DNA of 64,000 nt from Octopus vulgaris. Its lineage: Eukaryota. Within the stretch, counting starts at the first letter, position 1. Each line of letters opens with the position of its first letter. This document shows, piece by piece, positions 1-64,000 of the stretch. The notes beneath the pieces are model-generated. The model saw nothing but the letters and a program-made list of their open reading frames with translations, was not told the DNA's origin and searched no databases. A program made the translations under genes and the position numbers. The stretch covers positions 98,890,001 to 98,954,000 of the forward strand of contig OX597819.1 of NCBI GenBank assembly GCA_951406725.2, in the 5' to 3' direction.

Positions 1-72
<72 letters not shown>
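1..72 (+). repeat. (GATA)n microsatellite
   Basis: Perfect GATA run from the window start. Confidence 0.98.
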
Positions 73-74
<2 letters not shown>

Positions 75-284
75 ATAACACATGGATAGATATCCAATCA
101 AGTAGGAAGATGGAGAGAAAAATGTGATGAACTCTGTATTATTATGGTATTTACTGTATGTGAGAAATACAGGCACTATGAAAACTCTGAAGTCACTGTC
201 AATAGATTATTAAAAATATTTGATTTTACAATTATTTTTAAAGTAATTATTCAGTTTTTACGCTTACGAGAAAAAACTTGAAGT

Positions 285-1361
<1,077 letters not shown>

Positions 1362-1789
1362 CAAGAGAGAGTGAGTGAGAAAGCAATGGAAGATCAGATA
1401 CATAGCCTATTAGACAATTTCACAATTCAATTATCAATATTTCTTCTGGTCAAATTTCAACCCTGCCAATCTATAATATACCCCTACAGATGTTTGCGCT
1501 GTTTAATGTACCCTGCCAACACCACTTGCACTAACTGCTGTATAGAGCAACACCACTTCCCCTAACCATTATTCTATACACAGACACTGCACTACGGCTA
1601 CAGCCCTCTCTCTCTCTACCACTATACGTCTGTTCTATAGAACATTGTTAGATACTGCGACTAACTCTAATACACACGGCACATCACACTGCAGTATAAA
1701 CATACATAATAATCTTCCTACCAACCAATACCGGCTACCATCACTATAAGCATCGTAAGCGTCTGCACGAGCACCGGCCACACCACCAT

Positions 1790-1885
1790 GCAAACAAAAC
1801 CACCAGCACCACCACCACTACCACCACCACTACCACCACCACCACCACCACCACCACCACCACCACCACCACCACCACCACCACC

Positions 1886-1949
<64 letters not shown>

Positions 1950-2770
1950 TCACCACCACCAAAACCACCACCACTACCACCAACATCACCACCACCAAAA
2001 CCACCGCCACTACCACCACCAAAACCACCACCACCACAACCACCACCACCACCACTACCACCACCACCAAATCAACAACAACAACAACAACAACGAGACT
2101 AATGGTGACAATAACAACGACGTGAGAAGCATCTAAGTGGCTTCCTCGGCCTATTAGAGATGGCAGCCATGGCACCCTCAAATCGTATTCTGTTCTTTTG
2201 AAGCCAAGACGGACCCATTACGACAATAGAGCTTTGGAATGTTTTTAGATGTCCGCAATCGCGGCTGATAAGGAACTAACCGGCAAAAAAAAAAAAAAAA
2301 ACAGCAGCAGTGGCAGCAGTAGTAGCAACAAAAACAACAACAACAAAAAAGAACGCATTTTACATTAACAATAAACCCTGGGGACGACGACTACGACGAC
2401 GACGACAACCACCACCACCACCACCACCACTAACAACAACAATAACAACACGCTACCCACCCCCTGTCACCATCACCATCACCTCTAGCGCCACCATCTC
2501 CATCGACACCCCCCACTACTCACAGTGTAGTCCTGAAGTTTTATTAGTTGCTTGTTGGGAAGGACAGGATGGTCACGGCTGGAAGAAATTTTGGTCTTGG
2601 GTCTTCGCGGTCATATATATCTAACTTGCAGTATAAACACCACCATCACCATCGCCACACACCGTCACCACTTCAATAAATAGCAGCAACATCATCATCA
2701 TCAGCAGCAGCATCATCACCACCACCACCACCACCATCACCACCATCATCATCATCATCATCATCATCAA

Positions 2771-2808
<38 letters not shown>

Positions 2809-2998
2809 CCACCACCACCACCATCACCACCACCATCACCACCACCATCATCATCATCATCATCATCACCACCACCATCATCATCATCATCAATATCATC
2901 AACATAATCATCATCATCATCATAATCATCATCATCACCACCACCACAACCACCACCATCACCACAACCACCACCATCATCATCATCATCATCACCAT

Positions 2999-3063
<65 letters not shown>

Positions 3064-3380
3064 ACAGCAGCAGCAGCAACAACACCAACACCAACACCAA
3101 ACATCATCGACATCAGCAACAACAACAGCAACCAACGATGGCGACGATGGCGACGATAGCGATGGCAGCAACAACAAACATCACAACAACATCCCTAACA
3201 ACAGTCATAAATTCATCCATAACAACAACAACAACAACAACGACAATAACATCACAAACGATGACAGCCTCTTCAGTGGCAGTAGCAGCAACAGCAACAA
3301 CAACAACAACAACAGCAACAACAACCATAACCATCAACGCAATTATAGCTACAACGACACAAACAACAATAACAATACTG
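1790..3380 (+). repeat. Compound triplet microsatellite field (CCA/CAA/CAT/CAG/CGA)n
   Basis: Mixed triplet runs. ORFs in all frames are homopolymeric (poly-P/T/H/D/M). Confidence 0.92.
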
Positions 3381-3699
3381 ATACAATTAGAGTGTGATAT
3401 CTACACACCATGTCATTATAGATCATAGATACTAAAGTGCGTATACATCCGCATAACGTACTATTATATATATACACTGGCATTAACAGAAATAAATATA
3501 CACATGCGCTACCGCAATACTAAATTCCGAAACTCTTGTTACTACATAAACACACAACACACCAACAGGTCTAAGATGAATGCATAGATACATACAGTCA
3601 TTCATATAATCAAGTATACACACACACACACACACACACACGCACGCACACACACACACACGCACGCACACACACACATTTTATTAATAAAGCTGCAAA

Positions 3700-3770
3700 G
3701 ATATCACAAAAACTGTTACTCAGAGTTTCACGTTCTCGCTCGTCAGGAGTCATAGTTTTTGTGGTGTCTT
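3700..3770 (-). ncRNA. Hammerhead ribozyme-like motif (type I, Penelope-like terminal repeat)
   Basis: Minus strand: CTGACGA-GCG AGAA CGT-GAA-ACTC T GAGT-A, with a long stem I formed by atatcacaaaaactgt / atagtttttgtggtgt and a 6-nt bulge next to the core. Confidence 0.6.
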
Positions 3771-4286
3771 CTCTTACCTCCGGTATTCGAGTACTATTTT
3801 TTTCTACCTTGTTTTACATTTATGTGCTTACTCTGGCATACATACATACATACATAAATACATACGTACTCATATACATACACACATACACATATAAATT
3901 ATCAAGGTGGGCATTCGCAATTTACAACAGAAAGCTAAGTAAAGTCGTCACTAAAGTGACGAATCAAGTATACATACATGCATATATATATATGTGTGTG
4001 TGTATGTATATATATGTGTGTGTGTATATATATATATGTATATATTTATATGTGTATGTATGTATGTATGTATGTATATGTAAACATGAATACATAGACA
4101 CACACATATGAATATGCATGTAAACATGGAAACAGCTTAATGTAAACTGGCACATATTTTCATTTCCTTTATTTCATTTATGCGTTTCACCCATGCGGCT
4201 ATGGTCATGCTAGAGCACCACCGTGACATTGTACCTTTTCCACTGTCCTATCGCGGTTGATTTCATAAGGGTGGTAAAATAATGCG

Positions 4287-4358
4287 TTCCCATGCCAGAA
4301 ATTGATCCCGAGCCGCCTTGGTGAAAGTCAGGAATTCTAGTCGCTAGAGAAACATTTC
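4287..4358 (-). pseudogene. Degenerate tRNA-Glu(TTC)-derived sequence (pseudogene or SINE head)
   Basis: Minus strand reads TCTAGCGACTAGAATTCCTGACTTTCACCAAGGCGGCTCGGGATCAATTTCTGGCATGGGAA, collinear with eukaryotic tRNA-Glu. The acceptor stem and T-loop are mutated. Confidence 0.7.
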
Positions 4359-4524
4359 CATAAACATATATAGATTTATAAATACATTCAAATGAATCGC
4401 ACAAATACAAACTCGTATACATACATGCATACATACATACATACATACATACATACATACATACATACATACATACATACATACATACATACATACATAC
4501 ATACATACGTACGTACGTACATAC

Positions 4525-4709
4525 TCGATCGCTAGCTACTAAAGCTTTCTTTATTCTCTCTCTGTTTATTTTCTCGTGTTCCTTTCTGTTGAAGAGCGAA
4601 GGCTCGAAACGTAAAAGACTTTCCCACCTTCCCGAGCGTTAAACTAATACACCTGTTTGTTGTTTATACACCTTTCTTCGTCTTTTGGTCTTTGTTTTTT
4701 GTAAATTCC

Positions 4710-4712
<3 letters not shown>
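4525..4712 (+). mobile_element. Penelope-like terminal repeat fragment carrying a hammerhead variant (4581-4618), abutting (TA)n
   Basis: CCTTT CTGTTGAA GAGC GAAG GCTC GAAACGTA AAAGA. Homologous to the copies at 20085-20280 and 62990-63130. Confidence 0.65.
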
Positions 4713-6620
<1,908 letters not shown>

Positions 6621-6770
6621 TATAAGTAGATTGAGAGTGTCATAGATTGACAGATAGCTACATAAATAAATAGTCAGATACATAGAAAGACAGTTGTTTA
6701 TTTGCATATCTACTAAATTTTTGACTCAAATGAACACAATAAAAAGAAAATTAAGGTTTCAGCTTCCTAC

Positions 6771-7440
6771 CTGCCTGGCATTCCTGGTCGACTCCGAAAA
6801 CAAGGCATATCATTAGAAACACTGAAAAATACATAAGCCGAAAACGATAACCCTTTGCTTAAAAAAGGGCCCCGTGCTTTCTTGTAATTGTGTTCCTTTC
6901 TTCGTTAGATTATTTATCTCCGTTTGTTGCTGTGGATCGTGCTGTTTTTTTTTTTTTTTTTTTTTTTTTTTTTCCTGTTTAATTTTTTTTTATGGGATTA
7001 AATCACTCCTTAAGGCTGGTCTGAAAAACCTTTCAGATAACTTTGGAAACATTGAGGAAGTTAGCAAATAGCCAAACAAATAAAAAAAAAAATTTATATT
7101 AAAAATATAAAACAAATCGAAGAAATAAAAACTAAATCTCCAGCGGATGTCGGCGGCGACGGCTGCGGCTGCGAGTGGGAACTGAACGCCGGCTACATAG
7201 GTCCGCAGCTATTTGCTTGACGAGGCACATGCAGCAAGGGGGAACCGACAGCTAACGGAGAGACAGACGGCTGGCTGCTTGCTGCTGCTGCCTTGTGCCT
7301 TACGGGCAAGGGCGAATAACTCTGTAAACGTTCAGTTTGCCTGTGTACTGCTGCCTTACGACAAAAACCACGCCACCGCCGCTACTCTTTCACACCTCGG
7401 CTTTCGTTTTTTTTCCTCCACAACCTCCTTCCTCCCATGA
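6771..7440 (-). other. Candidate first exon (5'UTR plus short coding start) of a minus-strand host gene
   Basis: Non-repetitive sequence with a locally GC/CpG-rich stretch (7140-7440). Donor-like CAG|GTAGGA at 6771/6770. ATGs at 6813 (MICLVFGVDQECQA, phase 1) and 6808 (MPCFRSRPGMPG, phase 2). No homology support. Confidence 0.35.
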
Positions 7441-7484
7441 CACCCGTCGACCCCTTTCTATTTTCTCTATTCTCTCACGGTTTA

Positions 7485-7542
<58 letters not shown>

Positions 7543-7696
7543 TAACTTCTGCATCATCATCATCATCGTCGTCATTATCAACATCATGATCATCATGATC
7601 ATCATCATCATCATCATCTCGTCATACGCACGCGCATACATAATACTGCTGTCACATTTCCCAGGTTCTGAATATCGTTCTTTCATTCTCTCTCTT

Positions 7697-7736
<40 letters not shown>

Positions 7737-7850
7737 ATTCTCTCTCTTTCTTTCATTCTCTCTCTTTCTTTCATTCTTTCATACTCTTTTGCGTATTGTC
7801 ATTGTAATTTTTCTAATCTATTTTACAGTTTATTTGTGCATGTATATATA

Positions 7851-7886
<36 letters not shown>

Positions 7887-8037
7887 TGTATGTATGTATG
7901 TATGTATGTGTGTATGTGTGTATGTATGCATGTATGTATGTATGCATGTATGCATGTATGTACTTGTGTATATGTATGCATATTTATGTATACACAAACA
8001 CTGCAAATATATAGATATGCAGATACCCACATATACA

Positions 8038-8123
<86 letters not shown>

Positions 8124-8540
8124 TCTAAACGAGCATACATGTGTCTATGCTTTTATATAATATACAAACAATCTTACACATGTACACACATACACATATA
8201 TGCTGATATATATATATATACACACATACATGTAGATGGTGTACATGTTGGATGCGCAATGTGTGTGTGTATGTATGTATGTGTGTATGCGTGTATGCGT
8301 GTGTATATGTATGTATGTATGTATGTATGTATATGTAGTCTGTGTTTATGTGTGTGTGAGTGTGTTGCATTCTTTTATTCTTTCACTTGTTACAGTCATC
8401 TGGCTGCGGCCATGCTGGAGCACCGCCTTTTTTGTGATGCATGCAATTTATGTTCATATATTACGAAACGCGATTGTGACAGTCGCAGCTGTAGCGGCTG
8501 CAACAACAACAACAACAACAACAGCAGCATCAACAACAGC

Positions 8541-8577
<37 letters not shown>

Positions 8578-9309
8578 GCAACAACAACAGCAACAACAAC
8601 AAAAGCAGCTGCAATTGAAACGGTTAGAGAAAACACGAGCAACATTAATATAAACAGTTGCGAAAAATTAAAGGTGCATATTTGTGCAGCAGCAGCTATC
8701 GCTGCAGTAATTGCAACACAGCCACCAGCAGCAGCACCACCAGCAGCACCACCAACAACAACAACAACAGTAGCAAACACGGACAACGAAGCCTCGTAAC
8801 AACTGTAACAGCAAATAACTCCGTCGACGTCGTCATTACAACTACTACCACCATTACCACCACCACCACCACCACCACCACCACCATCATCATCATCATT
8901 ACTGTCATCATCTTCACCATGATTACCATCAGCTGCAATATCAACTACAGCAGCAAGAGAAGGTAAGCTCTTATGCTAGAGATAACAGTCAAACCTGTCT
9001 CACTCACATCGCACCGTACCCGCCTTTCAGTGCACAGTGCATGATGAACATATTAAATAATTAATGCATAGTTTTGAGATGAAATATGTAAAAAGTAAAA
9101 AAAGGAAGATGGAATGGCCACAGTTGGAGCGACTTTATTTCATCGACATGCTTTATTACGTCTGAACCGGGAGGGGCCGGGTTAAATCGCAACAACAGTA
9201 ATAACAACAAGTGTTCCGAGCGCTTCACTCTGTTTTTGACAACTAACATGTGTCTGTCGGTATCGAAAGCTGTAGTAGTAGTAGTAGCAGTAGTAGTAGT
9301 AGTAGTAGC

Positions 9310-9366
<57 letters not shown>

Positions 9367-10272
9367 AGTAGCAGTGGTGGTGGTGGTGGTGGTGGTGGTG
9401 GTGGCAGTAGTAGTAGTAGTAGCAGCAGCAGCAGCAGAGCAGCTGTAGTAGTGATAGCAGCAGCAGTAGTAGTAGCAGCAGCAGCAGCAACAAATAACAA
9501 TATGAATAATGCAACAAGGACAACGTCAACAACAAACAACAATATAAACAGCACCGATAACTGCAGTAGTAGCTGTAACAACAACAACAACAACAACAAC
9601 AACAAGGGGACGAACAATAATAATATGAACAACAATAACAATAGAAGTAATAACAGCGATAACAGGAGCAGCACCACCACCAACAACAACAACAACGGAG
9701 AACAATACGAATAGTAATAGTAACATCGCCACTGCCGCCGCCGCCGCCACCACCACCACCACCACCGACACCAGCAGCAACAACAATAACAGCATCAACG
9801 CACCAATATAGGACACTATATGGTTAGTCGAACTGTTGGAAATAGCTGCCAAATCGCCCTCAAAATCGCACCATATATTTATTGCCCGTTAAACAACAAC
9901 AGCGATGAAAACATTGGTTACTGCGGTGCTCGGTTTCCTAAATACTCAGAGGTGGTCACGGTTGTATTATCTCTGGACACACGTCTGATTGACCAGGGAT
10001 TGATCCGGAGCTAAACAAAAGAAAGCAAGCAAACAACAACAATAACAATAACTTCGGCAGTACTACTGCTAACCTCACAACCACCACGACCACCACGACC
10101 ACTACCACCACGACCACTACCACTACCACCACCACCACCACCACTGCCACTGCCGCCACCACCACCACCACCACCACCACCACCACCACTACCACCACCA
10201 TCCCTACCACTAGCGCCGCCATCAACATCACCACTATTAACAACAACTACACTTACTACAACTACTACTACA

Positions 10273-10316
<44 letters not shown>

Positions 10317-10435
10317 AATGCTATGATGATGATGATGATGATGATGATAATGATGATGATGATGATAATAATGATGATGATGATGAATGATGATGATGAT
10401 GATGATGATGATAATGATGATGATGATGGTAATGA
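7485..10435. repeat. Microsatellite field: (CTA)n, (CAT)n, (CT)n, (TATG)n, (CAA/CAG)n, (GTA/GTG)n, (GAT)n
   Basis: Directly visible, with short degenerate repeat fragments between arrays. Confidence 0.9.
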
Positions 10436-10559
10436 TGCATGTTAATGCTTTTGCATGCTGCAGTTGTTGTTGTTGCTATAGTGACAGCCATTCTATTGTT
10501 AATGCATATACTCGTCGTCGAGGATATTAGTTATCTTTATCGATATTGTTTATGTTCCA

Positions 10560-12500
10560 GTCGGAAAGCCTAGTCGAAAAGACCGAGATAAATCGTTTGT
10601 CACAAACTCATCAATGAAACCCCAGAGATGTACCGTGACCCAGAAGTCGTTGTCGAGTTTTCCCACCACCTTTTATGCCCTCCCACCACCACCGCCACCA
10701 TCAGCTTGTTGATGTCAAGCGTAATTCACAGACAGCAACATGATTCGACATGTTTTTCTCCAAAACTTATTATTTGCTATGCTGGGAAGAGGGCATTGTC
10801 TTCATAATGGAGTCACAAACGGATTTCATTGGTGTATTCGTTGGGCAGTGACGTTCTGTATGTTAAGACTACAGGATCTGGTTGAGCACTACGGTGCTAG
10901 GGCCTCCTTTTTACACGCCCTTGGTATCAGATTTTTTTTTTTTTTTTACCAAAGATAGTCTGGATTTTTGTTAATGGATTTTGTTTCTCTGACTACATCA
11001 GTGATGTTCAGATTCGGTTGCATTTTTGTTTAATGAAATCTCTCATAGAGAATGATATTCCATCATAGAATTACAGACGTGGACAAAGTGTCGACATGGT
11101 TTAATGTACAACCTGAACCACCCACATTTTGTTCTGAACCTCCAGTTACAGACGAGATGCTGCAGAGATTGGTGAAGGACAAGATTGTCTTTGTTATGAG
11201 TAAGAAGAAAAGCATCGGAAGCGGTTTGCAGATCAGATTCACATAAAAAGGAAGAGTTTTGTGATCAGTATGTATTATCTCGCGCATCGTTGTCATATAT
11301 AAACAGTTTGTCGATTTAAGTCGGAGTAGACATAAACGTTCTCCATCGTATCTGTATTCAAATGCATGCCCAAACTTGAATTCAATGTTTATTTTCAACA
11401 AAGCAATCGATGATTTGGACATCGGGAGAAAGTTTACCGCTGTAAGACACTGGAACAGATTTGACTGAATCTTTCCATTGAAAAGGTCAGGGCATCCAGT
11501 TTTTTTTCTTTGCATCAGACAGGGCTGGAAATTATATCAAAGACTAAAAAGATCATAGATGAAAAGAGTCGGTCTCTGATTTTTTTCCTGATGTCGTCTG
11601 GTAGCAAAAGATAAATCCATCATGCCTGGTTGAGAAGAAACCACATTGTGACTTTACAAAAGTTGGTTAAATCGGATCAGCAGTATTGGAGATAAGAATT
11701 TACCAGCTTATGATACTGAAGGGATTTTTCCGTAATTTCTACATATCACATGGTCACATTGCTTGCAAATGGTTGCAATGTTGAGAGATTCTCGCTTCGA
11801 AATTCATAGAATGCAGATAATGGAGATTAACTTCCAGTGATTGTCTTCCTTGTTTGTAGGAATAAAATCAGGACCAGGGGCTTGTTGTCAAACTTTTAGT
11901 AGCTGTCAGTGTTCAGCCCCTTGCTAGTCGGCGGTGGTGACATCCATTTTTTCTAGGAAAATATTAGAAAATCAACATGGTAGTTATAAGTAGAAATAGG
12001 TGTTCTGTCCAGTAGGCTGTGGAAATGTTCACTCAAGTAGTTCGAAGTTGCTTTGTTATCTGTCAGAAAATTTCGTCTCCTGTTTTCAGTGACGTTGGTA
12101 CTGTTTTGGCTGGGTCATAGATAACACAGCAATGATATCACGCATATGATGTTGATCGATTTAAATTTGGATTTCATTAACTTTGGATTGTCATCAGTCA
12201 TATCGGATTCTGCGGATTTATTTGAACATTCCGCCTTAAGACGTTAATAAATGTCTTCGATATTGGATTGATTTTCATTTTCTCTAACAACTTTGGTGTT
12301 CTGGAATCTTGATTTGCCACCTTCAACTTTCGTTGAGTGTTACTAATGATAGCTAGATAAAGGACCTTGGAAGATATTTTTTATGAGATGATCCTTGCCT
12401 TGGTTTAGGTGCGGATCCTTCACCAGCTTCGATTATGCAGCAAACCACACACTTGGACATTTGTTTTCATACTTCTCACTTAAAAGAAAATATATCCGCG
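10560..12500 (-). mobile_element. Highly degraded RTE-type (BovB-like) LINE
   Basis: Minus-strand remnants: SQCGF near 11650, HQEK, KTGCPDLF, and YRYDGERLCLLRLKS...TMREIIHTDH, which resembles RTE YRTDGKLFNLRRLKA...RELLFADD. Many stops and frameshifts. Confidence 0.6.
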
Positions 12501-13149
12501 ACCAGTTTTTACTACTTGACCCTTAACTGTTAGTCTGGCTACAGTAAGTAAAACGGTGTCAAAGGTGAAACTTAGTAGTTGTATAGTGATGAGAGTAATT
12601 GGAGGTCTTGCTTTTCGATGTTCCCCTTATCTTGTAGAGTTTGACTACTATATGTTCCAGCGAAAGATTGTTGCAACTGCAACATGGATACCTTACTTGA
12701 TGGGGTTTTCTATTAAAAACTTGGAGAGAGGCAATTTTTAGATCAACCTTTCTAGGTCGTTCCTCGCCGTGTGCGTGTATGTGTGTGTGAGCGTGATTGT
12801 GTGTGTGTGTGTATGTGTGTGTGTGTGCGCGCACGTCTGTATGCGTACGTGGATATGGGTTTCCTTAGCCGTCCTCATCAAAAAAATATTTATTGAGTCC
12901 AGGCGTTATAGATTAGCCGTAAAGAATACTTTCGTATAAGATGCCCCTGTATGAAGCTTGTTTCCATCAGTTTTCGTAGGTAGTTATTGAACTTTGGAAA
13001 ATGAGTTAAAATCCTGAGGTTACTCGCCAGGGGACTTTGACATATGCGGGTAAAGCTTCGGGAGAAAATATCGTGAGTTCGAACTCATAATGCTTCATTT
13101 TCAACCTCCTTGTAATTATCGCGTGAGTGTTGAGATGACACGTGAGTGC

Positions 13150-13346
13150 AGAGAAGAAAATTCTAACTGTGCCCCACCTGCAAGGTCATGCGGTGTTTAT
13201 CTTGGTATGAGATCACCGTGTCGCGCACATAGTTCTGATGCATGTGCCTGGTGTACCCTTATCAGACGGCTAGTTCTGATGGGTATACTGGGCTTCGTAT
13301 ATTTTATCCCAGTGTTACTTTGAAGGCATGCACTGCTCTATAACTC

Positions 13347-13347
<1 letters not shown>
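13150..13347 (+). mobile_element. 3' end of a (TAA)n-terminated non-LTR element, homologous to 14172-14370
   Basis: Shared sequence gaaaattctaactg..ccccacctgcaaggtcatg...gcatgcactgctct..actc, followed by (AAT)n. Confidence 0.75.
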
Positions 13348-13427
<80 letters not shown>

Positions 13428-13428
<1 letters not shown>

Positions 13429-13817
13429 GAGAAATCAAGGTTAATAGACCGGATATAGTTGTCAAAGATCTCGAAGAAAAAAATGCCTTTTTACCGATGT
13501 ATCAGTACCAACAGATGACAATATATATCTAAAAGAAGCGATGAAACTCTCAAAAGACAAAGATTTAGAAACAGAGGTAACGCGAATGCAGAGCCTAAAA
13601 ACAGAAACAAATCCTATAATAATAGGTACATTAGGTATGCTTAAAAAGCATTCAGACAAACGCATAACCAAAACATCAAGACTTACGGATTTATATAAAA
13701 TACAGACAATAGCACTACAAGACATCCTACGTAAGCACCACAACAAACCACTGCACATACCCAAGGCACACAGAGCTACGCAATGAAAGCTGAAAGCAGG
13801 CGATAAAAATAAGACTA

Positions 13818-13821
<4 letters not shown>
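13428..13821 (+). mobile_element. Dong/R4-like element 3' fragment (RLE endonuclease)
   Basis: NRPDIVVKD...DVSVP...KLSKDKDLETEV...PIIIGTLG (PD-D RLE motif). Flanked on both sides by (AAT)n; ends in actactgaat(aat)n. Confidence 0.85.
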
Positions 13822-13895
<74 letters not shown>

Positions 13896-13896
<1 letters not shown>

Positions 13897-14370
13897 TCTT
13901 GGTATAAAAGATGGGCTACAGCAAATATTCTGCTCAATACCACAGATTTGCTTGTCAGTTGCTTGACCTTAACCAGTTGAGCATGTCCCTTAGTGGCTGA
14001 CGATATGTGCATCTCTGATCACGAGCAGAAGTAGTGGGGGAGCATCATAGCCATGTGTTGAGAGGGATTCTTTGGGGTTTGAATAGTTCACCTCTGGAAA
14101 CATGGGTGGTTCTTTCAACATCCTTAAACAACCCTTATTCAGGGACCTTTTGAGCGGGATGGGCTACTCAACCTGAAGAAAATTCTAACTGGGCCCCACC
14201 TGCAAGGTCATGTGCTGTTTATCTTGATATGAGATCACCATGTCGCGCACATATTGTTGTGATGCATGTGCCCGGTGTACCCTTATCAGACGGGTAGTCA
14301 TGATGGGTATATTGGGCTTCGTATATTTTACCCCTGTGTCACTTTGATGGCATGCACTGCTCTCTCACTC
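13896..14370 (+). mobile_element. Non-coding 3' segment of a (TAA)n-targeting retroelement
   Basis: 475 bp between two (AAT)n arrays; its 3' 200 bp match 13150-13347. Confidence 0.7.
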
Positions 14371-14410
14371 AATAATAATAATAATAACAATAATAATAAT
14401 AATAATAATA

Positions 14411-16974
14411 ACTATAGACCCATAACCTGCTTAACAACTATGTATAAAACACTAACATCTGTCCTGACGGAATATACCTATAGTTTTTTGACAGACAGCA
14501 GCATATTCCCTAATGAACAGAAAGGATGTAAACGTGGATCCTACGGTTGTAAAGATCAACTACTCATCAATAAGATGATCTTAGAAGATTGTCACAAACG
14601 ACACAAAAACTTATCAATAGCCTGGATAGACTATAAAAAGGCTTTTGATAGCCTACCACATAGCTGGATTAAGAAATGCCTAGAAATCTATAAGATAGCA
14701 CCTACTCTGTGAAACTTTTTGTCTGTAAGTATGAGATCATGGAGAACCACACTAACTTTGAACAGCGACAATGAATCTCTAAATGATGGTGATGTAAAAA
14801 TTTCATGTGGCATTTTCCAGGGTGACTCACTATCAAACTTCTCTTCTGTTTAGCCTTAATACCTCTCTCAAAACTGCTCAATGACGCGCAGTACGGATAT
14901 AAAATGTTTGATAAAAACATAAATCATCTCATTTACATGGATGATTTAAAGCTCTTTGCAAAAAATGACCAACAACTCAAGGGCTTACTGGCGATTGTCA
15001 AACAATTCAGTGATGACATCAGAATGCAATTTGGCCTCGATAAGTGTGCAAAAGCTACCTTTATCAAAGGAAAAATGACAGAAACATCTAACGTTAACCT
15101 TGACCAGCAGAATGTCATAAAATAATTAGACCCAGCGGAGAACTACAAGTATCTAGGGGTAATTGAAAGAGACGGAATAAGGCATTCAGAGATGAAGGAA
15201 AGGATCAGGAGAGAATGTTATCGCAGAGTAAGAGCAATACTCAAGACAGAGCTGAATGCGAGAAACAGGATCGAAGCGATCAATGCATTAGCCATACCAG
15301 TCGTGACTTACAGTTTCAATATCGTTAACTGGTCAATTACTGAAATATGTAATCTTGACAGAAAAAGGCCGTGGACTTTTACAACTGGCAATAACAATGA
15401 AGATTGCTACAATTGGCCTAGACACCTACCTGAAAAACTCTGAGGACTGGATGTTAAAACTTGTCTCAAAACATGAAAACAAGAAAGCATCAAACTCAGT
15501 AACAAAACAGGCAAAGGAATACCTAAGTGAATTCCGAATACAACAAATTTCGGAATTAGAGATAGACATAGGAGTGGTTGTGTGGTAAGTAGCTTGCTTA
15601 CCAACCACATGTTTCCGGGTTCAGTCCCACTGCGTGGCATCTTGGGCAAGTGTCTTCTGCTATAGCCTCGGGTCGACCAATACCATGTGAATGGATTTGG
15701 TAGACGGAAACTGAAAGAAGCCTGTCGTATATATGTATATATATATGTGTTTGTGTGTCTGTGCTTGTCCCCCCACCATCGCTTGACAACCGATGCTGGT
15801 GTGTTTACGTCCCCGTCACTTAGCGATTCGGAAAAAAGAGGCCGATAGAATAAGTACTAGGCTTACAAAGAATAAGTCCCGGGGTCGATTTGCTCGACTA
15901 AAGGTGGTGCTCCAGCATGGCCGCAGTCAAATGACTGAAACAAGTAAATGAGTATACAAGAAACAAGCACAGAAAAAGCTAAGCGCATGAAAACCCGTGC
16001 TAAATCTGCGGCCTTAGATATTCTGAATGATAAATGGCAAGAAAAACCTCTCTATGGCAAATACCCAAAGAGAGCGAATAATGCAGATGTTGTCAAAGCC
16101 CTGTCCCATCAATGGCTAATGGCCTCTGGCTTAAAATCTGAAACAGAGGGGTTTATCATAGCAGCTTAAGATCAATGCCTACCAACAAGCAACTACCAGG
16201 CCAACATATTAAAGATCAGCAGCAGTCCAACGTGTCGTGTATGCCAGCAACAAAATGAAACCATTGATCATGTGGTTTCCAAGTGCAGTCTTCTAGCGCC
16301 TACAGAGTATCTCAACAGGCACGATAGAGCTGCACAATATATTCACTGGGTAATCTGCAAAAACCTGGATTTGCCCCATGAAAAAAACTGGTGGGAACAC
16401 AAACCACCCCCTGTGCTTGAAAATGACCACACCTCACTCCTCTGGACCTTCACCATTCAAACTGACAGAAAGATAGATGCAAATAGGCCAGACATCATAT
16501 TGAAAGACTTCAAACAAAGAACATGCCTTCTCATTGATATGACTGTCCCAATCGATATAAACGTATCTGTCAAGACCTACCAAAAACTGAGTAAATATAA
16601 AGATATTGAAATAGAAATCAGCAAAATGTGGAACCTGAAGACTAAAACAATACCTGTTGTCATAGGTGCCCTGGGGATGATAGCAAAAGGGGCTGATAGC
16701 TACCTAACTCAGATACCAGGAAACCCCAAAATGGCAGAAATTCAAAAGATAGTGCTCATGGGAACTGCTCATATCCTACGCAAAATACTTTCTATGTAAT
16801 CTCAAGGTTTAAAACAAACATTTTTTTTTAGACATCCACCAGTACAACACAAAAAACAACCAAATATATGGCACACTAGGCATAACAACAACGTGAACTT
16901 CCAGCCTGTTGTCTCTTGATGTCTCCGGGTGAGACTTGGAGCCAACTTGTACAAATATAAAGCAAAAGTCAAAC

Positions 16975-16977
<3 letters not shown>
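14411..16977 (+). mobile_element. 5'-truncated Dong/R4-clade non-LTR retrotransposon (RT, CCHC, RLE), disrupted
   Basis: NYRPITCL, EQKGC, AWIDYKKAFDSLPHSWI, GIFQGDSL, HLIYMDDLKLFA, FGLDKCA, YKYLG, CRVC..ETIDHVVSKC, RPDIILKD..LIDMTVP..KLSKY, stop at 16799. Flanked by (AAT)n. Carries stops, frameshifts and a SINE insertion. Confidence 0.93.
15569..15953 (+). mobile_element. SINE, abundant family A (tRNA-like head, internal TA/TG microsatellite) inserted in the Dong ORF
   Basis: taggagtggttgtgtggtaagtagcttgc...gactgaaacaagtaaa. The Dong reading frame resumes after it. Confidence 0.9.
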
Positions 16978-17033
<56 letters not shown>

Positions 17034-17039
<6 letters not shown>

Positions 17040-17294
17040 CAGAAACAATTCCTATCATAGTAGGTGCATTAGGAATGATAAAAAAATATTCAGACAAATA
17101 CATAACAAAAACACCAGGACTTACAAACACATATAACATACAGAAAATTGCACTACTAGGCACTGCACACATCCTACGCAGAACACTTTCCATACAATAA
17201 CCATCAGAGCATCGCAACAAATCACAGCACATACCCAAGGCACACAGAGCTGCGCTCGGTAGTGAAGTGAAAGCACGCTATAAAAATTAAACTA

Positions 17295-17298
<4 letters not shown>
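17034..17298 (+). mobile_element. Dong/R4 3'-terminal fragment, copy 1
   Basis: TETIPIIVGALGMIKKYSDKYITKTPGLTNTYNIQKIALLGTAHILRRTLSIQ*, then 3'UTR and (AAT)n. Confidence 0.88.
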
Positions 17299-17357
<59 letters not shown>

Positions 17358-17622
17358 AAGAACAACAACAACAACAACAAGAACAACAGCAACAACAAGA
17401 ACAAGAACAACAACAACAACAAGAACAACAACAATAACAACAACAATAATAACAATAATAATAATAAGAAGAAGAAGAAGAAGAACAACAACAACAACAA
17501 CAAGAACAACAACAACAACAAGAACAACAACAAGAACAACAACAAGAACAACAACAACAACAAGAACAACAACAAGAACAACAACAATAACAACAACAAT
17601 AATAACAATAATAATAATAATG

Positions 17623-17681
<59 letters not shown>

Positions 17682-17699
17682 AAGAACAACAACAACAAC

Positions 17700-17750
<51 letters not shown>
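17299..17750 (+). repeat. Higher-order compound microsatellite (AAT)n(AAG)n(AAC)n
   Basis: The ordered block repeats about three times and recurs at 18017-18320. Confidence 0.9.
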
Positions 17751-17757
<7 letters not shown>

Positions 17758-18016
17758 TAGAAACAATTCCTATCATAGTAGGTGCATTAGGAATGATAAA
17801 AAAATATTCAGACAAATACATAACAAAAACGCCAGGACTTACAAACACATATAACATACAGAAAATTGCACTACTAGGCACTGCACACATCCTACGCAGA
17901 ACACTTTCCATACAATAACTATCAGAGCATCGCAACAAATCTCAGCACATACCCAAGGCACACAGAGCTGCGCTCGGTAGTGAAGTGAAAGCACGCTATA
18001 AAAATAAAACTACTGA
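17751..18016 (+). mobile_element. Dong/R4 3'-terminal fragment, copy 2
   Basis: Near-identical to 17034-17298, with the same 5' breakpoint. Confidence 0.88.
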
Positions 18017-18267
18017 ATAATAATAATAATAATAAGAAGAAGAACAACGACAAGAACAACAACAAGAGCAACAACAAGAACAACAACAAGAACAAGAAGA
18101 ACAACAACAACAAGAACAACAACAACAACAACAAGAACAACAACAATAACAACAACAATAACAACAACAATAATAACAATAATAATAATAATAATAATAA
18201 TAATAATTATAATAATAATAATAATAATAAGAAGAAGAAGAAGAACAACAACAACAACAACAACAAC

Positions 18268-18318
<51 letters not shown>

Positions 18319-18320
<2 letters not shown>

Positions 18321-18832
18321 GTGTGCCAAGGCCACTTTCCAGAAAGGGAAAGTGTAGACCACAAATTCAGTCGTGATAGATGTTGACACAGTCATAAGAA
18401 AGCTTGAGCAAGAACAAACATACAAATATTTAGGGATAAATGAAGGCTCTGGTATTCAGCATGCAAGCATGAAAGAGAAGTTCAGGAAAGAATGTTATAG
18501 GAGAGTTTGTTCAGTCCTGAAATCTGAACTAAATGCACGTAACAAGGTGTTAGCTATAAATTCCTTAGCAGTTCCAGTTGTTACTTATAGCTACAATGTG
18601 TTGAACTGGAATATGAGTGAAGTAAAGAATATAGATAGGAAAATACGCAAGCTGCTGAGTTGTAATAGGATGCACCACCCAAAGGCAGACGTAGATCGCC
18701 TTTACCTTCCCAGAGCCCAAGGAGGTCGAGGCCTGATCCAATTTGAACTAGCTTACAAAATAACCACAATTGGACTGGCCAAATATCTTGAAATAAAGAA
18801 TGACTGGATGCTAAAGCTCGTGGAAAATCATA
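18319..18832 (+). mobile_element. Internal RT/thumb fragment of another Dong/R4 family
   Basis: KCAKATF...YKYLGINEG...KECYRRV..LKSELNARNK..AINSLAVPVVTYS...HHPKADVDRLYLPRAQGGRGL. Starts directly after (AAT)n. Confidence 0.88.
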
Positions 18833-19379
18833 TTATTATTAATAATAATGCCCTGATACAGTAGTAGTCAGTGGCTCTCATGGCTCTCATATGTAGCAGC
18901 TAGACATTAAGCTGACTTTTAGAGACTTTCGTTCTGCATCTACAACAGGGCACAACTGTGTGTTAGTTCTGTGCTCTTGTGGACTCGTATGTCCATAATT
19001 GCCCGCCCCTGGACTTCATTTCAGCGATAACAACGTTTCCATATTGCACCAAGATGATGATGAGCAACCAGAGTTCGACTTTGTCACCGATGTCCTTCAT
19101 GACGTTTCTCGTACTCCCCTGCTCCAAATACTGTGATATCAGTTTATGGGTAGATGTATGTGAGCTTGTACTTTCGTCTGTTCTTGAAAACAAAGTAAAG
19201 CATACCATGGCATATTCTTTCTCACAATGAAGGAAATTTATCTGTAAGTATCGCCCCTGACTATTCTTTAGAAGATACAAGGGAAATCCTTGAAATTATG
19301 CATTTCAAGGCAAAGGTAAGTTACTTTTCTCTTGCACTAGGGGAATAGCTTCTGGTTGAGATGCATTCATTTTAGAGAC

Positions 19380-19575
19380 TTAATATAAATTTTGGTACAA
19401 GGCCAGCATTTTTTTGTGGGGTGGTGTATTCAAATGGCATATATTTTATAGACCCCAATAAGATGAAGGGCAAAGTTGGCATCTGAGGAATTTGAACTTA
19501 GAATGAATAGATGAACGAAATGCCCCAAGCAATTTACCCGGCGTGATAACGATTCTGCTTGCACGCCGCTTTATT
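19380..19575 (-). mobile_element. Degenerate SINE (family B, Nin/Deu-like core)
   Basis: Diverged match to 22990-23167. Confidence 0.6.
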
Positions 19576-20084
19576 TTAGAGACATAATATTGTAATGCCA
19601 TTTTTTAAGAAAAATATTTCATAGCAAGATTCTTCTTATGTAAAACTATGCTCACAAACGACGTGGTTCACCAGTATTCAAACAGTTTCGTTTAACAATG
19701 TGTGTGAACGCGTGAATATTATTGTTTTTGCCGTATATGCTGTTCTTGTTGTGAAAGTTATGTTTGCAATGTTAGAGCTTTTGTAAGTAAATATTTTTCT
19801 TGTTTCTGAAGTTAGAAATCTGTAAGCTAAATATTGTTCCTTTTTTTCCTTTTTCGGAACTAACTTGGTTTGTTAAGGCTATTGTTTTTCCTTCTTTTTT
19901 TTTTGTTTTGGTGTAAGAACATTCCTATTTAACGGTAGACCATTATTGGCTTGAACTTGGAAAGTGAAAAATAATTTAATTATTTAAATGAAAGTCATCA
20001 AAAAAGGATGTAATGAAGTTGTTATGGGGCTTTAATATAGAGACCAACAGAAGAAAAGAACACTAGCTAGATATCATAAAGGGA

Positions 20085-20280
20085 AAGTTTACGAAAATAA
20101 ACAAAAGACGAAGACAGGTGGTGTACAAAACAAACAGATGTATTAGTATAACGCTCAGGAATAGAAAAAGTCTTTTACGTTTCGAGCCTACGCTCTTCTA
20201 CAGAAAGATACACAGAAAAAAACAAGGAGAGAAACAAGGAGAGAAAAAAATGTGTGTAGTAGCTAACGATCTATCATGGC
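20085..20280 (-). mobile_element. Penelope-like terminal repeat fragment with a hammerhead variant (20171-20208)
   Basis: Minus strand: TCTTT CTGTAGAA GAGC GTAG GCTC GAAACGTA AAAGA. Confidence 0.65.
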
Positions 20281-20289
20281 ATCTGTAAG

Positions 20290-22400
20290 CTATCATAGTC
20301 GTATATAAGAAGAAACTGCTTATTGTAATCGACGAGGCTTGGCCATTTGACATCAAGTAAAAAGAAAGAAAAAAATGGAAATGTAGAGTATCATCTCGAT
20401 TTAATATGAAATCCTCAAGTGACGGAACAGAGAAGTCAGCAAGGTCATGTACTGCCCATTATCACTGAGGCCTTGAGAACAGTGGCAAAGATACGGGAGA
20501 AAACTTTGTAAAGCATGACTTTAAACTAAAAGTGGAAAACATCTCTAGTAAGACACCCAGAAAGTATGAGCTAATATGAAGTAATGAAAACAAAATATGC
20601 TTCTCATCCCAAAGCGTGAGATGTGGTTCGGTAGAAAGCATAATTTTACAAAATACAACACCAATACTGCGCAGCAGCAGAATAGTGATAATAAACAGGA
20701 AGCCAGTTATGATTATAGAGGAAAAAAGTAGTGTATATTATAAAATCATAGGCTTTGCAAAGCCATATAATAATCGAGAGAATATCAAAGAGATTGAGAA
20801 GAATGAGAAATGTCAGGATCTAGTCAGAGAGATAAAGAGATTGTGAAAGACTTAGACGACAATTGTGGTAACTGGCGCTCTTGGAACAACACCGAAATTA
20901 CTACCTAAGACACTGAAAGATATTTGAATGGAGACACGCAATGTCAACCTGCAGAAATGTGTCATATTGTATTCTGCAAAAATCCTAAGAAAGGATTCTT
21001 GTGACTTGAGGAGACTAGTTGTCACAAAACATCAAAACAACAACTTTGCTAACTATGGAAGATAAACGGCAAGAAGTGGAAACAAAACTGAAGGAAGAGG
21101 AAAAATGCATAATAATGATACAGATTACAAAATCTAACTACAATAATACCACAGAGAATAAACGTCTAGAAAAAAAAGCTACCTCTAGAAGATAGGCGGT
21201 ATGCTGCAAAGGCTGATGTTGTAAAGATCGATTATTGATCAGCAAAATAATCGAAATCTATAGAATGAATTAGGAAGGTGATAACATAGCATGGATTGAT
21301 TATTAGAAGGCTTTAATAATGTTACACTCAAGTGGATCCTGGAAGTATCAAACATGAACACAAAATGGCGCTAATAATAAGAAATATTAAATAAATCATT
21401 ACTAAATGTCCAGGAATCGTTAATATAGGCACATAGAAGTGACTTATAGATATTAAATCTATCTCTTTCATTCAGAAAACTAGTATTATAAGGATGACTC
21501 CCTGTCTCGACTCCTTTTCTGCTTGCAACTAGCATATTAAGCCACAGTGTATTCACATACAAATGCTATGAGAAGGCTATCAGCTATCATTTGTAAATAA
21601 AGATCCTCAGTTTGTATGTTGTTGACAGTAAGCAGAAACGCTGCTACAGATGATACAAAGATTTACTTAAAAAATTGGTATGTGATGTGAATTAGAAACA
21701 TGTTTCAAATGAACCTGAAAGTGGGGAAAATATATTAAGAACGCTTGTATTATGCAAGATATAGAAAGAGTGATAAATAAATTGCATCAAATAAAGACTT
21801 ACATATACTTAAGAATCAATGAGGTAGACAGCGTACACTCAAATGAACAGATTATAAAAATAGATTACTGATTGAAAAAAGGTATTTACTACTATCTGTC
21901 TTAGTAGTAAATAATTTTATAATATTCTCAACCAGACGCTAATGAATTAGAAAGACTAAACTGGAAAGCAAGGAAGATGACAACAAAATTTATAATACAA
22001 CATTCCAGACCTCACATAGAAAGACTATATTTACCAAGAATACCGGGTGTTGGGGTTTGTGCATCAAGAAAACTATTATAATGAAGTACTATAAAAATAT
22101 CTAGTAAAGAAAAATGGATAAATGATTCAAATAGCTAGACAAAAACAAACAAAATAATTGTTTTTTCAGTCTCCATGAAAACTGACAAATACAAAACAGA
22201 CTGAAATACAAGTATTTGTGAAGATAAAAGAGAAACAACAGGAATGATGAAACAATTGATCACAAAGGTAAAAGTCGTTCTACAGAAGGCCTTGTTAAAC
22301 GATCGCAGGGAAAGCCTTTTCATGGCCAATGTCTGCAAAAGTTTAAAAAGAAAAACTGAGAAGGCCTGAAATAGGTTAAAAAAAAAGCATCGTGGCTCTG
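20290..22400 (+). mobile_element. Old, degraded RLE-type (Dong/R4-like) remnants
   Basis: IIGFAKPY...KEIEKNEKCQDLVREIKRL, GALGTTPK, and degraded W.DY.KAF and Y.YL.I segments. Confidence 0.6.
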
Positions 22401-22747
22401 ATTGAATAGCACAATACTAAAAGAGCACAATAAACAATAAAAGAGCATACGATGAAGTAGAATATATCCAGTTACTGTAGATTATCTGGAGTTTAGGAAT
22501 TAAAATAAATAATAATAATTAGGGCTACTCAGTTTTAGCCAAGAGAAAAGACATTTCAAACACACAAGTTGCTGCAGCCGAAAGTTGTTGATGTATGTGG
22601 TTGTAACCAGGATTGCATGAGATACCCATACCACACCGAACATATGTATGATTCTGAGTTGACTGACATTCCTCTATTCCCTCCCCTCAATATTCGACAA
22701 GCGTTGAATTCGAACTTAATACATTAGCACACAATGAGCCACACTGT

Positions 22748-23167
22748 TATTTCTTTATTGCCCACAAGGGGCTAAAACTAGAGGAGCCAAACAAGGACAC
22801 ACAAACACATTAAGTCGATTATATCGACACCAGTGCGTAACTGGTACTTATTTAATCGACCCCGAAAGGATGAAAGGCAAAAATCAACCTCGGCGGAATT
22901 TGAACTAAGAACGTAATGGCAGACGAAATACCTATTTCTTTACTACCCACAAGGGGCTAAACACAGAGGGAACAAACAAGGATAGACAAACGGTTTAAGT
23001 CGATTATATCGACCCCCAGTGCGTAACTGGTACTTAATTTATCGACCCCGAAAGGATGAAAGGCAAAGTCGACCTCGGCGGAATTTGAACTCAGAACGTA
23101 ATGGCAGACGAAATACCGCTAAGTATTTCGCCCGGCGTGCTAACGTTTCTGCCAGCTCACCGCCTTC
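22748..23167 (-). mobile_element. tRNA-headed SINE (family B, Nin/Deu-like core) with duplicated body and tail, and a 15-bp TSD
   Basis: Minus head GGCGGTGAGCTGGCAGAA...GTTCAAATTCC; core TTTCATCCTTTCGGGGTCGATAAA; tail ...CCCCTTGTGGG(T/C)A(G/A)TAAAGAAATA present twice. TSD aatgagccacactgt (22733-22747) / aatgagccatattgt (23168-23182). Confidence 0.9.
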
Positions 23168-23229
23168 AATGAGCCATATTGTGCCAACCAGCGACGTACA
23201 TACTGCCCATAGTCAACTGCTGCGTTCCA

Positions 23230-23449
23230 TTGCTACCACCGCAACCATAACCACAATCACAATCACAACCACAACCACAATCACAAACACAACTACCACC
23301 TCTAAACCACCACTGCTTCCGATGCCAACGCTGCCATGTACACCACCACTACAACAGTCACCATCGCCACCGCTATTCCCACAACCACCACTATGACTAA
23401 TAACACAAACACCCCATCCACCAACACCACCACAATTATCGTTCCTCTG

Positions 23450-23487
<38 letters not shown>

Positions 23488-23880
23488 TTAGAGCGGCATC
23501 ATTGCCAGCAACCTGCTGCCATGTTGCAGTTGACGCAAGGTTGGTGGTATTAGCGATCTTTAATCGCTACTACAGACATAGCCACGCGACCGAGTCATTG
23601 CTATCGTGACCATCACCGTTATCAGCGTTATCACCTTCATCATCATCATCATCATCATACCGTCAATATCAACACTGCCACAACCACAACCACCACCACC
23701 ACCCTCACCAACAATAACAACACACCACCGTTGTCACTACCACCACCACCACCACCATCACCACCAAAACCATCATCATCATCATTATCGTCGTCATGCT
23801 GATCATCATCCTTATCATCGTCGTCATCGTTGTCATCGTTGTCATCGTCGTTGCCGTTGTATTCATCATCATCATAATCA

Positions 23881-23913
<33 letters not shown>

Positions 23914-24091
23914 TCATCCTCGTCGTCGTCCTCATCATCATCAATGTCATCATTACAATCATCGCTGTCATCGTTTCATCCTCATTAACGTCTGTCGGCG
24001 CTATCTTAAACCCTATCTTGCAATATAACTGCTGCAGGGTATCGGCAACAGTAGGTTGCAAGAACAGCAAGAAACGGCTGCAAGGGGAAGC

Positions 24092-24124
<33 letters not shown>

Positions 24125-24360
24125 AACAACTGTAATAGCAGCAGCAGCAGGTTACAACCTCGGGAGATGCAGCAACAACACGAAGAAGAAGAACAGCAGC
24201 AGCAGTAGCAGTGACTACAGCTGGTAAAGACAGAAACACAAGTGATGACTTTCGGGCGATGTGGGAATAATGACACAAATGGCCTTAAGATGGGAAATGA
24301 GTCTGTAGTGACTGTGGTGGTGGTGGTGGTGATGGTGGTTGTGGTGGTGGTGGTGAGTCA
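23230..24360. repeat. Compound triplet microsatellite field
   Basis: (CAC/CAT/CGT/CAA/CTA/GTG)n arrays. Confidence 0.9.
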
Positions 24361-25142
24361 TGACTAGATAGTAAAAACAAAAATAGACAATAGCAGCCTG
24401 AGTCATTTTTACACAGTCATATATACATTAAATATGTGTTATGTGTCATCACATAAAATACACATACACACACATATATATACACACTGAGATAGATGGG
24501 TAGATAGCGTTATCTAGATACATACATTGAAACACATATACATGCATATACATTCATAAATACATACATATATACGGATCAATGTGTCTCCTGTCACATT
24601 ACAAATTCCTCGATCAATATGTATATCATAAAAAAACATATTATCACATACATCTATGTGTGTATGTGTGTGTATGTATGTACGTATGTATGTATCTATG
24701 TGTGTATGTATGAATATATGTACGTACATACATATATACATAAACAAATCACTCAGACATGCAGTCCCATCGTCACATCCAACTGTTAATGTGTGTCAAA
24801 CAGATCAGCGTATTCATTTATTCAGACATATGGTGCTGATGATAAGGGTGCTGGCACGATTGTGTAATTAAGAAATACTTGGCAAACACCTAGTTCTGGG
24901 TTCAGTCCCACTTTACGAAATTTTGTGAAAGTATCTTCTGCTACAACTTTGGGTTTAGCCAAGCCTTAATAGAAGTAACTGTTTTGAAGCAGGTTGAAAG
25001 AACTGTATCCGATCTCAGGGGACAGGCTTGGCATCTATCTTCGGCCTGATCTTTGGTTTCCTTTGGCAAAGTCCAGATGGTTCTGAGTATATGAATCAAA
25101 TCTTTTGTCAAAAGATAATCTTAACTCATGATTTTTTTCTTC

Positions 25143-25385
25143 AAGCTAACATGGCAGTCCAAATAAAAAAAAATAGGACGAATGCTACCGTTGATTAGCT
25201 CCAAGAGGCCATCGCCTCAAGGTAGCTATGTGACACACAAACATGTGTCCCTTATAACCTTCGAACAGGGGAGGTTAGCAGCTAATCAACGGCAGCATTC
25301 GTCCTATTTTTTTGGATTGCCATGTTAGCTTGGCGATAACTATTAATATACAGTACCGCTGCCGTAGTCTCCTTTAGAGAGAATT
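25143..25385. mobile_element. Fold-back repeat fragment (about 55-bp inverted arms), same family as 37660-37858
   Basis: aagctaacatggcagtccaaa...ggacgaatgctaccgttgattagct and its inverse at 25280-25331. Confidence 0.75.
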
Positions 25386-25564
25386 AGAAATAATGATATT
25401 TCGATATTTTCTTTCTTTCTCTTCGATGTTGGTGATAATACTTAAAAGTAATGCCATTTCTCTAACTGAGCTATGAAAATTATTCGATCAAGGCGTAAAT
25501 ATTGAAGCATTTCAATGTAGGCAGTTGCATCATATATATTTCTGTTCAATGTACGTTGTTCCAT

Positions 25565-25752
25565 CATAGGACACGGCCTGAATATTTTGGAGAGAGGGCT
25601 AGTCGATTATATCTACTCAAGAGCTCAACTGGTATTTATTTGATCGACCTCGAATGGATAAAAGGCCAAGTCAACCTCAATGGAATTTGAACTCTGAACG
25701 TAAAGACGGACGAAATTCCATTCAGCATTTTTTCCAGGCGTTCTAACGATTC
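25565..25752 (-). mobile_element. Degenerate SINE (family B)
   Basis: tcgacctcgaatggataaaggccaagtcaacctc...ggaatttgaactc matches family B. Confidence 0.65.
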
Positions 25753-25789
25753 CTGATATCGTTATCAACATTCCTGATATCGTTATCAA

Positions 25790-26020
25790 GGCCTAGAAGG
25801 GCAGGTGTATAACTTCCGACGCTGCTGTATCTTTCGAAAGGAATACCTCCATGAAGGTCAAAGACAATTTGACCAGATACAAAGACTTAGAGATCGAAAT
25901 GAACAACATGTAGAATATAAATACCAAATACAATACCAGTGGTCATTGAAGCAGGAGAACTCATGAAGTAGAGAAAGGACACGTTCAGCAAGCAAAGAAA
26001 ATACGCGATACCAAATTACG
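25790..26020 (+). mobile_element. Degraded RLE endonuclease fragment
   Basis: DAAVSFERN...RYKDLEIEMNNM...IPVVIEAG. Confidence 0.55.
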
Positions 26021-26419
26021 ATATATGTTTATACAGTAAGCTTAACGTAAAATTCTACATTAAGTCTCCTATGTAAACAGATGTCGTAAATTGGGTAACA
26101 TATAAATTTAATTCTTGTATTGCAACACATTTCTTTTTCAACTCTTTGATAAAAGCTATCACCGGAAGCGTTAAAATCTATTCTGTTTCCTCCACTGATG
26201 TATTTATTTTCATTGTGCACGTTTTTCATTGTCTTTTTTCTTTTCGTTTTATATTCCTACCCTTTTACTGTCACGAACTTTCGTTTGTCCGACTACGCGT
26301 ATTATTTACTTGCTTTTCTCACTCTTTCCTCATTATCATCTCATTTGCTTTATTTGTATAACATTTGTCCAAGCAGACCAAATCACCCCTTCTTCGCTGA
26401 TTGACCACAACTACCATTT

Positions 26420-26490
<71 letters not shown>

Positions 26491-26554
26491 GTCTGTCTGT
26501 CTGTCTGTTTGGCTGGCTGCCTGCCTGCCTGCCTGTCTGCCTGCCTGCCTGCCT
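26420..26554 (+). repeat. (TCTA)n(TCTG)n(GCCT)n compound microsatellite
   Basis: Directly visible. Confidence 0.95.
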
Positions 26555-26740
26555 GGCGTGGGTGTGTGGTAACTAGCTTGCTTACCAAATTTGCTTCCAA
26601 ATTTGAATACTGTCAAGAATGTGCTTTTGTAGCCGTCCTGAATTGAAAAAATATTGAAGGCGTGACTGTAAGGTAGGCATCTTTTTTTTTTAGTGGTTTT
26701 GTTGTTTGATATTGTTTTTTTCTTTTTTCAAAAAAGAAAT

Positions 26741-28493
26741 CCTCACTGGGTACCAGACATTTGTCTGCCTGCAGTCGCGCTAAGTGACTCACTTAGCTGT
26801 GAGAATTGTTGTTTGGTGGGCGTGTCTCGCCACCTAAATTTGTGAAAATTTTATGAAATTTTCTACCAATTCGTGGAGGATTTTTCTGTGTTCCTGCTTC
26901 TGAACCTGGAGTACCTGATTAGAGTACCAATTTGTTGAAAACATGTTGGCCAAGATTACCAGAGGCCGGAAGTGTATTTGCCGTGATTTTAACTGTCTTC
27001 TTCCCTTCTTTTTCTCTGCGCTGTCTTTCTGCTCTTTTATTTATTTTTGACTGTGCTAGACTGTTTATTTTGAACTATTTAATTTTCTTTTTCTGCAAAC
27101 ATGGCAAAAAAAATTGCTTTGGATTGGGAAATTGTGCCTTCAAGGCAGTGGTTGGAAAATTTCAATGAGAGAACCGTGGCCTTGAGAAATTATTGTAAGT
27201 CTCTCGACACCATTACTGTATTCTCTCGAATTGATTTTAAAAATGCGTTGGCAGAATATCTGCTAACTATTAAGTTTATTGCAAGGGGTGTCAAGTATGC
27301 AACTGTGTGGTTGCTATTTGACACCCCTGAGGAGGATCGCAATTTTGCGAGCCAGCCCTTAAAAGGGAAAAAAATTCTGTTTCTTCCCACATATGGTGGG
27401 TAGAAATAAACAAGAGCTTGGGTCTATGGGCTGCCAACCGGAATAAAACCCGAGTGGATAGAAGACACTATCCGCCTGGGTCTGGGTGGCAACGAAGCGA
27501 AGCTCATTAATGTTGAAGTGTTGCCTGCTGCTGATTCGGTGGGGTCGAAAGCAGTTTTGACCCTGTGAACCCAATCAGCCAATGATCTGGTTTTTCCAGA
27601 TTTTTTGAGGATGGCCGGTTCTAGGTATCCGGTGATTCTTGAGGGACGTCCCCCCCCCCAAGTGTCACCTGTGCCTGGAACCGGGCCACATTAAGAACTG
27701 CCTTCAGGACCAAGGTAAGGTCCTGGAGCAGTTAATAAAAGTAGTGCCCCCCGCTCCCCCTTCAGAGGGAGAGATGGAGGCAGTCGAGGAAGTGAAGACC
27801 TCCTCGAAAAAAGGTAAAATAGAAAGAAGGTGGGCAACCATTGTTGCCCACCAATGGATCCTGAGGCGACGGGACAAAACGAAAGCACTCCACCCTCCCG
27901 TCATAAAGGAGAAAAGAAGAAAAAAGTAAAACGGGGTATTGCCGGCGGTTGCTAGTACACTGCCGACATGTCCCGAGGTCCCTTCGGTAGGGAATTGTGC
28001 CAACGGAGGGGGGATTTGAGGACTCTCCCAATGTGGAGGGGGAATTTGTAGTCCTGTTTCACAAGGGAGGGGAAATAAAAGAAATGATCAAAAAGTTTAA
28101 TAAAAAAGGTCGGAGGGAAGGGATTATTACCTGTACCAAGGACTCTGATTGGCCTCCGAAGGTAGCTGCGGAGGTCGTGTGGTAAAAAAACTTGTTTGAG
28201 GGATTCCTTCCCTGAGGACACATTCCGCTTTATGCTGAAGTACCCCGAACTAGCACCATCGAGGTGCTTGAGTGAGGCATTGAGACTGGTCGGGTGACGG
28301 TGGGGCGTAAAATTTAAGAGGCTTAGTGCCTCGTATTGTGCATCAAAATTAAGGTCAGAGGTTTAATGCCTCGGTTTGTTGTTTTTTTGAGTTTATTGTT
28401 AGTAAGAGGCTCAGCGCCTCAATTTATAATGAACTGTGGGGCTAAAGTAAGAGGTTTAATACCTCGTATTGTTTTCATGGTGTAAAAAAAAAA
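26741..28493 (+). mobile_element. ORF1-only (half-L1/Tx1-like) non-autonomous retroelement
   Basis: About 360-bp 5'UTR, a single disrupted ORF1-like frame, four hairpin repeats, then A11. No endonuclease or RT. The 5' boundary is approximate. Confidence 0.7.
27101..28297 (+). pseudogene. Disrupted L1/Tx1-type ORF1 (RRM-like region plus CCHC zinc knuckle)
   Basis: MAKKIALDW...LFLPTYGG*K*TRAWVYGLPTGIKPEWIE...YPVILEGRPP/KCHLCLEPGHIKNC, then a low-complexity basic region. In-frame stops and frameshifts. Confidence 0.75.
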
Positions 28494-29139
28494 GAGAAGT
28501 AAAAGATCGACGGGTGTCTTGTCTTTTCCCATCAATATCATCATTTTCATCACTCATCAATGTTTTTGTCCTGCTCGCAAGATACTCCCTCTGTGCTATG
28601 CCTTTATGGCAAAATTTTGAAATAAACTACCTTGCTTACCAACCACATGGTTCCGTGTTCAATCCCACCGTGTGGCACCTTGGGCAAGTGTCTTGTACTA
28701 TAGCCTCGGGCCGACCAAAACTTTGTAAGTTGATTTGGCAGACGGAAACTGAAAGAAGCCCGTCATATATATGTGTGTGTATCTGTGTGTTTGTGTGTCT
28801 GTGTTGGTCCCTAGCCATCGCTTGACAACCGATGTTGGTGTGTTTATGTCCCCGCAACTTAGCAGTTTGGTAAAAGAGACCGATAGGATAAGTACTAGGC
28901 TTTCAAAGAATAAGCCCTGGGCTCGATTTGCTCGACTAAAGGAGGTGCTGCAGCGCTGAAACAAATAAAAGAATAAATGAATATGTATATATTTGGCATA
29001 CGTAAGCACATTTGTAAAATCTTGGTATATACCTATGTGTACTTGTAATATACATGTACAGGCTTTTTACTGTGGACGTGTACAAACGTATGCATGAGTG
29101 TGTATGAGTGCATTGAACTACAAATATGGTTGCATGTAT

Positions 29140-29345
29140 AAACAACACTGGTTTTGTAAGTAAATGTCACAATTTGGATAAGCTGAGGTGTTTAGAAAAA
29201 GAAATCAAACAGCTAGCTCGCATATTACAAATACAGTCTGTAAGTGGGACAGTAAAAATATGCAAGGATTTTCTAAAATTTAAAATGATACTTTTTTTTA
29301 TCTACATTCCAACAACAAAGCTTTCTAGGAACCTCGGAGGAACAA
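29140..29345 (+). mobile_element. 3' end of a second RLE-type non-LTR family
   Basis: [42 protein letters not shown]. Complements the minus-strand fragment at 32910-33050. Confidence 0.55.
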
Positions 29346-29407
29346 TTCGACTAATTAAAGATAGAAGAGAACGCGCGCGTACACACACGTATACATACAT
29401 GCATGCA

Positions 29408-29440
<33 letters not shown>

Positions 29441-29464
29441 GCGCACACATTACATACACACATA

Positions 29465-30998
<1,534 letters not shown>

Positions 30999-31000
<2 letters not shown>

Positions 31001-31414
31001 TCTTTACTCTTTACTCTTTTACTTGTTTCAGTCATTTTGACTGCGGCCATGCTGGAGAACCGCCTTTAATAGAGCAACTCTACCCCGGGACTTATTCTTT
31101 TGTAAGCCCAGTACTTATTCTATCGGTCTCTTTTGCCGAACCGCTAAGTAACGGGGACATAAATACACCAGCATCAGTTGTCAAGCAATGCTAGGGGGAC
31201 AAACACAGACACACAAACATAGACACGCATATATATATATATATACATATATACGACGGGCTTCTTTCAGTTTCCGTCTTCCAAATCCACTCACAAGGCT
31301 TTGGTCGGCCCGAGGCTATAGTAGAAGACACTTGCTCAAGATGCCACGCAGTGGGACTGAACCCGGAACCATGTGGTTGGTAAACAAGCTACTTACCACA
31401 CAGCCACGCCTGCG

Positions 31415-31416
<2 letters not shown>
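30999..31416 (-). mobile_element. SINE family A, full length
   Basis: Reverse complement of the family pattern, with an (AAAGAGT)n tail. Confidence 0.9.
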
Positions 31417-31467
<51 letters not shown>

Positions 31468-32189
31468 ATATATGTATATATATATATATGTGTGTGTGTG
31501 TGTTTACATGCGTTAATCCTTTTCATTTATGTCACTTCTTTAATGATTGTGTGAAAATTTCTCGCTTGCTCTACTTTTAATTTTTTATGTTAACCTATGA
31601 AGAAGATATTGCAAGGCAGAAGTATAAACCACCTCCATCGACCAACATGAGAAAGTGACTTGCTATTGAATAAATTGAACACGATCTTATAATACATCCA
31701 GTGCTATACACAGCTGAAAGCAGTCACGACTTTTCATCATTGATTGAAATTGCCCAAGGATTCGTTAATTAATGCATTTTTGTTTTTCAGTGCATAATTT
31801 TAATAAGTTCTCTCTATTTCAAGTCTAACAAATAAACAAACTATGACAGGACTCACTCCATATCTAACAAACAACAAACTGTTTGTGAAGGCTCGTTTCA
31901 CGTCTAACAAACAAGAATGCCTACTGTAATGTGTGTGAGTTCTCGCTCTTTGATATCTTTAACTGTTTCTTTCCTAAATAACGTCTAATGACCGCTTTCA
32001 ATATTTCTCACACACACAGAATGCCACACTTATGATAGTTATACATAACGAATATAAAACACAAACAACCACATAAATACAGATGCTATACACACACACA
32101 CACACGCACAATCACTCACCCACGCGTTAACACATTCGTTATAAAAAAATCGGTGATGAAAAAGATATAACTCGAAGACAATAGTGTTT

Positions 32190-32590
32190 TCTCTTCACGT
32201 TAAGATTTGTGTATGTAGGGTTTCCTTATATTAACTGGTAAGTATTTTCCACAAACACATAACTGCAGGAAAATTTTCGCTGTGTATAATTTGAAGGTCT
32301 CCTTTAGCTGCCCATCTACCATAAAGTAAGTTTGAGTAAATTGGCCCAAACAAAACACAGAAACGGGCTGTTCATGCTGAATTATCACTACATGCTCACT
32401 AAGCGAGCAATGTAAGAATAAGCTGTTAGATATGAGAAGGGTTAACGAAGACGAGGCAAGTACAGAGCTATGTGAGCGCAACTGAAGGATCCATTAAGGC
32501 TGGGTTCAGCGACTATAAGTTCTCTTTAAAAAATTCTGAAACACCTAATGTACGACATTGCGAGACATGACTATTGAAAGAAAATGCTGC
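32190..32590 (+). mobile_element. Degraded Penelope-type GIY-YIG endonuclease fragment, duplicate of 30482-30760
   Basis: Clear match by eye to 30482-30760; YVSATEGSIKAGFSDYKFS. Confidence 0.6.
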
Positions 32591-32689
32591 ACAATAAAAA
32601 CACAAACTGACGATTACAGGGTTAAGAGCAAACATTATCGTAACAGCAATAAAATGAACAGAAATAATTTAGCAGAAAAAAGAATTTTA

Positions 32690-32885
32690 TAGTTCTATAT
32701 TTAAGACATGAGGAATTATGTACATTATTTACATTATTTACATTATTTAGATTTGACAGATATTTGTCCTCATCTTGTTTGTTGTTAACACAACGTTTCG
32801 GCTGATAAACCCTCCAGCCTTCTTCAGGTGTCTTGGGGAAATTTCGAAACTGGATTCTCATTCCTAAGGTATTTTTTGATGTTTT
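32690..32885 (-). mobile_element. Penelope-like terminal repeat fragment
   Basis: Contains the canonical minimal hammerhead at 32787-32832. Confidence 0.7.
32787..32832 (-). ncRNA. Minimal type I hammerhead ribozyme
   Basis: GACAC-CUGAAGA-A-GGCUG(GAGGGUUUAU)CAGCC-GAAAC GU-U-GUGUU: intact core, 5-bp stems I and II, palindromic loopless stem III. Confidence 0.8.
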
Positions 32886-32909
32886 TATTATTATTATTAT
32901 TATTATTGT

Positions 32910-33050
32910 CAGCTTTTCGAGATTGAGACATAAACATTTAGTGCCATAGCCAGATGCACCAATAATTATTGAGCTCACTGTGAATTCGTAGTGAGGATAG
33001 AGAAGCTGCATTTCTGAAAGCAGCTGTTCGTAAATATTAGTTTTTAAAGT
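32910..33050 (-). mobile_element. RLE endonuclease C-terminal fragment
   Basis: QLLYPHYEFTVSSIIIGASGYGTKCLCLNLEKL, ending at (AAT)n. Confidence 0.55.
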
Positions 33051-33592
33051 TGCTGGGAAAATATGTTTATAGGTTTAGTGTAGTGTTAGAATTTTTAAAT
33101 AATTATTGACCAGTAACAACATCTGGTAGACTGTGTGTTGCATTCACAGTAACCACATTAATATTTACATTTCCACACATTCAAACAAAACAATCTGGCA
33201 GACTTGCATTCGCATATTTATAATAGAACATTCAAGTGGTACATAATGGAATAAGCATATGTTTTCATTGCATATTAAACTATAATACGAAGTGCCGTTC
33301 ATAATTATTGGTGAGCAAATTAAGTAGAAGTAATTTGAATGCCCTACCAACAAGCTGATAGACTCTCAGATCATTGTTGACAAAACAAGTAGGGAAAATG
33401 AGAACACCTATGATAGTGTGCAGTTCCACAGGTCGTTCCGTGTTGTGCCTCGGGTTTTTCTGTAAGGGAACATAGAAGAGGGTAAGAGACCATTTCATAG
33501 AGTAGAGTGACATGGTTCCATGTGGAATACTGGATAGCTCTACATGGGGTTCAGTTCGCTAGCTTTTTATAACTCAGCTGAAATGTTTCTAG

Positions 33593-33990
33593 GAGGCGCG
33601 TGGCAGGGTGGCAAGAGGCTTGCTTCCAAACCACATAGTTTCTAGTTCAGTCCTACTGCGTGGCACCTTGGGCAAGTGTATTCTACCAGAGCCTCGAACC
33701 GACCAAGTTTGTGGGCAGATTTGGTAGACGTAAACTTAAAGAAGCCCGTCGTATGGGTGTGTGTGTATGTGTATTTATGCTTGTTTGTCCCCCTCCACCG
33801 CTTGAAAACCAGTGTTGGTGTGTTTACGTCCCTAAAACTTAGCGGCTCGGCCAAAATAGGCCGATAGAATAAGTACCAAGCATTTAAAAAAAATCCTACG
33901 GTCGATTTGCTCAGCTAAAACCCTTCAAGGCGGTGCACAAGCATGGCCGCAGTCAAATGACTGAAACAAATAAAAGATAAAAGATAAAGA
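33593..33990 (+). mobile_element. SINE family A, older copy
   Basis: Full family pattern with an (AAAGAT)n tail. Confidence 0.85.
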
Positions 33991-33992
33991 TA

Positions 33993-34157
33993 GGCGTAGG
34001 AGTGGCTGTGTGGTAAGTAGCTTGCTTACGAACCACATAGTTCCAGGTTCAGTCCCACTGCGTGACACCTTGGGCAAATGTCTTCTACTATAGCCTCGGG
34101 CCAACCAAAGCCTTGTGAATGGATTTGGTAGTCGGAAACTGAAAGAAGCCCGTCGTA

Positions 34158-34234
<77 letters not shown>

Positions 34235-34450
34235 ATGTTTGTGTGTCTGTATTTGTCCCCCCAACATCGTTTGACAACCGATGCTGGTGTATTTACGTCC
34301 CCGTAACTTAGCGGTTCGGCAAAAGACACCGATAGAATAAGTACTAGGCTTACAAAGAATAAGTCCTGGGGTCGATTTGCTCGTTCTAAAACCGTTGCTC
34401 CAGCATGGCCACAGTCACATGACTGAAAAAAGTAAAAGAGTAAAGAGTAT
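33993..34450 (+). mobile_element. SINE family A, tandem copy inserted at the tail of the previous one
   Basis: ggcgtaggagtggctgtgtgg...gactgaaa..(aagagta)n. Confidence 0.9.
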
Positions 34451-34469
34451 ACTATATAGCGAAAAGATT

Positions 34470-34830
34470 ACCCACGAGTCACTTTGATTAATCGAACCAT
34501 ATTTGTATGGCCTTGGATGCCTTTTATGGCAATGGAATTTTTCATAAGTGGCTGTAACTGTTATAGTAGTATAGTACGCAATGGTTGAGAGCTGGGTAAT
34601 CTCGCCCTGATGGTTCACAATTTCAGGAAAGGTTGCTTCTATGACTTTACATAAGTTTTTCATTAGACTTAAAGGTGTGATTCGAAACAGAGGTGGTCAT
34701 ATCGAATAAATGTAGTGTCATGAATGTGTTTCCTTTACCATTGCATTGCAACGCTCGGGTCCCAAATATAACAATATTTTGTTTTGGCAAAGTTGACAAA
34801 AGTTGGTTGCCTTAATTTTGGGACACCCTG
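34470..34830 (+). mobile_element. Tc1/mariner 3' remnant with right TIR
   Basis: FFIRLKGVIRNRGGHIE* C-terminus, then ...ttttgggacaccctg|TA. Confidence 0.6.
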
Positions 34831-34863
34831 TATACATGCACACACACAACACACACACACGCA

Positions 34864-34937
<74 letters not shown>

Positions 34938-35199
34938 TGAAAAAGGATCAAAAGCCATTCCCTAGCCATAGGCCGGTTCCCCGGATTTTGTGAGAATGTA
35001 TTTATCTCCCCATCGGCTCTGACGAGACATAAATTCCTCACTCATTTTTGCCAACCGAATGGAATAGAGCAAGGTGAAAGAAGTGTTTTGATCAAGAAGA
35101 CAACGCGATGCTCATTTCAGGAATCGAAATCACAATCTTATGATCATGAGTGCAACAGTATAACAATTAAGCCACTAACAATCTCCGCATGCACGCACG

Positions 35200-35285
<86 letters not shown>

Positions 35286-35544
35286 TGCACGCACGCACAC
35301 ATACATGCACGCACGCACACACACACGCACAAACACACATACACACATACGCACAAACAGACACACGCAGTCACATATATAATATAAGTAATCACCTGAA
35401 GAAAAACAGCTACATCGACGGATACTCCTAAATCAGTTAGTTATCGCATCGCACTCACGAGGGTTCAATGCTAGATGGGTCGAAACAATTTTAGTGATTA
35501 ATAAATATTCTGGTATCTTCCATCTTCTGTATGTATGTATGTAT

Positions 35545-35684
35545 GTATGCATAGCCACAGGCGTAGCTGAGTTCCGAGTTCAGTCCCACTGCATAACACC
35601 TTGAGCGAGTGTCTTCTACTATAGTTTCGGGCCGACCAGGCCTTGTGAGTGGATTGAGTAGAGGGAAACTGAAAGAAGCCCGTC

Positions 35685-35690
<6 letters not shown>
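35545..35690 (+). mobile_element. SINE family A, 5' half
   Basis: gttcagtcccactgc...ggaaactgaaagaagcccgtc. Confidence 0.8.
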
Positions 35691-35725
<35 letters not shown>

Positions 35726-35732
35726 TGTGTAT

Positions 35733-35793
<61 letters not shown>

Positions 35794-36288
35794 CGTATAA
35801 AATAAAAAGTGTGAGTTTGTTCATAAATTATTTAGCTGCGTCATTTCATACATATTCTTAATGAAATGTCTACGATGACGTAACTAAATATTTTATGAAC
35901 AGACTCTCCTATTTTTCTCTATACACTTCGTGATCTTTCTGTCTATGGAAACTAGTGACAGGAAAATTGGAAACTTGGAAAATAATACAATAATTTTTCG
36001 CCTTTGGTGTAAAGAAATGCTGCATGGAATTCTAAATAGTAGTTATGTGTCATGCAATTTAAATTTAAATCGTACTATAAATATATATATAATAATCATT
36101 TTTAAATCATAGTGCAGTCAGTTAATAAATTCTTACAGATTTTTTTGCCTACGTTACATTTCGGCCAATTGCTAGTGTCCATATTTGCACCTTTAAAGTG
36201 TATTATGATGTTATAAAACAATGGCCTCTTCTGGGCATATTAGCTGCTACTTTTCACTTCTCTGGAATATCGAATTTATTCTGACTGA

Positions 36289-36351
<63 letters not shown>

Positions 36352-37196
36352 GAAAAGAGTTACTAATAGTTTCATGAAATACAATAATTCGGCAGATTTA
36401 CACAACCTGCCATGTGTTTCAAGCAATCCTTCAGACTCAGTTCATACCATTAGTCCTATTTGAAAACAAGGGCTCTGATCTACGACAAATCCTTCGGAAA
36501 AACAAAACGAAAAGAAAAATGAGAAGAAAGTTGATGCGAAACTGGACCGAAAAGAAAGGGAAAGAAACTAAGATCTGCGTCCCCTTTGTAGAAATAGCCG
36601 AAATATAGCCGAAGGTGTGTTACTCTAATGGAAAGAGGCAACCAATTTCGTTACAATACATGATCGCAAAACCAAAGCCAGACCAACGAAACACTCAGCA
36701 TATTTAATTGGAGTTTTAAATCTTCAATAGTAAGTTGATTCAACTCGCCATTAATTCAAAGTTTAATCTGATAGGCGCTAAACCGTGTTTACTTATGTAT
36801 GGAGACGGAGTGTACAAATATATAATTGTGGTACGCTGGTGCATATTTGAAACCCACTGTAAACATTCATAAACAAAAGTGTATTAAATAAATAGTAATT
36901 CCACTATAAAGAAGCAGACCAAAAAGAGGAGTATTGTATTGACGATAATAATAACCTTGGAGGGGGATAAATATAGAGTTAATCTCAGCTGATATATTAA
37001 TATCAGAGTGCCATAAATATGTGTTAAGCTATGTCTGCAAAAACTGAAAGTTGTCTGCAGATTATCAACTTGTTTATACTTGCACAGACTGGTAGTTAAC
37101 AGCGCCAGCCTCTGGCTATAGTTGTCTCTAACCTTAATGACAAATATCTACGTCTATGTCTGGTTGACATCGTATGTGTGTCTATATATATATATG

Positions 37197-37587
37197 TGGA
37201 GGTGCAATGGCCCAGTGGTTAGGGCAGCGGACTCGCGGTCGGAGGATCGCGGTTTCGATTCCCAGACCGGGCGTTGTGTGTGTTTATTGAGCGAAAACAC
37301 CTAAAGCTCCACGAGGCTCCGGCAGGGGGTGGTGGCGACCCCTGTTGTACTCTTTCGCCTCAACTTTCTCTCACTCCACTCTTACTTCCTGTTTCTGTTG
37401 TACCTGTATTTCAAGGGGCTGGCCTTGTCACTCTCTGTGTCACGCTGAATATCCCTGAGAACTACGTTAAGGGTGCACGTGTCTGTGGAGTGCTCAGCCA
37501 CTTACACGTTAATTTCACGAGCAGGCTGTTCCAATGATTCGGATCAACAGGAACCCTCATCGTCGTAACCGACGGAGTGTGCTTCCA
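37197..37587 (+). mobile_element. tRNA-derived SINE family C
   Basis: A-box TGGCCCAGTGG and B-box GTTTCGATTCC in a tRNA-like head. Second copy at 59863-60058. Confidence 0.85.
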
Positions 37588-37600
37588 TATATATATATAA

Positions 37601-37644
<44 letters not shown>

Positions 37645-37659
37645 AGAAATATTAAAATT

Positions 37660-37851
37660 ACTAAGTCTCTCTAAAGTAGATTACGGCAGCGTTACTGGAT
37701 ATTAATAGTTATCGCCATACTAATATGGCAGTCTAAATATAAGACTAAAGCTGTCGCTCATATAGCTAGCTAGAGGCGGTGGCCTCTTGGAGCTAATCAG
37801 CGACAGCTTTAGTCTTATATTTAGACTGCCATATTAGTATGGCGATAACTA

Positions 37852-37858
<7 letters not shown>
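37660..37858. mobile_element. Fold-back repeat fragment with about 60-bp inverted arms, between (TA)n arrays
   Basis: tagttatcgccatactaatatggcagtctaaatataagactaaagctgtcgct and its perfect inverse. Same family as 25143-25385, opposite orientation. Confidence 0.8.
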
Positions 37859-37888
<30 letters not shown>

Positions 37889-38006
37889 AGAAAGGGGTTG
37901 AAAATTCAACCCACCATGGGATAACATATATCCAATATACTGCTAGATAGGTACCCAACAAGACTAATACATAGATGTTAAAATTCTCCATTTTCTAATT
38001 TTGTAG

Positions 38007-38084
<78 letters not shown>

Positions 38085-38233
38085 TTATATATATACATAT
38101 ATGTATATATATGTATATATGTATATATGTACATATATGTATATATATGTATGTATATATATATATATATATCTACGTATATATATGTATATCTATTTAT
38201 ATATGTATTTATATATATATATATGTATATACA

Positions 38234-38287
<54 letters not shown>

Positions 38288-38556
38288 GTCTGGCTGTATC
38301 CATACATGTATGTTTGTATGTATGTATATATTTGTATACACACATGTGCACACACACACACACGTAAAAAAAATGGAATAAATATCTAGACGAATACTTA
38401 GTAAGCATTCTGCAGGGTTCAAACTTGGGTAAATAAATTATTCAGTGAAAGCCATTTGTAATCAACGTAGGTCGTAAAATTACTTTCCACTACCAGTCCA
38501 AATTGTAAATCCATAATCCAAACACCGACTATATTTAATAGAAGGCCATAAAGAGT

Positions 38557-39052
<496 letters not shown>

Positions 39053-39291
39053 GCCCATCTACCGTTACACGCACATACATATATATTTGCATGTATGTTG
39101 TATGTATGCATATATTCATACACACATACATACACACATATGGTTAAGAAGCTCGTTTTGCAATTACGTTTAGGGTTTATGGAAACATCACTTCTTGTAC
39201 TTTATGGTAGATAGCTCCCCCTATAGTATATCTCTTGGGATCCTACCACCTCTAATACTATATATCGTACATGGTCCAGTCACCAGCGTCA

Positions 39292-39327
<36 letters not shown>

Positions 39328-39330
<3 letters not shown>

Positions 39331-39940
39331 TTAGGGTTCAGTCCTAATGCGCGGCCACATGGGCAAGAGTTTTCTATCAACCCCCGGGACAACCAATGCC
39401 TTGTGAGTGAATTTCATAGCTAGAAACTGTGTGCGATGCCGTCGCGTAAGTGTGGTTTTAAGGGAATCGTAAAAGACTTAGTTAGAGGCCCCGAACTTTT
39501 GAGTTCTTATACAGGGCTTAGAAAAACTGAAGGACCGCTGCAATAAGTGTTTGAATCTGAGAGGTGTATATGTTGAATAAAATCAGAATTGACTGATCCT
39601 CTGGTATTTTCTTTTACTCAAAGCCAGGAACTTTTCAACAAACCCCGCATATATGTATATGTGTGTGTGTGCGCGAGCGCTGGTGTGATGTGTGTGTATC
39701 TGTGTGTGTGTGTTTGCATGTGTGTGGCTGTGTATTTGTTCGTATTTGTGTTTGTCCCCCACTTGTGCTTCGTATTCAGTGTTTATTTCTGTATCTCCTA
39801 ACAAAGAAATCGATAGAATAAGTTCTAAGCTTTTAAATGTATGTATGGGGTCGAACTGTTCAACTGAAGCCTTCAAAGCGGTGCGTCAGATGGCAACAAT
39901 GAAATGTCTGAAATACGTAAGCGGTAAAAGATGAAAGATA
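39328..39940 (+). mobile_element. Fragmented, old SINE family A
   Basis: Diverged 5' part (39328-39445) and 3' part (39720-39940). Confidence 0.6.
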
Positions 39941-40054
39941 TTTACACGCACCAACACACACATGCGCCCCACAAACACATACACACACACGCCTCTCACC
40001 CCATTTTTTTCCCACTAGTTTCAGCTCGAGAGCTGCGAGTATAAATATATATAT

Positions 40055-40271
40055 CCAGTCATTGGAGTGAAGCCATGTTGGGGCACTACATTGAAGTGTT
40101 TCAGTTGAACAAATCGACCCCAGAACTTACCTATTATACTGAACTGGTAAGTTATGGGGACGCAAACAAAGCAACACCTGTTATAAAGCGGTGGAGTGGG
40201 GTGAACCACAATCACACATACACACACTCACACATACACACACTCACACATACGCACTCACAAATACACAT

Positions 40272-40307
<36 letters not shown>

Positions 40308-40476
40308 TATATTATATTATATTATATTTTGTATATATATATATATAGTTTTCGTCTACTAAATAGCTTGAGTATACGATAGAAGACACTTGCCCAAGGT
40401 GCCACAGAGTGGGACTGAACCCGGAATTGCGTGCTGGTAAAGAAGTTTTTCTTTATCATAGATCCACGCCTGCGCC
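40055..40476 (-). mobile_element. SINE family A, degraded
   Basis: Reverse-complement family motifs. Confidence 0.75.
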
Positions 40477-40544
40477 TATAAATCACACATATTAATATAT
40501 TATGTATTATGTATATGTTTATAAATAAATGTATAAGGCGCAGG

Positions 40545-41007
40545 AGTCAGCCCAACAGTTTCCCTTCATGGTAGAATTAATAGTCATGACTATTTAAGTA
40601 TTTTATCTCATCAAATTTATCCTATGGTTGCGGAACTGTTTCCGGCGGGAAACGCAATCTTTCAGGATGATCATGAACCAGTTTGTTACTAAATGGCACG
40701 AGGAACATTCTAGTGAAGTCGAACATGTTATCTGGCCACGACAGTCCCCAGATCTCAATATTATTGAACATTTATGGTACATTTTAGAAAACCAAGGAGT
40801 TGATATATTCCACCTTCATCACTACAAGAATTGCATACTGTTTTAGCTGAAGAGTGGACAAAAAATTCCTTGGAAACAATTCAAACTTTGTACGAGTTCA
40901 TACCTCATAGAGTTCAAGCTGCAATTACTGCCAAAGGCGGTCCTACTCAATATTAAAATAATTTTGTTTGAAATTTTAAAATGTTTCCATTATTTTGTCT
41001 AACCCCT
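40545..41007 (+). mobile_element. Tc1-like transposon 3' remnant with right TIR
   Basis: IFQDD, WPRQSPDLNIIEHLW, AVITAKGGPT-like C-terminus. End: tgtttccattattttgtctaacccctg. Confidence 0.8.
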
Positions 41008-41029
41008 GCACACACACACACACACACAC

Positions 41030-41245
41030 ATATGTGTATATGTTTGTGTCTGTGTTTGTTCCCCTCATTTGACAACCGATGCTGGTGTGTTTACGTTCCC
41101 GTAACCTAGCGGTTCGGCAAAAGAGACCGATAGAATAAGTACTAGGCTTTCGAAGAATAAGTCCTGGGGTCGATTTGCACGTCTAAAGGCGGTGCTTCAG
41201 CACGGCTGTAGTCAAATTACTGAATCAAGTAAAAGAATAAAAATG
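41030..41245 (+). mobile_element. SINE family A, 3' half
   Basis: tgacaaccgatgctggtgtgtttacg...gatagaataagtactaggc. Confidence 0.8.
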
Positions 41246-41499
41246 AAAGAACATATATATATATGTATACAAGAATATATATATATATATATAATCTTTA
41301 TTATATCCTCCATGTACCCTCATCCATATCACCTGAACTCTCTAATATCCTTCTCCATACCATTTTACCTCTTCCCACACAACGCTTTCTTCTCTCATTA
41401 CCTTTTACAGTGACGCTATCTATATTCTTGATAATGAACATCTGTGACGCACATCTGGTGAATGGCTTATTGCTTTTTCACTTACTTCTGCCCTGTTTG

Positions 41500-42045
41500 T
41501 TACGGTCAAGGTGATTGTAATGGTAGCGGTGGTAGTTATGGTAAAGGTGGTAGTGTGAGCAATAGTGATGAAGGCGATAGCAGAAGCAGGGATGGTGGAG
41601 GTGGTGGTGGTGGTGGTGAAGGAATTTGTACTAATGGCCATGATAGTGACGGTGATAGTGATGCTGATGTGTGAGTGGTAGAGGTGATTATACAAATGAT
41701 GGTAGAGGAGATAGTAGTGGTGGTTGTAGTGATTGTAGTATCGGTGAATGCAGTAGTAGTATTGACGGTAGTAGTGGAGGTGGTTTTGCAGAAATGGACG
41801 TGATGGTAGCTTTGATGATGATGATGATGATAATGATGATGATTAGTGGGCGGTGGTGGTGATGGTGGTGAAAACAGTGGTGGAGTTGGTGGCGGTGATT
41901 GTTGTGGTAATGGTGGTAGTGGTCTCTCTAATAATGGTAATGATTATTATGGAAGTAGTTGTCATAGTCATGATTACAGTAATGTTGTTTCTGGTGGTGG
42001 TGGTGGTGATGGCGATGGTGGTAGATCAATGTTGCAGTTAGTAGA
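41500..42045. repeat. Degenerate (GTG/GAT/GTA)n triplet field
   Basis: Low-complexity triplet sequence. Confidence 0.8.
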
Positions 42046-42244
42046 ATAACTGGTAGAATTTGTAGAACAGCCGGTGTAACAGGTAAAATACCTCACAAAG
42101 CTGGTAGAGAAGTTACCAAATTTGGTAGAATTGCAGGGATCAATTCAGAATGGAGATAGAAACTGTTAATTTTTTGTTCCATGGCGAAAGCCTCAGTCAA
42201 AATTTTTAGTCTGTATATCATCTCATGTCACACCCTTAGCAATA

Positions 42245-42775
42245 CAGTAATACCTCCCTTTACGAGTACCCTCTTAATGAGACTCCAGGTTTACGAGTTT
42301 TATTTTATTATAAATATAAAAAGGTTAAGCACAAGATCCAAATTTCGAACGAAGTGCAACAGTTTCCACTATCATAACAAATGCTTCTGCATGTAACCGA
42401 GAAATTTATAGAGAGCGAAAGAAAGCTTCTAAGTAAACAAATCTAGAATTGTCTTTTAAAAAGAAATCTAGAAATCCGTCCACGAGTGCTTGTGAATCGG
42501 CGATCGCGTCTACAAATGATGGTATTCGCGAGTCTAGTGCAAGTGAAAGTGATTCAGAAAATGATTATAATAATAATATTTCTTGTTACATAAAATATTC
42601 TTTACATTCCACTGTTGTTTTATTGCCACCTATTTACGAGTATTATAAATTTTATAGGTAAAACATTTGGTGGGGGACGAATTGCTAGTTCGAGAAATTA
42701 TTGCTCTGCTTTACGAGTTTTCGCTTTACGAACGGCCTCCGGGAACAAATTAACTCGCACATCGCGGTATTAGTG
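42245..42775. mobile_element. Tigger/pogo-like non-autonomous DNA element
   Basis: Starts TA|cagtaatacctc and ends gcggtattagtg (imperfect TIR). Repeated subterminal tttacgag motifs. Confidence 0.55.
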
Positions 42776-44935
42776 CAAGACAGGGTGATTCTTTTTTCTG
42801 CAAGTGACTGGTCTTGGTTACGGTTACCCCTTCGCATACTGGTGGTAACAGCGTATAAGGTAGAGACTTTAAGATGAACATAACTGAACTCAAATGCAGT
42901 TGTCAATGCGTAATTGAAATCACAGTCTGAATTTTACAATGATATTATTGAATTATTTATTTTCAGTGGATTGTTTCATTATCTATTTCTTGTGGTGATG
43001 ATGGTATTAATATTTGTAGTAACAACAGTGAGAATTGTAATAATTGTAAATCCTGAGGTGATAGTACTGATGCTGGTGATGATAGTTGTGTGGTGGCAGA
43101 ATCGGCTGAGGGCTGAGATTCTCCACCCAAATGTACAACCTTAATGATTTATTTATCACTACTTTAATATGTAAAAGAATATTCGTGGCTGATAAGGTCA
43201 GAATAATGCCGAAATATTCCTGAAGTCGTCTTCCGTACATGCCTAAAAGTAATATTTGACAAATAATGATTTTTCCCTAACTAAATATTTCATTTCCAGT
43301 TATTTAAAAAATTTTCTTACGGTGCATATATTAACACTAAGTTATTATTTTGTTTTTCATGCTGGAGGTGCCTTCTAAATTATCTAATTTCTAATTAATA
43401 ATTTTGCTTCCTTGCAGAAACTAGTGTACATTCTTGTAGAAGTTTTTAGTAATTCTGTAATCCCTATTTCAAGCCACTATATTGACGTCAATACTTAACT
43501 GAAGAGATCATAACCACCAAATATGTCGAAGTTGGCTCCCGTGCTTGCCAAAAATAAAAGCAAAAATGATATTAAATAAAACTACTCAATTATTAATTGA
43601 CCAGCTAGTGATTAAATAATTACTAATTATCCAATTACTAACTGACTAATATGTAATTTAATTATTTTTCTCGGCGCATATTTATTTCAGATTAGCTTTT
43701 TATAACTCCCTGCATAAAATATTTGAAAGCTAACGTAGTTGCTTTTAATGCTAATGGTATGTCTGAATAACTTTTCAGTTAAGAATTTTACTTTCTCGAG
43801 TTTGATAAACGATCATTTTAAAGAAGAAATCAAGCGCATTATCTCAAATTCCAGCATTAGAATTCATGTTTGCTTTGATGAGGCTACAATTCTTCGTACA
43901 TGGTAGCATGGAGATGGCAACGGTCAAATTGGCTGCTATCAAAGACAGAATGATTGAAGAGGGCAGGTGTGTGTGACGTGGATGAAATACAGAAGGTTGA
44001 TATACGATATGGCATTTAATTATAGCTGAATAGAATTTACGGCAACTGAAGTTGGTGTCGGGTGGTGGCCGCGTGCCGTTAAATTGGGGTCACGTGTGTT
44101 TGTACAGGGATTATGCTGAAATGGAAAAGTTGCGTTTTTTTTTTGTAATTTGGTGCCAAATTACCTCAATGTTATTAACTCGAATACTTTAGTGTAATGA
44201 TCTTCATTGTCTGGGGAATCTTTTACTAACACTCACAGCTATATATCTTGTTCGAATTTGTTGTTACAGACCTTTTTGGACAGTCGCGTGGTCGAACACA
44301 TTCCAACTGAGATCAACTATTTTTTTTTTTTAGCCAGAGTATACTTAGGATTACATTGTTTAATGTGCCCAGCCGTTTTAAAGCTGCCAGGGCAAGATTT
44401 GAAGTAGAATTTTGCTGTTATTTCTGAGAAATCGGGCAATCATATAGTGGCTTTCTAGTTGTCTTGCACAAGAAATTCATAAAGTAATAAGTGAAGTGCT
44501 GGTATATTTTTGATTGGATCTACCTCAATATGTTACTGGTACGTGGTTTATTATGACCTTTTAGATAACAGATAAAGTCGGATTTTAATTCAGAAGGTAA
44601 ACCTTTAAGTAACAGGTTCCGATATAATGGATGTTCTAAGATGATTTGATAGGGTGTAGGAATGAGGTAAACGCCCATGATCATTTCGATTCCAAGTTCG
44701 AGCAAATTTACTTCATTGATATTGACAATACTCTTCACGGAAACATGAATGTCATATAATCCCAGTAGCTCTTCGACTATGTGTTTTCCTTCAGTCTAAG
44801 AAAGGCATATATATTGCTTAATGTAATTGCTATAATGTACCTCAGAACATACCTAGAGGCATTTTAGCCAACCTATAGGTATGTTACTAAATTTGGAGTT
44901 TCGTTATTATCTGCTGAGAAAATTCTAAGTAGAAT

Positions 44936-44985
44936 TGAATTGTTAAAATGTAAGCTGTTTCGACAGCTTACATTTTAACAATTCA
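44936..44985. other. Perfect 23-bp hairpin with TTCG loop
   Basis: tgaattgttaaaatgtaagctgt-ttcg-acagcttacattttaacaattca. Confidence 0.95.
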
Positions 44986-46439
44986 GCATTCCGACGATGA
45001 CAATTTTATCAATTTCAGTATTATTCCGATAATCAGTTGCTGCTTATTACAAATCACACCAATCATCATTTGATTTGGGAGGTGAAGCCGAGAATAACCT
45101 TGAAACGTTAGCAGATTAAACTCAAACACATTCAGGTATTCAACATATCATACACACACAAACGCGCATACTTTCACAAACATGGAACCTCACCCTTCAT
45201 ATATATATGCACACTCCATCAACCCACACCCTTTAAAATGTAGCGATAAATAAATAAATAAATAAATAAGAAGGCATGATCAATGCTCCGACCGTAAGAA
45301 TGCTCGATTATCAAGGCTGACCTGGCGCGAAACATCAACTCAAAAACGGAAATTAATCTGGTTAAATCCATGGGTGTAGGAGCCAATGTTACTAGTAAAA
45401 TTACAATTCCCAAACGCGCACCAATACAACTGACAATTAAGCAACAATAAAGTTAAAATACGTTAGGTATTGTTTCACAGCTTTCACATTATAATCTAAG
45501 ACAAACACTCTGTAAGGCTCTATTCCAACCGCAGACTTCTAAGTGCAGACAATCCTAAGCGACCGACTTAGATGATTGTGCATCTCTGTAAGGTAGAGAT
45601 ATACTGGACAACCATAACATTCTCACACGATATCGAAAGGAATCATACGGAACTCATCGCAATAATTTTAAGGGGTGATATTACTAATATATACATTTGC
45701 TGAGGTTGGGGAGTAAAATAACTTCCCTTGCTGGTTATCAGTTCGTTTGTAAGCTAAGAAATTGTTTATGTATAAGTAAGAGCGTCACATAATCTGAAAT
45801 GTTGAGAAGGACCAACTCATACATTTAAGGGGATAAAAGTTGTGGAATATTTGTGATTGAAGCGTTCCAGAAGCTGAATAAGCTGGTGATATCGCCGAAT
45901 ATGAGTTCTGAGATACAGTCTATCTGCCAACATCAGACACAAGTACTTTTGGAGAACTTGATTCCATCTGGAGAACTCACTGAATTTGTACAACTTGTGA
46001 AAGTCTAAATACCATGGGAAATGCAGTATACCATACTGAAACAACCTTAAGATCAAACCAGAATGTTCTTTCTTAAAAAGCAACAACCAGCTGGCATCAA
46101 CAGAATCTGCTGAAGTGCAATGCAAACTATCATATTAGAACTCTCGACTAAGGAGAATTGACGTATCCTGTAACTTGCGACTATAAACCATCCATGTTAA
46201 AGCTACCTGACTGATCGCAAGTGATGTGATACTCTGAGTGGCAACGGAATAGATCCTCAAGTGTGACATATAATACACACACACACACATGTGTATATAT
46301 ATATATATATACACACACGCACAGACTCATACACACACATATATGTGTGTGTATCTACATTTTCCAATATATATATACATATGCGCACAAACACATACAC
46401 ACACATATATACATGTGTATGTGTATCACTACACTTTCC

Positions 46440-46520
<81 letters not shown>

Positions 46521-47082
46521 CTTTCATAGTGATAAATCTTTCTAAAATTGAAACATTCAGTTGGCTAACCACCCTTCTTTTCTTTTCATCTCAGTATAGC
46601 ATCTAATTTATTATGAAGCTAACTCTTCATAACAGCCCCTTAGATCCTGATATTTACTCTTTCAGCATTATCTTACGTTGTTAAATTGAACTGCCAGAGT
46701 AAAAACTGTAAACCAACCATTTCCTTTATCAAAATTATCAGTTAAAAACAGTCATCATACTGAACCACAATTTGGCTATAGTTGGAATGGCTTTGATCAT
46801 AAATCTACTCGATCAGGGTTGACCTGAGGGCCCAATAACAATAATAACAACAACATCGAGCTAACAGAAACAGCCTCAGTACTGGAACATGCCTAAAGTG
46901 CAACACTACATAGAATTAACCACGACATATCAGACTGTGCACGTTAGTATAGCCCTTAACAAGATGGTTCTATGGTGTGACTGGGTCCATACATATGGGG
47001 ACCCTACTTGCTCGTTCACTCTACTAGCTGAGTCTTTTTTCGATAGGGGATGATCTAAGGCTGCACAATAATAACAATCCCG

Positions 47083-47172
<90 letters not shown>
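47083..47172 (+). repeat. (TATC)n microsatellite
   Basis: Directly visible. Confidence 0.97.
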
Positions 47173-47469
47173 ATTTATTTCTGCCTCTCTCCCACTCCTT
47201 CTCTACATCTGTATATATTCTTTTACTCTTTTAGTTGCTTCAGTCATTTTGACTGCAGCCATGCTGGATCACGACCTTAAGAGGTGTTAGTCGAGGAAAT
47301 CAACCCCAGTACTTATTTCTTGTAAGTCCAGTACTTATCCTATCGGTCTCTAAAAAATCCCGTTTTCTGACGTCCTGTGCCCATGTATATATCTATATAC
47401 ATATATATGTATTTATATACATATATATCTATATACATATATATGTATGTATGTACATGTATCTACATA

Positions 47470-48190
47470 CACCATCACAAAATCACAAAATCACCATCAC
47501 AAAATCAACAAGCTGCTTCTAACACCACTGCTACTACTGCCAAAATAGAAAAACCACTACTACAACCAAATAAAACCCCCTGCCGTTACTATTCTAAAGG
47601 CAATTGTAGATTTGGCCCCAGCGGCACAAACAAAAATGGACGCTGTGCTTTTCCCCATCCGACCTTATGTCGTAGACTTGCTATGGGCACCTGTCCATAC
47701 GGTATAACAGGAAAAATTGCCCCCACCTCCACCCCAAATACTGTCCTAAATATAGAATCTATGGTTCTGATCCTAAATACGGATGCATAAGAGGCAATGG
47801 ATGCACCTTATTCCATCCTAAACTGTGCCAAACTTCTGTCTCACAAAGGATGTGCCTGAACCCAGAATGCAACCACCACCATCTGAAGGGCACAAAACGA
47901 TCACAGAATAGATGTAAACAGGAACAGAGGAAATCTAGGACAACAACAAGAACAAAATACAACCACGTTTCCCCTCCTACAATCAAACAACGTAGACAGA
48001 ACCATGAAAAAACACCAAATAACGCCAACTTGAAATATGTATCCTCTGACCAAGTGGAAAACCAAACAAGTAACTCTTTTTTACTGACATACCTGGAAAA
48101 TATGAAGGCCGACCTAAGCCAGGAGATCCAGCGAGCCATCACCAACCATCTATGCAAATCAGAAGGACCACTCACCCATTACCAACTTCC
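47470..48190 (+). pseudogene. LINE ORF1 remnant with tandem CCCH zinc fingers
   Basis: CRYYSKGNCRFG...CAFPHPTLCRRLAMGTCPYG..CPHLHPKYC...GCIRGNGCTLFHPKLC...CLNPECNHHH, read across a frameshift near 47715. Confidence 0.75.
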
Positions 48191-48194
48191 CTTA

Positions 48195-51100
48195 CCTCGA
48201 CATTCCTGTTAAATGTACGTGGCATCAACCCATCAATTATTGCCCAAAAATGGAAGATCCCATATATAGAGAGTTGACTTGCCGAAATGGCACATTGCTT
48301 CCCTTTCTTTATCCTTACCGAGACTCACCTGAACAACACCCATATGGACGCAGAGGTGAAAATAAAGATTTCACTATTGTTCGTGCGGATCGCACAGACC
48401 GAAATAAGGGAGGGACAGCCATCTTTATCCATGACTCCTTTTCACTTGATGCCAAGGACACATTTTCCAATGGCTACTGTGAATCGGTATCACTATACAA
48501 CAAAGCCAAGGACATAACCATTGTTGGTCTTTACAGGCCTCCCCAGGCACCTCTAAAGTACTTTGAAGAGTGCCTTAGCAAAGTCAAGTCCTTCCTTCGG
48601 AAGTACCACTCCGGAAACATACTAGTGATGGGTGATTTTAACCTCCCTCATGTGAACTGGCCCACAAATACTCCGAAGTTAGGCAAGTGCTCTACATCAG
48701 ATAGGGCAGCAGCAGAACTGCTCTTTAATCTGATGGATGAGTATTTTCTGACTCAGCTAGTGCTTGAACCAACGAGACAGAATAAAACGATCTTGGATCT
48801 GGTATTGACCAATCACTCTAGCTACGTTCACAGCATTTCAGTCGAAAAACTCTCCTCTCAGACCACGACATGATACTCTGCAATCTTAATTCCCGACATA
48901 TAAAAACCAAACCAGCCAATCCCACTTCATGGCACCCATTTGACAACATAAACTTCCACAAAGCGGACTGGGGAACAATCAGAAAGGATCTGTCTTCCAT
49001 CGACTGGTCTTTTACTCTCAATTCCCCTCATATTGAGACCGCGTGGCAGCACTTTGAAACCATTGTCACCTATACATGGCTGCTCTCGATTATTGGGATC
49101 GCCTTAAAGCCTTGAAACTTTACTCCCTCCAGCGTCGCCGTGAGCGGTACATCATTTGTACGATGTGGAAAATATACCACCAACTTTGCCCAAACGACAT
49201 AAACATTAGCTTCAAGGTTCATCCAAGACTTGGACCACGGGTTATACGTCCCCTGCCAAATTCAAGATCACAACATACATGTACACTGCAACATAATTTC
49301 TTTTCCTCAACAGGCCCTGCCCTATTTAACATTGTCCCGAGGGAGATCAAAGAGGAAAAGGATCCCATCAACTTCAAACAGAGTCTGGATAGATTCCTTC
49401 AAAGAATACCCATGCTCCAAACACGCTCCCAAGAAATCTAATAACACAAACAGAAACCGGCTCCCTAAAAAGAAAAAAACACTCATCGGGCGCATCAAAA
49501 GACTCAACAAAAAAATCAACCAGTTAAAATATTCCCACACACAACATCCACATTCAACAACAATGAAAAGACTAGAGCTGGAAAAACTTCATCTGCAGAC
49601 TAACATGAAAACCTCCATCGAAAATCAAAGAGCTGTGGAGGAACAATGGGTAATCAAAAACATCAAAAAGAACCCAAAAGTGTTCTATTCTTATGCAAAT
49701 AAGCATAGAACCACTGTCTCACCCATTGGGCCATTGATTGATGATAACGGCATTCCCCAACACGATGCTAAAGAAATGGCAGAAATACTGCAGAAACAAT
49801 ACTGCTCTGTCTTCAGTGTTCCCACTGATATTGACGTAAAGGGAAACGAACGAAGTTGACTCCCAACACAAAATCGCAGACATAACCTTCACTGCCACCG
49901 ACATCGTAGCAGCAATAAATGAGGTCAAACATTACTCTGCTGTAGGTCCTGATAGATTTCCCGCTAGTCTCCTGACGGAATGTAGATATCAACTTGCAGT
50001 CCCTCTGACCAACCTCTGGAGAAACTCGTTAGACGCAGGTTATATAGCGAAACAGTTTCTATCCCAGTCGGTCATCCCGGTTTTCAAACAGGGAAACAGA
50101 TCCCTCGCAGTCAACTATCGCCCAATCTCACTCACCTCCTACATCATTAAAGTGTTTGAAAGAGTGTTAAGGTTAAGGATAGCTGACTTCCTGGAGACCC
50201 ACAAACTCCTAAATGCAAATCAGCATGGCTTTCACTGTGGCAGGGACTGTCTAAGACAGCTCTTACACCACATTGAAGATGTACTCAAAGCCTTGGGAAC
50301 AGGTTCGAACTCTGACGTCATATATCTTGACTTCAGTAAAGCGTTCGACAGGGTAGACCATAACATCCTACTCTCAAAATTGGCAAATGTTGGAATCCGT
50401 GGAAAAGTTCTACGCTGGATTCAGTATTTCCTGGCAAATAGAACACAACATGTTGTAGTTGATGGAGTCCACTCAAACCCAGCAAAAGTCACCAGCGGTG
50501 TTCCCCAGGGAACTGTTTTGGGTCCGCTACTCTTCATAACTTACGTAAACGACCTTTCCAGTGTCGTACATCACTGCAAAGTGAAAATATTCGCTGATGA
50601 CACTAAGCTCCAGCAAATCGTCAATGAAGAAGCAGACCGAACTCAACTCCAGTCTGATCTATATGCTGTGAGTCAATGGGCAGACAGAAACAAAATGCAA
50701 CTGAATGAGGGAAAATTTGAGCTGATGCATTTTGGAAGAAATTCCTCACTAAAACAACCATACTCTCTTCCTTCAGGGGAACCGCTCACAGCCTCTAACA
50801 ATATCAGAGACCTGGGTGTAATTGTTGATGACGATCTCAGTTGGAGTGCACACATCAACAAGAAGGTCGATATAGCTCGTAGGATGAGTTCCTGGATCTT
50901 AAGAACTTTCCGGTCCAGAGAACAAGGTGTCATCATACCACTTTTTTCCTCCTTTGTACGGCCACACCTTGAATACTGCTGCCCACTGTGGTCTCCTCAC
51001 ACAAGACAAAACATCTCCAGAATTGAGTCACCCCAGAGGGCTCTCACTAAACAAATTGAAGGCATGGCTGCTCTCGATTATTGGGATCGCCTTAAAGCCT

Positions 51101-51510
51101 TGAAACTTTACTCCCTCCAGCGTCGCCGTGAGCGGTACATCATTTGTACGATGTGGAAAATATACCGCCAACTTTGCCCAAACGACCTAAACATTAGCTT
51201 CAAGGTTCATTCAAGACTTGGACCACGGGCTATACGTCCCCTGCCAAATTCAAGATCACAACATACATGTACACTGCAACATAATTTCTTTTCCTCAACA
51301 GGCCCTGCCCTATTTAACATTGTTCCGAGGGAGATCAAAAGAGGAAAAGGATCCCATCAACTTCAAACAGAGTCTGGATAGATTCCTTCAAAGAATACCA
51401 GATAAGCCACCCATAATTGGATACAACTCACCCAACAAGAACTCACTACTTGAACAAAACTGGATACAACTCACCCAACAAGAACTCACTACTTGAACAA
51501 AACTTGACTT
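48195..51510 (+). pseudogene. LINE ORF2 remnant: apurinic endonuclease plus reverse transcriptase
   Basis: LLNVRGI, LTETHL, GGTAIF, GLYRPP, MGDFNLP, PTRQ..ILDLVLTN, SDHD; NYRPISLTS, QHGF, YLDFSKAFDRVDH, SGVPQGTVLGPLLF, FADDTK, DLGV, RPHLEYC..WSP. Longest intact piece is 50152-51381. Confidence 0.93.
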
Positions 51511-51621
51511 AAACAGGATTCGAATAATCCTATCAGGTGGTGCTATTAAGTTAGACATGGCCTGGACCAATCTCTGGTCGAAACATATCTAAGTTTATCT
51601 AAGTTTATGTATATATGTATG

Positions 51622-51666
<45 letters not shown>

Positions 51667-51672
51667 ATATAC

Positions 51673-51751
<79 letters not shown>

Positions 51752-51763
51752 CACACATACAAA

Positions 51764-51807
<44 letters not shown>

Positions 51808-51900
51808 AGAGACACACATCTCTTGCGTTCGTAAGCGTCTTGCGTGGGTGTGTGTATGTATGTACATTAATCATATGTCTCTATCAATCAATACATAGAT

Positions 51901-51945
<45 letters not shown>

Positions 51946-51947
51946 TG

Positions 51948-51987
<40 letters not shown>

Positions 51988-52148
51988 CCTATATATATTC
52001 ATATATATATATTCTATTTAACTTATGTGTGTGTGTTAAATATACATGCACATTTTTGTATGTATTTTTATGTGTGTATATATATATAGATATATATAGA
52101 TATAGATATATATATATATATATACACACACAACAGAAAGAGAACGAA

Positions 52149-52190
<42 letters not shown>

Positions 52191-52363
52191 GAGCAAGAAG
52201 GAAGAGAGAAAGAAGTGAGAGAAAGAGTGGAATCGATTAAACAATAACTATAATATCTGTTGACTGTTTTATAAAAGAACTTACAGTATCAGAACTGTTC
52301 ATTCTGCCGAACATCCCCGTTCTTTCGTCGTATTTATGTCCATTCTCTCACATTACTACTTAC

Positions 52364-52553
52364 CTGCATCCATGTGAAAAATCTCCAGCAGAGCAACTTG
52401 TAAAAGATAGCAGCTCCTCTTTAATGGTTCGTTAATTACACCGGTTCCTGAGGACTTTTCAATTAGCAAGGCTCTGATTGGTTGTACTTCTTTTCGTTGA
52501 TAAAACACGAAGAAAATTTGTGAACCAAATTCTCTTAAATAGAACACAGTCAA
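52364..52553 (-). other. Candidate exon of a minus-strand host gene
   Basis: Perfect donor CAG|GTAAGT at 52364/52363 in unique sequence; open frame ...LQVALLEIFHMDA. The 5' boundary is unknown: a possible AAG acceptor at 52397 would give a 33-nt exon, or translation could start at the ATG at 52373. Confidence 0.35.
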
Positions 52554-53419
52554 AAATAGCTTAATTCAGTGCTGTCATACAAAATGGATTTCGACAAAAT
52601 CGAAGTTGCATTGATCAAGTTGTTAAGTTAAAGTACTTCTGTGAAAACAGACTCAGCGGTGTCATTATTGTAATTATCTTGCTGGTTGTCGCTGTTGTTG
52701 TTGTTGATGATGATGATGGTGAGGATGATGATGATTATGATATTGATGATGATAACAATGCTTAACAGTCTCTACTAAGTCGACTCTAATTGATCAGACT
52801 TACGATGAAAAGCCTTCCAATCACGTCTATCACGTATTTTATTCAGCAATAAGTGCAAGCTGGTCTATATTATTCGATCTTTCCTTTTTTGGCGGGGGTA
52901 AGATGTGAGCAGGAAGTGATTTGGTTGCTATTTCTAGCAAAACGTGAGCCTTCAAAGAGGCTGCTTTGTTAGATCGTTATTAATCGACTGGTTGCTTCCA
53001 TTTGAGAGTGACGTTGGGTAAAATTAGCAGAGTGCGAAAGAGACAACATTTAACTGGCCTAATGAAATATATATTAAAAAAAAAAACATTGCCGTCACTC
53101 CTAAACGATTATGGCACAGTAATATGTGCCATAATTTCGCAAAATTGTTCTATGTGCTTATGTGGTCCCGGTCAGACATAAACACCTTCTTGGCTTTCTC
53201 AGCTTTGACTCAACACCCAGGAACGTAACTGGCGGCTAGAGAAGTGGATTGTACTAGCGCTCGTCTGGTCCTCATTTTTATTTGAGTAGACAGCAGCAAA
53301 ATGAAATGAAGTGCCTTGCTCAACGACTCAACAACTTGCCCGTTGTGGGAACTGAATCCAAAATTTTATGGTTGTGGGACCTACACCTTAATCGCTTAGC
53401 TACGCACCTTTCCAGGAGT

Positions 53420-54770
53420 GTCAGAACTTTACAATAGACTATTAATTGAACTGAGGCGGGCATCGCACTCCTAACACTGGAGCTGGAAAGATACAAAAAT
53501 GATAGAGGTGACCATTGTGAGACAAAACTACCAGAATATGGCAGTATCAAGGAAACAAAATGGAAATCAGCAGAGCAGAGACGTGTGACTGCTGTAAGTT
53601 TCTGTCATTAAAAAGCAGCAATATTATGGACACATTAAATGAGGAGCAAATTGCTATTTTGGTTTGGGGCTTTAAATCGGAAAGGAATGCTGAATAATCT
53701 TGAAATTAAAGAATACTATAATGCACTACAAATATCTACCTTTATTCAGTGTGTTCAAGAAAGAGATTAGCTGGTAATGGATGAATGAATTCATTGTTCA
53801 TTTTTGAAAGAAGCAGAAAGAAGAGCGATAATACTGATAAACATGATGTAAGTACAACACTAATGGGAATTGTTTCACCTTATGCTCCGAGGAGTATATC
53901 ATCATTGGCGGAAGGTGGAGCAGAAAGTGACCTTCAAGCTTCCTCACTCAAAGCATTGGCATCTTCTTGTTCACTTCATAACTAGGGTGCAGGACAGAGA
54001 AGAAGAACATATTACACGAACAATGAGAGGGACAAACTGTAGCATGAATAACTAAATGCTCCGAATATATGAAATATATTAAGTCCTGACTTAAGCCAAG
54101 TAATATAACCTTGATCTATCATCATCATCATTATCGCCGAAGAGCAGAAATTGTTAGAGATGAACCAATTTGCATGTCTGGACATGGTAGAAGGCTCAGT
54201 GGTGTACTAGATCGGAAGATGAGTAAAGCAAGCTCGTTATTGGGAGGGTTGAAAAGACGAATTGGAGAACAAGAAATATATAATAAGAAATATATAATTG
54301 TAAAGAATACAGAGGAATGTATTGTCAACGGTGCTGTAGAGATTGGAAATGTAGATAGTTACATTATTAACAGAAAAGACAAAAACAAAAACAAAAAAAA
54401 AAAACACCTGCAGACATTCATTATGATGTAGATTAGGAACATCACCTGAAAAATCAAAGTCAGGAACATCTTCATCTTAAAGAAGCACAAGCTACGTAAC
54501 GTGGAAGAAAAATTGGTATAGCGTAATCTCCGCTGGTTTTAGAATGTCCAATGAATGGGATGAACTTCCAAAGACAAATACATAACTCTCATTTGTATCA
54601 TGGTACCAGAAATCAGGATGGATCTCGACTGAGATATACGGACGTGGTTAATCATGACGTGGAAGGCGTAGACATTGATATCTGCCGCTAGAACCACAAA
54701 AGCTTAGAACAGGGATCCGTGAAGGGGATATCACGACTCATGCTTGTACAAATTGACAGTCATCGCTGAT
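53420..54770 (+). mobile_element. Highly degraded RTE-type LINE
   Basis: Remnants AESDLQ, YLSP, RNLRWF, ELPK and G.RNQDGSRLRYTDVV, resembling the RTE C-terminus RLRW.GHV.RM...GKR..GRPRLRY.D. Confidence 0.6.
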
Positions 54771-54952
54771 ATCGATAGGTAATGATGAGGATAATGACGA
54801 TGATGAGAACGACAACGACGATGACGAAGAGGAAGAAGAAAAGGCGGGGCAGGATTTACGGCAAGCATTCAAACCATTCTTTTTGTTGTTGTTTAGTCTT
54901 TTATTTCCTCAATGACACATGGAGACCTTGTAAAAGAACTCTTCTTCAGAGT

Positions 54953-55369
54953 AACTCTTTTACTAGATTCAGTCGTTTGAGTGTGGCCATGCTGAAGCAC
55001 CGCCTTTTGTTGAACAAATCGACCCCAGGTCTTATTCTTTGTAAGCCTAGTACTTATTCTATCGGTCTCTTTTGCCGAACTGCTAAGTGACGGGGACGTA
55101 AACACACCAGCAACGGTCGTCAAGCGAGATGGGGGGGGGGGAGGCAAACACAGACACACAAATACACACACACACACATACATGTACATATATATATACA
55201 TATATACGACGGGCTTCTTTCAGTTTCCTACTACCAAATCCACTCACAAGGCTTTTGTCGGTCCGAGGCTATAGTAGAAGACACTCGCCCAAGGTGCCAC
55301 GCAGCGGGACTGAACCCGGAACCATGTGGTTCGTAAGCAAGCTACTTACCACACAGCCACTCCTACGCC
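54953..55369 (-). mobile_element. SINE family A, full length
   Basis: Reverse-complement family pattern. Confidence 0.9.
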
Positions 55370-55946
55370 TAAGTAAAAAAAATAATTAACCAAATCAATT
55401 CAGTTTAGTTATCAGAAATAGCTAAGATGGCCCTGAATAATAAATACGAGACACAGTGGATGGAACCTGACATGAAAATGTGGTTGATGTTGGGGGTCTC
55501 TGCAATATCGTCATAAAAGAGAGAGAAACACAGCTGCATGTGATAAGAAACTGCGGTGAATGTCTGAAACAAGCAGACAATTGGAATGCAGCTGTTTTAC
55601 ATTTTCTATTGTTGGTTATAATCTTTCGTACTTATATATTTGTATAACGGCATAGCTATTGATCTCTGTTACGTCTCTCGCAATCTTACTTTCTTTTTAT
55701 ACATTTATATACATATATATATATATATTTATACTATTGTTTAATTTTATTGAAACGTCAAATCAAAGACGTATATCATATGTAGATTGGAAACTTACAC
55801 ACACACACACACAAAGACATACACGCACACATTCATACACATGCTCACACATACACACTTACACACACACACTCAAACACAAATAATCACGCACAAACAC
55901 TCACATACTCTCACTCACACATATATAAATCATATACATACATACC

Positions 55947-55992
<46 letters not shown>

Positions 55993-55994
55993 CG

Positions 55995-56039
<45 letters not shown>

Positions 56040-56646
56040 GTGTGTGTGTGTGTGTGTGTGTGTGTGGATGTATGTATTTATGTATATATATGAATGCATG
56101 TATGTATATATATGTATGTATATATGTATAGATGTATGGATGTATATGTATGTATGTATGTATGTATGTTCATTATGTATAGACTCACGGGCACACACGG
56201 AGACACACACACGTTCCATACATAAAGAGAAAAAAACAATCGATTCCGCCAGAGAGTGACATAACATGTCTGATACAATGTAATATTTCATTTTTTCCTG
56301 TTTCCATAAATTACAATACGTTCAAAGAGAATTTGTTTCTTGTTTTACTGGTGTCAGTGATCAGACGGCCATGCTGGGGCACCAACTTTGAATATTCTAG
56401 TCGATCGTATCGAATGTAGTTCTTTCGGTCTACCTACTGCTTTATCGATGTTTATCGAAGAAAAATTACCTTTTGTCGTAATGTGGCGCAACTAGAGATA
56501 ATAATACAGTCGTATGAGCAAAGGCAGTCATACAATAGACAAGTATGTGTGTGTGTGTCTGTCTGTGCATGTATGTATGTATATGTAAATATTATATATA
56601 TGTATATATGTATATATACATATATATGTGTGTATGTATATATATA

Positions 56647-56678
<32 letters not shown>

Positions 56679-56699
56679 AATATAAACCTCGCCAAGATA

Positions 56700-56900
56700 A
56701 ATATTTAAACCACCTGATGAATGACTGCGACTCAAAAATTTGAAGAAGTTAGCAAGCATGAAACGATCGTAGTTTGATATTAATTATATTTTTTTAATAG
56801 TTTTGTTATATATTTAAATAATATAAATTAAATAATCTTATGTATTGGCTTAAGTTTTTCATTGTTTGATTTGCCTAATAGTGGTTTTGTCTCTAATTTA

Positions 56901-56910
<10 letters not shown>
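56700..56910 (+). mobile_element. Penelope-like terminal fragment with a degenerate hammerhead (56731-56776)
   Basis: tcaaaaat-TTGAAGA-agttagcaagcat-GAAACGATCGTA-gtttga. The 3' part resembles 30870-30970 and abuts (TA)n. Confidence 0.55.
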
Positions 56911-56931
<21 letters not shown>

Positions 56932-56944
56932 GTATACATATATT

Positions 56945-57390
56945 TATATTATATAAAATCCGTTCTGTCTGTCTGAGTGTGTATCTTCTAGGATCTTGGG
57001 CATCCTCCTTCCGATTGCGCCTCAAATTTGATATGTAGATACCGACGGTGTCAGGGTGGGTATAAGTTTTGAAGAAATTACAATTGATTCCAGGTGAGAA
57101 TGCAATCGATAAAGCCGTAGGAACGTGCATTTGTACGCGCAAGTACATCAGCTGTTGCGATCGATACTACGCGTACGCTAGAAAAATGCACGTGCAGTTT
57201 GCGCCAAAAATGCCGGCTGCCTTGAAATAATGCCACAAAATGCAGTATATTTAAGAGACCAAAAAAGTAAGATGCAAAAGAGGTATTTTCTTCAAACTTG
57301 GCACGAAGAAAGAAAGACTATTTGGTTTCTCAAGAAGATTTTTATTTATCATAACTTCGTTTGACAAAACCGAAAATTTTATAGAAATAA
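56945..57390 (+). mobile_element. Possible non-autonomous Helitron 5' portion
   Basis: atataaaatccgttctgtctgtctg...ccgattgcgcctcaaatttg resembles a generic Helitron-N 5' end. No 3' hairpin or CTAG seen. Confidence 0.4.
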
Positions 57391-57482
57391 AGACATGCTT
57401 AATTATTTTTAATGAAAAGAAAACACTGATTATTCAGCGGATATGATTCAGCACCATCCATTGGATGGAGAGCGTTTTGCTC

Positions 57483-57514
<32 letters not shown>

Positions 57515-57517
<3 letters not shown>

Positions 57518-57910
57518 GGCATGGCTGTGTAGTAAAGCTTCTAAACCATCTAGTTCCCGGTTCACTTCTGCTGCGTGGTGGTTCTACTCTAACCGCAAAC
57601 TGACCAAAGCTTTGTGAGTGGATTTGGTAGACGAAAACCGAAAGAGGCTCATCGTATATGTGTGTGTATGTGTGTGTGTGTGTGTGTGTATCTATGTGCG
57701 CGCTTCTTTGTGTATGTGTTTGTCCCCAAACACCGCTTGACAACTGGTGTTTGTGTTTATGGGTCCGTAACTTAACATTTCGGCAAAATAGATCGATAGA
57801 ATACGTACTAGGCTTAAAAAATAAATCCTGGATTCGATTTATTCGACTAAAAACCCTTCAAGGTGGTGCTCCAGCATGGCCGCAGACACATGACTGAAAC
57901 AAGTAAAAGT
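57515..57910 (+). mobile_element. SINE family A
   Basis: Family motifs through ctccagcatggccgcag...gactgaaacaagtaaaag. Confidence 0.85.
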
Positions 57911-59862
57911 TACACACATACACACTCACACACACGCACACACGCGCACACACGCACACACACACTCATACACACACAGAAATATGCAGGTGTATGCATA
58001 TTTGTGTATATATGTATATATAAGTAAAGTATGGCCGAATAGTTAAGGAATTCGCTTCGTAATCACGAGATTACAGATTCGATCACAGTGTGTTCTATTT
58101 TAGAAAAAGGTAGTTTTCCATAGAAGATCGTGAATGAATAGTAATTATCAGTAAAAAGATATAGGTTTGTCACATACTGTGTCACGATGGTTCTATTTGA
58201 GAATTACTTTACTAGTATATTTGTTCTGTGGCCAATGAAGGCTTCTTGGTTGATTCGTTCCTCAGCTCACATACGCATATACATACGTATACACATTCAT
58301 AAGTACATATATACTCACAAACTCAGTAAGCTTGTCTTGCTCGGCCACTTACAAGTTAATTCAGGAGCAGATAAGTCAGTTGATCAAACAACTGAATCCT
58401 TATGGTCGAACGACGGAGACAGCCATAACGTGTATATGTGTGGGCGCGTGTGAATGTCTTTGTGTATGTGAGTGGGTGTGTGAGAGAGAGTGTGCGTGTG
58501 TCTGTGTGTATGTGTGTGTTTGTGCATATGTGTGTAGTCGCGTGCGTAGAAATATATGGTAAATGTAAGAGAGTGTGTCTTTTAAGAAATACAAATTTTG
58601 CTTTCTTTGGAATAAAAATGTATAAGTTTACCTTTTATTCCAGGGTGTAATTAAATCATGTTGCACTGGGAGGCTAAAGTGCATACTTAAAAGTAAACTT
58701 ATAAGTATGTGTTTATGGTAAACAAGCATTTTTTACTCTCTGTGAAAAACTAGAGACTTTGGTTGAAACGGAATCATTTCTCTCCGTGGACAGAAAAACT
58801 GATCTATCTGAACATCTTCGACAAGTTAACAACTGCATCAACTTTTTTCATTGAGGTGTTAAATCTGTGTTTACTAAAACCACAGGCTCATAAGTTTACC
58901 TTACATTTTTACTTATCTCAATGCTATGGGCTATTTAAAAAAATTAATTGACTCAGCCAACGCTGACACTGTCATGCAAATTAGGCAAACCGATTTCACT
59001 CTATTCGAATGACTGTATGTAATTGCAAAAGCCTAAAATTCTCTCCCTGTGCTCAGAAATCTTTAATTAATCTCTGATGTAGTTGTATAAAAATGGAAAT
59101 TTATCTGACAGATTTCTTTTTGTGCCAAAAAGAGAAAAGGATGTAGTTTAACTACGATGAATAGTCAGCGACGGAAAGTTTAGTATGAGTGCTGTCTCCA
59201 GTATGCAATTACTGTTTGCATTGCATCTAAACACTCTTGCTTGAAAATGTAAGCATAATTTTGTAGTTCTATTGCAAGGTTGACCAACAATAGAATCTTT
59301 ACAAATAGTTTGTTTCGCAGTAAACCATCTCTGAAGGATAAATATTTTCATGCGTTTGGAATTTTAATCTAAATTGTTTATAGTCTACTAATGATTGCTA
59401 TTGCAATAATTAGTTAATTACTGCTAATTCGGACTACCTGTAACCTTCGTTGAAATTTTATTGCTTTAATTGATTTGAAATATCGACATAGTTTTATGAG
59501 TTAGTAAGGAGGAAGGAATATGTCTTACTACATATATATTTCAAGACTACTGCACCAATCAAATCAACCCTGCGTTGTGTGTATATGTATGTATGTATTT
59601 ATGTATGTATGCATGCAGTTATGTGTATGTGTGTGTGCTAGTGTCTATAGGACACTGAACCACCTAAGGAGCTATCGTATGCTCACAAGACCTGCTAGAA
59701 ATATCAGTCAAATTACTCTCAACTACGCTTTACGATTTTGGAAAAGGTAGGGATAATGTGAAAACCAGATAGGTTAATCACAAATAAATCATCTTTGATC
59801 ACAACTCTATATGACAAGAACAGATATGCCATTAGAGGAAAACAACTGCAGCAGCAACAACA

Positions 59863-60058
59863 GTGGAATCGCAATGGTCCAGTGGTTAGGGCAGCGGACT
59901 CGCGGTCGTAAGAACGCGGTTTCGATTCCCAGATCGGGAATTGTGAGTGTTTATTGAGCAAAAATACCTAAGCTCCACGAGGCTCCGGCGGTCGGAGGTG
60001 GGGGTGGGGTGAACCCCGCTGTACTCTTTCACCACAAGTCTCTCTTCCTACTTCTGCC
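59863..60058 (+). mobile_element. SINE family C, 5' part
   Basis: Matches 37197-37390. Confidence 0.8.
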
Positions 60059-60472
60059 TCAAAGCAGAGGAACCATGGTGTAACCCACCAAGGTGTGGTA
60101 AACTTTCAGACCCTAGTCTAGATTGCAAATTCTCTGTACCCCAGGATGGTTCAGCTCTCCACCCGTTAAAAGCCACCGTTTACGGAATGAGGATAACAAC
60201 GTAGCTTTCGCGCCCGTGCAACCGTCAGTCTATCTTGTGTGGTGGGTGGATCTTCAAGTTTCCATACGCATTTTTAGTAGCTTAGGGTAGGCTCGAATTA
60301 GAGATTATTCTTTGTGGCTAATGGGCTGCGTCCTGATTGGAAGAAGAAGGAGCAGCAACAGCAACAATTCCAATGTTTGATTCGTATATATATTTATCGT
60401 CTGAGAAAGAAGGAAAAGCAAAGAAAACCGACGTCTCTCCAGGGTAGGGTATTGTACACTTCGTCGTTTATA

Positions 60473-61741
60473 CGTGGGGCGTTCAATAAGTAATGCCCCT
60501 GACCCACTTCCCATAGCAGTAGAGCAACGACACTTGGCACAGTTATTAGTATTTTCCTACATAGGAACTACCCAGAGTTATGCATTTCTCCCATCGTTTG
60601 ATACAGCTCTGGAGACCGTTTTTTGTAGAAGACCCCAGCTTGGTCCTCCAACCACGACGTGACTTCAGAAATCAAGGCTGCATCAGCTGGGAAACGCTTT
60701 CCTTTCAAAATCAACTTCATGGCTGGGAAGAGGTGAAAATCAGAGGGTGCAAGGGGAGGAGTTCATAGCTGCACACCTGTGCTTCTGATCTGGCGACACG
60801 CGAGTTGTGGACCGGAGCGTTGTCCTGCAGGAGGAGGATGCCTTTGCTGATCTTGCCCCGCCTCTTGATTTTGATAGCTTCTCTTAATTTCCTCAAAAGT
60901 GAAGCATAATAAGCTCCTGTAATTGTGGTACACTTTGCCAGGAAATCTGTCATCACTACTCCGTCCTGGTCCCAGAAGACTGTGAGCATAACCTTGTCAG
61001 CGGAGGGCTGCACCCTTGCCTTCTTTGGAGGAGGTGAGTCACGGTTCTTTCACTGCATTGACTGGGCTTTGGTCTATGGATCATAGTGATGGACCCAGGT
61101 TTTATCCTGTGTGATCAGTCTTTTGAAAAAATTTGGCTCATCTTCTTGGCACATCTCCAAATTCATCCTCGAGCACTCAACGCGTTCTTGCTTCTGGAAA
61201 GGTGTGAGCAACCTGGAAATCCATCTGGCAGACACCTTTTGCATATGCAAATGGTCATGAATGATAGTTTCCACAGACCCGGTACTAATCTTGACCTTAT
61301 GGGCTATTTGGAGAATAGTTATGCGTTGACCTTCCAAAATGGCAGCCTCAACTTGACGGACAGACGTCTCATCAACGGCAGAAGGGGGTGACCAGATCTG
61401 GGAGCTGTTTCCACAGAGTTCCGACTATGTTTGAATTCACAATGCCAGCATTTTACAAGGTCATATGATGGGGCATCATCACCATAAGTTACTTTCATTT
61501 CATCAAAAGTCTCCCGTGGTGTGCGTCCTTTCAAATACAAAAACCAGATCACTTCTCGACACTCAACAGGCTCCATTTCACACTTGACTCAGTTCAAACA
61601 CCTGTAAATCAGAAACCACAATTATTTCAGAGCTGTAATTCGCCACTTAATCTATAGAGGTATAAATAAGTGCACATGCAAAATTTGCTAGATCAAACAA
61701 CTTCAAGTGGGTCAGGGGCATTACTTATTGAACGCCCCTCG
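60473..61741 (-). mobile_element. Full-length mariner transposon (1269 bp), 37-bp TIRs, TA TSD
   Basis: TA|cgtggggcgttcaataagtaatgcccctgacccactt ... aagtgggtcaggggcattacttattgaacgcccctcg|TA; TIRs 36/37 identical. Confidence 0.96.
60530..61576 (-). pseudogene. Mariner transposase, frameshifted
   Basis: MEPVECREVIWFLYLKG (HTH), KVSARWISRLLT (WVPxxL), ITQDKTWVHHYDP, KVMLTVFWD, LLLQDNAPVH; split over at least three frames. Confidence 0.92.
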
Positions 61742-62045
61742 TATATCATCGAATTTGCAACAAGCTCTGGCTTAATAAGCTTTAGGCTCGTGAAAGACTT
61801 CAGATATATCTATCTATTAGAAAAAAACACCTGTGTATAAAACTAGCCTTGCATACATACCTGTATGTATGTGTATGTATGTATGTTCATACATACATAC
61901 ATACCTTCACGTCTGTATATTTGTCGTCTAAATGAACGCATAGCACTGAGAAACTCAGGTTAGCAACAGAGTGAGCCACCAGTTTCGAATGAACGCACGC
62001 GCACACACATACTTACAAACATATATACATATATACATATATACA

Positions 62046-62091
<46 letters not shown>

Positions 62092-62790
62092 AGGTGTGTG
62101 CGTTCCTCCTATTATATTACAAATCTTCAGTGTACTAAGTTTTGTTTATTTAGCTACAGTTCGTTCGCCAACTGCTAAATTTATGTGTTCTGGTTGACAT
62201 TAAAGCATAAATGGTATATTTCTGACTAGTAGCAGGAACCTAACGTTATTTAGCTACATACATAAATAACTGAAGTTACATCAGAGATTAAGAAAAAATG
62301 TAGAATCTTTCCATCTCATATTCTGATTTCCTTTACGATTACAAGAAGATTTGTGTAACGTCTGGGGTTTAGATTAAGATGAAACTCCGCAGTGAAAAAC
62401 AAAAACAAAGAAACATACCACAGCTGTTTTAAAGATATTTTAATTAGTATAATTAAGAGACAAATACGAAAATATGGAATTTATACGATGTTGGTGTTGA
62501 AATAATCGAATAATTATATATCTATACATAAAGTATAAAATAACTATTTGTTGTTGTGTAGTAAATGTTCAGTACAATGCGTGACACCTTGGGTAAGTGG
62601 CCGACCATAACCTTGTGAGTGGATTTGCTAGACGGAAATTGAAAGAAACCCGTCGTTTATATAATACATGTGTGTGTGTGGCAGTACACCTTTGAATCAT
62701 TAAAGATGTATTAAAGAATTCTGTTTGTTTTTCTTCTTATCATTTAGTATACACACACACATATATGTATAAACAGTCTAGTCTGTAGAA

Positions 62791-62879
<89 letters not shown>

Positions 62880-62934
62880 TATATGTATGTATGTATGAAT
62901 ATCAGCGTCATCATCATCTGGTTAAGCTTGCTCG

Positions 62935-62989
<55 letters not shown>

Positions 62990-62992
<3 letters not shown>

Positions 62993-63130
62993 CAAATTTA
63001 CAGAAAAACAAAAGACAGAAACAAGTTTAACGCTCGGGGAAAATGGGAAAGTCTTTTACGTTTCGAGCCTACTCTCTTCGCCATAAAGGAATAAGAGGAA
63101 GAAAAATAAGAGGAAAAAAATGGAGAACGA
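62990..63130 (-). mobile_element. Penelope-like terminal fragment with a degenerate hammerhead (63052-63089), abutting (TA)n
   Basis: Third copy of the 4525/20085 family: ATGGCGAA GAGA GTAG GCTC GAAACGTA AAAGA. Confidence 0.6.
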
Positions 63131-63156
63131 AAAAAAAAAACCGGATATGTGTGTAT

Positions 63157-63225
<69 letters not shown>

Positions 63226-63234
63226 TGTGTGTGT

Positions 63235-63450
63235 GTGTGTGTGTCTGTGTGTGTGTCTGTGTTTGAATTCTTTTCCGCTTGAAAACTGACATTGGTTTGT
63301 TTACATTCCCGTAACTTAACAGTTTAGCAAAAAGTGACCGATAGAATAAATACCTAACTTAGAAAAGAAATTATTAGCGTCAATTTGTTCGATTAAGCCT
63401 TTCAAGGCGGTGCTCCAGTATGGCCCCGGTCTAATGATTGAAACTTGTAG
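63235..63450 (+). mobile_element. SINE family A, 3' half, degraded
   Basis: ccgatagaataa...ggcggtgctccagtatggcc. Confidence 0.7.
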
Positions 63451-63534
63451 AGGGAAAACGAAAAACATAAACTATATATGATATTTAAATGTATAGAATC
63501 AAATATACTGTAATACATAATTTAGAGTTATATT

Positions 63535-63990
63535 ATTAAATTCACTTGAAAAGAAAAGTGAGAGTAGAGAGGCAAGCTTTGTCTAGCAAATGCTTCAAAA
63601 AAAGATTGGTGAATGTAGCAAGGATGGCACGTATGAATGACGAAGCCACCTTGAGCATAATCCTATGGAACCCGGAAAAACTTAAAACAGAGAGTTACTT
63701 ACTTGCAATTAAATGTGTTAACATGTGACATTATTGACCGAGGGTACCGTGGTATTTTCCGTAGGCTTTTCTTTCCACGGATAAACCTTATCTGCTTTCC
63801 CCTTTACACTTTACATCATGACATTTCTGTGATACACGATCCTTATTGATCGTTTTTTTTTCTTTTTTTTTCCTTTTTTCGATCCCTTTTGATCGAAAAC
63901 CTAGCCCACATTTTTTTCTCCCACAAAAGAAAAGCTCTACTTTGTAATTTGTCCCGTCTGTGTTCAGCTTTGTGTGGCTAATAAAGAAAC
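63535..63990 (+). mobile_element. 5'-truncated Tx1/L1-like LINE 3' end
   Basis: ORF2-like C-terminus HLKRKVRVERQALSSKCFKKRLVNVARM, then a pyrimidine-rich 3'UTR ending ctaataaagaaa. Clade assignment is from recall, not a search. Confidence 0.6.
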
Positions 63991-64000
63991 ATATCTTAGT

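Follow-up and report, generated by a model that had tools for sequence, protein, structure and literature searches.

We consider that a 2,036-bp insert in the Octopus vulgaris genome is probably a full-length but dead copy of an ORF1-only, non-autonomous octopod LINE family, likely derived from L1/Tx1 and moved in trans by an L1/Tx1 ORF2. The insert occupies 26589-28624 on the forward strand of the window, that is, the whole 64,000-nt stretch analyzed here (assembly GCA_951406725.2, contig OX597819.1, positions 98,890,001 to 98,954,000). Its likely affiliation with Tx1/L1 was judged from the ORF1 architecture, the length of the target-site duplication (TSD), and the 3' end, since the element has no ORF2 by which it could be placed. 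The initial annotation had proposed an ORF1-only half-element at this site; the core of that proposal, a retroposed, multi-copy octopod element with an ORF1-type protein and no ORF2, was upheld, whereas the ends assigned to it and a suggested family link to 63535-63990 were not.

Boundaries and target site of the insertion

The ends of the element were defined by an 18-bp TSD, the left (26571-26588) and right (28625-28642) copies of which were identical at 17 of 18 positions in the alignment. The insertion had split one SINE, with its 5' head left in the left flank (26555-26588, from where the joined flanks align with other SINE copies) and its body resuming at the duplicated site in the right flank (28625-28954, 73-85% identity to other copies in the window); when joined, the flanks gave an 85.6% match to a further SINE copy across 348 columns. 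Position 3 of the TSD was C in both copies, while it was G in four other SINE copies of the window found within 3 mismatches and also in most reads. The shared C together with the split SINE thus indicated a target-site duplication of one SINE. Many Tx1 families, though not all of them, prefer particular target sequences. Because SINEs are reported to make up 11.6% of the O. vulgaris genome (PMC13282606), insertion into such a repeat is unremarkable.

The 3' end of the insert was AATAAA at 28621-28626, the final two A's of which overlap the TSD. On the basis of the TSD, the ends previously placed at 26741 and 28493 were corrected to 26589 and 28624-28626, the earlier interval having been short by approximately 150 nt on the 5' side and 130 nt on the 3' side. 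LTR-like terminal direct repeats bounding the insert were not found, and the combination of an 18-bp TSD, an AATAAA end, and no bounding terminal repeat fits target-primed reverse transcription (TPRT). A perfect 13-bp inverted pair (26680-26692 and 28483-28495), built of T10 and A10 runs, was rejected as terminal inverted repeats because the TSD lies outside the pair, and it probably represents chance homopolymers. At the single locus examined, the element had inserted as one 2,036-bp unit flanked by the 18-bp TSD.

In the six frames of 26589-28626, no match to an endonuclease (EEP) or reverse transcriptase (RT; RVT) domain was obtained, while the same scan detected the RT frame (E 2e-30) and the EEP frame (E 1e-12) of a CR1-like element within the window as positive controls, and the earlier remark that no trace of either enzyme is present was thereby borne out. 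This CR1-like element (by eye) is a near full-length LINE at 47371-51500 (+); it encodes EEP at 48118-48873 and RT at 49840-51381, and a CCCH zinc-finger ORF precedes these. Its 3' 337 bp (51063-51399) recurs at 49075-49410 with 98% identity, between EEP and RT, and the duplicated piece is due either to nesting of a 3' fragment or to an error of assembly. An RT-bearing LINE, R4/Dong-like by eye, is represented by several fragments at 13448-18864 (RVT_1 at 14263-14712, zf-RVT at 16170-16799), whose repeated 3' ends lie within long AAT arrays, and a mariner-type DDE transposase remnant lies at 60717-61424 (-) (Transposase_1, E 6e-20).

Related copies and the 3' region

For comparison with copies elsewhere, contigs from 4 of 11 runs (three organism labels, four studies) were aligned at 80% likeness and read out from the rows listed, namely 40 of 627 variants, 12 of 81 indels, and 15 of 133 joints; the query included the SINE at both ends, and all 24 loose-end rows listed were SINE. 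The 32 contig pieces listed differed from this copy by 8-20% (median 13%), and diverged contigs covered the whole element in all four runs. Depth was expressed as summed depth divided by the median depth of the listed pieces, a unit that is not a copy number. The values were consistent across the four runs, with every bin in the insert reaching at least 7 units in each of them: 7-83 over the 5' UTR and ORF start, 14-87 over 27909-28547, and 53-121 in the final 70 nt of the tail (7-121 for the UTRs and C-terminal part overall), as against about 170-1,900 for the RRM core (27270-27695). The deeper core indicates a much larger related family, which may comprise either an autonomous parent or more half-elements.

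The leader, or 5' UTR, spans 26589-27100 (+), consists of 512 nt with 41% T and several palindromes, and was covered by diverged contigs in 4/4 runs; it is presumed to contain an internal promoter. A contig joint (26687->26769), seen in two of the four runs, links the upstream 100 nt to the remaining element. A 5' UTR had also been described before, with the element beginning at 26741.

Downstream of the ORF, four hairpins of the form GAGGY-N5-RCCTC were identified within 28318-28465 (+), at 28318-28332, 28358-28372, 28406-28420, and 28451-28465, separated by T-rich spacers; the underlying 18-nt unit occurs in four copies 3' of the TGA, spaced 40, 48, and 45 nt. The 198 nt 3' of the stop gave a fold z of -2.46 (2/200 shuffles equally stable), in good agreement with the structured 3' region described earlier. 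The hairpin pattern, which was derived from these same four copies, had in the window four exact matches and one elsewhere with 2 mismatches (0.26 expected), and its paired form had no matches in viral and prokaryote contigs. Covariation was discarded as support for the hairpins: pairing holds in 20 of 20 cells, one change being two-sided, but 263/500 shuffles of the four sequences reached the same result. Rfam yielded two matches, both sub-threshold, and ARAGORN no tRNA.

Four of the 32 listed pieces, with 13-16% mismatch, cross the stop at 28297 by at least 31 nt (X1 28155-28422; X2 28155-28420, 28188-28447, and 28092-28336). As X1 28155-28422 and X2 28155-28420 look like one locus, the four pieces represent two or three loci besides this one; variants at 28285 and 28313 were present in 15-35 contigs per run. 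The junction of ORF end and hairpins in other loci thus indicated that the succession of ORF end and hairpins, uninterrupted by an ORF2, characterizes the family. Of the ORF1-hairpin-poly(A) junction that had been proposed as a check across copies, the ORF-end/hairpin part was found in these four listed pieces, but the hairpin/tail part in none of the 32, among which no piece bridged the A10 run and the tail (28447-28518 was spanned by none).

The A10 run (28484-28493, +), which had been taken for the terminal poly(A), is internal to the TSD-bounded insert, being followed by 133 nt more and then by the AATAAA at the TSD. Upstream of the run no AATAAA was found, and on neither side of it was an ORF2 start or C-terminal relic detected; hairpin-side contigs end at 28494-28496 in 3/4 runs. 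The 133-nt tail (28494-28626, +), which terminates in AATAAA with no poly(A) after it, was multi-copy in all four runs, and in three of them tail contigs end at 28626-28627 according to the variant table, matching the TSD-defined end.

A short LINE-like tail at 63535-63990 (+), which has two CGATC-N6-GATCG hairpins and terminates in AATAAA, had been named as possibly the 3' end of the family whose RT the element parasitises. Its last 127 nt folds with z = -3.43 (0/200 shuffles equally stable); it resembles an L1-type ORF2 end by eye only, and Pfam returned nothing for the region. Its DNA similarity to the element did not go beyond the controls: blastn found A/T runs alone, the local alignments were equalled by 218/2,000 and 152/5,000 shuffles, and the end at 63535-63990 ranked 6th, 17th, and 37th of 132 AATAAA-anchored stretches. 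The two 3' ends thus appear to share a similar layout and nothing beyond it. This was the one LINE-like tail of the window compared with the element, and a partner ORF2 having the element's 3' end was not found.

The decayed ORF1 and its octopod homologs

The decayed ORF1 (27101-28297, +) begins with an ATG at 27101, and its first frame (27101-27658) carries three stops. It had been described as a single disrupted frame of about 400 codons; a disrupted ORF is indeed present, but it is a multi-frame patchwork with these three stops, another at 27927-27929, and about five frame changes. At 27401, 27408, and 27568, which fall inside the three first-frame stops, most covering contigs read another base, and thus this copy decayed by itself. 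A C10 run (27650-27659) holds a frameshift between ILEGRPP and CHLCLEPGHIKNC, and the CCHC knuckle reported after ILEGRPP was confirmed across it. This single zinc knuckle (27663-27701, +) has the spacing CX2CX4HX3C, one residue below canonical; the knuckle of the Octopus sinensis homolog has HX4C spacing, but its first Cys is replaced by F. Among the 20 first-frame variant sites listed (listing rule unknown), codon position 2 accounts for 11 and position 3 for 4 (p = 0.04), a skew that hints weakly at constraint on the protein in the family.

The 3' limit of ORF1 is less sharply defined. The expected stop near 28297 is present as a TGA at 28295-28297, but we only infer that ORF1 ends there; the homolog P0003 and this copy both terminate directly after a basic run, here at the TAA at 27927-27929, so that the end may instead be 27929. 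On the other side, 27991-28182 is free of stops in one frame (0, versus 4 and 4 in the others), and an indel at 27989 in most contigs ties this frame to the preceding one. A likeness by eye between 28030-28294 and a C-terminal domain of homologs was rejected after failing three tests. Against a 5-sequence HMM the segment came 258th among 920 scored sequences, window tiles did not reveal the likeness, and of 16 pairwise tests the best was equalled by 101/1,000 shuffles; the model of the corresponding part of P0033 was mostly of low confidence.

The closest ORF1 homolog, and the sole match among 478 candidates, was P0003 (281 aa, 73% identity, E 2e-82), the product of the annotated O. sinensis gene LOC115225585, for which there are three RefSeq protein accessions. 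A phmmer search with P0003 against 1.84 billion representatives retrieved 47 proteins at E<=0.001, P0003 included. Among the 20 homologs looked up, 14 carried an organism or status label, 12 of them naming Octopus or Argonauta outright, and every organism named was an octopod. The octopod homologs are numerous, at 17-32% identity, frequently fragmentary, and for the most part alone in their clusters. At E<=0.05, neither an RT nor an EEP domain was found in any of the 47, although RT-free ORF1 proteins are expected for autonomous elements as well, and none matched Transposase_22 at the same threshold. The element's own protein had no ORF1-family match in Pfam, while zf-CCHC matched 19/49 aligned homologs at a loose cut-off of E<=5 (best 4e-07).

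The AlphaFold model of P0003 (mean pLDDT 80.6) contains two alpha/beta domains, and the Foldseek listing for it was filled by tandem-RRM proteins. VIA-align superposed residues 14-101 on the La RRM (Z 8.3, rmsd 2.9, 81 aligned) and residues 103-183 on U2AF65 RRM1 (Z 8.1, rmsd 2.7, 75 aligned), Z-scores near 8 being modest. Projected onto the element with approximate boundaries, the RRM-like domains correspond to 27134-27397 (+; model residues 14-101) and 27398-27649 (+; model residues 102-185). The homolog is therefore predicted to comprise two RRM folds and a CCHC knuckle, which by architecture is a type I LINE ORF1. L1 ORF1p was absent among the fold matches listed, an absence that excludes nothing, and a sequence search of the PDB matched essentially zinc knuckles alone. 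The ESM Atlas leads were CCHC and ZCCHC3-type clusters at 0.90-0.92, with the ZCCHC3-type at 0.90; ZCCHC3 presumably resembles Tx1 ORF1. Type I ORF1s, composed of RRM and CCHC, are described in non-mammalian animals as consistent with Tx1 (PMC5203782). The predicted RRM and CCHC architecture would thus match a feature of Tx1, though one not exclusive to it.

Several further searches concerned the genomic setting of the homologs. In the O. sinensis gene model P0017, a 45-residue match to the ORF1 N-terminus is joined to an integrase core domain, and the model is probably chimeric. No fused long proteins (1,405-4,010 aa) were found among 4,805 candidates, which is a weak test, and a near-length profile search returned just two rows, both known already. 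Nothing was confirmed by searches for loci with P0003 in metagenome, viral, and prokaryote collections or with P0053, which sits on a 5,720-bp contig, in metagenomes.

Mechanism, alternative readings, and known ORF1-only elements

If the element is a non-autonomous L1/Tx1 derivative, it would have been transcribed from its 5' UTR, its own ORF1p would have bound the element RNA in cis, and an L1/Tx1 ORF2p would have been recruited for TPRT, with the hairpins or the tail as candidate docking sites for the RT. Stem-loops at LINE 3' ends have been reported to mark stringent recognition in several systems (PMC3747384). According to the repeat survey of O. vulgaris, there are 80 L1-Tx1 families (56.3 Mb), and 13 recently active ones account for 421 insertions and 2.29 Mb, at about 5.4 kb each (PMC13282606), and thus candidate helpers exist. 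It is possible, though on balance doubtful, that ORF1-only elements form a large and old octopod radiation, in which the pool seen over the RRM core and many of the homologs would themselves be half-elements; ORF1p would then have been kept under selection, and a multivalent array of four hairpins would capture the ORF2p of autonomous L1/Tx1 elements. As a weak hint in this direction, four members of one homolog cluster (P0007 and P0050-P0052) sit on Logan contigs of 1,849-1,930 bp, near the element length.

The absence of ORF2 could alternatively reflect a one-off or rare internal deletion in an autonomous L1/Tx1 element that carried the hairpins between ORF1 and ORF2 and lost the latter near the A10 run. 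The interval that no listed contig spans and the clustering of contig ends at 28494-28496 would accord with such a deletion, as would the large related ORF1 pool and the long active L1-Tx1 insertions common in O. vulgaris (PMC13282606). Contig ends, however, also cluster at the T10 run (approximately 26682-26691), and thus homopolymers break contigs anyway; no ORF2 start or C-terminal relic flanks the A-run; and the bin 28477-28547 has a depth of 14-27 units, like its neighbors, although the meeting of two contig sets could mimic this. We therefore regard the deletion as unlikely. The same contig ends, together with a depth that, in the final 70 nt of the tail, is 3-9 times that of the preceding bin, can also be read to mean that the family ends at the A-run (28493) and that 28494-28626 was carried along by 3' transduction or a template switch, in which case the element would still be a half-element. 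Against this, AATAAA does not precede the A-run, yet one stands exactly at the TSD end, and tail contigs extend at least 54 nt back from 28572, with the same end in three runs; this reading is quite improbable.

A TSD, an intron-free body, UTRs, and an AATAAA would be equally compatible with processed pseudogenes of a host gene, for example a domesticated ORF1 like L1TD1, and the closest homolog being an annotated gene and the ZCCHC3-type clusters at 0.90 in the ESM Atlas point the same way. The gene model of LOC115225585, however, is without the first knuckle Cys, the many highly diverged, fragmentary, single-member-cluster octopod homologs form a transposon pattern, and the depth over the core amounts to hundreds to thousands of units, which together render a host-gene origin very unlikely. 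ORF1s with RRM and CCHC occur in Jockey/I-type elements too, and in P0017 the 45-residue match is joined to an integrase domain; the element could hence be an ORF1-only derivative of another clade (Jockey/I/Nimb-type LINE) or a gag-only derivative of an LTR element. However, I/Jockey ORF1s usually have three knuckles, versus one here, TSDs of LTR elements measure 4-6 bp, versus 18 bp here, no LTR-like terminal repeats are present, the predicted fold is RRM rather than capsid, and P0017 looks chimeric, leaving this origin with hardly any probability. Nothing points to a host function of this dead copy.

As a probable ORF1-only octopod LINE, the element recalls the mammalian HAL1 (half-L1), a non-autonomous element of several origins that encodes ORF1p only and needs ORF2p in trans (PMC5753468, PMC3627910), in that an ORF1p-type gene is kept with no ORF2. 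Unlike HAL1, it has two predicted RRM folds with one CCHC, a mollusc host, an array of four 3' hairpins, and an AATAAA with no poly(A) behind it. Mammalian L1, from which HAL1 derives, has an ORF1p of type II, with a coiled coil, one RRM, and a CTD (PMC5203782), and HAL1 in the strict sense was rejected, the octopod ORF1 being of type I with no Transposase_22 match in the 47 homologs. The initial annotation had noted that ORF1-only elements exist in vertebrates; the class extends beyond these, as HeT-A and Ag-Sponge occur in insects, and HeT-A, HAL1, and Ag-Sponge have been grouped as "ORF1-present" bipartite non-autonomous LINEs, whose protein probably forms multimers with the one encoded by the autonomous partner (Kojima, 2018; PMC5786205). 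HeT-A (Jockey clade, Drosophila) and Ag-Sponge (CR1 clade, Anopheles) derive from parent clades other than the one presumed for the octopus element, and HeT-A is telomeric, whereas the octopus copy lies in a SINE among interspersed repeats. With autonomous L1/Tx1 LINEs bearing a type I ORF1, the element has the ORF1 architecture, long TSD, and AATAAA end in common, but it lacks the APE-RT ORF2 and measures 2.0 kb, versus an average of about 5.4 kb for the active octopus L1-Tx1 insertions (PMC13282606). SIDEs, or ORF-less bipartite LINEs such as Persaeus, R2 SIDE, and RIME, are reported to keep their 5' and 3' parts and to have lost the catalytic middle (PMC6740152); they are non-coding and a few hundred bases long, whereas the octopus element retains a whole ORF1.

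We found no cephalopod ORF1-only element in the literature searched, although a prior annotation in Repbase or Dfam is possible; in the main text and one supplement of the O. vulgaris repeat paper (PMC13282606), the terms "ORF1", "HAL1", and "non-autonomous" are absent, and its repeat library may contain the family. The element is probably an octopod addition to the known but sparsely populated class of ORF1-only LINEs. An octopod case with a two-RRM and knuckle ORF1 would represent a further, probably independent, origin of such LINEs and suggests that loss of ORF2 with retention of ORF1 is a general strategy. Two questions could be addressed in such a natural system: what makes ORF1p necessary in cis when ORF2p may come from elsewhere, and whether the RT of another element is brought in by 3' hairpins. 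Such elements evade RT-based classification and appear as "uncharacterised" CCHC genes in octopus gene sets. Should the octopod radiation considered above prove true, it would constitute a lasting lineage of protein-coding LINE parasites in a mollusc that RT-based annotation has overlooked.

Follow-up and report, generated by a model that had tools for sequence, protein, structure and literature searches.

Four repeated GAGG/CCTC hairpins as a probable RNA signal in the 3' region of an ORF1-only, L1/Tx1-like retroelement of Octopus vulgaris

The choice of RNA by the ORF1 proteins of non-LTR retrotransposons is poorly defined, and why parasitic elements keep ORF1 and drop ORF2 is an open question. 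In the window, the whole 64-kb stretch of Octopus vulgaris DNA analysed in this work, a decayed retroelement carries four copies of a small hairpin downstream of its only gene, and the locus raises the question of whether these hairpins have been kept as RNA structures and, if so, what reads them. An initial annotation described them as a selected stem-loop array with compensatory changes, located just before the poly(A) and serving, for example, reverse transcriptase (RT) recruitment or ORF1p packaging. The four hairpins are as follows.

28318..28332, + strand: hairpin 1, GAGGC-TTAGT-GCCTC; -9.0 kcal/mol alone, stem probability 0.53-0.99 depending on the folding context
28358..28372, + strand: hairpin 2, GAGGT-TTAAT-GCCTC; its U-G closing pair is possible on the + strand only
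28406..28420, + strand: hairpin 3, GAGGC-TCAGC-GCCTC; the apical portion of a longer predicted stem-loop
28451..28465, + strand: hairpin 4, GAGGT-TTAAT-ACCTC; possible lower stem at 28433-28481

These are the only exact matches to GAGGY-N5-RCCTC in the 64 kb, against a mean of 0.03 and a maximum of 1 in 100 shuffles, and one extra, unrelated site appears in the window when one mismatch is allowed. The motif extends slightly beyond the hairpin, with an invariant T at -3, an invariant A at -1 and TAA in three of the four units, and the loops follow the pattern U-Y-A-R-N. The closing pairs (C-G, U-G, C-G and U-A in hairpins 1 to 4) and the spacer lengths (25, 33 and 30 nt) agree with the initial annotation, as does its description of the spacers as largely dissimilar (p 0.29-0.51 against shuffles for the three spacer pairs). 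With the flanks included, the sequence upstream of hairpin 1 and spacer 3 form the sole alike pair of 10 (p 0.0035, uncorrected), and the flanks of units 1 and 4 align at 81% over 43 nt. A simple tandem repeat, which the annotation had named among the outcomes that would overturn its reading, was rejected: TRF called repeats on either side of the array and none at it, and the units do not align end to end, the flanks of units 1 and 4 being the only ones that do. Clusters of at least three hairpins with the same stem and the same loop length within 200 nt number two in the window, the array and a cluster with an ACAC stem at 46277-46401.

The array is part of a 2,036-bp insert (26589-28624). 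These bounds follow from a SINE-like repeat, matching four intact copies in the window at 86-89%, which is split between two 18-bp duplications. The insert and its borders comprise the following features.

26571..26588, + strand: left outer target-site duplication, 18 bp, inside the split SINE-like repeat; one mismatch
26589..26739, + strand: left flank, related to the 3' region of the family and devoid of a matching hairpin
26730..26739, + strand: left copy of a possible inner target-site duplication (AAAAAAGAAA); right copy at 28488-28497, 9 of 10 letters alike
26740..27100, + strand: likely 5' UTR; 26740-26920 folds at z -3.05 (0/200 shuffles)
27101..28275, + strand: decayed ORF1, broken by several stop codons and frameshifts, with a presumed end at 28275
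28484..28493, + strand: A10 run, either a short poly(A) tail with the inner target duplication or an internal A-rich tract
28498..28624, + strand: distal family-associated segment of about 130 nt, ending at AATAAA (28621-28626); unstructured as a whole (z 0.13)
28625..28642, + strand: right outer target-site duplication, 18 bp, where the repeat resumes

ORF1 takes up about 1,175 nt of the insert and 349 nt follow its stop, with the array starting 42 nt 3' of that presumed stop. ORF2 is absent from the insert in this copy, there being no ORF of at least 150 aa between 24228 and 29116, and no LTR or inverted ends occur between the insert's two ends. The context proposed in the initial annotation, the 3' region of a non-autonomous, ORF1-only, L1/Tx1-like retroelement, is supported. 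Its placement of the array just before the poly(A) holds in that the A10 run lies 18 nt past hairpin 4, and needs qualifying in that the insert continues for about 130 nt beyond. Within the likely 5' UTR, 26740-26920 contains several strong predicted hairpins, one of them with a 12-bp stem. Other repeats lie in the surrounding sequence: 22748-23117 is an interspersed repeat of two tandem 185-bp copies, with a similar copy near 25600-25750, and a short fragment at about 25790-25960 is, by eye, what we take to be similar to the C-terminal coding end of another non-LTR element. In a separate decayed LINE (47676-51504), frames for endonuclease (PF14529) and RT (PF00078) were recognised, together with a C/H-rich frame upstream; a C-terminal piece is duplicated at about 49058-49441, and the element finishes in a 43-bp tandem repeat. 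This LINE is without the GAGGY-N5-RCCTC motif and is not an obvious partner.

Over its first 186 residues, ORF1 shares 74% identity with P0002, an uncharacterised protein of Octopus sinensis, and a protein search with ORF1 gave nine hits, the five named ones all from Octopus. The domains predicted for ORF1 are listed below.

ORF1 residues about 14-101 and about 103-186, + strand: two predicted RRMs, from the model of the relative P0002
27663-27701, + strand: zinc-knuckle remnant, followed by a low-complexity tail

The model of P0002 (mean pLDDT 67, from a 10-sequence alignment) has two tandem RRM-like domains that match RRM folds with VIA Z 7-8 and rmsd 2.3-2.8 over 72-81 residues, which is middling by the tool's scale. 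The knuckle motif is intact in another relative (P0010) and damaged in both the window ORF1 and P0002; its look-alikes by search are CCHC/ZCCHC3-type RBD proteins, and a PDB sequence search returned weak knuckle matches alone (best E 0.025). Pfam gave no ORF1 domain above cut-off, and no L1 ORF1p chain was among the fold-search matches listed, which is compatible with kinship. A search for longer relatives found none, P0002 as a query retrieved only itself, an alignment query gave two hits, and the GTDB genomes yielded no homologue. The C-terminus of P0002 corresponds to about position 27930 of the window; the family frame presumably reaches 28275, since at the two later in-frame stops at least half of the contig depth has another letter in most runs. 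The ORF1 product is predicted to be an RRM-RRM-knuckle RNA binder. An O. sinensis gene model with the name K02A2.6-like (P0009, XP_029639579), in which a piece resembling the ORF1 start is fused to an integrase-type-like sequence, is probably an annotation chimera.

The predicted combination of RRM and CCHC knuckle is shared with the type I ORF1p of the L1/Tx1 clade, and we infer the clade from ORF1 type alone, as the insert contains no RT or endonuclease and type I ORF1p is found in other clades too. According to the available part of a survey, at least one RRM together with a CCHC motif makes a type I ORF1p, which in non-mammalian animals is tied to the Tx1 group (PMC5203782). LINE derivatives with ORF1 as their only gene have been described, and multimerisation of their proteins with those of a partner has been proposed (PMC5786205, in part). 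The octopus element resembles HeT-A (Jockey), HAL1 (L1) and Ag-Sponge (CR1) in having one ORF1p-like gene, no ORF2, multiple copies, target duplications and an A-rich end (PMC5786205, PMC5753468, in the parts available); the copy in the window has an ORF1p-like protein encoded by a broken ORF, no ORF2, a target-site duplication and an A-rich 3' end. It differs from these elements, as far as the same parts describe them, by the predicted type I ORF1p (RRM-RRM-knuckle) and by the repeated hairpin array. The element class is already known, and the array is without description in the literature found; no account of the array or the family was met there, Repbase/Dfam and subscription papers being outside its scope, and the family is possibly catalogued.

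Other copies of the insert were surveyed in four of the 11 sequencing runs that contain the sequence; the four bear four organism labels and are not necessarily four species (X1, X7, X8 and X9; X1 is possibly the window's own source). Among 24 runs, no RNA run was listed as containing it, a result neutral as to expression. Contigs covering 28150-28570 (421 bases) numbered 148, 193, 170 and 156 in the four runs and were mostly less than 95% alike. The insert is one of many copies in its family; the 421-base stretch is longer than any listed contig covers, and other copies could carry ORF2. The layouts of these copies, taken from 24 of 175 loose ends, 12 of 81 indels and 9 joints, are diverse. 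Loose ends carry different spacer sequences beside hairpins 3 and 4, several with a terminal AAGA that resembles a unit's start. In X7 and X8 (five contigs each), a hairpin-1-like AGGC/GCCT stem with a 6-nt loop lies directly 5' of the hairpin-3 module, a 17-nt spacer deletion is present in three runs, two joints represent other unit layouts, one copy has a hairpin-2-like unit after hairpin 3, and one joint in X1 has 15 letters in place of hairpins 1-3. Between copies, then, the spacers differ in sequence, length and unit number and the stems persist, a comparison which the initial annotation had proposed as a check. Depth peaks at 28390-28434 in X7, X8 and X9, with loose ends at 28391 and 28435, and is without a peak in X1. 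The peak over this module in three of the four runs suggests that the 45-nt hairpin-3 module is common to another family.

For the ends of the element, two readings are about even: an ORF1 element running from 26740 to the A-run is nested in the 3' end of a truncated relative, or 28498-28624 is the element's own tail. The first agrees with the structure beginning at 26740, with the longer A-runs behind 28475 in other copies (X7, X9), and with two motifs from other copies' loose ends, each of which has one match in the window, both in 26589-26739 (a post hoc observation); it makes the A10 run a plausible element tail. The inner duplication is weak, its 8-mer occurring 15 times in the window, and lies at a T-run/A-run junction which we take to resemble the L1 endonuclease site consensus. 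The second reading agrees with the distal segment having a depth similar to that of the array region and being joined to it in four contigs by three different joints; these joints fit either a target preference or a shared tail. Because the left flank resembles the family's 3' region except for having no hairpins, the A-rich tract in relatives' 3' ends is a possible insertion site of the element. An inverted repeat, TGCC-TTTAT-GGCA (28599-28611), stands 10 nt before the terminal AATAAA as a candidate tail signal and is not exactly reproduced in the minimum-energy fold.

Each hairpin unit is predicted to form a 5-nt loop on a 5-bp stem at -6.6 to -9.0 kcal/mol. In local folding the stem probability is about 0.99 for units 2-4 and 0.53 for unit 1; when folding is global and unrestricted, hairpins 2 and 4 often exchange arms and their local stem probability is 0.25-0.38. 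Compared with shuffled sequence, the array folds at z -3.1 locally (0/200 shuffles) and z -2.0 globally (7/200). Every unit with its flanks folds better on the sense strand than on the antisense strand, and hairpin 2 alone gives -6.9 against -4.3 kcal/mol. One unit appears as part of a larger structure:

28390..28435, + strand: extended hairpin-3 module with a predicted 10-bp lower stem

Flank shuffles equalled this lower stem in 15/500 and 25/500 cases (p 0.03-0.05, uncorrected for four units), and a listed change at 28427 in other copies breaks one of its pairs; the stretch coincides with the depth peak, unit 3 being the only one with a supported lower stem. For the lower stem of hairpin 4 (28433-28481) the corresponding counts were 196/500 and 84/500, not significant. 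Across the units, cognate flank pairing ranked second to third of 24. Long lower stems were rejected for every unit except unit 3. At 28436-28441, the window has three G's where the contigs of other copies mostly or always have A (always at 28440 and 28441); in the predicted lower stem of hairpin 4 each of these G's faces a U in a pair, and the A's stabilise that stem from -13.9 to -16.1 kcal/mol. The clustered A-to-G changes could be due to RNA editing before insertion or to copying of a similar G-run found before hairpin 1. Family-wide A-to-I editing was rejected, as the other copies have no A>G excess (A>G at 0.07-0.14 per A; T>C at 0.17-0.19 per T). An Rfam scan placed no family on the array and gave five weak matches elsewhere, all under the gathering score, and no tRNA gene was called in 26000-29500.

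Among the four units, 8 of 10 stem columns are invariant, compared with 2 of 5 in the loops and 5 of 25 in the flanks (Fisher p 0.0017, for a block picked after being seen). Between copies, 13 of the 40 best-supported of 254 differences fall in the array, 11 of them in spacers, one in a loop and one in a stem. The sole stem difference listed, T at 28372 in hairpin 2 (4-5 contigs per run in three runs, 3 in the fourth), turns G-C into G-U and keeps the pairing. The probability of at most one difference in the stems is 0.087, not significant by itself, and that of no pair-breaking change 0.013; we regard this test as supporting and short of decisive, since the data are unphased, partial and support-weighted and, for many of the differences listed, the window's copy is the only one to deviate. 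Both wobble-type changes pair on the ORF1 sense strand only. The compensatory changes claimed by the initial annotation were not confirmed: four of the five pairs are invariant, the single varying pair gives no significant covariation among the four units (252/500 shuffles equal its score), and, given Y and R at the closing positions, pairing in four of four cases has a chance probability of 0.32.

The stems are near-constant and the intervening sequence changes; therefore, the hairpins are likely RNA handles, and we consider it probable that they are selected RNA structures forming a repeated stem-loop signal. Letter-for-letter stems combined with tolerant loops suggest that a protein recognises the stem, or the letters GAGG and TAA, in several copies. 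ORF1p is favoured as this protein because the only protein that the element retains is a predicted RNA binder and because ORF1-only derivatives are thought to multimerise with partner proteins. ORF1p as the hairpin ligand is nevertheless putative and falls somewhat short of an even chance, and tying the hairpins to ORF1p and not to another protein is equally tentative, the facts at hand being none of them specific to ORF1p. Under this reading, the units would probably have arisen by duplication, with only a module of about 18 nt retained; ORF1p would, after translation, load in cis on the hairpin array in several copies and package the RNA; and the particle would then borrow endonuclease and RT from an autonomous L1-Tx1 partner, as proposed for elements of the HeT-A/HAL1 type. 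In O. vulgaris, 80 L1-Tx1 consensus families are on record and 13 L1-Tx1 families have been active recently (PMC13282606). An essential role of the hairpins is opposed by the relative in the left flank, which is without a matching hairpin and was apparently mobilised anyway. The lack of covariation, the crosswise pairing of hairpins 2 and 4 in global folds and the X1 joint without hairpins 1-3 likewise count against the favoured reading.

The hairpins may instead be selected sites for a host factor that governs how the RNA is stabilised, localised, processed at its 3' end or translated, and they may descend from the inter-ORF region of an autonomous parent. This explanation is unlikely and still deserves serious consideration, as all the conservation evidence fits it equally well, the array begins just past the presumed ORF1 stop, where the parent's inter-ORF region would sit, and the depth peak over the hairpin-3 module suggests that another family shares it. 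Fish and frog L1 inter-ORF regions of 257-1032 nt have repeats and predicted IRESs, and the part of that account available to us describes these vertebrate regions as lacking a common RNA structure (PMC5381506), which speaks against the explanation together with the absence of an Rfam family over the array and of any autonomous parent among the sequences seen.

A stringent-type tail for the partner's RT, repeated to compete, is a rather improbable explanation. It accords with the closeness of hairpin 4 to the A-run (its end is 18 nt away), with the 5-nt loops on short stems, which resemble LINE tail stem-loops (PMC5135761, in part), and with the presence of such a tail in some plant L1-clade LINEs (PMC3747384, in part). 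Like the tails of ZfL2-1, ZfL2-2, UnaL2, SART1 and maize L1/SINE, the array places a short stem-loop close to the 3' end of the retroposon's RNA, and it has four units where those have one. ZfL2-1 and ZfL2-2 tolerate exchange of the stem and not of the loop, and the octopus array, with fixed stems (8 of 10 columns invariant) and variable loops (2 of 5 invariant), is the reverse. RT recruitment thus fits worse than ORF1p binding, because the stringent LINE RTs tested read one stem-loop via its loop, as reported in the available part of PMC4176376; of the two functions suggested by the initial annotation, the first is therefore weakened and the second stays putative. The element's 3' end is also possibly 160 nt further on, and a tail in common with an autonomous element is not among the observations.

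Similarly doubtful is a functionless relic, in which duplication, template slippage or short gene conversion multiplied a short palindromic unit that was then kept by descent alone. The aligned flanks of units 1 and 4 and the lack of covariation would be expected of it, and motif triples occur in many unrelated contigs: at least 120 metagenome loci (19 of 64 parts scanned) and five viral ones, none homologous by blastn or tblastn. Against a relic stand spacer pairs no more alike than shuffles beside nearly invariant stems, the absence of a called tandem repeat at the array, the three contig-majority letters falling in the very stretch that underlies the likeness of units 1 and 4, and the retention of the motif next to unlike spacers in other copies. 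Since at least 125 unrelated contigs have the same triple geometry, many of them with units that are identical and evenly spaced, array geometry alone is not rare, and the notable feature is a module conserved against changing spacers. A stricter double motif has no match in the GTDB genomes. One metagenome locus (L016) has a 51-nt A-rich match outside its array and was rejected as an unrelated contig. A further group of metagenome loci (L007, L017, L019, L030, L044-L047 and others) contains three GAGGTCTCCGGCCTC / GAGGCCGGAGACCTC units in mixed orientation at 31-53 nt spacing, is REP-type-like and is unrelated to the octopus array.

Action at the DNA level, as a palindromic site for a dimeric protein or a transcription signal, is very unlikely: the letter-for-letter conservation of the stems is what a protein half-site would have, whereas both tolerated changes (two cases only) give G-U on the sense RNA and a mismatch on the other strand, and one variant has a 6-nt spacing. 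The CRISPR-like geometry noted in the initial annotation (short palindromic units, unlike 25-33 nt spacers that differ between copies) is real and goes no further than geometry, and an array storing acquired spacers can be dismissed as scarcely conceivable, given 15-18 nt degenerate units in a eukaryotic retroposon, spacers resembling ordinary A/T-rich UTR without a match elsewhere in the window (best 17/25, 22/33 and 21/30) or in 50,697 phage records, and no cas gene near the array, where no long ORF occurs, the ORFs at 47.7-51.4 kb, within the subset of window ORFs scanned, being endonuclease and RT.

Taken at its widest, the ORF1p reading describes a group of octopus ORF1-only L1/Tx1 parasites with a modular, multivalent packaging signal, in which two to four or more units of a fixed GAGG/CCTC stem-loop, set between spacers that can be exchanged and common to several families, would be bound sequence-specifically by an RRM-RRM-knuckle ORF1p, and whose elements would insert into the 3' A-rich tract of relatives; as a whole, we hold this to be a speculative proposal with perhaps a modest chance of being right. 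A four-fold small hairpin beside a simple RRM-RRM-knuckle protein is a directly testable protein-RNA pair. If nothing binds the hairpins, the result amounts to annotating one octopus repeat family, a modest outcome; finding the motif in autonomous octopus L1-Tx1 elements as well would identify the partner; and if ORF1p binds them, they would constitute a portable packaging tag. Should the multivalent packaging-signal reading be true, the array would give a non-LTR element a natural signal comparable to psi.
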